DNA from: Eledone cirrhosa
Taxonomy: Eukaryota
Direction of reading: 5' to 3'
Assembly (NCBI GenBank): GCA_964016885.1
Contig: OZ024755.1
Location: 10,478,001-10,542,000 of the forward strand
Length of the DNA: 64,000 nt
In this document: one piece after another, positions 1 to 64,000 of the stretch
How the letters are laid out: each line of letters begins with the position of its first letter
How positions within the stretch are numbered: the first letter of the stretch is position 1
Notes under the pieces: model-generated
Seen by the model: only the letters and a program-made list of their open reading frames with translations
What the model was told of the DNA's origin: nothing
The model's database searches: none
Position numbers and translations under genes: made by a program

Positions 1-301
1 ACTTACTTTCTAGACAGGCTTAGTGGGTTGTAAGAACAATGGCTTGGACGTGAAGGTGCATGGCATAGTGGTAAGGGTGCTGGACTAACGATCATGTCGT
101 GCCCCCCCCCCTACACACACATACACACGTGTGTGTGTGTATCCCGGGTTCAGGGGGGGGGGGTAACCACAGTAAGTAAGGTGCTCAATGGATAGCAGGG
201 TATAAATGTTTAATATAGAAATGGCTTCTACAAGACTAGAACTATTTCATTCGAATGAAACAATTCTAGTCCTGTAGAAGCCATATATATACATACATAC
301 A

Positions 302-533
302 CGAGGGTCGGCTGAAATGGTCAGAGGCTGGCCAAGATACTCTCATGGAATTTGACCAAATGGGCGTTTATTGCGGTCCATACACTTCTTACATTGGTGA
401 AGAAGCTTTCATCTTGTTAATCAAAAAAGTAATCAACAGCAGATCTGACCTCATCGTCAATGCGATACTGGTTCCTAGCCAAGTGTTTGTTCATGTCGGT
501 CAATAGTTGCAACAGTTGATAGTCCGATGGGGT
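302..533 (-). mobile_element. Degenerate mariner-family terminal fragment (TIR plus transposase 3' remnant)
   Basis: Starts CGAGGGTCGGCTGAAATGGTCAGAGGCTGGCCAAGATACTCTCATGGAATTTGACCAAATG, a mariner-like TIR that aligns with the left end of the MITE at 10119. Right boundary approximate. Confidence 0.5.
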
Positions 534-699
534 CACACACATATAATAATGGAAGTAGTTGGATAAAATACCACGCAATTAATACATTATTCAAGGTTGG
601 CATTATGACCTATGTATTATTCAAGACTGATTATACTATATTTCTCGCTTAATTGATCACAAACATAAATACACATTCACACATACACGCACACATACA

Positions 700-1055
700 T
701 ATTTCTTCTTCCTTATTCTTCGCCCACTTATTCCTGAGGGGGTCGTGTGTCTCAGTAAAGTCAAACGGATGTTTTCCAAACATTGTGCTCGTTGTCTACC
801 ACTGGGACTCCTTAGTGATTAGATATTCTAACTATAGATCCATAGTACCCGAACTGACATCTCTTGATGTGGGGGAAATAGTTGCTTTAATGGAGCTACA
901 CCACCTATCGAGTAATGTTACTCCAAATAGCCTTTGGAGGAATCCCATTTCCGCCGCCTGTATTTGACAACGTATTCTTTCGGTCATTACCCGAGATTCT
1001 TAACAAAACATAAGGGTAGGTGCTTACACTGAATTGAATATAACGAACTTAACTT
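700..1055 (-). pseudogene. Old RTE-clade (Rex3/Expander-like) LINE C-terminal remnant
   Basis: Minus-strand translation KFVIFNSV*APTLMFC*ESRVMTERIRCQIQAAEMGFLQRLFGVTLLDR resembles the post-RT region of RTE ORFs (..PTLTYGHE.W.MTER.RSRIQAAEM.FLR..). Contains stops. Boundaries approximate. Confidence 0.7.
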
Positions 1056-1539
1056 TTACATCTTCTTCCCATCTGTTCATGCACTAGTGCTGAAGCTGAT
1101 GCGGGGAACAATGACGAGAATGAGGATGAAACAGAGGGAGAAGGAGAGGATAATGGTCATATGGTGATAGTGATAACGATTGTGATGGCGATGATGACGA
1201 CAACGACGATGATGGTAATGGTGCTGAGGGCTATCTTGATCTTAAAGAAAATATTAGACAAATGAAGTAAAAGGAAACATCTGATGAAACAGACTCTATT
1301 CTCATGTGGGACGAAACACATTCAAACTAATTTTAAAATTTAATGAATAACTTTATATCAAATCAGTTCACTCCATGAACTATATATAACCTGTGCTAAA
1401 TGCATAAAATAAGAAAACTAGTCAACATTTTGAATGGCTACAAATCATATAACTTCATTCATTCCTGAACCTTTAACTCCTGTTGAAGATGTGATGGCGT
1501 GATGGTGAGAATTTAAACCTGCCCATGTCGGATTACAGC

Positions 1540-1658
1540 CGATTTTCTCTTTACTGGTACTTAATTTATCGACCTTGAAAGGATGACAGGCGGAGTTGAC
1601 AATCTGAAAGCAAAGCGATCTGTACGGCATTGTAATGACTCGGCCAATTCGCCGCCTA
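1540..1658 (-). mobile_element. Degenerate SINE family A copy
   Basis: ACTGGTACTTAATTTATCGACCTTGAAAGGATGACAGGC...GCCAATTCGCCGCC is the reverse complement of the family A core and head. Confidence 0.6.
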
Positions 1659-2409
1659 AGTCCTGTTTATCTCGTATATCATATAACTATATTATCTTCT
1701 TAGTAAAATACATGAATCATATATTCATTACATTTGTTAGTTGATAATCATATCGTTTAAACTGAACGCAGATCGTTATTAATATGTAGCTATAATTAAT
1801 AAAATCCATCACTGACAATAACTATTGAAACTATCCATTATTGTGGAGAGTGAGTATTCATTATAGCTGCCATTTAATTTCATTAAATAAAGTATGTTTA
1901 AATATATCGGGTTATAAAACGTCATGTAGATCATTCGTTAACAATATAATAATAATATTGATGATAATAATGATAATATTACTAGTAATGATGATAATAA
2001 TAATGATTATGAAGATGATAATGATAAAATAAACTCAATATATGAAGTATGTTAATGGGTGTTTATCTATAGATTTTGAGGGTGTTAAAGACATGAATAA
2101 AACCGATATTCATATGATATATTTAATTATTAAATTAAGAAACTGTATACTTATCTCTATATTAATCATCTATAAAATGCAAATTCAATTTATTTAAATT
2201 ATCCGCGAAGGATAAAAGGGAGATAATTAATTTTGCAGCTATTCAGTGGGGGTAAATCTTAGTAAATAATTATCACGCCAAAAACACGCTATTTAACATA
2301 TTTTGAATGGATATATAGCGGCGAACTGGCAGAGTCGTTAGAATGTCAAATAGAATGCTTTGTGGTATTTCATTCCGGCAATGTCGATATAAAAAGTACT
2401 TATGTACAG

Positions 2410-2578
2410 GATTCTTCCTCTATATCTCTTTCTCACTTTTTTTCTCATTTTCTATCCTAATCTGGAAGAAAATCTGCTGGAGAGAAGATAGGGTCCGCTA
2501 GGTTTTAAAAATGTCCTAGAAACGCCGTACCTCAATATGGCGCCCCTACGACTTCATCGGGAGTTACGGGACCATGCT
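2410..2578 (-). repeat. Unclassified dispersed repeat (family U)
   Basis: Reverse complement aligns with 27879-28040 (CGTAAC...GTCGTA...CGGCGTTTCT.GG.CATTTT..CCTAGCGGA.CC...TTTCTTCCAGA...TAGAGGAAGAATC) and partly with 56705-56775. Confidence 0.6.
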
Positions 2579-3214
2579 TGCATATAACATTACTGTCGAA
2601 AACATTACATTGTATTATAGAAAGTATTATTGGCATACTTAGTGAGGCGCATTTATAGATGTAATGAAGGCACTTTTCACCTAATGATTAGGGTGTTGAA
2701 TGCCTGATCATGAATCAGCGAGTTTGATTTCTACAATGTGTAGTAGGTCTTGAGCAGGCAAAAAGCTACATTTCACGTTGCTGTTCATTGAAACACAAGA
2801 GAAAGTTTCTACGCAATGCAAACTGGTAGAAGGTAAGCTAAATGTGTATAAGTGTGAGCTGCGAATTTGGATTCACTTTCATTGCGCATTTGAGGCTATG
2901 TCCAACTGCATATGTTTGTAATAGTATTTTGTAGCGCATTCTGTTCTAATAGAAGAAGCCATCATTTCACACTAATTCAGTCCATTCAACTAGCAAAAAT
3001 AAAATGTACCGGCGATTAAAAGGATCGGCCATGTCACACACTCACAACAAATCCTGGCATAAACTTTGTTAATGTACGTCTCTTTGGAAAAGTCAGCTTC
3101 TTGTAAGTTAATTTCATAAAAATCAATTGAACTCATCGTCACAACCGATGGAGGCCGCACACGCATATTCCGACTACGAAATTTTCTGGTCTTGGGCCTA
3201 CTTTTGAAATCATT

Positions 3215-3310
3215 TTACTTTGCCTTTCATCCTTACGGGGTCGATAAAATAAAGTACCAGTAATGCGCTGGGTAATTGCTGGCCTTGTGCCTAAAGTAGA
3301 AATAATTATT
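3215..3310 (+). mobile_element. SINE family A, 5'-truncated
   Basis: CTTTTGCCTTTCATCCTTACGGGGTCGATAAAATAAAGTACCAGTAATG...GCCTTGTGCCTAAAGTAGAAATAATTATT, near-identical to the 3' half of 39175-39367. Confidence 0.85.
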
Positions 3311-3746
3311 AATTAAAATAAGGTTTTTAAGAAATTCAACGAACATACCTGTATAATTAAATGACAGACGATCTACACTAAAAATTTATCATGGGAAATC
3401 AGTCTGCCATTCATTAATATGCTAATTGGTCTTGTATGAATTAGAATTCGATAGAAATACTTTCAAATCAATGCTGCTGCTACTACTACTACTAAGCAAC
3501 ACCAGTAATAGTAGTAGTAGTAGTAGTAGTAGTAGCAACAGTCTTTCATTCTCATAATTAAGATTCTCTAGCCTACCAAAAATAACAATATATATATAAT
3601 TGTCTATATACATGGTGTGAGGGGGGGATATATATACATATAGAAATATTGTATATAAATATTTTATATGCGTATATTTGTATGCATATTAGGTGTATAT
3701 TATCATTCAACTAGAAGTAACATGCATGTATATATATATATTATAT

Positions 3747-3933
3747 AACGAAGGAAATGTGGTAAGGAACCAGGTGGACCATAACGCACCAAATTACTCA
3801 ATACTTAAGATAGTAGAGTGGGTAATAGGAACAGGTAAGACCCCGACGGCTGAGCTCAAGCCGTTTCGACGGAATTAGCCAGAATTAGCCGTCGAAACGG
3901 CTTGAGCTCAGCCGTCGGGGTCTTACTTGTTCC

Positions 3934-3935
<2 letters not shown>
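3747..3935 (-). mobile_element. Palindromic TA-inserted element family C (Penelope-like derived, partial hammerhead)
   Basis: Inverted arms 3826-3872/3889-3935 plus an ~80 bp unique tail shared with 8430-8618. Flanked by (TA)n. Confidence 0.8.
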
Positions 3936-3969
<34 letters not shown>

Positions 3970-4020
3970 GGAACGTGTGTAGGTAGATAAAGTGTTGTCT
4001 ATGTATATCCGGCAAGGATG

Positions 4021-4179
4021 TTTAAACAAGAAAGTTGCTTACCATTTATATCCATCGTATATATATATGTATATATATATATAGGAACGAGTAGGACCTC
4101 GACGGCTGAGCTCAAGCCGTTTCAACGGCTAATTCTGGACACGTTATGGTCCACCTGGTTCCTTACCACATTTCCTTTG

Positions 4180-4219
<40 letters not shown>

Positions 4220-4255
4220 GATAGATATAAATGGTAAGCAACTTTCTTGTTTAAA
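4021..4255. repeat. 38-bp inverted repeat around a (TA)n core
   Basis: TTTAAACAAGAAAGTTGCTTACCATTTATATCCATCGT (4021-4058) versus its near-perfect reverse complement at 4218-4255. Confidence 0.85.
4082..4181 (+). mobile_element. Family C element, internally deleted
   Basis: TAGGAACGAGTAGGACCTCGACGGCTGAGCTCAAGCCGTTTC...joined to tail TATGGTCCACCTGGTTCCTTACCACATTTCC, inside (TA)n. Confidence 0.8.
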
Positions 4256-4421
4256 TGTATATATATATATGTATATATATATGTATATATATGTGTATAT
4301 ATATATATATGTGTGTATATATATATATGTGTGTATATATATATATATATATGTGTGTATATGTATATATATATATATGTGTGTATATATATATATATAT
4401 ATGTGTGTATATATATATATA

Positions 4422-4454
<33 letters not shown>

Positions 4455-4751
4455 GTGTATATATATATATGTGTATATATATATATGTGTATATATATAT
4501 ATATGTGTATATATATATATATATGTGTATATATATATGTGTATATATATATGTGTGTGTATATATGTGTGTGTATATATATGTGTATATATATATGTGT
4601 ATATGTATATATATGTGTATATGTATATATATGTGTATATATATGTGTATATGTATATATATATGTGTATATGTATATATATATGTGTATATGTGTATAT
4701 GTATATATATATATATATGTATATATATGTGTATATGTATATGTGTATATG

Positions 4752-4782
<31 letters not shown>

Positions 4783-4821
4783 GTGTATATGTATATGTGT
4801 ATATGTATATATATATATATG
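4256..4821. repeat. (TA)n/(TG) compound microsatellite
   Basis: Direct inspection. Source of spurious YI-rich ORFs. Confidence 0.95.
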
Positions 4822-5172
4822 TATTGGTAAACGGAATAGAAAATGCTGACAAATTGTTCACAGTTGAAAAATGGTTTAATTAGGAATAAAAGAGTATTAG
4901 TGATTGTATGGGTTAGTATTCAGTTGTGGTTTTAAGATCAGAGCAAACAGCACGGACACTCTATCTCAAAATTATTTTTGAAAAGCATTTAGAAATGCGC
5001 AACCGGTAAAAACTTAAAAACTTAAAACCACAACTGAATACTAACCCATACAATCACTAATACTCTTTTATTCCTAATTAAACCATTTTTCAACTGTGAA
5101 CAATTTGTCAGCATTTTCTATTCCGTTTACCAATATATAATAACTTGTGTGTTACACCTCTATTCTTTTAAC
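4822..5172 (+). mobile_element. Fold-back element with ~115-bp inverted arms and hammerhead-like spacer
   Basis: Arms 4822-4936 and 5021-5135 appear perfectly complementary. The 84-bp spacer holds TTGAAAA-GCATTTAGAAATGC-GCAACCGGTA. Short 3' tail. Flanked by (TA)n tracts. Confidence 0.8.
4975..5011 (+). ncRNA. Minimal type-I hammerhead motif, U3-A8 variant, probably inactive (GAAA>GCAA)
   Basis: UUU|UUGAAAA|GCAUUU-AG-AAAUGC|GCAA-CCGG-UA|AAA. Same layout as 40141-40170. Confidence 0.55.
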
Positions 5173-5226
5173 TATATATATGTATATATATATATATATA
5201 TATGTATATGTATATGTGTATATGTA

Positions 5227-5266
<40 letters not shown>

Positions 5267-5295
5267 GTATATATATATGTATATGTGTATATGTA

Positions 5296-5373
<78 letters not shown>

Positions 5374-6080
5374 GTATATGTGTATATGTAATATATATAT
5401 ATATGTATATATGTGTATATGTAATATATATATATATGTATATATGTGTATATGTAATATATATATGTATATATATATATGTGTGTATATGTATATATAT
5501 ATATATATGTGTATATGTAATATATATATGTATATATATATATGTGTGTATATGTATATATATGTATATATATATGTGTGTATATGTATATATATGTATA
5601 TATATATATGTGTGTATATGTATATATATGTATATATATATGTGTGTATATGTATATATATGTATATATATATATGTGTATATGTATATGTGTGTATATG
5701 TATATATATGTATATATATATGTGTATATATGTATATATATATATATATGTGTATATGTATATGTATATATATGTGTATATGTATATATATGTATATATG
5801 TATATATATGTATATATATATATATGTGTATATGTATATATATGTATATATATATGTGTATATGTATATATATGTATATATATATATGTGTATATGTATA
5901 TGTATATATATGTGTATATGTATATATATGTGTATATGTATATATATGTGTATATGTATATATGTATATATATGTGTATATGTATATATATATATATATG
6001 TGTATATGTATATATATGTATATATATATATATATATATATGTGTGTATATGTATATATATGTATATATATATATTTATA
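5173..6080. repeat. (TA)n/(TG) compound microsatellite
   Basis: Direct inspection. Confidence 0.95.
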
Positions 6081-7641
6081 GATATACGATCGATATAAAT
6101 TTAAATAGTATATGTATGAGTGTATGCGTGTTCGTGTGTGAGTTTACGCATATTAAATAATGATATTTACACTATACTAATGTATTGAGTACCTTTTTAA
6201 CTGTGGTTCCTCACGAATCCCTCGGTATATAACCCCCTCATATACATACATATATAATCATGAATATCCATGGCCAATAGGCAGTTTCGCTTGAGGAAGA
6301 GGTAGAACTTTTGGAGACGTAGTGATAATAAGGTAGGCTGGTGAAAAACACCTGGTTTTATGGTTTGAGTGCTTGCCTTCTTAGGGTTTAATACATTTCT
6401 GAAGAAGTGAACTACTAGCAGGAATAGTTTAGTTATTGTAGGAAAGATGTAGTGGATTAGTTAATTCACGCTGAATAATCAACCGCCTCTCCAGTTCTAA
6501 AAGTATATTATATTCCAATACCAATGAATTTATGCTGACACATGAACATTTATAAAACAATATCACATATAGATATTCAATTATTGACAAAAATGACATG
6601 TTCATGAAATTTTCTTTCAAATTAATTCTTGAAGAAGAAAGTAAAACAAAAAATATTTCAAAAATATTTTATATTATAAATATATTTTTGTACTTTATTA
6701 CAATATTTTCACTTTGTAATGGCTAAGAAAAATCGATTTACAGATTGAAAGTAAGCAAACTTTATGTTTCGTTAATAAGATGTCAGGAACTACTTATTTC
6801 ATATCAACATGTCATTACGTGGTGACAGCCTGGTTATTACATAACGTAGACCTAATACAGTATATAATAGGCTTCTTAGCTTACAGTTAAAAAGTCGATT
6901 AAAAAAACCAATGGCTCAGAAATACTGTAATCGGCAGATCTGCAACAGTTCTGCTATTGACGTGTAAGGTACTAAATAAAGGCTTGTGACATGTTTATTG
7001 TTCGATTCACTGCTGCATACCCACCATCTCACGCAACCAATATATAGATATAAAGTCAACAAGCAGGTCTATATGAGTTCACTTGGCTTATTAGAAATAG
7101 CAGCCAAATTACTTAATTCTTTATTAAACAATTACCGTTCTCCGCGTTAACGATATGATAGTATGCATGAAATGTTATCAATGTTAAACATTGAATAACG
7201 AAGCATTTTATACACAAAATGACGTTGGTAGAACTCTCATGAATGTGGCGACATCTTTGCTCGATCATTGCTGACCTGAGTGTAAACGACATCAGCAACT
7301 ATATCAAGATATGCATTAAAACAAACTTTTAACAATGAATTATTTGGCATTTTGCGATCCACCCTTGAACTTCATGCAGCTGTCTCATACGAATACTTCA
7401 GCTGAAAGTACAAGAAATTGTATGTATATATATATAAGTATGTATACGTACATACATATATGTATACAGACGTACAGTAGTATGTATATATATACACATA
7501 CATGCACACATATATATATGTACGTATGGATTCACCGAACATTTATTATAATGCTCGATTTGTTTGTAAACAAACATCCCGAATTAAGCCGTACAGTGTT
7601 TAGGAACCATCGTTGCCCTTTTGTTCAACACCGACAAAGGA

Positions 7642-7684
7642 ACGATGTACTAGTTTCAAGCTTATTAGCTATCGTCAACACCGT
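7642..7684 (-). ncRNA. Minimal type-I hammerhead ribozyme motif
   Basis: Minus strand ACGGUG|UUGACGA|U-AGCU-AAUA-AGCU-U|GAAA-CUAG-UA|CAUCGU: 6-bp stem I, stem II, palindromic stem III, GUA cleavage triplet. Core has U3 with G8. Confidence 0.6.
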
Positions 7685-8044
7685 ATACCTTCCTGTCAGG
7701 TGATTGAACATCTGAAAGTATATACTTTCCTTATGCATATTAACAGCTGAGCAGCCTAATTTGCATATCGAGTGAGTTAATCGGCCGGGCGCACCGAAAA
7801 CGATAAATGGAAACAATGAAACGAAACGTATGTACACATATATGTATCTACGTATACATACTTATATTTAAGTAACAGCCGTACTATAATCAACAAATGA
7901 AATTTCGTTTCATTTTTCCCATTTATCGTTTTCGGTGCGCCCGGCCCATTAACTCACTCGATATGCAAATTAGGCTGCTCAGCCGTTAGTATGCACAAGG
8001 AAAGTATATACTTTCAGACGTTCAATCATCTGGCAGGAAGGTAT

Positions 8045-8087
8045 ACGGTGTTGGCGATAGCTAATAAGCTTGAAACTAGTACATCGT
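8045..8087 (+). ncRNA. Hammerhead motif, mutated copy (UUGGCGA core)
   Basis: Mirror of 7642-7684 with an A6>G change. Confidence 0.5.
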
Positions 8088-8356
8088 TCCTTTGTCGGTG
8101 TTGAACAAAAGGGCAACGATGGTTGCTAAACACTGTACGGCTTAATTCGGGATGTTTGTTTACAAACACACCGAGCATTATAATAAATGTTCGGTGAATC
8201 CATACGTACAGTAGTATATATATATACATACTACTGTACGTCTGTATACATATATGTACGTACGTATACATACTTATATTTAAGTAACAGCCGTACTAAG
8301 AGTGAGAAATGAAATTTTGTTTCAATTTTTCCTTATATATATATATATATATATAT

Positions 8357-8378
8357 ACACTTCATAGACGATGTACTG

Positions 8379-8433
<55 letters not shown>

Positions 8434-8615
8434 AACGAGTAGGACTCCGACGGCTGAGCTCAAGCCGTTTCGACGGCTAATTCTGGATTAGCCGTCGAAA
8501 CGGCTTGAGCTCAGCCGTCGGGGTCCTACTCGTTCCTATTACCCACTCTACTACCCTAAGTATTGAGTACTTTGGTGCATTATGGTCCACCTGGTTCCTT
8601 ACCACATTTCCTTCG

Positions 8616-8655
<40 letters not shown>

Positions 8656-8677
8656 CAGTACATCATCTGTGAAGTGT
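8357..8677. repeat. 26-bp inverted repeat around a (TA)n core
   Basis: ACACTTCATAGACGATGTACTGCAAT (8357-8382) versus ATTGCAGTACATCATCTGTGAAGTGT (8652-8677), 2 mismatches. Confidence 0.8.
8430..8618 (+). mobile_element. Family C palindromic element, best-preserved copy
   Basis: ~50-bp inverted arms. Contains GAAACGGCT-TGAGCTC-AGCCGTC (hammerhead stem III plus GUC, 8497-8519), then an ~80-bp tail. (TA)n on both sides. Confidence 0.85.
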
Positions 8678-8879
8678 CGTGTACAGTACCTATCAGAGTA
8701 TATGTTTTGTCATTCAATGCTGGACATATTTATCAAATATTAACTCAAAGCTGATATGTCCACGAAATCAAGAGATACTTAAATCGATAATTTGTTAGTC
8801 TGCCAGCTGATGTGCCCATGCAGGTTTCATGTTCACTTATATCAAAGAGAATTAATTATATAACGGATCAAATCCATCG

Positions 8880-8914
<35 letters not shown>

Positions 8915-8965
8915 CACACACACACACATACACACAGACACACACTCAGACCTCCCCCACACACA

Positions 8966-9016
<51 letters not shown>

Positions 9017-9949
9017 GTGTGTGTGTGTGTGTGTGCATGTATTGTTGATCAATTCAACGTGTATGAATTTGCAGAGTCATCGGAAATTGGTCTGAATGCC
9101 TCGGTATATGTTCACCGCTGCCTGTCAACCTTTGAGCAGCAATACATAAAGAAGCAATGTAGGGCTAGGGTACTCATTGACAAGTAGACCGACCTCTCCT
9201 GGGAAGTAAGTGGGTTAACAAATCAACCGTGTATATTTCTCAAATACCAATTATATTATGTTATAGACTGTAAACAGAAATTATGATTATAATATTATGA
9301 ATAGGAGGTTCGGTGGCTGGAATGGTTGATTTTTATATAGTAATTATACGATGTATTTTGCTTGGATACGAATGATATTTAACAATATATGTTGCTGTGT
9401 GTAGCTAACAGAAACAGGCCTTCATTTTTTACCCTCTGTTACTAAACGGAGAACAATTTAGTTATAAACGATCATATATATATTATATGCTTCGGTACAT
9501 ACGAACAAGAAAATATTTGAAATATACAAAGTTGAAAAAACAGACATGTTGTCATATCATTTGTTTGAAGCCATTTCAAATGTAAACTCCTACTACTAAG
9601 GTTGGCCTTTACATTCACCGTGAAAGTTTAATAAAACACGTACAACAGAGTCAGACAATGAATTATTCAGAAAATTGTATATATTACTTTGTATCTTTTT
9701 TTGCGGACAGCTGACATAGAGTTGCACAAATTATCTTAATTGAGAATCTTTACCAATGAATATTGCCAAATAATTGTTGCGCAAATTTACTACACTTGTA
9801 TCAAAATTTCATTCTGGTATATGGCTGATAGATTGTTTGACATCGGTTTATGTCTGTTTTTCTATGCTAGGAATGTTTAGATGAAGCCCTGATCTCCTTT
9901 TGGGTATTAGAAGTCATATAATACCACCCCACACCATCTCAGAGCCACT

Positions 9950-10088
9950 GCCAGGTATTTTCAGCTGAGTGAAATGTATGAACATGAAAAGACATGCTTT
10001 CGTCAGAGACTCAACGGGTAATTCGTTGTGGGAATCGAACCTTCGACCATGGTCATGAGCTCAACACCTTAGTCACGAAGTGGCACAC
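9950..10088 (-). mobile_element. Degenerate tRNA-derived SINE family D (head region)
   Basis: TTTCAGCTGAGTGAA...AACATGAAA...GGGAATCGAACC (B-box on minus strand). Aligns with 27721-27860. Confidence 0.55.
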
Positions 10089-10118
10089 TTTCATTCGTGG
10101 TACATATGTATGAATATA

Positions 10119-10297
10119 CGGGGCTCAGCTGAAAAAATCATAGGTTGACCAACGCACTCTCATGTAATGACCAAATGATGTTTACTATTCAACATAGTCC
10201 CTGGAAAGAAACAATGCACTTATTAATGCATGCAAGATTTCATAGCACTAACATTAATACTCCATTGTCAGCCTATTAACCTTTTAGCTCACCCTTG
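10119..10297. mobile_element. Mariner-derived MITE (~180 bp)
   Basis: Imperfect TIRs CGGGGCTCAGCTGAAAAAATCATAGGTTGAC / GTCAGCCTATTAACCTTTTAGCTCACCCTTG, TA on both sides. Confidence 0.65.
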
Positions 10298-12295
10298 TAG
10301 ATGACTTGGTCGCAATAAATAGCATGGTACTTCAAAATATAATGACATGACCTAGCGGAATTCCCGTCTTAACATTTAGTGTTATCTCTGTGAAAAATTA
10401 CACCTTATTGACATTGTTTGAATGCTTTTCAGCTACTTAGTTACGACTATTGATGTTCGGAGTTCAAACACTTTTAAAGTAGTCTTTCTTTTTCATGTCT
10501 TTGACGCAATAATATAGTTATATTGTTAGTCGATATAATTCCACATACACTCCCGGAAAGTGTTAAATAGTAGAATAGATTCAATTTTATTTACATGAGC
10601 ACACACTGTCTGCTTTTGAAGATAAAATGGCACCGTTACATGAAATTAGTAGCTGAAAACAGATATTTAGAGAAAACCTGTGAAACCTAAACAGTGATAG
10701 AAAGAAATCATTAATGAAATGTAGAAAAATATAGACATTCCAAAACAACTAAGGTGAATAGGTGCAAAGAAGAATTTGTCATATACACAGATGATTTCCC
10801 TTGAGTTAAAATAAGTATTTTAGAATCAATTAACAGATTCTTTTAGCAACTCACCTAACTATACTTCATTGACGCCATGATCCGAAAATATACATACATG
10901 GTAAGAAATGAATATACCTCAAATCCTACTCTGGTGGTTTGGATGTGGGATAGTGGTGGAGTTGGCTGGGTGTTGACAGCCTTAACGCCAAACGAAAGCC
11001 TATAAGATAATGATTATATAATTTACAACTATTGCTATACCGTTGACAATAGATTATGAACATAATTATATTATCGCCTCGGAAATAACATTTCCGAGAA
11101 TATTGCACTTACAGGAATAATAAATAAGGCAAAATAATAAGGGTTTTTATTTAAGGCTCAAGTGAAGTAATTTTAGTTGAACAGGGCAGTTGATTATATC
11201 GATTTAGTATTTCAATGGTATTTCAATTTATCGACAGAGGAATTGTGAATGCAAATGTTGACCTCGATCGGATTTGAGCTCGTAAATCACCTGACCAAAT
11301 AATGCTCGGCATTTTGTCAGTCTTCTTTCTGATAGTTGTACCAGGCAGAGAGTTTCAGCAAGGAAAAGATCAATTGAAACATTGTTTTCTTGATCTGATT
11401 TGTCGATTGTATATTTTTATTTCTTAATATAAAATGTGAATTATCAATCATGTAATAAAAGATGTTTGAATATTTTTGTAGTGAGTAATTCTGGATAATG
11501 TTTCACTTTCAAGTTAGTAAAATAGGCACAGGATACATATCGGTTTATGGATTTGTTTCTTAAATAATATATTATTATGTGGTAGAAAATGTGGCAAAAA
11601 CAGATATTGACGAATCGTCAGGAAATGTTAGAAATCGTACACATAAGTATTCAGAATAAAATATAAACATGAAGCATATCACATCACATATTTAATAATT
11701 TTAGAGAGCTTTTTATTCGGCATTCGATATAAAAAAAAGAACATATAAACAAATTACAAGAAATAACGATCAAATCCAAAACGAAACTTAAATGTAGAAA
11801 TATATGAAGTGAAAAATATAACCACGAAAATGTAGAGTGAGAAAAAAGATAATGAAATACATAGAAATATAGATTATTCTTATTTAGTTGAACGAATGTA
11901 AAGCCTGAGAGGAAATGGAATGAATGAAATACATAAAATAAATAAGAAACAATAGCTGAAAGTATAAAACAATTTATAAGGTAAATCAGCTCTAACATGG
12001 AAATCAAAGTGTTAAAACAAGGATTACAGAACTCTCAAAAGGTCTGGCTAAATACTACATAATCTTGCATCACACTCGAAAATGTGCCCACGAATGAAAA
12101 CGTACGCGAGCGTGTGTGGGTTAGGGGGGAGGGGTCTGGGTGTGTACGTTGGACACCTGTAGGGATGGTGTCAGGGGGTTTGGTCACAAAGGCTTACGGA
12201 AATCCTTATTTTATTTAATTAGATAGAAAGTTATATTTTCTCAAGGACGGCACACAAAATTCATGTGATTAGTCGCATTATATTACTGGTAGAAT

Positions 12296-12455
12296 GGGCG
12301 GTGGATTGGCAGTATCGGTAGAGCGTCAGACACCATGCTTTTCTGAGTTCAAATCCCGCCGGGGTTAACTTTGCCTTTCATCCTTACGGAGTCGATAAAA
12401 TAAAGCACCAGTAATGCACTGGGGTAATTGCTGGTGTCAAAAGTAGAAACAATTA
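12296..12455 (+). mobile_element. SINE family A with 18-bp TSD
   Basis: GGGCGGTGGATTGGCAG head, B-box GAGTTCAAATCC, conserved core. TSD ATTATATTACTG(G/A)TAGAA at 12277-12294 and 12452-12469. Confidence 0.9.
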
Positions 12456-14804
12456 TATTACTGATAGAAAGGCAGAGAGTCGAGCTAAAATATACAGCAC
12501 TAGGTTTAAACCCATGCCATAGCTAGATGAGCTAGTTGCTGTAACCTGACGTTCACCAGCCTTATCTAATCCCATACCTGTCAAAAGAAGATGAATCTTG
12601 AAAAGAATTGTCCTAGTTTTTAGTTACTATATCTCTCTTACCAAGTGTAATCTACCACCGTAATGCATCATATGTGTTTATATATTTATTGGTATGTAAA
12701 TTTTATCTGCATATAAATCTTTTCGAATCACAAACACACACGCAATGCATTTCCAATCTCAGTTATGCTACTACAATGAGGGGTTAGCTTACCAATCACG
12801 AGGTGCTCGGTTCTAACCATCCATATATCCGTAAATTAAATCCCGTATATCATTTGTACGTATAAGCTGAACTTATATGTAATTGTATTCTAGAAATATT
12901 TTATTAAAATATCATTCTCATATTCAATTACCTCAAAGTGTCAATAATTATATATAAACTATAGGATTTCTCTAACGTTTACCCGTTCAAACGCATATTC
13001 CCCAGTTTGTATGATTGTTAATATGCCTGGAAATCCTGGTGAATAGGGTGTACCATTTCAGGTCTCCTAAAATGAAATACATTGAGTTTATACCGTCATT
13101 ATTGACGGCAGGAATCCTTTAGTTTGAAGCTAAATACCACCAAGATCCGACACTCTAATGCTTTATTGCCTTGTCCAATATAACATCCCTCGTTCACTGT
13201 ATATAAGTATGATTATTTGGAGTGAGGATAAGGCATGTCTTCTCAAAGAAGTTGATACCAACAACAAAACAGCTTCAAGAAAAATAATAACAGTAAGTTT
13301 ATATAAACAGAAACTAAACAATAAAAATAAGATTCCATTACGTTAATCTAATGTATCCTATTCAATTCTATCAAATCGGTTGAGTGTTAAAATTTCTGTT
13401 TTGCAGCATATCAAAATGAACGTCTCAAAGGCATAGCAGTTTATATATATATATATATATATAATGTGTGTGTGTGTGTATTTGTGTGTATATATATATT
13501 TGGGTGTGTGTATATATATATATATAGATAATATATATATATATATATATATATATAGGAATAGTAAAGCAAAAATATGCGTTTATTGAAAGAGATGCAC
13601 TCAAACATACGCAGCAATATATAATTTTAGAAACATGTAAGAATATGATTATGGATTGTCAGTTATAATAATAATGATATATGTTTTCTCTACCACAGAG
13701 ATTTTGTAGAATGTAAAATGTCGGATAGCTCTACATTCTGGGGTTTGATGCATCACAAGATAAATTATATGCAAGTTTTTCTGAACACATGTTGATACAA
13801 ACATACAAACAGTCAGTTAGATGTACACAGACATTATGTATTTCCAAATATTTGCCTCTCTCCCGCTTTCTCTATTTTTGTATGTATGTGTGTATGTGTC
13901 ACTCTTTTTATGCATATGTGTTCTATCTACTTCTCAATAACTAAACATCGAAAAATAAGATGCTGGTTAATTCAGCTGATTAAAACTGATAACAATTGCT
14001 TAAACAATTTAGCCACATTCTATGATCAATTCACCAATTTACCAACCAGTTTATCAAATATGCAACATACTACCACAAAATCCCGTACTGTCCCCATTTA
14101 GGCCACAATTTACTGTTTTACCCAGACATTCACGTACAATCTATTATTTAACATTTCCCTTTACATACTGTGTAGCCACCAATTTAATAAAAATCAATTA
14201 TATTTCTCACATCTTAAACACAAAGTTCCCCCCTTTAACAACAATACTCTTTTACCAATCACTCATCCACCATTTTCCCACGATGTTAAAAACATTCCCA
14301 TTTTACACACTGTATCACTCCTATATTACTCATGATTTAGCCACAAAATTATCCACCGTTTTAATAATCCACTACACCAATATTTTACTCGCCAATGTAC
14401 AAACGATTTTAAGAACAATTTATTATTCTAATCAAATCTTAACCACATCTTAACCACGAACTTTCCCATCATCCTCCGCACGTTACCAACATTGAAATAC
14501 GCTATAATACACATCTATTACGCACCACATTATCTACATATCTTACCCATTTTAACAACTCTCAACTAAAGGTTTTGTAACTAATGTTTTTGTTTTTTAA
14601 TCTATCATGCTTATGTAAATATAATGCTTGCTGACATTGGCTCAAGACCAAACATTTTGAAGAAGGTTTGTATTCAGATTAATCGATTCAAATAAGGTGG
14701 TTGGGATATTAGGAATGGGGATATTTTAATCGATGTGGAATGTTACAACAGCCCGAGTTGAACTTAGATAATGGGCATTAGGTAACGAAAGGTTACAAAA
14801 CAAT

Positions 14805-15132
14805 TTTCATCGGCCCGTAAGGGTGAAAGGCAAAGATAACTTCGGTGGTATTTGAACTCAGAACGTAAAGGGATGTAACTTTATGCCACACATTTAGTTC
14901 GACACTGTACCGATACTGCCAATCCACTACCATCATCACCCGAATAATGGTTTCTGATTTAGACAAAGCCAACAATTTTGAGGGAGGGAGAAGTCGGTTA
15001 GCTCCACCCCAGTGCGTGACTGGTACATTATTTTATCAAACCCATAAGGATGAAAGTCAAAGCTAACCTCGGTGGGATTTGAACTCAGAATTTAAATGGA
15101 CGGCGCTCTACGGTCACCGCCAATCCACCGTC
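14805..15132 (-). mobile_element. Two adjacent SINE family A copies
   Basis: 14805-14932 and 14945-15132 both show G(G/A)TGAAAG.CAAAG.TAAC.TCGGTGG.ATTTGAACTCAGAA and GCCAATCCAC. Confidence 0.8.
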
Positions 15133-15445
15133 CTCTCACAGTCATATAATGTTAATCTTTCTGAGATATTACATCATAAGCTTTCCCTATCACCTATTAC
15201 AATTACTGTAACCTATGTAAACAACGGTGTGTCATATTTTAATGATGACATTGTATTATTAATTTTCCTTCAATTTAATATAATAATTAGTAACATATAT
15301 TGTGATAATTGGTTTCAAATATCTCTTATATTGCCAATAATGAATAATGATGAATACAGCTTTAATAAATCAGGGTATTTAATTTTAAGAGATGGAAAAT
15401 TAATTAAATGATATTGCTGTAGAATAAATACAAACGTCACATCTC

Positions 15446-15496
<51 letters not shown>

Positions 15497-15580
15497 TATA
15501 TATATATTTGTCTGTTGGTGCGTATATATATATATATTTGTCTGTTAGTGGGTATATATATATATATTTGTCTGTTGGTG

Positions 15581-15621
<41 letters not shown>

Positions 15622-15789
15622 TTGTCTGTTGGTGGGTATATATATATATATATATGAGAGCAGCAGCAGTTTTCAGCTAAGTGTTATAGTTACCATTATA
15701 TATATTATGTATGTATGTATGTATATTTATATATATATATATATATGTATATTGTATATATATATACAATATACATACATTGTATGTAT

Positions 15790-15839
<50 letters not shown>

Positions 15840-16078
15840 ATACATTCATATATATATCTATATATTTATATGTATGTATATTGTATATATATATATATAT
15901 ACATAAATACATATATGTTTATATATATATATACAATATACATTCATATATATATCTATATATCTATATGTATGTATAGTGTATATATATATATATACAT
16001 ACATATATACATAAATACATATATGTTTATATATACATATACATAACATACAATCCAATCCAAGAAAAACACACATTC

Positions 16079-16114
<36 letters not shown>

Positions 16115-16934
16115 ATGTGCGCGCGTACGTGTGTATGCATAGGCACTGGTGAAGTGACGATTTTGATTGGCGATGCCCTAAGGAGTTTCTCAATAGAAAT
16201 CAATGGTGTATTCGACACACTGTAACTTATAAGTTATAAATATACTTGGTTGAATGCAATACTATTTAAGCTCCTCTATAATCTGTTCAAAACATTTGTT
16301 ATTCTTACGGCATCGTATGGATTTAATCTCGCATATCTATTTCTGTAAACATAAGCTCTATATTAAATAAAATATCATCGTTGTACTTGTCTTCCACTCA
16401 CTAGAGTTGAGGTTTAAGTATAAGTTTTTCAGTTGATGCTGCAATTTATTTTACATCGCCCTCTCTCTTTCTCTCTCCACACATATATATACATCACATA
16501 TACTCAGAGGTCATTAGGTACACACATACAGGCACATGTGTGTTTGTGTACGTGTATGTATATTCTGCAGTTGAATACAAAGTTTACTTTGCTGTAGTGC
16601 TGTCCAATTTGCCATATTCTGCTAACATTTACACACTATATAGCCGACACAGCTAAAACTTAATGAAATGCTCTGTTGGGCCATGTAAGATCTCTAATGA
16701 TCATTTCGTGGCAAAACCACATATCCCGATAGGAGTTGCTGTAGCTTGAAAATATGCGTAGTTTGCAGTCCATTCTCCTGTTTTTACAGCTGAGCTGAAT
16801 GGGGCTTATGAATCTTTAGGTGGGCACTGGGATAGCCAAATCTGCATATCGTTTGAATTTATAGAACCTATATGCTCTGTACGAATGTTCATTGTTGAGT
16901 GACTTAATAGATATATATCATATACGTATTTATA

Positions 16935-16984
<50 letters not shown>

Positions 16985-16986
<2 letters not shown>

Positions 16987-17107
16987 GAAGAAGGAGACCG
17001 AGCTTGACATATGCTCATGCCCTAAGGACAGACACCGTTCTCTTAGAGACGCGGGACATGATGAAGGTCGGAGCCCGCTGGAAAGAACAGGTCCATGGAT
17101 CCCGCCC
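16985..17107 (+). mobile_element. RTE LINE 3'-terminal fragment in (TA)n
   Basis: Translates RRRPSLTYAHALRTDTVLLETRDMMKVGARWKEQVHGSRP, homologous to the C-terminus of the 42921 element (GRPRLTYVDALRTHTGLLET...RWKELIHGS). Confidence 0.85.
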
Positions 17108-17749
17108 TATATATATATAATGTGTGCGCGCATATGTTTGTGCACATGTCCTATAACTTAACGGATCGACAAAAAGATCACGATAAAATAAGTGGCAGAT
17201 TTTGAAAAAAGAAACTATATATTGCTGTGAATGGATGACATCTACTTCACAGTAGTGTAGTGTCTCGACATAATCAAACACAGTTCAATGACAGAAAACA
17301 GAATAAGATAGAATATGTGATTTGCTGCGCTCTAGTTCGAAGATTTGTGTTGAAACTAAGCAAGAGAATGTAAGGATTAAATGTTGAGTAAAAAGTATAA
17401 AGATATCAATATGTAATTTGAAAAGGAAACAGACATTAAATCGCTGAGATGTAATACATAACGCGGTCACCCGGAAATTGATAAGAATATTTTTCAAGTC
17501 TTTTCAAAATTGCGCTATCTATTATTTCGATATGTCCGAATGTCCGAGACTTTAATCCCTCGTATATGCATGCTTAGTTATATATATATTTATGTATTTA
17601 TCTGTCTATCTATATATCTATATCTATATATCAGCCTATGTATCTATCATTCTCTCTCTCTCTCTGTATATATATATATATATATAATGTGTGTTCTTGT
17701 GTGGTATGTATGGGTGTATAAATGTATTTCTCTATACAGCTATATCTAT

Positions 17750-18186
17750 GTATATATGTATATATATATATTATATATATATATTATAAATGTATATGTA
17801 TATATATATTATATATATTATATTTTGTATATATATATTATATATATATTATATATGTATATACATATATTATATATATATTTTATATGTATAAATATAT
17901 TATATATATATATTATATGTGCATATATGTATATGTATATATATATATATTATATATATATATTATGTATATATATATATATTATATATATATATTATTT
18001 ATATATATATATTATATATATATATATATATTATATATATATATTATATATGTATATATATATTATATATTATATATGTATATATATATTATATATGTAT
18101 ATATATATATTATATATATCTATTATATATATATATATATGTATATATATATTATATATTATATATGTATATATATATTATATATG

Positions 18187-18217
<31 letters not shown>

Positions 18218-19620
18218 TATATATTATATATGTATATATATATGTATATATATATTATATATATCTATTATATATATATATGTATATATATATTATACAT
18301 TATATATGTATATATATTATATATGTATATATATATTATATATATATATTATATATATATTATATATATATATTATATATATATATTATATATATATATA
18401 TTATATATATATATTATATATATATATTATATATATATATTATATATATATATATTATATATATATATATTATATATATATATATTATATATATATATAT
18501 ATATTATATATATATATATTATATATATATATTATATATATATATATTATATATATATATTATATATATATATTATATATATATATTATATATATATATA
18601 TTATATATATATATATTATATATGTATATTATATATATATATTATATTTATATATATATATTATATATGTATATTATATATATATATTATATTTATATAT
18701 ATATATTATATATATATATTATATTTATATATATATATTATATATGTATATTATATATATATATTATATTTATATATATATATTATATATGTATATTATA
18801 TATATATATTATATATATATGTATATTATATATATATATTATATATGTATATTATATATGTATATATATATTATATATTATATATGTATTATATATATAT
18901 TATATATGTATATATATATTATATATGTATTATATATATATTATATATGTATATATATATTATATATGTATTATATATATATTATATATGTATATATATA
19001 TTATATATGTATTATATATATATTATATATGTATATATATTATATATGTATATATATTATATATGTATTATATATATATTATATATGTATTATATATATA
19101 TTATATATGTATATATATATTATATATATATTATATATGTATTATATATATATTATATATGTATATATATTATATATGTATATATATATTATATATGTAT
19201 TATATATATATTATATATGTATTTATATATATTATATATGTATATATATATATTAGATATATATATATATATATTATATATGTATATATATATATATTAT
19301 ATATGTATATATATATATATTATATATGTATATATATATATTATATATATGTATATATATATATTATATATATATATTATATATGTATATATATATATTA
19401 TATATGTATATATTATATGTATATATTATATATGTATATATATATATTATATATGTATATATTATATGTATATATTATATATGTATATATATATATTATA
19501 TATGTATATATATATATTATATATGTATATATTATATGTATATTATATATTATATATATATTATATGTATATTATATATTATATTATATATTATATATAT
19601 ATGTATTTATATATATGTAT
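17750..19620. repeat. Long (TA)n-derived tract with TATTATATATG units
   Basis: Direct inspection. The 445-708 aa ORFs here are artefacts. Confidence 0.95.
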
Positions 19621-19778
19621 AAAATACGTAGTTTAGAAAGCCACAACAATGTAGATGGGAAATCTCGAGGAAGGAAGTGAATGATAGATAGGAGAAATAG
19701 GAGAAAGTGAAAATTGAGAGAGACAAAGATGAAAACAAAACAAAGGTAGAAGGGTCACCGTAGTGGAGATTTAATCCT

Positions 19779-19842
19779 ATATGTATATATGTGTATATAT
19801 TATATATGTATATATATTATATATGTATATATTATATATGTA

Positions 19843-19885
<43 letters not shown>

Positions 19886-21337
19886 ATATGTGTATATATA
19901 TATATTATATATGTATATATGTATATATATATATATATGTGTGTATATGTGTATATATATATATTATATATGTGTATATATATATATATTATATATGTGT
20001 ATATATATATATTATATATGTGTATATATATATATTATATATGTGTATATATATATATTATATATGTGTATATATATATATTATATATGTGTATATATAT
20101 ATATTATATATGTATATATATATATATTATATATGTGTATATATATATATTATATATGTGTATATATATATATTATATATGTGTATATATATATTATATA
20201 TGTATATATATATATGTGTATATGTATATATATATATGTGTATATGTATATATATATATGTGTATATATATATATATGTGTATCTGTATATATATATATA
20301 TATGTGTATCTGTATATATATATATACATGTGTATATGTATATATATATGTGTATATATATATATGTGTATATATATATATGTGTATATATATATATGTG
20401 TATATATATATGTGTGTATATATATATGTGTATATATATATATGTGTATATATATATATATATGTGTATATGTATATGTGTATATATTATATATGTATAT
20501 ATTATATATGTATACATATATATGTATATATTATATATGTATATATTATATATGTATACATATATATGTGTATACATATATATGTATATATTATATATGT
20601 ATATATTATATGTATATATTATATATGTATACATATATATGTATATATTATATATGTATATATTATATATGTATACATATATATATGTATATATTATATA
20701 TGTATATATTATATATGTATATGTATATATGTATGTATATATATGTATACATGTATATATATGTATACATGTATATATATATGTATACATGTATATATAT
20801 ATGTATACATGTATATATATATGTATACATGTATATATATATGTATACATATATATGTATACATGTATATGTATACATGTATATATATATATGTATACAT
20901 GTATATATATATATGTATACATATATATATATGTATACATATATATATATGTATACATATATATATATGTATATATATATATGTATACATATATATATAT
21001 GTATACATATATATATATATGTATACATATATATGTATACGTGTATATATATATGTATACGTGTATATATATGTATACGTGTATATATATATGTATACGT
21101 GTATATATATGTATACGTGTATATATATATATGTATACGTGTATATATATATGTATACGTGTATATATATGTATACATGTATATATATATATACATGTAT
21201 ATATATATATATACATGTATATATATATACATGTATATATATATATATACATGTATATATATATACATGTATATATATATATATACATGTATATATATAT
21301 ACATGTATATATATATATATATACATGTATATATATG

Positions 21338-21368
<31 letters not shown>

Positions 21369-21445
21369 ATATGTTTATATAATATATATACATATATATA
21401 TATATGTGTGTGTGTATATATATACGTGTATATGTGTATATATGC
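19779..21445. repeat. Long (TA)n-derived tract with GTGT, TACATG and TACGTG variants
   Basis: Direct inspection. Confidence 0.95.
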
Positions 21446-21657
21446 ATAAACACCCCACCTACCCCCCACACACACGTATTCAATATAATCTCGTTTCAAA
21501 CACGTATCAGTCGCTGGTGAATTATTTTACAAACATATTTGTCGGTATATTTTTGGGAAATCTCCAAAAATGCCGCATTGTATATCAGCCTTTCAATCTT
21601 CTCAACGTCTTCACAGATTACACTAAGCTGTCCGTAAGTATAAACAAAATTTGAATA

Positions 21658-21658
<1 letters not shown>

Positions 21659-21724
<66 letters not shown>
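21659..21724. repeat. (CA)n microsatellite
   Basis: Direct inspection. Confidence 0.95.
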
Positions 21725-21726
<2 letters not shown>

Positions 21727-22279
21727 AAGGGAAATTCCCCGGCACAGTAAAATATCTGTATTGTGAAGTGTGTGCTTACAGTCCTCTGTGTATTAATTTA
21801 TCGATCAGAACTGTATCAACTTAAAACCACAGTCGTACCCGCTCACTTTCACATGTCATCTCTTTCCGCCAATGCCCTTTGTATACATATATATACACGC
21901 AAACACATTCACACACACCTATATATATATATATATATATATATATGGTGGCTGCCAACTCGTTTTCGAGTACGGCCACTACTTTATATCCATGTAGGAG
22001 AACCCCTACTGATGCGCTGAACGAGTGTGACTTTTTAGTCCAGCCAGCGACTTGAAAGCTCTGGTACAAACACTACACTTGTGACAATTATTGACACATA
22101 GTGCTGGGCCCATGGTACCATGTGACGACAAGTGCAGAGAGATCTCCAGATATAAAGCAATGCCTGTGCCGTGAAGCTTTTATAGTGAGCAAAGGCACTG
22201 CACAAAGCCAGTCCCACTCTCTTAACCAAGATGATATTTACCAAAAAGAAGAACAAGTCAACATCATTGGATACCATCA

Positions 22280-22355
22280 GGGTTGCAGGTGTTATATCAG
22301 AGTTTTCCTTCTCCTAGAATTCTGCCTTGACAAAGGCTAAGGGGTCATCTCTCCC

Positions 22356-22357
<2 letters not shown>
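22280..22357 (+). mobile_element. Possible RTE-type LINE 5' UTR remnant
   Basis: CAGAGTTTTCCTTCTCCTAGA...TGCCTTGACAAAGGCTAAGGGG resembles a motif I recall from RTE 5' UTRs. Unverified. Confidence 0.35.
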
Positions 22358-22395
<38 letters not shown>

Positions 22396-22820
22396 CAATA
22401 GGTATATATAATATATATGTATATATATGTTTATATATATATATATGTTTATATATGTTTATATATATATATGTTTATATATATATATATATATATATAT
22501 ACATACAATAGGTATATATAATATATATGTATATATATGTTTATATATATATATGTTTATATATGTTTATATATATATATGTTTATATATATATATATAT
22601 ATATACATACATATAAGTATATATAATATATATGTATACATATGTTTATATATATACATACATATATGTATATATAATATATATGAATATATATGTTTAT
22701 ATATATATATATATATATACAAACATATATGTATATATAATATATATGTATATATATGTTTACATATATATACTCACACACACACACACCTGTGTGTGTG
22801 TGTGTGTGTGTATGTATATA

Positions 22821-22860
<40 letters not shown>

Positions 22861-22861
<1 letters not shown>

Positions 22862-23707
22862 GAGGTGTGTCAGAAAAGTTCCAGGACTGATGTCACAAAA
22901 GATTTATTTCAAACCCAAACTTCACACTAAGAGTTTTCTCCTTCAAAGTAGCTGTAATCTTAACTCTCTGCAGGGATCAAACTTTTTTCTTCACAATTTT
23001 ATATACATGTCCTCTGTTTCAGGTCGTCAAGCAATGATCACAGAGCAACGAACGGTTGGGGAAAACTCCGTCAGAAGCATTGGGATTGCTGCAGCAAGTG
23101 TATGGAGATGAGACAATGTCACGCTCACGTGTTTTTGAGTGGTGCAAGAGATTTAAAGCAGGACGCGAGGACGTGGAAGTTGAACCCATGACTGAGGTCA
23201 ACGTTGAGCGCGTCAGGCAGATGGTGCGTAGCGATCGTCGACTGTCGGTTCGACTGATGGCATATGAGCTGGGCATGAATCGGGACAGCGTCTGGAAGAT
23301 TCTCACTGAAGATTTGGATATACGGAAAGTCTGCGCGAAGATGGTGCCAAAACTGCTGAACGATGACCAGAATGGTCGACGCATGCAAGTGTGCCAGGAC
23401 ATCCTCGAGCGTCTTGAAACCGAACCAGACTTGCTAGGACAGTCATCACCGGTGATCGATGCTCAAGGGGGTCATCAAGGGGACCCGTTTTGAAGACGTG
23501 GACGACATCAAAAAGGACGTGACGGCGGAACTGCGGAGGATCCCGGAAGAATCCTTCCAGGAGTGCATGCAAGCGTGGCAGAAAAGGATGGAAAAGTGCA
23601 TTAGACACCATGTGGATTATTTTGAAGGAGAAAATTCTTAGTGTGAAGTTTGGGTTTGAAATAAATCTTTTGTGACATCAGTCCTGGAACTTTTCTGACA
23701 CACCTCG
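22861..23707 (+). mobile_element. Non-autonomous Tc1/mariner element, 847 bp
   Basis: TIR CGAGGTGTGTCAGAAAAGTTCCAGGACTGATGTCACAAAAGATTTATTTCAAACCCAAACTTCACACTAAGA at both ends, extending to ~90 bp with 2 mismatches. TA flanks within (TA)n. Confidence 0.95.
23030..23641 (+). pseudogene. Mariner transposase pseudogene, catalytic domain deleted
   Basis: HTH region [51 protein letters not shown] (WVPHEL-like), frameshifted VITGD joined directly to LKGVIKGTRFEDVDDIK...WQKRMEKCI...YFEG. Confidence 0.92.
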
Positions 23708-23726
23708 TATATACACATATATATAT

Positions 23727-23797
<71 letters not shown>

Positions 23798-23991
23798 AAC
23801 ACGTACATATATATATATATATATATATATATGTGCATATATATATTTGTGTATTTGCGTCTGTATATGACATTCAAGCAATGCTTCGATCTGCCACGTG
23901 GCATTCAACCAATACGGTCTCAGAAATGTCTTCTCTTCTTCGTCATCTCTCTCAGTACCAAACATTTAGGAAATTACCTGGGTTTTCCTTT

Positions 23992-24025
<34 letters not shown>

Positions 24026-25130
24026 ATACTCCTACACAGCTCAAATGGTGCAGATAAAATCTTCCATACATAATACACTGACACATACACACATCCGGAC
24101 ATTCATATACACACATAACAAACACGCGTATACATCACATACACAAGATATAAACAATACACACAGCCACTCGATGCACCTCAACAACACACATACATGC
24201 CAGCATCACTGATAGACCGGGTCACACCTCGGCCACTTCTCCACTCTATTAGAGTACCCCATACCCCCATAAGCCTATTTCATATATAGGATTTTCATGA
24301 ATGCCAATGACTATTTGTTTCAATGAATTTAGATGTATTTTGTAAAATAAGTAAATATATTATGAAAGTGATGTTTGGAAACTACATTAACGGTGTTCTT
24401 TCTTATGTAAAATTATGATAGACGTTGTTTTGTATTATATAACGACAATTTCAGGCTCTTGTCCTCAAAAAGGTTAAATTTTAACTAATACATCTAGGCG
24501 GCAACCATGCTAGTCTCAATGATAACGCTATCTCTGAGAATAATTCATACTGTATATATTTCGTTGTAGATTTGAATTAAACAAAACAGTGAAGCTAAAT
24601 ACCTATTCTTATCGATTTCATTTGTATATATTGGGCGATCTATTTATTCGTTAATTTCTTTCAATATGATCAATGTTGACAGAAGAAAGGGAACAATAAG
24701 GGAAGAAAACAGTCACATAATTATTCATAGCCACGACAAGCGTCTGTCTAGGCAGTCAATTTTGATCATAATACCACGAGAAATTATTGCCAAATTCGCC
24801 ATATTGCTTAAGTTTTGTGTGGTCTTAATGTAAAGTATTTTATTATTTTGCTATTTGTCTTCAATGAATAATCACGAACAGACGTGTGTGTGTGTGTGCG
24901 TGCGAATGAATATATATATATATATGGGCGTCTGTGAAAGCGTGTGACTTTGTATGTGTTTGTCGTATCATGCTGGTTGTCTTCATATTTTTCGACAAAA
25001 GAGATCTTCCTGGAACGAATCGACAAACATACTTCATTACTTAATTTTCTCATGCTTCGTATTTATTCAAATTCAAATTCCTGTTAACATTTATTTGTAA
25101 TATTCTAATAATCACTAATATTCGTATACA

Positions 25131-25413
25131 AAATAATTGTTTCTACTTTTGGCACAAGGCCAAAAATTACCCAGTACATTACTGGTACTTTATTTTATCG
25201 ACCCCGTAAGGATGAAAGGCAAAATAATTGTTTCTACTTTTGGCACAAGGCCATCAATTACCCAGTACATTACTGGTACTTGATTTTATCGACCCCGTAA
25301 GGATGAAAGGCAAAGTTAACCTCAGCGGGATTTGAACTCAGACCGTAAAGGGACGTAACTATACTGGAAAGCATGGCGTCCGACTCTCTACCGATACTGC
25401 CAATCCACACCCG
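25131..25413 (-). mobile_element. Nested SINE family A pair (truncated plus full length)
   Basis: Truncated 3' half at 25131-25222 followed by a full copy. TSD GATGAAAGGCAAAATAAT at 25211-25228 and 25416-25433. Confidence 0.9.
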
Positions 25414-25867
25414 GTGATGAAAGGCAAAATAATGTTTCAGTTTCTGTGTGTATCCTCATTACGAAATGTCATGTTTACGATCTTGATAATGATGACGATT
25501 GCGATACTGATGGATATTATGATATTGATGATGGTGATGAGGCAGGGATGAGAGTTAAGTTGGTATTTTACTCATGATGACAATGTAGATGACGACCTTT
25601 ATTATGAACACATACTTGGATGTTATAAAACATATTAAGTATCGCTGCAAAAAACGTGCACCTAGTAGTAAATAAAGGTTTATCAAACATAGAAATACGA
25701 GCTGGTGTAACTATTCATTTATAACATGAGGTGTGTTTGTAATAGAGTTATTAATTCCCGATCGTCAACATTGTACCATTAAGTAAATTGTGTTATGCCA
25801 AGTGTAACCTTGTTTGTAATTTTATCCCTGGGGTGTATTTAATAAAAGAGGAATAGTTTATTTGGTC

Positions 25868-25898
<31 letters not shown>

Positions 25899-26346
25899 TG
25901 TGTGTGTACTTATATGTAGAGGTAGAGACAAAGAGATTGAGAAATGAATATATATAGAGAGAGAAAGAGAGAGAAAAGCTTACTTCTATCCTTAGGTTTA
26001 ATTACAATCGACACACATTAAAGGATTAATATGAGAAAGATAAAGCGTTATATATATGAGGTTTACAGATAGTTGATGAGGTTTACCTTGATAGTTGATG
26101 AAGAACTTGGCTTTGGTTACTTTATTAACTGGCTGTTGTGTTATGTGAGACATGTTTTGTGATTTCTTGTTTAGAGGACCAGCAGACTGGGCTATGTGGA
26201 GCTTGCATTTGGTATCCGCTATCTAAAACATACAGTGGTTGCTCAAGATAATTTCAAATTGATTTATTATAAGCAACACCATCTCATATATTCTGTTATA
26301 TATTTTGCTACTATTCATTTTTAAATATACATTCTTTGTTTTGTTT

Positions 26347-26560
26347 GGCGCTGAACTGGTGAAGTCGTCAGAGCCTCTGACACAATACTTTACGGCATTG
26401 GGTTGCCTTTCTGTTCTGTGTTCAAATCCTACCGAGGTCTATCTTGCCATTTATCATTCTGGAGAAGATGAAATAAATATCAGTTAAGTAAGGTGTTCGA
26501 TATAGTCAACTGATTTCCTCCGCAGCCTTTCTAGCCTTGTGACTATGTATGAAATCATTA
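26347..26560 (+). mobile_element. Old SINE family A-related copy
   Basis: GGCGCTGAACTGG head, GTTCAAATCCTACCGAGGTC, AGCCTTGTGACTA tail. Confidence 0.65.
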
Positions 26561-27720
26561 TAAATATCGTTAGTTTCTTTAAATCAACAATAAAGTTGAA
26601 TGCAGTAAAGAAGCAAACTGAAAATTGAAAATGACAAATAAACAGTAAAATTGAAAATAACTATTAGCAAAAAGGAATAAAAAACTATATGCCACCAGTT
26701 TCCAAAATCCATTAAACCAATCAATAAAACGTGCATACCTGTTTAGGTGGTGATTTGACCATCGTCTTCAAATAGATTGCAATGCTTGATTTTCAAAATG
26801 GAAGAATAATAATTTAAAGTATTTTTTTTAAATTAAACTTCATGGTGTTGGTGGTGTTAATTGTCGTCGTCGTTTTCATTTTCGTAATGTTGGTGAGAGC
26901 GATGAAGGTGATTATTATGATCATTATTAGTTGTGGTTGTAGTAGTAGTAGTATATGGCGAATGTTTAAAATCATGTTCAGAAGTTATACAATGACGGTT
27001 TTTTTCAAAATGGAGGTAAAATATTATTGCGTTTTTTTTTTCTTCTATCAATTTTCATGGAAATTATATATTTTTATATCATATTTCTGTTTTGTTTCTC
27101 TGTTTTAAAACTGTGAAATGTAAACATTATAATGAACCCATTTTATATTGGTAATGCTGTTGACGTACAGTGGTCATCATGATGATTGTGGTGTTGGAGG
27201 TAGTTGTGTTGTCGTTACGGCTGGTGATGGTGGCAATAGTGATGCTTGCAACGGCGACAACGACGTTGGGGATGATGATGGTGATAAAGATGATTATGAA
27301 GATGATGTTAACAATGAATATCATTATCAGAAATGATTATTAATGAATGAGGAAATTATTATAATGAATATCATGATCAACATGATTGTTGTACTCATCA
27401 TCATCAACACCACTACTATTACCATTATCATCATCATTTTCGGCAGTACCCATAACAGGATATGGACTTCGTTTTGATAAGTTCAGATAATGTGTGATGA
27501 AATAACAATTAGGCGGATGGCCTTCTGGTTATTTAACCAAACGCTGAACAGATTTGATTAATAGCGAAAAACTGAAGCAAAAGACCACTGGTGCGCGAGT
27601 CATTATTGGCAGCATGAAAGCAGTCACCCTGGCATAACAATTTCCCTTCTCAGCATCACCAGTGTCGTCCAAGGGGGAGGAAAAGAGCGATAGAACTTGG
27701 CACCAGTTACATCGCAACTA

Positions 27721-27860
27721 AATTTCTAGAGCTGAGTGAACTGCAGCAACATGAAATAAAGTGTCTTGCTCAAGGAGACAAAGCATCGCGCGGTACGATA
27801 ATCAAACTCACCATCGTAAGATTATGAATCGAACACTTTAACCACTATGCGAGTCACCAT
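27721..27860 (-). mobile_element. tRNA-derived SINE family D (head and core)
   Basis: AGCTGAGTGAACTGCAGCAACATGAAATAAAGTGTCTTGCTCAAGGAGACAA...TTAACCACTA. Related to 9950-10088 and 2685-2790. Confidence 0.65.
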
Positions 27861-27878
27861 TTGGGTATGTATGTGTGT

Positions 27879-28040
27879 ATGGTATCGTAACCTCTGACAG
27901 AGTCGTATTCGGCGTTTCTTGGGCATTTTAACCCTAGCGGAACCCATCCTACTCCAGGACTAAGTACAGCAAATTTCTTCCAGAGAAAGATAGAAATTGA
28001 GTAAGGAGGAAATGAGAAAGCTATTTAGAGGAAGAATCGC
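27879..28040 (+). repeat. Unclassified dispersed repeat (family U)
   Basis: Aligns to the reverse complement of 2410-2578. Confidence 0.6.
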
Positions 28041-28192
28041 CTCCAGTACTAGACTGGTACTTTTTTATCTAATTCGAAAGGATGAAAGGCAAAGTTGACC
28101 TTCGCGGGTCTTGTACATAGAGAGCAAAGAGCCGGAACGAATACCATAAATCATTCTATCCCACGTTCTAACAACACTGCCAATTCACTGCC
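28041..28192 (-). mobile_element. Old SINE family A-related copy
   Basis: ACTGGTACTTTTTTATC...GAAAGGATGAAAGGCAAAGTTGACC...CTGCCAATTCACTGCC. Confidence 0.75.
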
Positions 28193-28724
28193 TATCATGT
28201 ATGTATATGATATGTATAATTTCTCATTTTATTAGTGGGTGTCGTGGATTAGCTATTTCTATTTATTATTCAGTTAAGATTGTGTCTTGCCCTCACACAA
28301 ACTAAATGGCTGCAAAGGATTTGTTTGAATTACAAAAAATTTGCATTCTAAGCCATTCATTGCGAATTCTAATGAGGGTGTCATGTTTCTATAGCAACGC
28401 ACGTTCATCCAGGCGCCAACATGTGCACATACACATCCACACTGACATATATGCGTACGAAAACACAAATATATATTCACTCATATGAAGCATTTCAATG
28501 CAAATAATAGTAATGGAACCTATATGCAAAACGATTTCTCTCACAAGATAATAAAACGTACAGTACAAGGTGAAGTGTCATCTACAAATAGTAGCTAACT
28601 ATACACTACAAAGAAAGGGTTCATTCCATATGCTAGATTTAACTAAACCGTATCTGGAAATATGTATATGGGATCATTCAACAAATTCTACTAAACACAA
28701 ACAGCACTGATTCATTTCAATCTC

Positions 28725-28763
<39 letters not shown>

Positions 28764-28807
28764 GTGAGGCGAATGAACAATAGGCACTTCCAAACATATA
28801 TACATAT

Positions 28808-28842
<35 letters not shown>

Positions 28843-28897
28843 ATAATAATGACATAAAACACGTGAGATGAATGAACAGAAGGCACTTCCAAGGGTA

Positions 28898-28937
<40 letters not shown>

Positions 28938-29428
28938 GAATGAATTAACACAATTTATTCTTATATCAAATGAGCAATTTGTAGATTTTATATCACCTCG
29001 AAAATATTTTTTCCATAATTTTATTTCGTTCCGTTTCATTCGGTTCAGTTCTTGTTGACCCTACATGATTTCAATACAGTCTAGCTCGCTCATAAAATTA
29101 TGATTCTTGTAAAAAAAACCTGACGTGTTGTACTAATCTAATTATCAGAAACATGCATGAACCACGTATCAATGCTCATATGTATAAATTACCTTTCTAT
29201 TGTGTTAGATATTTCTCAATTTTCTTTCGATTTTCCCGTAGATGTCGTCATGTCAGTAGCTAATACAATTTATTTGAATATGTTGACCAGGTCTATGATA
29301 AATGTATCGTTTCGGATATGGCTTCTGAGTTCAGACTTTCCATGTGAATGTATATGGATCTAGCATAACCATACATACATATATACAGACAGACAGACAA
29401 ATGCACAAACTGATGCACATACATACCC

Positions 29429-29460
<32 letters not shown>

Positions 29461-31952
29461 CTATATATAATGTGTGTTTATGTATGTTTGTATGCTTGTA
29501 CTAAATATATTCAAATAGTTCGCTACAGGTTAAGATATACCTGATATTTTCCATAAATGACGATGGAAAGATCACGCTATTATACACCATATCTAGTAGC
29601 TGAAATGTCTCTAAATAAACCATTCAGCATTTGATTGTTTCATTATTATCGTGTATTGTTTTATTTCAAGTGGGGACTGTACAGACATCTATATTTACTT
29701 TCTTTCTATGTCATTACAGACACGACAACGGTATATTAAATATATGTATACTATCTACATCATATATAATTACTTGAATTCAACGAATCTAATAGTCGTC
29801 TTTAAAATTTATTTCAATACAAGCGATATTTATTTCAATACATTCGAAAAATATGATAGCTTGGAAAAGAACGAAAAAGAGAAAAGTTTTTTAACAACGA
29901 ATATTATAAATGCTTTTCAGAGCAAACCAGAATTTATCAGAAACATTGATGGGTTCAGCATGAGAGTATGGTCAAGGAGATTGCTTCGTAATTATTATGT
30001 GCAGTGTGTAATCTCACAGTATGCCATCTAGGGCAAGTGTCATTTACTACATTCTCGAGTTCGCCTATATATTCTGAAGAAAATTTATTTAACGGAACCT
30101 CTTAGGAAGTCAATCACATGGAGTGTATCTGCAATTCAGAGAACTATTCTTGTCACACTCTGTTGTCATGATGAATCTTCATGAGGGCAGCGTTAAGAGT
30201 ACACATATCTCTGTAATTCTCAACCAATTACACATTAATTCGCAAGCAAGTTGTTCAGTTGATTATACTACTGGAAACCGCTAGAGGTCCATCCCAATAA
30301 CTTTCAAAGTTTTTATACTCTCGATTAATAAAAGTTTAGTAATTTGTGTTGAAATTTTAAATGTTCAATAACAGAGGCAATTCGTGTTCATATACAAAAT
30401 ACATATATCTTTAACTTCTTTTGAAGTAACAACGAAAATAATATTTCGTTTTTCTTTTTTTTTTTTACGTGAATCTGTCATGAGATACTACAAATATGTT
30501 GTGCATGTAGACTTTCTTTTACGTGTCCAACGTCCTAACATATTATTCTATACTTTTAATGGCTTCACTCATACTTTAAACGTTGATAGAACAACTGGAA
30601 CACTCATCGCCGAAGGTGACGGAGTTTCATTTAATTCCATTCCATTCCATTCCGTATATATTGACTTATCAAAGAAGCATGATTTGCAATATGTATATAG
30701 AACAAGATTGAGATAAGATATCTTTAGTAAACATTCTTACTTTTCCCAAAGGGTTAGCAACATATGAATATATAACAATAAAGTAATTCATACTGAAAAT
30801 CAGAAGCATGTTAATGAGAAATAGATCCCACAGCAACTAATGTTTATCTATATGTCATATGGGCATAACATTTTCGATTGATATTTCATGTACTAAAACA
30901 TCGTTGTCAAGCTTTCCTTATCTAAATGTTTACTATACATCTTGGCATTTGCCAAACACACTAGCATTTGTAAAGGACATTAACATTGACCCGGTGTAAG
31001 TTTCCTTTGACTAACAGGCCTTGTTAGCATTTAGAGTAGTGTTAATTGTTATTTTGTTTTCAAAATGATTCTAAGAGTGATATATATATATATTATATAT
31101 ATATGTGTGTGTGTGTCTAACGGAGGGGATTTGTGCACGTGAATATACGTGTGTTTGTGTGTCTCTGAGTGTGAATTTGTTTATCGTATCGTTTTCATAA
31201 CCATAGAAATTTGAATATGTACCACTTGATACAAAAGTGTAGATTAATGTATAATGATAAATATGAACTATAGACCTTCCTTTGTGAATAATAATAGTTA
31301 CTTATATAAATAGTCAAAGTAAACATTTTTGTTAACTATATTTGGAAAATATATCATATATTTCAAATATACTCAGATATATTGTTTGATTGGCACCGTG
31401 TTTCTTGGTTCCTACAAACCTCCAGGTAAATTTCGACAATTATATCAGGTGTTAATAACATCATCTCACCTCTCAATAAAGAATATTCCTATAATTACCC
31501 CCATAAAAACAATTAGCATTAAAAAGACTTTAAAAAAGGCAAAATATTGAACCTAATCCTACCGCCAGTACCCTCATCTATGTAAATGTATTAGGTAGTC
31601 AGATGATATGATCGAGCTTAAACTTCGAAATAACTGCAACATTTCTATCTAACAATATAATATAACCTGCTTACCATTATTCAGTTTTCATAAGTTTAAT
31701 GTTTGAATATTTTAAATAGTACGTTATACGAAACGCATCTCTCTCTCTCTCTGTATATATATATATATGAATGAAAAATGGCCTGCTGCGTTGTTGCGAA
31801 CATGAGTATATGAATAAAAATAGACAAGGGTTAAAATGTCCCCTTCAGTAGTCTTCTGATTTATCGTTGGTATTTCGACGCATTATATGGAGTACGCTGA
31901 GATACCGCCAGTCCTGGCATTGAAAAATATGCTGGATCCGTCAACTCCTTAT

Positions 31953-35012
<3,060 letters not shown>

Positions 35013-36035
35013 TGAAAAAAGAGAGCGTTTGGGGAGAACACAGAGTGAGCGAGGCAAAGAGAGCTTGTTGTTTGTGGAGCGGTATTAGGACGAGTGTATA
35101 CTTGTGGCTGTGCCTGCTTCCTGTAGCCTAGCGGTTTGACAATAAAAGTTTGAAGAAATAAGCACTGGCATCGATATGATTGACTGCCATCTTAAGCCAT
35201 TAGCCCATCATGGCCAGTGTTTAACAACTGAATTAGAAAAAGAAAATAATACACACACAAATACAGAGAGAGAGAGGAGGGGGAGAGGTAAATAAATAGA
35301 TACTTCGATAGATAGATGGATATATATATATACATAGATATGTTTCTTTTATTTGCCACCAGGGCATCAAAAGTGGGACAAGTACAATGGGGGGAGTTTA
35401 CAAAACAAGGCGTCCTCAATAAGGAGGAGGCAATAACAATATATAAAAATAAAATAAAATATAACAAAAAATAAAATTTATAACAAAGTCCCCAATAGAG
35501 AGGAGGCGCCCGAAAAAAAGTATGCAACCCTTTTCCTCCGGAGCACAGAGAGGGGGTGCTCCCTTGGTCTTTCATCTTCCTCACCTATAGTCTGATATAT
35601 ATATACATAGATAGATAGAGAGACAGACACATATACATACTTGTTTTTTCCTGACTATCTATATCTTTCAATATGTGCATGTGTGTATATATGTGCGTAT
35701 ATCTAAGTCTCTCCATGCATAAATGTATGTTTCTATGCATTCAATGTTCATTTATTCTAAGTGCTTTTGAAATAATATCGTCACTTGCACGACTGGTGTA
35801 AAAGAAATTTGAATAATTCATAATTTGTCCAATGTGCAATCAATATATATCTGTTGTTGCTGTCGTTGCCTGCCTCATGCTCTATGTCTGTCATGACTAT
35901 TTCTGTCTGTTTCTCTTACCTTATGTTGCTTCTGTCTGTCTTTCACCCTCTCTATCACTTTTTCTACCACCACATATACTCTCGCCTTCTTTCTCTCTCT
36001 CCATCTCTCTTCTTTTATCTGTCGCCCTGTGCTTT

Positions 36036-36205
36036 TAGGGTCGGACGACGCCATGCTATGACGCATAGAGTTACGGCCCTTGCCATTCTGAGTTCAAATC
36101 CCGCCGAGGTTAACTTTGCCTTTCATCCCTACGGGGTCGATAAAATAAAGTACCAGTAATACACTGGGTATTTGTTGGCCTTGTGCCTAACGTAGAAACA
36201 ATTAA
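36036..36205 (+). mobile_element. SINE family A, slightly 5'-truncated
   Basis: B-box GAGTTCAAATCCCGCC, core and tail as in 39175. Confidence 0.9.
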
Positions 36206-37437
36206 TATGTCCTCACCCTAACCTTATTCTCTCTCGTTTCCACAACGATTCTCTATCAATCTGTCGTTGTTTCAGCTAATGTTTCTTAAGCTACTTTTTC
36301 TCTTTGGCACCCTGTATAGCTATCTTTTACTATATTTTTGTCAAATACACTATATATCTATATCTTTGCTTTTTTACATCTCTTAATATTTTTAGCTTTT
36401 TGTCTCTCTTTATCTAATACTATCATTTTCTCATATACCGCCGACTTTCTGTTTCTTTTGCATATATCTCTCATCTCTAATTGACACCTCCTCGGTCCGA
36501 TATACTACCATTGTCAACTACGTATCTCTTAATCTATATTTTCTCAACTTATTATTTGCTTCTCAACTTATACTTGGAAGTATCTCAGACGGTTTCGCAA
36601 CCATTTCGTTGCATCTCCGACAGCAATCACGCACCATAGCCTCAGTTCAACCCACGCCTTGTGGATGAAATTGGTTGAACCGAAACTCTGTGGAAGCTTG
36701 TTGGATGAACTATACCTTTAATTTAAAATGGCCAGTTTGTCACATACCGCCTCACACAGAATATCCTTAAGTGGACTCGTATCTACGGAATACTCAGCCG
36801 CTAGCACGTCAATATGACCAGTAAGCTGTTCCGTTGGTCGAACACACACACACACATATATATACAGAAAGAAAGAGATGAACACATACATGTATTGGTA
36901 TAAATTTTCGACAACACACGTTAATATCACGAGCAGGAGGTTCCGTTTATGCAACAACTGGAACACTCATCGTCGTTATCGACGAAGGTCCACTCCATTA
37001 TTACTCTCTACCTCCAAAATTCTATATTTTATCCCTACCTCCACCTTATATTCACAAATTCCCTATTCTCCTCACAAACACCTGTATTCTTCTGTTACTG
37101 ACTACATGTCTTTCTGAATATATAAATCTTCTCCGTCTCCATAATTTGTCTGTTTTATTCACACATCCTCCTTCACATGTTCCATCATTACACATTTCTT
37201 CCCCCTTACCCACATGTTTTAATATTAGGTTTCCCTGGCGTACGCCACAATATATATTTTATCATTAGTTTCATGAAATATTTACTGATAACGACACCAT
37301 TTCCACCGTCTCTGTGTGTGGATGTAGATTTATTGTACGTACGGACGTACATGTATGTATGCCTTTATGTAAGTATGTATGTATATATGTATATATGTAT
37401 GTGTCTATTTTCTTCTCTTTTTATTTTATAAATTTCC

Positions 37438-37660
37438 GGGGTAGTGGATTGACAGTATCGGGGGAGAGTAGGACACCATGCTTTGCAGCATAGAGTTACG
37501 TTCCTTTACGATCTGAGTTCAAATCCTGCCGAGGTTAAATTTGCCTTTCATCCTTGCGGGGTCGATCAAAATAAAGCACCAGTAACGTACTGGGTCGATT
37601 TAATCGACTTTCCCCCCTCTGTCAAAATTACTAGCTTTGTGCCTATAGTAGAAATCATTA
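37438..37660 (+). mobile_element. SINE family A, long-tail subfamily, with 17-bp TSD
   Basis: Extra GGGTCGATTTAATCGACTTTCCCCC block. TSD TTATTTTATAAAT(T/G)TCC at 37421-37437 and 37658-37674. Confidence 0.88.
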
Positions 37661-38213
37661 TTTTATAAATGTCCACCTATAGAAAGAAAGCCGGTTTCTC
37701 ACATAGAAACACGACTCTTTCATTGGAATTGAAACAACGTCATCAATGTATGTATGCATGTGTTCATTGTATATACTTTACTGAAAGATTATAGCGTCCT
37801 CTAATGAGTATATGTGTAAATATATATATGTACATATGAAACCTGTCTCTATAATATCTTCCAGTTATTTCCCATTTAGAAGGAATAAATCACATTTTAT
37901 TTTAAATTTGAGGGGTATTTGAAAATTTAGTCGAACAATTCACTTAACTATAATAATATATTACTATAGATAGTAGCTGTCAACTATTGTTATAGTTATC
38001 TGCTTTGAAAGCATTTTCAAATTTCAATTTACTGCTTAAGTCACATAATCTTGTTTCATATTTATTTTCATTTGTCTCGGGGAATTTTCAAATCTGATCC
38101 AAGTTTTAAATATATTACATACTAAAATACTGGTGGTTCATGTGCTGACACCCACAGTAAGCTATATTCACAGCTACACTATACAACGCTCTTATCCATT
38201 TATTGTTGTCACA

Positions 38214-38377
38214 CTTCTTCTAGTGTGTCCATGTAGGGGCTCCCACGGGAGCACTGAGTGCAATGTCAACTCTGGATGTCGGTGAGCATTGACCAAGAAA
38301 CTCACTCAGATGGTGGATGGGTGCTACACGAGAATGCTGAGGATGACTCTGAACATTAATCAATATACACTGAGGAT
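38214..38377. mobile_element. RTE LINE fragment with internal inversion
   Basis: 38214-38288 minus encodes AHRHPELTLHSVLPWEPLHGHTRR. 38289-38377 plus encodes LTKKLTQMVDGCYTRMLRMTLNINQY. Both match 43060-43300. Confidence 0.88.
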
Positions 38378-38422
38378 ATATATATGTGTGTGTCTAATGT
38401 ATGTGTGTCTAATGTATGTGTC

Positions 38423-38462
<40 letters not shown>

Positions 38463-39174
38463 CACAAGTAGGCCATATACTGTTGGGAAGGACTGGAGAG
38501 TAGAGAGCGAAGAAAGTAGTTGGAAAACGAAGCAGAAGAGAGATGGGCGTCTGCATACAAATGGACGCAATATTGGATATATGTATTTACTTATAAATCA
38601 ACTGAAAATGTTATATTATTGTGGTTATGAGAATTAGACAAACGTGAAAGGTGGGCAGACATATGGATATTAGCAAAGACGCTTGAAACCACAATGGATA
38701 CTGTCATTGCTATTCATTGCTATTCATTTCATTGTCTTAATGTGCATAACGACAATAGTAGTAGGTAGTTGAGTTTAATATATAAATCAACTTTAAAGCA
38801 GATTTTTCATAAACTTAATGCAGAGCTTCAGCGATATCGAATATTGAATAAATACACGTATCAAAAGTACAAATATCCTCCTTGAGATATAATTTTAAAT
38901 TGAAACGCTGATATATTTATATTCATACCGACCTTACACAAGACAGAGAGACACCCAATCATACACAAACAGGTGAGACACGGAGACATACCTATTTTGA
39001 CAGAGCGATGTATGTAAATATGTAGGTATGCATATATGTAAGTATGTATGTATGTATTTATGTATGTATGTACATATCTTCGTGTGCTTTTTCTTTGTTA
39101 TTATTTTATAAAGCTATGGGTTCTTATTTTATAATGGGTATTTTATAAAGCTATGGGTATTTTATAAAACTAAT

Positions 39175-39367
39175 GGGCGGTGAATTGGCAGTATCGGTAG
39201 AGGGTCGGACGCCATGCTTTCCAGCACAGAATTACGGCCCTTTCCATTCTGAGTTCAAATCCCGCCGAGGTTAACTTTGGCTTTCACCCTTACGGGGTCG
39301 ATAAAATAAAGTAGCAGTAATGCACTGGGTATTTGCTGGCCTTGTGCCTAAAGTAGAAACAATTATT
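39175..39367 (+). mobile_element. SINE family A, full length (~190 bp)
   Basis: tRNA-like head (TGGCAGTATCGG A-box-like, GAGTTCAAATCC B-box), conserved core, AATTATT tail. Confidence 0.9.
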
Positions 39368-39395
39368 ATATATATATATATATATATATGATTAC

Positions 39396-39427
<32 letters not shown>

Positions 39428-39497
39428 GATTACATGTGTGTATATATATATGATTACATGTGTATATATATATATATATATATATACATATGATTAC

Positions 39498-39529
<32 letters not shown>

Positions 39530-39626
39530 GATTACATGTGTATATATCTATATATATGATTACATGTGTGTATATATATATATGTATATATAATTACATG
39601 TATATATATATATATGTATATATAAT

Positions 39627-39668
<42 letters not shown>

Positions 39669-39890
39669 CATGTGTATATATATATGATTACATGTGTGTA
39701 TATACATATATGTGTATATATATATGATTACATGTAATCATATATATATATATAAACACATATAATCATATATATATATATATATATATAATTACATGTG
39801 TATATATATATGATTACATGTGTGTATATACATATATGTGTATATATATATGATTACATGTAATCATATATATATATATAAACACATATA

Positions 39891-39940
<50 letters not shown>

Positions 39941-39947
<7 letters not shown>

Positions 39948-40248
39948 TTGAAGTTTTTTTTTACAAAATGAAAAATAACCGAGGTCTCCTAAACGAGTGA
40001 AAGTATAAAGAAAAAAAGATGAAATCGAAAATGCAACTGGAGTCTTATTTTTAAAAAATATATATATTTATTTGGTTCCTTTACCGGTTTCGCAGTTCTT
40101 CTGTGAGAAAAACCACAGACCCTCCATCTCAATTCTAGTTTTGAAAAGCAGAAGAACTGCGAAACCGGTAAAGGAACCAAATAAATATAATATATTTTTT
40201 TAAATAAGACTCCAGTTGCATTTTCGATTTCATCTTTTTTTCTTTATA
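39941..40248. mobile_element. Fold-back element with ~100-bp arms and hammerhead
   Basis: Arms 40004-40103/40149-40248, 45-bp spacer, ~60-bp one-sided tail, in (TA)n. Related fragment AAGACTCCAGTTGCATTTT near 63010. Confidence 0.82.
40133..40176 (+). ncRNA. Minimal type-I hammerhead ribozyme motif, U3-A8 variant
   Basis: UUGAAAA (40141-47)|GCAG-AAGAA-CUGC|GAAA-CCGG-UA (to 40170). Stem I is weak (UU/AA, possibly extended across a bulge). Confidence 0.65.
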
Positions 40249-40347
40249 TATATATATATATAAACACATGTAATCATATATATATATATTAATATATATA
40301 TGATTACATGAGTTTATATATATATATTTATGTATATATATGATTAC

Positions 40348-40389
<42 letters not shown>

Positions 40390-40431
40390 ACATGTAATCA
40401 TATATATATATATGTAATCATATATGTATAG

Positions 40432-40465
<34 letters not shown>

Positions 40466-40499
40466 AGTAATAATAATAATATATATATAAACTCATGTA

Positions 40500-40536
<37 letters not shown>

Positions 40537-40932
40537 ATAATAATAATATATATATAAACTCATGTAATCATATATATATATATGTATATACATAAACATA
40601 TATTACCCACTGAAAATTTTTCAATTATTTGATGAGATATTGATTACAATATTTCATCTAATTTGCAACAAATTCTTTCTCCTTAATTGAATGAATTCCA
40701 CGTTAATATAATATGTATGACATTTTCATTATATTTTCATTATATTCCTTTACATCCTCCATGTAGTTAGATATTTACTAATTAGCATCTTAGAGATATT
40801 GAGGTATATTGATTAATTATGCTGACGCAATGATAATATGCATGCCTACGCACACATGCCTTATATATGTGTATGTATGTATATGTCTCTATGTGCATGT
40901 ATATGTATATACATATATGTTTATATATATAT

Positions 40933-41204
40933 AAGTAAGCAAGTGTTGGTAAAATCCAGTACTTCAGTTTGCGGATAGGGAGCACTCAACGAAGATATAA
41001 GTTCCGGAGTTATAATAGTGACAAAACATAAGTCAATTGCATGAACTCATAATCCTTATATTTACTGCTATATATATTTCGATGATAGCCATTGAATGGC
41101 TATGCCTGATGAGGTCATAGCCATTCAATGGCTATTATCGAAATATATATAACAATAAATAAAGGATTATGAGTTCATGCAATTGACTTATGTTTCGTCA
41201 CTAT
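40933..41204. mobile_element. Fold-back element (190-bp palindrome) centred on a hammerhead core
   Basis: Near-perfect palindrome 41015-41204 with CCTGATGAGG at the centre, ~80-bp one-sided tail, TA flanks. Confidence 0.82.
41103..41154 (+). ncRNA. Minimal type-I hammerhead ribozyme motif, canonical core
   Basis: UGC|CUGAUGA (41106-12)|GGUCAUAGCCAUU-C-AAUGGCUAUUAUC|GAAA-U-AUAU-A-UA. The opposite arm gives GCA after the cleavage site, which pairs with UGC. Confidence 0.65.
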
Positions 41205-41474
41205 ATATATATATATATATATATATAAATGAAAAGTATAGAAATTATTGTAGCAAGAAGCCAACAGTATTCCATAACATATAAATGACTATAGCGTCAA
41301 AATGGAAAAATAGTTAACGTAAGATGTAGGAAAATCATTCAAACTCAATTCAAAAAGAATCAGGAGATAGATTCATCCACAGAATTTGGTGTAATCCAGG
41401 GAAAAATCAATAGAGCCTTAACTCAGAATAAAATAAAGTTTAATATACACATCCTTCAATTTTGAAAAACTATG

Positions 41475-41539
<65 letters not shown>

Positions 41540-41543
<4 letters not shown>

Positions 41544-41673
41544 AACGAGTAGGACCCCAAGGGCTGAGCTCAAGCCGTTTCGACGGCTAATTCTGGACTA
41601 AAAAATACTATTTTTTTAGTCCAGAATTAGCCGTCGGTTACGGTCCACCTGGTTCCTTACCACATTTCCGTCG

Positions 41674-41676
<3 letters not shown>
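41540..41676 (+). mobile_element. Family C element retaining the long central hairpin
   Basis: GACGGCTAATTCTGGACTAAAAAA-TACTAT-TTTTTTAGTCCAGAATTAGCCGTC, then a deletion into the tail. In (TA)n. Confidence 0.85.
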
Positions 41677-41726
<50 letters not shown>

Positions 41727-42750
41727 CATGTATATATGTATATTTATATATGTGTGTATGTGCATATATATATATGTGTGTGTGTGTGTATGTATGTATA
41801 TATATATATATATATATGTACGTATGCATGCATCCAGGTATGTATGTATTTATCTATGTCTGTATGAATATATGTAGCATGCATGCATCAAACTGACAAA
41901 CTAATAATAATAATAATAATAAGTAGACAACCGGCTTCAGCAAAATAGACATGATATTGTAGTTACGCTCAGAAATATTACTTCCAGATTATAAATGTTG
42001 CCACCCCATTAGACCATTACTTAGGTTTAAATGTAATTCCAAAAAGAAAATACATTGAGATAAAGCTTGAAATTACACGAATGTGGTCAATACTACCTTC
42101 CATCTAAACCTAAAGAGTATCTTAATCCCATAGACGTGGCATGACACATTGTTACACGAAACACCGCTGTGCAGGGCACTGTACACATACTAAGTATGAT
42201 ATTCTGTGTCTCTGGACCTTATTGAGACTCTACATGCAGTAGAAGTTACAGTAATTTTCATATTTAATGTGCAAACCATCAATAATAAAATTGATGGGAA
42301 TACTTCGATTTTTGCTTTTACATTGTATTAAAGCCGTTAAATCTTGTCAGGAATTTCTGGGAAATATTAAAGATGTGAACATTTAAAAATGTATTTTACA
42401 GTCACCGAACAAACAGTTTATAAATCCTATCAATCATTATTTAAAACAAACTGTTTGTAATCTCAAGTCTTTAATTTTCTTACATATTCATATATTTATA
42501 TGTTCGTATATGTATATTTGTATATGTTCAACTGTTGTTTCACACAACTGATTTATATGTTTGCCATTCCTCTGTTTCTCAAAGGCAAAAACAAAAGCAA
42601 AGGCAAAATAGACATAAAGGTCGAATCGTAGGGGTCCCATCCTGACCCATGGCGTGCCTTGAGCATTTTTACCCTGTCAGAGCACAAACATCTTTCAGAG
42701 AATAAGCGGGCACGAGAGCTGTAGGGAGAGAACGAGACAAGTGAGCGAAA

Positions 42751-42803
<53 letters not shown>

Positions 42804-42920
42804 TTCGCTCGCTTATCTCCTTCTCTCTCTATATATATATGAGAGAGAGAGAAAGAAAATTGAATCCAGTACTGGATTGGTATTTTCTGTATCGACCGTG
42901 AAATGATGTAAGACATCCTT

Positions 42921-43707
42921 CTAGGGCGGGTAAAATTGCTGAGATCCATGGATAAGTTCTTTCCAGCGGTCTCCGTCCCTCATTATCGCTGCCCTGTCCA
43001 GCGTCTCCAACAGACCAGTGTGTGTCCTTAGGGCATCAACATACGTTAACCTTGGTCTTCCTCTTCCAGTGTGTCCATGTAGGGGCTCCCTCAGGAGGAC
43101 TGAGTGCAATGTCAACTCTGAATGTCGGTGAGCATGTCCAGCTAATCTCAGTCTCCTCTGTGTCACTTTTGAGCTGACTTTTGGGAGGCTCCCATACAGC
43201 TCTGTTTTTCATCCTCGGTCTATACTGATTAATGTTCAGAGCCATCCTCAGCATTCTCGTGTAGCACCCATCCACCATCTGAGTGAGTTTCTTGGTCAGT
43301 GTCCAAGTCTCAGACCCATACAGCAGCACAGACTCCACTACAGCAATGAAGAGGCGGATCTTCAGGTCTTTACGTAGGTCCGAATTCCACACCGATCTCA
43401 AGCTGTGGCACGCCGCCCAGAGCAGGAGAGTTAAGGCGAAAAAGATATCAGATGCTGAATTTGCCGACGACATAGTTTTGGTGACAAATACAGTGAAGGA
43501 GACAGAGGATTTGATGCAGGACGTTGAGACTGTGTCGAGGAGTGTGGGCAGAGAATGAATGAGACTAAAACAAAATGTCTGGTAGAGAATGTTGAGAAGC
43601 CAGAGGGGATCACTAATGTAGGCGGGAAACCGCTAGAATTGGTTGAGGACTTCCTGTATTTGGGAGCAAAGATTGGGAATACGGAAGATGATGTAGTTGA
43701 GAGGAAG
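42921..43707 (-). mobile_element. RTE-clade LINE, 5'-truncated with 5' inversion, 10-bp TSD
   Basis: Minus 43420-42921: WAACHSLRSVW..KIRLFIAVVESVLLYGSETWTLTK..RRLRLAGH..GRGRPRLTYVD..stop. Plus 43421-43707: EFADDIVL..MNETKTK..VEDFLYLG..DVVERK. TSD AGACATCCTT at 42911-42920 and 43708-43717. Confidence 0.93.
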
Positions 43708-44000
43708 AGACATCCTTGGCATCTGAATAATTTATAGTGAGAGCACTTTGAGCCAAAACAAATACAAAGGCGTTTTAAGTTTAAAGCCCCATCTTATTTT
43801 GTATTTACTTCAAGCATATTGTCTTTCAGTACACTCTATTTTTTTTAATGCGTCCATCTGAATCTTAATACCCGTTTGCCTAAATTAGAAATCATTTCAT
43901 ACTGAAGGCAAACGCTGTGCCTTTCTTCCTAACCATTGCGTTGTGAGCTCATATCTCACCGAGGTAAAGTTTGCCTTTCATGATATCAGTGGGCAAGGAA

Positions 44001-44193
44001 ATAATTGTTTCTACTTTTTGGCACAAGGCCATCAATTATCCCAATGCATTACTGGTACTTTATTTCATCGACCCCGTAATGATGAAAGGCAAAGTTAACC
44101 TGGGCGGGATTTGTACTCAAATCATAAAGGGACGCAACTCTATGCTGGAAACATGGCGTCCGACTCTCTACTGATACTACCAAGCAACCACCC
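44001..44193 (-). mobile_element. SINE family A with 12-bp TSD, inserted in an older plus-strand SINE
   Basis: TSD CAAGGAAATAAT at 43994-44005 and 44193-44204. Host remnant CCGAGGTAAAGTTTGCCTTTCAT on the left and AAAATTACTGGGTTAGTGCGTAAATTAGA on the right. Confidence 0.88.
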
Positions 44194-44291
44194 AAGGAAA
44201 TAATGAACTCGTCACGTCCTGTAGTAGATCGAATTTACCTTTAAAATTACTGGGTTAGTGCGTAAATTAGAGAACCGGTATAATTAATAAG

Positions 44292-44518
44292 AGCGGTCGA
44301 TTAACTGAATTGATAGAGTGTCCGACAAAATGTTCGTGGCATTTATTCCGACTATTTTTGTTCTGTGTTGAAATCACGTTGCGATCAAATTCACTCTCCA
44401 TCTTTTCGACTTGATAAAATAAACTACTAGTCAGGAAATGAGTTTGATTTAATTGATTTTTCTTCCTTTCCTCATAAAACTGGTAGCCTTGTGCCTAAAT
44501 TAGAAACTATCACTATAA
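44292..44518 (+). mobile_element. Old SINE family A-related copy
   Basis: Degenerate head and core (GATAAAATAAACTACTAGT), tail AGCCTTGTGCCTAAATTAGAAAC. Confidence 0.65.
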
Positions 44519-45111
44519 TTAGTTACATTGGCAACCATTTGTACGAACTAATATGTAAATTGCTTCTGCTACGTGATAGAACTATGGAAAGCGAAAAACA
44601 AATAGTTGGGATATAATTTCACTCCATGAAAACAACGTTTTCCTATTATGTATGTTAGCTAAATCAGTTTTGTCAAGTCAAACACACCTCATGGGAAAAT
44701 TTAAATTCTGCAGTGAAGCCAACTACGAATTTGTCAGTTATACTGTGAGCCATGTTAACAACGTTAACAATGACGAAATACATTTTATCTGTACATGATA
44801 CGTATGTACAAGGTGGACAGCACAAATTATGTGACTTTCTTACGGCCTTCTACACAGCGCTTATCTAGTGACATTGTAAGAATAATCGATTATTGGATCA
44901 CAAATAGCAGATTCGAAATTCGGTATTATGAATATGATTTCGGTGTTTGAGCACACATACACTTATGATAGATCTGACAGAAAAATATGCGATTATATAT
45001 CACCATGTCGGTATGTAATTCAAAAGGCCTAATCCTACAGAGGATGAAGAATCACTTCTATATAACTTGAATGAATGATTGTATGGAACAAAATGTAGAT
45101 ATTCCACTATG

Positions 45112-45177
<66 letters not shown>

Positions 45178-45184
45178 TATACAC

Positions 45185-45215
<31 letters not shown>

Positions 45216-46759
45216 ATGACGTTATTCAGAACAATGTTAAAACTCATAGATGCGTTGTTATTGATGCCTTTTCAGTTTTTGTAGTTTCGTACTAATTACA
45301 ATATTTTTTTTCAATAAAAGAAGAAAGAAAAAGAAACGAATCTCATTTGAAAATCCAAGATTTAGAAATTTTCTTACAATTTGTATTACATTCAAAATAC
45401 AGCTTTAAGCACGCATTCGGCAATGATAGCAGCTGGAGTTTTAAATGCACTGAATATAACTGTAAATATGGCTAGGTAGTTATGTTCTAGCGTTCACGGG
45501 AATATATATTGAACGGAATATAGCAATAGGTATTAATAGATAGGATATATATTACACTAACTAGCAATATTTGGATACGAAGATGGGATTAGTTTTGCTG
45601 CCTTCCTTCCGCGTAGTATTCATGAGTATGACACATATGCCTCTTATTCCTCATTGCTCTAGACCAGACACTTGGCAAAAATGTCTTAATTGGAAGTCAT
45701 GTGGCAATCCCTGTAAAATATAGCTTCACTGCAACTACCCGAGAATTAAGGATACGGGCTTTTGTAAAATGATTAGCGACTTGCAAATTAATTCAACAAG
45801 CAGTTTCTTCAAGTATTCGAACAACTGGAAACCTCGCCGTCGGAACCGGTGGAGGTTCAATGCACGCTCAAATAATATTATCCAACTTAGCACATTTTAA
45901 TTCAAAACGTCAGTATTATCACCTAGTACTAATATGTCACAGAGAATATACATAAGAATTTCATTATGGGTTCACGCGTCTTTGGAATTCTTAGTCACAT
46001 GTACTTTAATTTTCCGAGTAGATATTTCCGTTGTTTAAATAGTTGACTCTCGTCGTTGAAAGCGACGGACGACCAATAACAACAATGTGAAATATGATAC
46101 GCTTGTATGTGGAGGTTTTACAATAATTTTTAGGTTCATTTTCATGTTATGTTTAGTAACAACTGAAAACCTCTTCACTGAAACCAGCAGATGTCCAACA
46201 CACATATACACGCAAATACACTGACACATACACACACACACACACACATACACTGACACACACTCAAACACACAGGTACACACTGACTCTCACCCATACA
46301 CACTCCAACACATACACACACACAGGTACACACTGACACTCACGCATATACACTCAAATACACACATACACACCTATAATTTCCATATTTAAGAACACTT
46401 CGTAATTTTGTTTTTCATCATTTCATCGCCTCGTTTTCACTTTCTTTCCTCGGATTTCTTCAACTCTAAATTTCTCATATTCGCTCTTCTCAATTTTTCA
46501 TATGTCATTTCTTTCTTTTCCTATATTATCTATTATCCCTCTCTCTGTGAATTTCATTCTCCGGTTAAATCCTTTCATCGTTTGTTTCCTCGTTTCGTAC
46601 ATCACTTCCTGCCTTCATTACGATCCTCATTACTTGCATTTCCTTTACATTCTATTCTCTTCAAGTCATTTCTTCTTGTTTTCTTTCGGTTCTTTTCACT
46701 TTTGATATCTTTCATCAGTGTGTATATTAGTCTGTACCACTATCTTTATATTTAGATAA

Positions 46760-46783
46760 TTATATATACAAATATATGTATGA

Positions 46784-46814
<31 letters not shown>

Positions 46815-47219
46815 AAATATAATAAACATATCATACATGTATATATAAAATATATATATATATTATACAAGTATATACATGTATATATATACATTTATAT
46901 GTATATGTATATATATACATTTATATGTATATATATATATTATACATGTATATATGTATATATATACATTTATATGTATATATATATATATTATACATGT
47001 ATATATATATATATAATACATGTATATATATATGTATATATATAATATATATGTATATATATAATATATATATGTATATATATATTTATATATGTAATAT
47101 ATATATTTATATATGTAATATATATGTATATATATAATGTATATATATGTATATATATAATATATATATATATATGTATATATATAATATATATATATAT
47201 ATTTATATATATATATATT

Positions 47220-47252
<33 letters not shown>

Positions 47253-47282
47253 ATTTATATATATATATATATATTATACATG

Positions 47283-47313
<31 letters not shown>

Positions 47314-47654
47314 GTATATTACTTACTATTTCACCGATATAAACCATCTGACGTTTCTGTATTAATTCCGCCATTCGACTATTTAATAACTCACATTCAG
47401 CTTCTTTCCTTTGAAGACCTCACGTGGCTTATACACAAGTTTGTCTAGTTTAAAATCTTCAATTCGCCTACGGCTCTAAATATGTAGAATGTAATCTCAC
47501 TGTGATAATATCAAGCAGATATATATATGTTATTATACAAAAATACTTGTCTGCCTAAATGATATATATATATATATATTTATGTATATATATATATATA
47601 TTTATGTATATATATATATGTATATTTATGTATATATATATATGTATATTTATG

Positions 47655-47687
<33 letters not shown>

Positions 47688-48495
47688 ATGTGTATATATA
47701 TATATATATACATGTATATATATGTATATATGTGCGTGTGTATATAACTGTGTGGTTGTGTCCATATATATATGTAAGTATATGTGTGTATATATATATG
47801 TATGTGTGTATATATATATATATATATATGTGTATAAATATATTTATACATATATGTATGTTTATAAATAATTATTTATTATGTATCAATATGATTATAT
47901 ATATATATATATATATATCTACATATGTACACACATATATATATGTTCACACACACACACATATATATATACATACATACATATATACATACATGTATAT
48001 ATGTACATATATACACACACATATATATATGTACACATACACACACATATATATATTTATATACACGTTCATACCTAGATGTGTATGTGTCAGCTACAAT
48101 CTGTCTACCAATCTATACATCTCCTTCTATTTCAAACCTTTCTCATTATGTATATTTATATAATTAAAAAGAAATGCTTGTGTGAACAGTTGCTCTTCCA
48201 CTTAGTTATAATTTTCTCGAGAAAATATATGACCAATACAATAAATAATACATTATATGGAAAAGTATGAATATAGAAAATTATTTGGACGGCAACAGTA
48301 ACCGAACTTAATCAAACATATTCCACAGGGGAGTAGAAAGGGAGACAATGCGCAATGATTCTAATAAAACTGTTCATAAAAGATATATGAATGGAATAAA
48401 GCGAAGGTTTAAGAAATATATATATATACATATGTGTGTCTGTATGTATATATAATATATATATGTATATACATTTATATATATATACACACACA

Positions 48496-48538
<43 letters not shown>

Positions 48539-48603
48539 TATACATATATATATATACACACATATATATACACAAATATATATATACACACACATATATA
48601 TAT

Positions 48604-48652
<49 letters not shown>

Positions 48653-48688
48653 TATATATATACACACGCATACACACACACACACACA

Positions 48689-48727
<39 letters not shown>

Positions 48728-48962
48728 ACACACACACACGACACACACACCACACACACACCACACACACACCACACACACACCACACACACACACCACA
48801 CACATATAGGAACATCATTTGCCGTTAGATTATTCAAGTTTGGGAGAGGGTGAAATGAAAATCACAATATCCAACATAATCCTTTATTATTAATTTCTTA
48901 GAATTTCATTCATTGACTTTATGAATATTTATTGTTTTATGACTGACTGACGAAAACACATT

Positions 48963-49043
<81 letters not shown>

Positions 49044-49280
49044 CAATATATAGTAATAAGCACTTATTGAATATATACATACACACACACGCATATATAG
49101 ATATACACACACACACATACTCATACATATATATATATGTGCGTGTGTGAGGTGGTTTGTAACTGCATATATTGTTTACATACACACACATATATAAGCA
49201 CGTATGTTGGTATATATATATATATATGTATGTGTGTGTGCACGTATGTTGGTATATATATATATATGCACACATGTTGG

Positions 49281-49314
<34 letters not shown>

Positions 49315-49340
49315 TGTTGGCATATAGATACACACACAGA
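46760..49340. repeat. Cluster of (TA)n, (CA)n and (CT)n microsatellites
   Basis: Direct inspection. (CT)n at 48965-49040, CA/CCA at 48670-48805. Confidence 0.9.
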
Positions 49341-51785
49341 CCAACACTTATGATAGAGATGTAGTCTCCGCCACATTCTCGTATAGGGTTACAGACCCGC
49401 TGATCACTTCAACATTCTTGATAACTATGTTTCGCTTTGTGTCCTGAAATGTCTTCTTTTTTTCAGCCTTTTCCTTCCTTCTCTCTTTCTCTCTCTCAAC
49501 GTCCATTTAACTTATTACCGACTAAAATTGATGATAATATTTCTCCTTTTCCTACAAGCGTTAAACTAATATTGCTTAGTGTTATTGTTCTCTACGTGGG
49601 CCATAGACAAGCCCACACACTCACTTTAACGCACACATACATACACAACCAAATGTATATATATATGTAAATGGTAAACAGAAACAACGAAGCAAACCAC
49701 ATAGTAAATTGAAGAAATATATTAGTTTGACGCTTGAAACAACAGGAAGAGCGTCTTAACGTTTCGGAGACTACTAGAAAATAGAGTTAGAAGTAGAGAG
49801 ATAAATAGAAAGAAAAGAGTCTAGAGAAGAAGAATGGGGGGAAATGAGATGATGAAAGGGGGAGAAATGGCACAAGAATGTGCCCTAGCTACGTAAACAC
49901 CATCGGCTATGTTGGGGCCCAAATCTTTTCCCAATATCCCAACCTCATTTCAAGCTATACAGATGTTACATTACCGACTGTATCGGCGGCTGGGGATAAC
50001 CATAACATAAAGCTGAATAACAAAACAACATAAGAACGCAAAATGTTCGTGACATGATTCCGTATTTATTGAAACTAAATATAGTCTTTACACAATTTAA
50101 CGGAGGTGTTGATACGCTACAAATCATATTTGGACAGGTAAAAATCCAATGTCATTTTTTAATGACGGGTTGTGTCGAAATGGCTGAATAACAGAACTGC
50201 AAATTATACCAAATCAAAGTAGACACTATGCAATCTTAAGACATTCTTTGGCCAGGGGTATTTGAATTTAATTGCAAATAAAGGTAAACTACGTTGACAA
50301 CTTTCTTGGAGAAAGAATCTGGATAATATAAAGGAGATTAATTCTACCTTTTAGGGTCTGAATAGAGAGGAATATGAATATTGTGATTCTTAAACTTGTT
50401 TTATAGTTGCAACTAATCATTATTGAATCAGGAATTTCTAAACGACCAGGCAACATAATAACTAATTATACACACTCGGATATCGCGTATAAAATTATTA
50501 TCCATAGTTAAGTCGAATATTTATTCGGGAATAATGTGTATGATTTTGTTTCTCTTTTCTCATATTTTGTGAACCGGGTTTTCAAACATATATTCCATAT
50601 TATGACGGAGGCGCGAAATCTAGCTTAACATTTGATGATACTAAACTCACTGAACTCAGAAATATCAAATCATATTGTAAATAAAATACATTTTATATAT
50701 TCCATATATAACTTTGGTCGATAGTTGATACGAATCCCTAGCCCGGAAAACGGACGTAAAACTCTGATGATGAGGAGGAGGCGGGGAGGAGAAGATTGGG
50801 TACAGGAGGAGGACGACGACGAAAACGATGAATATCATTCTCATGATAACCTCGACCACAAGGACATTGATAGACGACGACAACTTGGATGAGGATGATC
50901 ATTGTGATGATGGAGATAATGAGGATGAGGGTGATGATAAACGATTATGTGTCGTATCTTATTTTCAGACATCGATGCTTTCTTGGTTTTTTTAACTAAA
51001 ACTCAACTTTCAAATTGTCGAGACTGTTCGTAGACATACGTCGTGAAGTATGTTGACAGCAATAACAGATATCTATTGGTGACTGTTAGAACAAATTACA
51101 ATACTCAGTTCAGCTCCTTTCCCGAGAGATTATATTATAGAGAAACTCGACGCCGTTAAGTATTTTACTGGCGTTACATTTTTCTGAAGAGATAGATCAG
51201 TAGCGAGACTCACATAGACTTATTAACTATTGTAAGGTTTCGCTCTATTCAATTTTAGTTTCTGATTTGTTGCACGTCCAATTTATCAAATGGTAATTAT
51301 ATACATATTGAAGGGTTTCGATGATACTTGGAATAATGTTTTTCATTCTTTCTGGAAGAATTTCTATGTTAAAAATACACTTGACATAAAATACTTATGT
51401 CTCTACGTACGTCTAAACAATAATGATAATACTATGAGTATTACTAATAATAATAATAACTGAAATAATAATAGTTGGAACACTAGGTATAAAAAGAGAT
51501 TAACAAAATACTATACACAATCTCCACATAATCGAATAAAACAGCGTACACAACATACGCTACAGATTCACCAAACAGTATAAAACAACCGCTGCACGCA
51601 CTGACTACCTAATAAAATAAAACAACGAAATCGATATTCGACACTAGAGTACTAACAACTTATAAAAGTCATTCTATTATGTGGTAAGTGGGTAAAACGT
51701 AAGACATCTGAAACAAAATAAACAACACATAATTTATACAATCACAAAATAAAAACCAAAACATTCTACGGTAACTAATTGAAAT

Positions 51786-52380
51786 ATTATTCCTACTTAG
51801 CAACAAATTTGTGGGAAGGACAAATTTGATTAAATCAATCAGAGTACATAAGTAGTACTTTATGGTTTCAAAACTGAAAAGACTAAAGATAAGTTGGCTT
51901 TGGCGGGATTTGAACTCAGAATGTCAAAAGCAAGATTAATTCCATAATGGGCTTGAAATCTCGTACACCATTCTGGAACTTCAATGAAGACCCTTCAGAG
52001 CAATAACTTTGATCTGAAAGAAGAGTTGCGAAGATCATGGAATGAGACTAATTTTGCCATCCAGGAGCCCTCGTCTAAACCAGCCGGCTTTGACCTTTCC
52101 AGAAAGCTATGGGTGTCTCTTAATCAGATCCGCACAACACATGCCGCCACAGCCCAGCATGTGACTGTGGAGACCCTGACCAGGCAGCACTGCACGTTGT
52201 TCGAGATTGTCTCCTCAGACGTTTTCCCGGCGACCTGTAATGTTGCTAATGACACCAGCTACTGAGCATATGACACCAGATACTGAGCATATGACACCAG
52301 ATACTGAGCATATGACAAGAAGACGATTAATGTCATAATTTCATTATCCGACGCTCTACCAATTCAACCAATCCACCACC
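51786..52380 (-). mobile_element. Old SINE family A copy split by a LINE insertion
   Basis: GGCGGGATTTGAACTCAGAA at ~51902-51921 and head CCGACGCTCTACC...CCAATCCACCACC at ~52348-52380. Confidence 0.7.
51941..52324 (+). mobile_element. Vingi/Ingi-like non-LTR retrotransposon 3' end
   Basis: Frameshifted translation LKSRTPFW..PAGFDLSRKLWVSLNQIRT..SPACDCGDPDQAALHVVRDCLLRRFPG (CCHC knuckle). Three 21-bp tandem units ATGACACCAGATACTGAGCAT. Candidate TSD GATTAAT at 51934-51940 and 52325-52331. Confidence 0.8.
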
Positions 52381-52850
52381 TTTGAGGACCTACTGAAATA
52401 TTAAAATTGAAAATAGTCAGGATATATAATGATAGTTTTCTGTCGGTAAAGATACGTTAAATGAAATTTAGAAACCAAAGTAAGATTCTATGAAGTGATT
52501 ATAACGTAATCTATATTTTCCTTTCTATTCCGTGGAAGGATCTGACATTTTAGATTTTAAATATTCATGACACACGAACGTAATCTATATTGTGGGTTTA
52601 TTCGAGTGAACAATCTGTCAAAAGTCTTTAATGTGTACTTTCATTGGCGTAAATTCCCACTTATTAACACCTCACTCAGTTTCAATAGAAATAAATATTT
52701 CCAGCAAAAGCATCAATCCTCGATTGGTGGCATTTCTGTTAATATACCTCCTTCAAGACACTGAAAGAATAGAGATGATATAGAAAATATTTCCACAATA
52801 TATATATAGAGACATACGCCAGTAGAATAAATACACATAGTGATAAACAT

Positions 52851-52958
52851 AATGATTTTTTCTATAGACACAAGGCTAGCAATTTGGGGAAAGGGAATAC
52901 CGATCAACTTGATTCCAGTGCATTACTGGTGCTTTATTTTCATGGACCCGGTAAGAAT
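52851..52958 (-). mobile_element. SINE family A 3' fragment
   Basis: CACAAGGCTAGCAATTT...CCAGTGCATTACTGGTGCTTTATTTT. Confidence 0.65.
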
Positions 52959-54196
52959 ATAATGGTGCCAAGTTATTAAGAGTATTTACATATCTTTAGA
53001 ATTATCAGCCGTTTATAGTTTGGCTACGAATATACTGTCTTTCTTTTCTAACACATACACACATACACACACGCACACACACACACATACACGCATACAC
53101 ATGCACATACACGCATGAACCTGTATGTTTGTCTGTTTAATGCTAGAACATAACGTATATTTAATTAAAAAAACATTTATTAGAATATGGTATCATTATG
53201 CATTTCCGATATTTGGGTGTCCTTATTAGAAGTACCCCTGTGATTAGGAATATTAATATAACAACACTTTATGCCATACAGAATTCGGAAAATATGCTAG
53301 CGTGGTCAGACAAATTTGTATGACATGCATATGTTTTGAGACGTAATACAAGTTATAGATATTTACGCTAGAACACAGTATATTTCATAGCTTTAAGGCA
53401 CAACTCTGGTAGATATAACTACTGCATTTTTTTTATTAGAAATCTTCTTCACTGAAAAACGCGTCTCACTAAGATCGCTGGGGTAATATTTACACATGCT
53501 TGTTGTAATCATGTATTTACGTTTGAATTTGTAACCGATTAATAAAAAAATAACTAACATCGAAACAAATGAAGGAGATAAACACATTGATCAAGCATTA
53601 TTTAAAATATTTATCACGCAGTTACATGGTCTGCGTATGTTCAACAGGAGAGAAACAAAAGTACATTAGCATAAATAAAAAGGAGAGCAGTAACAAGAAA
53701 TTCTTAACGAAAATAAGAAAAAAAGTTATATTGAACATAACAGGGAACAAAACCGTGTCAATATATAAGATGAACGGAAATCAATTTAATTTGATTACCA
53801 ATATATACATTATTGTGCTTAGTAGATATAGCACACCAATAAATATTAACTCTCTTTTAGGAAAATTTAGATAATTTCTTTAATTCCTAAACAAAAAAAT
53901 ATAAAATTGATTTCATGTATTTTTTAAATGTATGATTAATTATTTTATTTCGAGTTTGTTTTGGTATCGAGCATTTTGTTGGGAGTTTTCTTTTATTCTG
54001 GTTGTAAAATTGTTATTTAATCTTTAGTTAATGTCATTGAGGAATTTTATTAAATTAGTTTATAGATTTTTTTGGTTTAATTCTTTTTATACGCTCCCGC
54101 CACGAAAGAACACACACTCGCCTGATTTACACAGGAGCGCACACACACACATACACACATTATATATGCATATATAAGCACATATATTTATAATAT

Positions 54197-54298
54197 AATG
54201 GTTTCTGATTTAGGCACAAGGCAAATAATTTGGGGGAAGGGAAATTCGATTAAATCAACCCCAGTATGTTACTGGCGGGATCTGAACTCAGAATGTAA
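54197..54298 (-). mobile_element. SINE family A deleted fragment
   Basis: TTTAGGCACAAGGC...CCCCAGTATGTTACTGGCGGGATCTGAACTCAGAA (core deleted). Confidence 0.65.
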
Positions 54299-54935
54299 TG
54301 AAACACTCATCGTTGGAACTGATAAATGTCCACCTTTGTAATTCAATATAGTTTTCCCATTTTAATCCTATTGCTGGCCTATGACGTTTATGTAGTCGGA
54401 ATAGCGATTTTACTAGTTGTTGTTACAGTCTTCTGCAACTGTTGCTGTTAATAATTGTGATGTTAAAATTTATAGAAATCATAAACAAACACCTTTCTAG
54501 CAATGTATTTCCTATATTTATTACGTTGATCTTTAATATATATATATATATATATGCATTAATTCATATTTTTTAAATTTTCTTATTTGCTCGAATTTTA
54601 GCATTTTCACAACGTAAACGAAAGAGGAGATAAAAGAAAAAATATTTGAGATTAACAAGGTTCTCATTTGCTATAAACTCACGTCTTATAAACTGAATAA
54701 CAATCGGTCGATTTTATGCAATTTTCTATTTGACAGAATAAATACATAAATGAATATAGAAATAGAAATAATATAATTAAATAAAAATGTGAAATAATAA
54801 TAAATACATATAAATATAAACATGCAAATATATAATAATATATAGAATAAAAATTAATAAATATATAAACACAATTAAAGAAATAAAATTAAAACAAATA
54901 CATATAAAATACAACATTTATTAAATAAAAATAAT

Positions 54936-54982
<47 letters not shown>

Positions 54983-55527
54983 CACATAAGATTTTGTACA
55001 AGATTCTACAATATAATTTACGTGTGGACGTTCAGTGAATCTATTTTTTCTTTCAGTTTTACATTCTGCCAACGAAACATTTCGAGAATTAGAAATATTT
55101 GTAAAAGGAGGGGATAGTGTCTGTAATAAGATTAAGATGAGAAGGAGAAAGGCAAGAATAAGAGTAAGTGTCAAAAATAGAAGCTGAAAAGGTTTACTAC
55201 ATGTGGTTGATATAGAACGATATCATCTCCCGTGATATTATTATTGTCGATATTGTCATGACTGTTTGCATTATCATCACCACAATCACTATTCGTAAAG
55301 GTATCAGGATCATTGTGATCATCATCTTCGTCATCATTTACCCACCCGCCACCATCATCAGTATCGTCCCCATATTATTCACAGCATCATCATCTTACCA
55401 CAACTACCTGTCCTAATGTAGTCCCGGGCTGAGAAACAAGGAAGGCGGAAACTGCACAAGTCCATTGTACATACATATATTAAACACACACACACACACG
55501 TTTGTATCTCTCTCTCATATATATATA

Positions 55528-55674
55528 TAGGAAAATGTTTAACCCCGACGGCAGAGTTCAAGCCGTTTCGACGTCGGGGTTAAACATTTTCCTATTACCC
55601 ACTCTACTACTCGAAGTATTGAGTACGTACTCTGTTGCGTTATGGTCCATCTGGTTCCTTACCACACTTCCTTC

Positions 55675-55679
<5 letters not shown>
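55528..55679 (+). mobile_element. Family C element, diverged subfamily
   Basis: Arms TAGGAAAATGTTTAACCCCGACG / CGTCGGGGTTAAACATTTTCCTA, with the shared tail TTACCCACTCTACTAC...GGTTCCTTACCAC. In (TA)n. Confidence 0.85.
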
Positions 55680-55722
<43 letters not shown>

Positions 55723-55744
55723 TGTCCATGTGTGCTTATGGTTG

Positions 55745-55925
55745 TGTGTCTCTTTATGTTGGATAACGTAAATAGGCAATACGAGATCCAGAAGTAGGTG
55801 CGAGTCTTTAAATATAAAACAAAAATTGCTACTTGGGTCAATAGGGTCGATTAAAGCCATTCGAGACGGTGCTGCAACATGGTCACAGTCTCATGTATGG
55901 AACCGGTGTAAGAAGAAAAGAAAAG
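55745..55925 (+). mobile_element. Degenerate SINE 3' region (third family)
   Basis: GGGTCGATTAAAGCC...GGTGCTGCAACATGGTCACAGTC...AAGAAAAG tail. Similar remnant at 35120-35230. Confidence 0.4.
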
Positions 55926-56272
55926 AATATGATAATAAAATTATACAGGTCTCTTAGTGAACAAGGGTGTTGCTAACAATATAAGTTTAACTAGGACACA
56001 GAGTAGTTCTGTGGGAAAGTTATGGCGAATAATCAGACATTGTGAAGAATCAGATTATTGTGCTCTGACAAATTGTTTTTATGATGATTTGTGACGTTTT
56101 TTTCAAGTGCCAGGCAGGAAGGTTCTTTGACATAAATAAAAGTTTAGGAAAACAAACCCCATACATATGCACACTTGTACAGCCTTATAAACATCCCAAG
56201 ATATAGATATATATATATACATTTACATATATGTGTCTGTGATGTGTAAATGTATGTGGGTCTATATATATA

Positions 56273-56311
<39 letters not shown>

Positions 56312-56405
56312 GCATTTGGGTAACCATGAATATGAATGTGTATTTGTATATCTATGTATGCATGTATGTCTTTCTCTCTTTCTCTCTCGCTCTCTCATAT
56401 ATACA

Positions 56406-56470
<65 letters not shown>

Positions 56471-57657
56471 TCATTCTTACATACAATGCATACATACATA
56501 TAATTCAGATAGAGTGAGGTTTACTTAATGAGACATGGTGAACAATTCTTGATGATTTCTTTTCTTTTTTTGATGATGGAAAATAACAAAACATGGTAAT
56601 ATTAGTAATTATTGTTCCTAGACAAAGCGGCAGATATAGACATCTTTCCTTCTTATTAAAATCTCCTCAATGAAGTATGTTGGAGGAGAAGTGTATGCAC
56701 GTTGCATGACACCCGTAACTCATGAGGGGATCAAGCACCGTATTGACATACGGTGTTTCTAGGACTTCGTAAAGTTTGATGGAGCCATGCTTCGAATTTC
56801 TAAACAATTGTAGTAATATCTACCATACGTTTACTTAAACATTAAATATTTCGAGGAAGAAAAGCCAAACAATCAGAAATCTAAATTATATTTATGTATT
56901 TTGATCACATCCGATATACTTCATGCAGACGTTTGTGAAATGGAAAATACCCGAAATGTTCATCTGAGCAAATATTAAGCAAAATTAGAAATGTTACAAA
57001 TAAATTTGAAATAAATTAAAAATAAGTTACGTTACACAAAAACAAATAAATAAATGCCGCATGGATTTTCTTTGTTTAGTGGTGATTACTGTTAGCAAAC
57101 GAAAAAAAAAATTAACCTTCAGAAATATTATTTCCTGAAGGAATTTTGGAAAGTTTTGGTATTAACGATCATGTCTAAAATACTAGATGCCAAACGCAGG
57201 GTATAATTGTATTTAATTGAAGATCTACTTGAGATTTTTTAATAGAAAAATTATATATATTCTCTACTATATTTAAGACGTTCACTTTCAAGTTGTTTTA
57301 GGAATCATGCAATAGTTTATTTTCTTTTTTACTATAAGCCATTGGAATATTGGCTGAAAGTTAAAATTTCGTTTTCAATGAATATATGTTATTTTCAGAT
57401 TATTTCCATTCATATGAAGATAAATGATATCGAAAATTAAATTTTATTTTAAACATGATGTAATAAGGATAGCAAAAATATACAAACATTAATCGGAGAG
57501 TGTATACTATATGCAAAATATATTATATCTCCAGCTAAATAACAAATAGTATCTACATATACATCATATGCTCATATACACTTATATACAAATGAATATA
57601 TATCCATCTGTGTGTGTATCATGTAAATATATATGTGTGATATGACACCCAAAACAC

Positions 57658-57753
57658 ACATTTTAACTTTCGATAAATTACCTATTGCTAAGGGCCACAC
57701 TAATATATAGTGTAGCCCTTAGCAATAGGTAAATTTATCGAAAGTTAAAATGT
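57658..57753. repeat. 96-bp near-perfect palindrome framed by TTTCG...CGAAA
   Basis: ACATTTTAACTTTCGATAAATTACCTATTGCTAAGGGC...GCCCTTAGCAATAGGTAAATTTATCGAAAGTTAAAATGT. Confidence 0.9.
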
Positions 57754-57843
57754 TGCTGAATTTTGGTGCAGAATGTACCTCTTCAGTTGATTTGTTTCAC
57801 CTTTGTCTGTTTCCAGCATAACTTGAGCAATATTTGCCTTAAC

Positions 57844-59060
57844 TTCTCCTTGCTCTCCTCTTCTCATTGCTCTCCTTTCTCTCCACTTCTCATTGCTCTC
57901 CTTGCTCTCCTCTTCTCATTGCTCTCCTTGCTCTCCTCTTCTCATTGCTCTCCTTGCACTCTTTGCTCTCCTCTTCTCATTGCTCTCCTTGCTCTCCTCT
58001 TCTCATTGCTCTCCTTGCACTCTTTGCTCTCCTCTTCTCATTGCTCTCCTTTCTCTCCACTTCTCATTGCTCTCCTTGCTCTCCTCTTCTCATTGCTCTC
58101 CTTGCTCTCCTCTTCTCATTGCTCTCCTTGCTCTCCTTGCACTCCTCTTCTCATTGCTCTCCTTGTTCTCCTCTTCTCATTGCTCTCATTGCACTCCTCT
58201 TCTCATTGCTCTCCTTGTACTCCTTCTCATTGCTCTCCTTGCACTCCTCTTCTCATTGCTCTCATTGCACTCCTCTTCTCATTGCTCTCCTTGTTCTCCT
58301 CTTCTCATTGCTCTCCTTGCACTCTTTGCTCTCCTCTTCTCATTGCTCTCCTTGTACTCCTTCTCATTGCTCTCCTTGCACTCCTCTTCTCATTGCTCTC
58401 CTTGTACTCCTCTTCTCATTTCTCTCCTTGTACTCCTCTTCTCATTGCTCTCTTTGTTCTCTTCTCATTCCTCTCCTTGCACTCCTCTTCTCATTGCTCT
58501 CCTTGAACTCCTCTTCTCATTTCTCTCCTTGTACTCCTCTTCTCATTGCTCTCCTTGTTCTCCTCTTCTCATTGCTCTCCTTGCACTCCTCTTCTCATTT
58601 CTCTCCTTGTACTCCTCTTCTCATTTCTCTCCTTGTTCTCCTCTTCTCATTGCTCTCCTTGTTCTCCTCTTCTCATTGCTCTCCTTGCACTCCTCTTCTC
58701 ATTTCTCTCCTTGCACTCCTCTTCTCATTGCTCTCCTTGTTCTCCTCTTCTCATTGCTCTCCTTGCACTCCTCTTCTCATTTCTCTCCTTGTACTCCTCT
58801 TCTCATTTCTCTCCTTGCACTTCTCTTCTCATTGCTCTCCTTGTACTCCTCTTCTCATTTCTCTCCTTGTTCTCCTCTTCTCATTGCTCTCCTTGCACTC
58901 TTTGCTCTCCTCTTCTCATTGCTCTCCTTGCACTCTTTGCTCTGCTCTTCTCATTGCTCTACTTTTTCTCATTGCTCTCCTTTTCTCATTGCTCTCCTTT
59001 TATCCTTGCTCTCCTTTTATCCTTGCTCTCCTTTCCTCATTGGTCTCCCTTCCTCCTTGT
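57844..59060. repeat. Pyrimidine-rich ~26-bp tandem minisatellite (CTCCTCTTCTCATTGCTCTCCTTGCA)
   Basis: Direct inspection. Explains the Leu/Ser-rich ORFs in all three plus frames. Confidence 0.95.
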
Positions 59061-59144
59061 TTCTATATACTTCTTTACATACAAATACAATGAGAAAAAG
59101 GGGAGCAAGGAGAAATATGTAAAAGGATAGCAATGAGAAAAAAA

Positions 59145-59176
<32 letters not shown>

Positions 59177-59204
59177 ATATAATATATACATATATATATA
59201 TATG

Positions 59205-59282
<78 letters not shown>

Positions 59283-64000: not shown

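Follow-up and report, generated by a model that had tools for sequence, protein, structure and literature searches.

Architecture of the insertion

The window, which is the whole 64-kb stretch of DNA analysed here, is animal-type DNA that is rich in AT and laden with microsatellites. Between positions 7429 and 8332 it contains a 0.9-kb stretch in which a short non-coding repeat with a hammerhead-like motif is present in two copies arranged head-to-head. The left arm (7429–7826, minus strand) is an inverted, 5'-truncated copy and forms the counterpart of 7903–8282 on the plus strand. Over their full length, the arms differ by 16 substitutions in 380 aligned columns and by a single 18-nt indel, which coincides with a local palindrome that is private to the right arm (8195–8250, plus strand). 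The ungapped core of the arms (7510–7826 and 7903–8219) is 317 nt long and 95% complementary, with a spacing of 76 nt that corresponds to an unpaired inter-arm spacer (7827–7902). Inverted arms of about 390 bp had been proposed in an earlier reading of the sequence alone (referred to below as the sequence-only reading), and our alignment confirms them. RNA editing was considered as a source of the differences between the arms and dropped, as these differences have mixed polarity and two of them fit CpG decay.

The plus strand also contains a direct repeat of 95 nt, referred to as DR1 (7826–7920) and DR2 (8238–8332), with a period of 412 nt and 13 substitutions between the two; BLAST stretches this repeat to 101 nt at 85%. 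The sequence-only reading had detected the same repeat at 7849–7919 and 8261–8332 with a length of about 70 bp, which underestimates its extent, and had derived a period of about 410 bp, in agreement with the 412 nt found here. DR1 is an upstream partial unit, or pseudo-LTR, whose 5' end abuts the inverted truncated copy (7826–7429, minus strand) at the head-to-head joint, and DR2 forms the 3' end of the insertion. The plus strand holds 1.23 units in total. One period (7826–8237, plus strand) is non-coding, has a GC content of 38% and folds far better than shuffled sequences (z about -6).

The two ends of the insertion are asymmetric. A tail of about 50 nt (8280–8332, plus strand; 50–53 nt depending on the choice of boundary) is found at the right end only, where it is followed by (TA)n. 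The left arm has no 3' tail and lacks about 50 nt relative to the right end, and its 3' end points outward into a short (TA)n, so that the 3' ends of both arms face TA runs. TA runs flank both ends of this insertion and also those of the third copy described below, although (TA)n is very abundant in the window, which weakens the argument that it was the target. Within these flanks a target-site duplication is unreadable.

A third copy of the family lies at 60993–61301 on the minus strand, with the element proper at about 61014–61301. Its 5' truncation falls within the helix II loop; the copy retains GAAACUAGUA, has (TA)n on either side and stops at the same long 3' end as DR2, including the tail of about 50 nt. 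DR2 differs from this unlinked copy at 5 of 95 positions and from its tandem partner DR1 at 13 of 95. Among the three copies, DR1 has 10 private changes, DR2 has 3 and the third copy has 2. As the locus at 7429–8332 is the only one among the window copies that covers 7921–8063, a native repeat unit of 412 nt is putative.

No reverse transcriptase (RT) or GIY-YIG domain was found by Pfam in or near the element among the 169 stop-to-stop frames of at least 55 amino acids that passed a complexity filter. A frame of 67 amino acids at 7901–8101 had no Pfam match, and an antisense frame of 89 amino acids had no homolog (0 matches among 1 candidate).

A hammerhead-like motif in each arm

The hammerhead-like motif occurs twice, once per arm, and these are the two complete copies available. 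The plus motif (8045–8087) reads ACGGUG UUGGCGA UAGCUAAUAAGCUU GAAACUAGUA CAUCGU, with U3 and G6 in the core and a predicted cleavage site at 8081/8082. The minus motif (7684–7642) matches it except for the core, which is UUGACGA (7678–7672; U3 and A6), and has its predicted site at 7648/7647. The single motif of the sequence-only reading, with UUGACGA and cleavage after 8081, thus merged the core of the minus copy with the site of the plus copy. Both motifs have a helix I of 6 bp that includes one G·U, a helix II of 4 bp over a U·U opposition, and a palindromic helix III of two pairs (ACUAGU). Position 1.7 is a U in both, and a long helix closes each motif. The type-I layout is complete, with three helices in order, GAAA, A15.1-U16.1 and H17.

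Both motifs deviate from the consensus at two positions, with a U at position 3 opposite G8 and with U10.1·U11.1. Instead of the consensus core C3 U4 G5 A6 N7 G8 A9, they contain UUGACGA (minus) and UUGGCGA (plus), A6G being a further core deviation of the plus motif only. The R-Y closing pair G10.1-C11.1 is replaced by U·U, although the PLE (Penelope-type element) register would allow an A-U pair with a bulge. A strict type-I scan of the whole window with CUGANGA gave 0 matches. Rfam identified no hammerhead in the whole window at the gathering threshold, nor among the 107 matches with E ≤ 10 in the region 7300–8800, where hairpin or low-complexity models scored below gathering. None of the locally shuffled windows (sets of 30 and 100) gave a motif with a helix I of at least 6 bp and a helix II of at least 4 bp; these nulls are optimistic, as the descriptors were composed after the motif was known.

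The hammerhead is closed by an extended helix I (8020–8106, plus strand). The two differences between the arms that fall inside it (8029 and 8033) both preserve pairing, changing C-G to U·G and A-U to G·U. In a single arm, helices I and II have predicted pairing probabilities of 0.79–0.99 and helix III has 0, which is also its value in the monomer; the duplex formed by the helix III palindrome has -6.8 kcal/mol. In a transcript of the whole locus, the predicted pairing probability of helices I and II is 0.

In several respects the motif resembles the PLE hammerheads aligned in Fig. S3 of PMC4209133. That alignment has the consensus CUGANGAH and contains variants with a small palindromic helix III as well as an example from the hemichordate S. 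kowalevskii with UUGAAGAA; this PLE-associated motif also has U3 with G8. U10.1·U11.1 is itself a reported natural hammerhead variant (PMC3088659). The combination of U3·G8 with U10.1·U11.1 is not reported in the accessible portions of the hammerhead-variant literature examined, which was no dedicated search. For the U at position 1.7, a contact with loop II has been proposed (PMC11875169). With a helix I of 6 bp, a helix II of 4 bp and U1.7, the geometry is the canonical one of retrozymes, unlike that of minimal PLE motifs. At position 6, a change of A to C strongly reduces cleavage in Mg2+ (PMC7151607); A6G is absent from the variants tested in the available text of PMC3088659, PMC4209133 and PMC7151607.

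The motif is a genuine hammerhead homologue. We infer that the minus copy would have weak activity, and that the plus copy, with G6, is likely crippled and has lost activity. The description of a well-formed hammerhead in the sequence-only reading is therefore correct as to the existence of the motif, which is even present in both arms, and overstated as to its form, given U3·G8, U10.1·U11.1 and G6 in the plus copy. The copy with the cited site at 8081 has a core change (A6G), and the minus copy keeps A6.

Template and route of integration

The insertion has the structure that has been described for EN+ PLEs, which consists of a partial tandem, an adjoining inverted 5'-truncated copy, a tail at one end and (TA)n targets (PMC8557442, PMC3846280). 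At 7429–8332 we find a partial tandem with a pseudo-LTR, an adjacent inverted 5'-truncated copy, a one-ended tail and an AT-rich/(TA)n target. Together with a type-I hammerhead that has a small palindromic helix III, these features are shared with insertions of Penelope/Poseidon and Neptune (the structure also with Naiad), including non-autonomous derivatives that contain the pLTR only (PMC8557442, PMC3846280, PMC4209133). The locus differs from these insertions in that it contains no RT/GIY-YIG ORF, in its tail of about 50 nt instead of the 30–40 nt in print, and in a helix II that lacks G10.1-C11.1. A Penelope signature had been suspected from the repeat structure, and it is strengthened by the tail at a single end, by the flanking (TA)n and by the 3' end in common with the third copy. 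No autonomous partner element was encountered, and it is solely the structure of the insertion that points to PLE enzymes. As no RT or GIY-YIG frame is present in or near the element, it would have been mobilised in trans by the RT and the GIY-YIG endonuclease of a PLE.

PLE families are present in Octopus vulgaris, and the accessible text of PMC13282606, which reports them, makes no mention of ribozymes. We found no relevant match to six short motifs from the window, three of them from the 412-nt family, in the Naiad/Chlamys/Hydra supplement of PMC8557442, in which line-wrapped sequence can mask matches. A link to octopus Naiad elements was rejected, as no motif matched in that supplement and Naiads have no canonical hammerheads.

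The in vitro behaviour of a lizard PLE accounts for the anatomy of the locus. In that system, AT-rich DNA is cleaved and both strands are extended, two adjacent internal RT start sites define the tail, and uncleaved RNA is the main substrate, with hammerhead activity being dispensable (PMC11167929). At 7429–8332, an endonuclease would have cut AT-rich (TA)n DNA, after which reverse transcription from a fixed internal start (8332) would have proceeded over 507 nt to 7826, across the hammerhead site. As the cDNA spans the cleavage site, a cleaved linear monomer is excluded as the template. The inverted copy may have arisen from a second start, about 50 nt upstream, that was primed on the opposite DNA strand, or alternatively by self-priming on the first cDNA. 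The copies would then have drifted about 4% apart, with the plus hammerhead gaining A6G. In its present state, the locus is probably a dead end. As there is one hammerhead per strand, excision of a monomer is impossible here, and for read-through RNA a hairpin of about 380 bp is predicted that abolishes the hammerhead helices.

We therefore favour, with a probability of about 0.58, a reading in which the locus is a non-coding, retrozyme-like passenger of Penelope machinery, whose template was probably a linear RNA that had not been cleaved and exceeded one unit in length. The short element is neither an autonomous PLE, for which a telomerase-like RT with a GIY-YIG ORF would be expected, nor an established retrozyme.

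The most serious competitor is the model of the sequence-only reading, in which a non-LTR retrozyme circle of about 412 nt, released from a tandem array elsewhere, served PLE machinery as a template for 1.23 rounds, followed by inversion. Much of the unit agrees with it. Metazoan non-LTR retrozymes (mussel, coral, axolotl) are non-coding units of a few hundred nucleotides with a GC content below 45%, high self-pairing and one type-I hammerhead of canonical size (PMC7229834, bioRxiv 10.64898/2026.07.22.740005), and the unit found here has 38% GC and one hammerhead of canonical type-I geometry (PMC4209133), in which U10.1·U11.1 has natural precedent. Its circular minimum free energy is -122.8, compared to -86.4 ± 6.0 for shuffled sequences (n = 60; z -6.05), and 63% of it is paired. 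With 412 nt, it lies slightly over the range of about 170–400 nt for animal retrozymes, among which those of mussel measure 350–390 bp (PMC7229834). A preprint further proposes that retrozymes derive from PLEs as non-autonomous elements, and counts many monomers among their copies (bioRxiv 10.64898/2026.07.22.740005), and a cDNA that runs across the cleavage site is what a circular template would give. What is missing from the window is the array. A retrozyme is recognised by a minimum of two units in succession that each have a complete hammerhead (bioRxiv 10.64898/2026.07.22.740005), whereas this locus has 1.23 units, one motif per strand and a core that is off at two or three positions. Head-to-tail arrays, for which the sequence-only reading had proposed to search, were found in the 64-kb window neither by TRF (period up to 500) nor by nhmmer, and the unit length is not among the ten best-supported periods of 150–1000 nt in a k-mer scan. 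In addition, the two core deviations common to both arms would predict weak cleavage. Among predicted retrozyme dimers, 8 of 9 failed to cleave in vitro (bioRxiv 10.64898/2026.07.22.740005).

The direct repeats provide a further argument. If one circle had been copied repeatedly, DR1 and DR2 would have been identical at insertion, so the 13 differences in 95 positions, 10 of them private to DR1, count against a circle. The direct repeats have diverged more than the arms (13/95 compared to 16/380; Fisher P = 0.0015), although 6 of the 13 differences fall in one block of 8 nt (7887–7894), without which 7/87 positions differ (Fisher P = 0.17, binomial P = 0.07); counting the block as one event gives P = 0.03. 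Homogenisation of the arms may also have followed the insertion, so that the baseline of divergence would be too low. The argument against the circle is thus modest, and on balance the evidence favours a linear RNA that was not cleaved and came from a master whose neighbouring units had diverged. Together with the 1.23 units, the single hammerhead per strand and the lack of an array in the window, it makes the circular monomer of about 410 nt copied for more than one round, as considered in the sequence-only reading, a secondary possibility. The stronger proposal of a true retrozyme family whose double-variant hammerhead (U3·G8 and U10.1·U11.1) is functional, with a circle of about 412 nt and the full Penelope integration signature, is doubtful.

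Three other explanations do not involve a retrozyme. The locus could belong to a long autonomous PLE and represent its 3' end, in which case a 5'-truncated fragment of 412 nt would follow a 95-nt fragment of a second, diverged template and the 412-nt unit would be accidental. PLE insertions are indeed mostly 5'-truncated partial tandems (PMC8557442), DR1 resembles a different subfamily, and the third copy is a plain truncated 3' end. However, coding similarity is absent upstream of the hammerhead, with negative results for the 67-amino acid frame (7901–8101) and the antisense frame of 89 amino acids, and the left arm continues across the 7920/7921 junction and at 7918 shows the consensus base, unlike DR1, which is a matter of one nucleotide only. 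We regard this explanation as unlikely, although the coverage of 7921–8063 by this one locus leaves room for it. The long inverted arms without an ORF are also reminiscent of a MITE or foldback DNA transposon, in which the hammerhead-like string would have arisen by chance. Such an element would have symmetric terminal inverted repeats on every copy, whereas here the ends are asymmetric, a direct repeat lies inside, (TA)n is found at the 3' end of both arms and the third copy is single-armed and truncated with the same 3' end, which makes this origin very improbable. Finally, the region is rich in microsatellites and inverted PLE structures are known to cause trouble in assemblies (PMC8557442), so that a fold-back artefact of assembly or amplification was considered. 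As the arms have diverged by 16/380 substitutions and the 18-nt indel, a simple fold-back artefact is ruled out, and family-specific ends recur throughout the window, leaving an artefact of any kind hardly credible.

The basis for the proposed Penelope-driven movement of animal retrozymes has so far been shared hammerheads, co-occurrence and pLTR similarity (PMC7229834; bioRxiv 10.64898/2026.07.22.740005), and a retrozyme-sized unit with a PLE tail and an inversion would supply insertion-level evidence for mobilisation by PLEs. If a functional retrozyme family were indeed present here, the integration of retrozyme RNA by PLE enzymes would be proven directly by structure. Literature searches listed no report of a retrozyme in octopus and no description of a retrozyme with an inverted copy, Penelope and a tail. 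The main text of PMC7229834 never uses the word "inverted", and in the available text of bioRxiv 10.64898/2026.07.22.740005 it occurs in a reference title only and "tail" does not occur. A comparison of the DR1/DR2 type over many copies would be a cheap test to distinguish a circular from a linear template. The locus itself is ordinary, being one decayed copy of a pattern that is present in four families in these 64 kb, and a Penelope-type insertion of this sort is already well known and commonplace in the window.

Other inverted insertions and repeats in the window

Three further families in the window form similar inverted insertions that contain half of a hammerhead. The second family is found at six loci as inverted insertions in (TA)n (8432–8617, 3745–3935, 4081–4181, 41541–41675, 55527–55677 and 60575–60743). 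It has two fixed 3' ends that lie 81 nt apart, a feature that speaks for the PLE passenger reading of 7429–8332, with short ends at 3933, 4084, 8432 and 41542 and long ends at 4181, 8617, 41675 and 55677; the count of short ends omits 3 of 7 pattern matches, two of which are unrelated and one of which, at 3970–3981, is of doubtful status. The hammerhead of this family is represented by its 3' half, in which helix III is long (GAAAC-GGC...GCC-GUC, with a palindromic loop), and several of its inversions are centred in helix II. A 26-nt inverted pair (8357–8383 and 8652–8677) borders the (TA)n runs around the second-family insertion at 8432–8617. At 40004–40248, an inverted pair with arms of 100 nt (93%) and TA ends contains the 3' half of a hammerhead (GAAACCGGUA) in each arm. 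A further inverted insertion at about 41041–41178 has an intact CUGAUGA core, a long helix II and GAAAUAUAUA; here the inversion replaces the 5' strand of helix I.

The window also contains repeats and remnants of other kinds. A fragment of a mariner-type transposase lies at 23038–23490 on the plus strand (Pfam HTH_48, E 4e-7), and the remnant of a LINE-like retroelement ORF lies at 43039–43632 on the minus strand (DUF6451). Homologs of the latter have RT domains, and its only named eukaryotic match is from a ctenophore, with 58% identity. Weak Pfam matches below the curated cut-offs, to a C2H2 zinc finger (22009–22179, minus strand) and to a phosphatase N-terminal domain (44580–44795, plus strand), may be due to chance or represent exon fragments. 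A short interspersed repeat occurs in nine copies, at 3223, 12374, 25193, 25284, 36119, 37544, 39280, 44063 and 60008, and includes a tandem pair of 91 bp at 25129–25314; we take it to be reminiscent of octopus SINEs. A CT-rich satellite with a period of 26 bp and about 40 copies occupies 57845–59048.

Follow-up and report, generated by a model that had tools for sequence, protein, structure and literature searches.

The window, a 64,000-nucleotide stretch of Eledone cirrhosa DNA, is AT-rich and loaded with repeats and microsatellites. The hammerhead motif described here (40133-40176) lies within a 300-bp island flanked on both sides by TA-rich microsatellites, the putative insertion target on the left (39360..39941) and a second run on the right (40249..40580), both with approximate bounds. 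The island contains a sense copy of a repeat on the plus strand (40102..40248), likely a 5'-truncated terminal repeat (pLTR) of a Penelope-like element (PLE), which comprises 39 nt of native sequence before U3, the hammerhead, and a 3' part ending in (TA)n. An inverted copy of positions 40149-40248 lies on the minus strand (40004..40103, from arm alignment) and overlaps the sense copy by 2 nt at 40102-40103. The arms (40004-40103/40149-40248) differ by one mismatch and two one-base gaps per 101 columns (97% in BLAST). Their pairing begins with the second base of stem II, in agreement with the first-pass annotation, which had placed the beginning of the inverted arm inside stem II (40149), and therefore this arm carries only the 3' half of the ribozyme.

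Contigs or reads of four of nine listed sequencing runs were mapped on 40100-40246 at 80% likeness or more. X1 consists of contigs, possibly from the source sample and hence not independent, X7 of RAD-seq raw reads with the same species label from another sample and study, and X4 and X6 of contigs of organisms B and C, with two contigs each covering the core. At this threshold, which is blind to distant C3-G8 sister families, 4,597 X1 contigs (not a copy number), 2,577 X7 reads, 11 X4 contigs and 3 X6 contigs were mapped, revealing a high-copy dispersed repeat family common to another sample and two other organisms. The sense copy had depth in 30 of 30 bins in X1, X4 and X7. Loose ends before 40102 in these three runs indicate that other copies go on upstream with different sequence; 513 X7 reads continue there into sequence absent from the window, and one X4 contig extends by 205 loose letters into the shared element body. 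Thus, the copy at 40102..40248 is 5'-truncated. At the other end, the inverted arm runs about 59 nt beyond the sense arm (39945..40003, minus strand, far end approximate). The consensus of 717 X7 reads running past 40244 agrees with the first 30 letters of this extension with few differences, and the extension, present on the inverted arm only, therefore represents the native 3' continuation of the repeat family. The hammerhead motif is located about 130 nt from this approximate native 3' end. Sharp X7 read ends at 40131 and 40134 were considered as ribozyme cleavage products and rejected; they were taken as restriction ends, because the only AATT of the stretch lies there and X7 is a RAD-seq DNA library.

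The hammerhead numbering used here is an established scheme. Reading the motif base by base and comparing the numbering with the core consensus quoted in PMC7151607, we assigned TTGAAAA (40141..40147, plus strand) as the 5' core U3-U4-G5-A6-A7-A8-A9, with U3 at 40141, A8 at 40146 and A9 at 40147; its seven bases are invariant in all three window copies. Stem II (40148..40160, supported by sequence, folding and reads) has a 5-nt loop and four Watson-Crick pairs out of four between GCAG (40148-40151) and CTGC (40157-40160), with G10.1-C11.1 as the closing pair and a fourth pair that varies across the repeat family. The segment 40161..40170 combines G12-A13-A14-A15.1 (GAAA, 40161-40164) with the palindromic stem III (ACCGGT, 40164-40169) and the G-U-A triplet (40168-40170), and cleavage is predicted 3' of A17 (40170). 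Positions 40141-40170 thus hold the core of a type I hammerhead, with a Watson-Crick 3-8 pair (U3-A8), GAAA, and U16.1-H17 (U40169-A40170). The motif claimed in the first-pass annotation (UUGAAAA, a 4-bp stem II, GAAA, palindromic ACCGGU and GUA) is present in every base. Its description as intact applies to the 13 core bases and does not extend to the whole ribozyme.

Stem I is built from 40137..40140 (5' strand) and AAGG at 40171..40174 (3' strand). In this copy, only positions 40140-40139 pair (U-A, U-A), followed by G.G and A.G mismatches, and the folding probability of the 2-bp helix is predicted to be about 0; helices I as short as 2 bp are known from published PLE hammerheads (PMC4209133). 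The mapped sequences carry C instead of G at 40138 in 99.7% of the X1 depth, in 100% of X4 and X6 (two contigs each) and in 1,470 of 1,505 X7 reads. This C pairs with G40173, giving nearly all paralogs a 3-bp stem I, and a subfamily with a further C at 40137 (25.6% of the X1 depth, one X4 contig, 5% of X7) has a 4-bp stem I. With C at 40138 in 97.7-100% of the paralog depth, the weak stem I, already noticed in the first pass, is a private defect of this copy at stem I position 2.3 or an assembly error, and nearly all paralogs have at least three pairs.

BLAST searches of the window identified two further sense copies, 4945-5010 (79% over 66 nt, E 1e-9) and 62928-63051 (69% over 129 nt, E 9e-6), and a profile search of the window found no paralog beyond the three sense copies and the inverted arm. 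The first belongs to a divergent paralog with its own fold-back (4814..5142, plus strand, arms 4814-4936/5021-5142), in which U3 lies at 4978, U3-A8 is kept, stem II has 5 bp and stem I 3 bp, and A13 is changed to C. The fourth pair of its stem II is U-A, versus G-C in the copy at 40133-40176. The second (62928..63051, plus strand, U3 at 62948) is without a fold-back and also keeps U3-A8, with 5 of 6 pairs in stem I and with the stem II closing pair and the palindrome decayed. Thus, TTGAAAA is retained in both divergent paralogs, and both show core or stem damage. The core is invariant at 12 of 13 positions across these three copies of 69-79% likeness, a count that is biased upward because the paralogs were found through the core region itself. 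Two blocks (40120-40131 and 40203-40221) have almost the same sequence in the 69% paralog. A short hairpin just 5' of the hammerhead (40102-40118, 4-5 bp by eye) lies where fold-back junctions cluster, and its counterpart in the 63-kb copy (62900-62930) has 7 bp by eye.

Among the mapped contigs of X1, X4 and X6, no A>G place reached 3%, and all T>C places lay elsewhere than 40141. In X7, the variants listed cover three of the six T>C and two of the three A>G places. Since U3C and A8G variants all stay below 3% in X1, X4 and X6 and TTGAAAA is kept in both divergent paralogs, U3-A8 is, on the mapped sequences, the family state in these three runs and not a product of decay; a minor variant is possible in X7. 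Conservation of the motif among paralogs, which had been set beforehand as a test, was therefore found both in the window and in the mapped contigs and reads. In X1, 2,896 of the 4,597 contigs show at least 95% likeness. The repeat family is young there, so that the constancy of its core reflects the master copy and not selection on the copies. X7 reads vary at the fourth stem II pair (40151, T in 29% and C in 15.5%) and in 6-21% of them CpG-type changes affect C11.1, G12 and the palindrome, a pattern that fits neutral decay of the copies.

A strict U3-A8 descriptor, which does not require stem I, matched once on both strands of the window and in none of 150 block-wise dinucleotide shuffles. 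Rfam returned no match at gathering score across the 64-kb window, and no hammerhead was present among the 19 matches at E≤10 in 39900-40300. Taken in isolation, the 44-nt motif stretch folds no better than shuffled sequences (z -0.34). UUGAAAA might have arisen by a chance double decay (C>T and G>A) of CUGAAGA, both changes being GC-to-AT transitions in an AT-rich genome, or have occurred by coincidence in a MITE or a hairpin resembling an miRNA, given that the locus is a long hairpin scoring below the gathering threshold with several Rfam miRNA models. However, decay is at odds with U3-A8 in three of three window copies and as the sole state that reaches 3% in X1, X4 and X6, and a chance motif with its absence from the shuffles. 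The arms are asymmetric and their junctions differ among copies, unlike MITE terminal repeats, whereas the miRNA matches, which were rejected (58.7 bits versus 119 needed), reflect hairpin shape only. This explanation is largely refuted, and we regard it as highly improbable. Scans with the U3-A8 pattern returned 0 and 0 matches in viral, 0 and 3 in metagenome and 1 in prokaryote genome sequences; these matches (L001-L004) were rejected as chance, because the rest of the repeat is missing.

A genuine U3-A8 core in a type I hammerhead motif, as proposed in the first pass, is thus borne out by the sequence and the family state. Its presentation as a natural variant agrees with the same 3-8 covariation reported in several natural hammerheads and as active in vitro (PMC3088659, which in the passage concerned describes neither the present architecture nor this repeat family); its novelty was overstated, as U3-A8 has also been published in Penelope hammerheads (PMC4209133). 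According to the latter source, minimal hammerheads (min-HHRs) occur in PLE pLTRs, form opposite-strand pairs and show low cleavage as dimers only, and the U3-A8 variant, missed by the standard descriptor, has about 1,300 matches in Schistosoma mansoni.

Folding predictions outline how such a ribozyme would work and why this copy would not. The pair probability of stem II is 0.5-0.68 without the left arm and 0.0 with it, and both arms together form a hairpin of -147.6 kcal/mol. These models predict that the 100-bp inverted arm sequesters the 3' half of the ribozyme. In the monomer, the predicted probability of stem III is 0.0. The ACCGGU palindrome forms a duplex of -8.3 kcal/mol, and the minimum-energy fold of two copies contains both stems II and this palindromic duplex (-19.1 kcal/mol), consistent in the model with the first-pass view of stem III as suited to dimer cleavage. 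Nearest-neighbour energies speak against stem I: adding the 2-bp stems I of the copy at 40133-40176 to the dimer gives -8.7 versus -19.1, a cost of about 10 kcal/mol. The window contains no same-strand partner of this copy within tens of kilobases. We predict that the copy is inactive, because its stem I pair is broken, no same-strand partner is nearby and it is part of a fold-back.

The family as a whole keeps the 3-8 pairing, G10.1-C11.1, GAAA, the palindrome, NUH and stem I complementarity, shows a compensatory change between subfamilies, and shares its core variant with U3-A8 ribozymes reported as active in vitro (PMC3088659). These features argue against a hammerhead-shaped motif that is vestigial family-wide, without cleavage, and retained by the pLTR for binding protein or as a promoter element. 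Such a role would fit helices that are very short (3 bp in stem I, 3-4 bp in stem II), the poor in vitro cleavage of metazoan PLE hammerheads (PMC4209133), the cleavage-independent insertion of the Anolis PLE in vitro (PMC11167929) and the window copies that span the cleavage site, but we consider it very unlikely.

Several properties of the repeat point to a PLE origin. A 5'-truncated copy, an adjacent inverted copy and a one-sided tail are found together at this locus and likewise at 4814-5142, the hammerhead sits near the 3' end of what is likely a terminal repeat, and the family is dispersed at high copy number with AT and microsatellite targets (TA flanks). TA runs adjoin all three fold-backs examined in the window. 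Published PLE anatomy includes a 5'-truncated inverted copy, a one-sided tail of 30-40 bp and a microsatellite bias (PMC8557442); the tail at 39945-40003 is longer, at about 59 nt. By this anatomy, which is its only link to an autonomous PLE, the repeat is likely a leftover pLTR end of a Penelope-type retrotransposon. Pfam detected no RT or GIY-YIG domain in the 150 longest of the 212 open frames of the window (short broken remnants could escape). Truncated PLE copies would be without an RT/GIY-YIG ORF. A weak Pfam phosphatase match (44580-44795) was discarded, as its translation looked like noise.

The lack of an RT/EN ORF near the three window copies would equally suit a non-autonomous hammerhead element, SINE-like or retrozyme-like, that has no ORF of its own and is mobilised in trans, and animal retrozymes have been reported as non-autonomous PLE derivatives (bioRxiv 10.64898/2026.07.22.740005). 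The reading of the ribozyme would be the same. However, the tandem array that defines non-LTR retrozymes is not present, as the locus has one sense copy and the 64 kb hold three separate ones; the X7 reads and the X4 contig that extend before 40102 reach into a shared element body; and the inverted arm with its tail has the anatomy of a PLE. We therefore consider a non-autonomous element unlikely, and hold it probable that the locus carries a type I U3-A8 hammerhead in a high-copy repeat, likely a truncated and partly inverted PLE pLTR, that the ribozyme of the family would, as a dimer or assisted by protein, cleave 3' of A40170, and that the copy at 40133-40176 is inactive.

The window contains a number of other repeats. 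A second fold-back, 0.9 kb away (41011-41209, arms 41011-41104/41116-41209), has at its apex a canonical CTGATGA (CUGAUGA) minimal hammerhead (41106) with a long stem II and, after GAAA, a TA run. Almost the whole 5' strand of its stem I has been lost to the inversion, and the fold-back looks like a remnant of another PLE family. A Mariner-like DNA transposon remnant at 22876-23692 has terminal inverted repeats of 75 bp (97%) and matches Mos1 HTH_48 (E 4e-7). A palindrome of about 850 bp (7429-8282, 83% self-complementary), parts of which are copied at 61037-61290, showed no hammerhead core in a relaxed scan. Other families include a dispersed repeat that terminates in a hairpin of about 75-80 nt with a higher GC content (3764-3920, 8447-8600, 55572-55665 and 60591-60723) and a SINE-like family of about 190 bp (25222-25412), some partly tandem, with at least 10 copies at 75-95% and further members near 3214, 12304, 14805, 36037, 37422, 39175, 43999, 59914 and 60106. 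A 198-aa open frame on the minus strand (43039-43632) with a sub-threshold DUF6451 match (E 4e-5) is possibly a retroelement remnant, and more short near-perfect palindromes occur at 214-291, 41581-41636 and 57658-57753.

Small Penelope hammerheads that cleave as dimers were reportedly described by Lunse et al. in 2016, and that work may already cover the present architecture. One of the closest known systems is the Cercyon PLE min-HHR of S. mansoni, whose U3-A8 families (PMC4209133, Fig. 2A inset, Fig. S3 rows 3 and 4) have the same core; row 4 agrees with the present family in the UUGAAAA heptamer, in G10.1-C11.1 and in a helix I of 3 bp. Cercyon motifs are mostly single and dispersed, with opposite-strand pairs 100-700 bp apart, which is a further likeness. 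In contrast to Cercyon, the present motif is without the extra nucleotide between A9 and stem II, its stem II has 3-4 bp instead of 4-6, a 6-nt palindrome (2 bp plus CG) takes the place of the bare 4-nt stem III, and N17 is A. The PLE hammerhead of Marsupenaeus japonicus (PMC4209133, Fig. S3) resembles the present one in having no bulge after A9, a 4-bp helix II, a 2-bp helix III closed by CG and A at the cleavage site, but its core is the canonical C3-G8 and its helix I has 5 bp. The Anolis PLE (PAc) is also alike, with a hammerhead in its pLTR, an AT-rich target, a tail set by an internal RT start and copying of uncleaved RNA; it differs in its C3-G8 core, known autonomous ORF and demonstrated protein-assisted cleavage (PMC11167929). 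That study reports internal RT initiation, protein-assisted cleavage, rescue by a 3-8 double mutant, and uncleaved RNA as the main template. The dimer model is reviewed in PMC6765202 and PMC6155905. Animal non-LTR retrozymes share the type I hammerhead and the PLE pLTR kinship, but are defined by tandem arrays, unlike the single fold-back found here (bioRxiv 10.64898/2026.07.22.740005).

By analogy with these systems, the history of the locus can be sketched. The master element would have carried U3-A8, preserving the tertiary Watson-Crick pair between positions 3 and 8, and in tandem pLTR transcripts two palindromes would join into a 6-bp helix III that permits slow cleavage. Insertion of the copy at 40004-40248 would have started with an endonuclease nick in (TA)n, and reverse transcription would have begun about 130 nt beyond the cleavage site; the template would be uncleaved RNA, because the copy spans the cleavage site. 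Reverse transcription would have stopped about 40 nt before U3, and a switch of template would then have produced the inverted arm. Insertion into TA, an internal RT start on uncleaved RNA, truncation and template switching are all steps that we infer from the anatomy of the locus and from published PLE behaviour. Later, a C->G change at stem I position 2.3 (if not an assembly error) would have weakened the copy, and a read-through transcript would fold into the 100-bp hairpin, abolishing stem II.

Strand-change joints, at 40102, 40102 and 40107 in X7 and twice at 40106 in X1 (with letters between), suggest that other fold-back copies break on the left at a similar place; each joint rests on 1-3 read starts or a single contig, one lies beside the AATT site, and breaks before 40100 are invisible to the mapping. 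In the window, the left break lies 39 nt upstream of U3 in the 40102 copy and 41 nt in the 4.9-kb paralog (4937). The clustering of inversion junctions near 40102 is a lead only. It allows a more specific, tentative proposal, for which the window breaks at 40102 and 4937, the three X7 joints (40102-40107) and the two X1 joints (40106) are the basis: a young family in three organisms would descend from a master with a very small dimer-cleaving hammerhead (36 nt from pair 2.3 to 1.3, with the U3-A8 core, a 3-bp stem I, a 3-4-bp stem II and a 6-nt palindrome), and its fold-backs would share one fixed break point, about 40 nt before U3, corresponding to the 5' end of the uncleaved template RNA. 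We regard this proposal as possible but rather doubtful.

The repeat copy at 40133-40176 is probably dead. By analogy, the U3-A8 hammerhead family very probably works like the Penelope pLTR hammerheads and belongs with them, its cleavage being predicted. It would then represent another lineage in which a Penelope-type hammerhead family has fixed a U3-A8 core. Searches restricted to CUGANGA and Rfam miss U3-A8, and such repeats therefore stay unannotated. The naturally occurring variants of stems I and II provide material for determining the minimum size of a dimeric hammerhead. Should the clustering of inversion junctions be confirmed, it would be relevant to the origin of the tandem and inverted ends of Penelope elements, and if the break point is indeed fixed, the fold-backs would document in the genome how Penelope inversions arise and would supply long dsRNA directed against the family.
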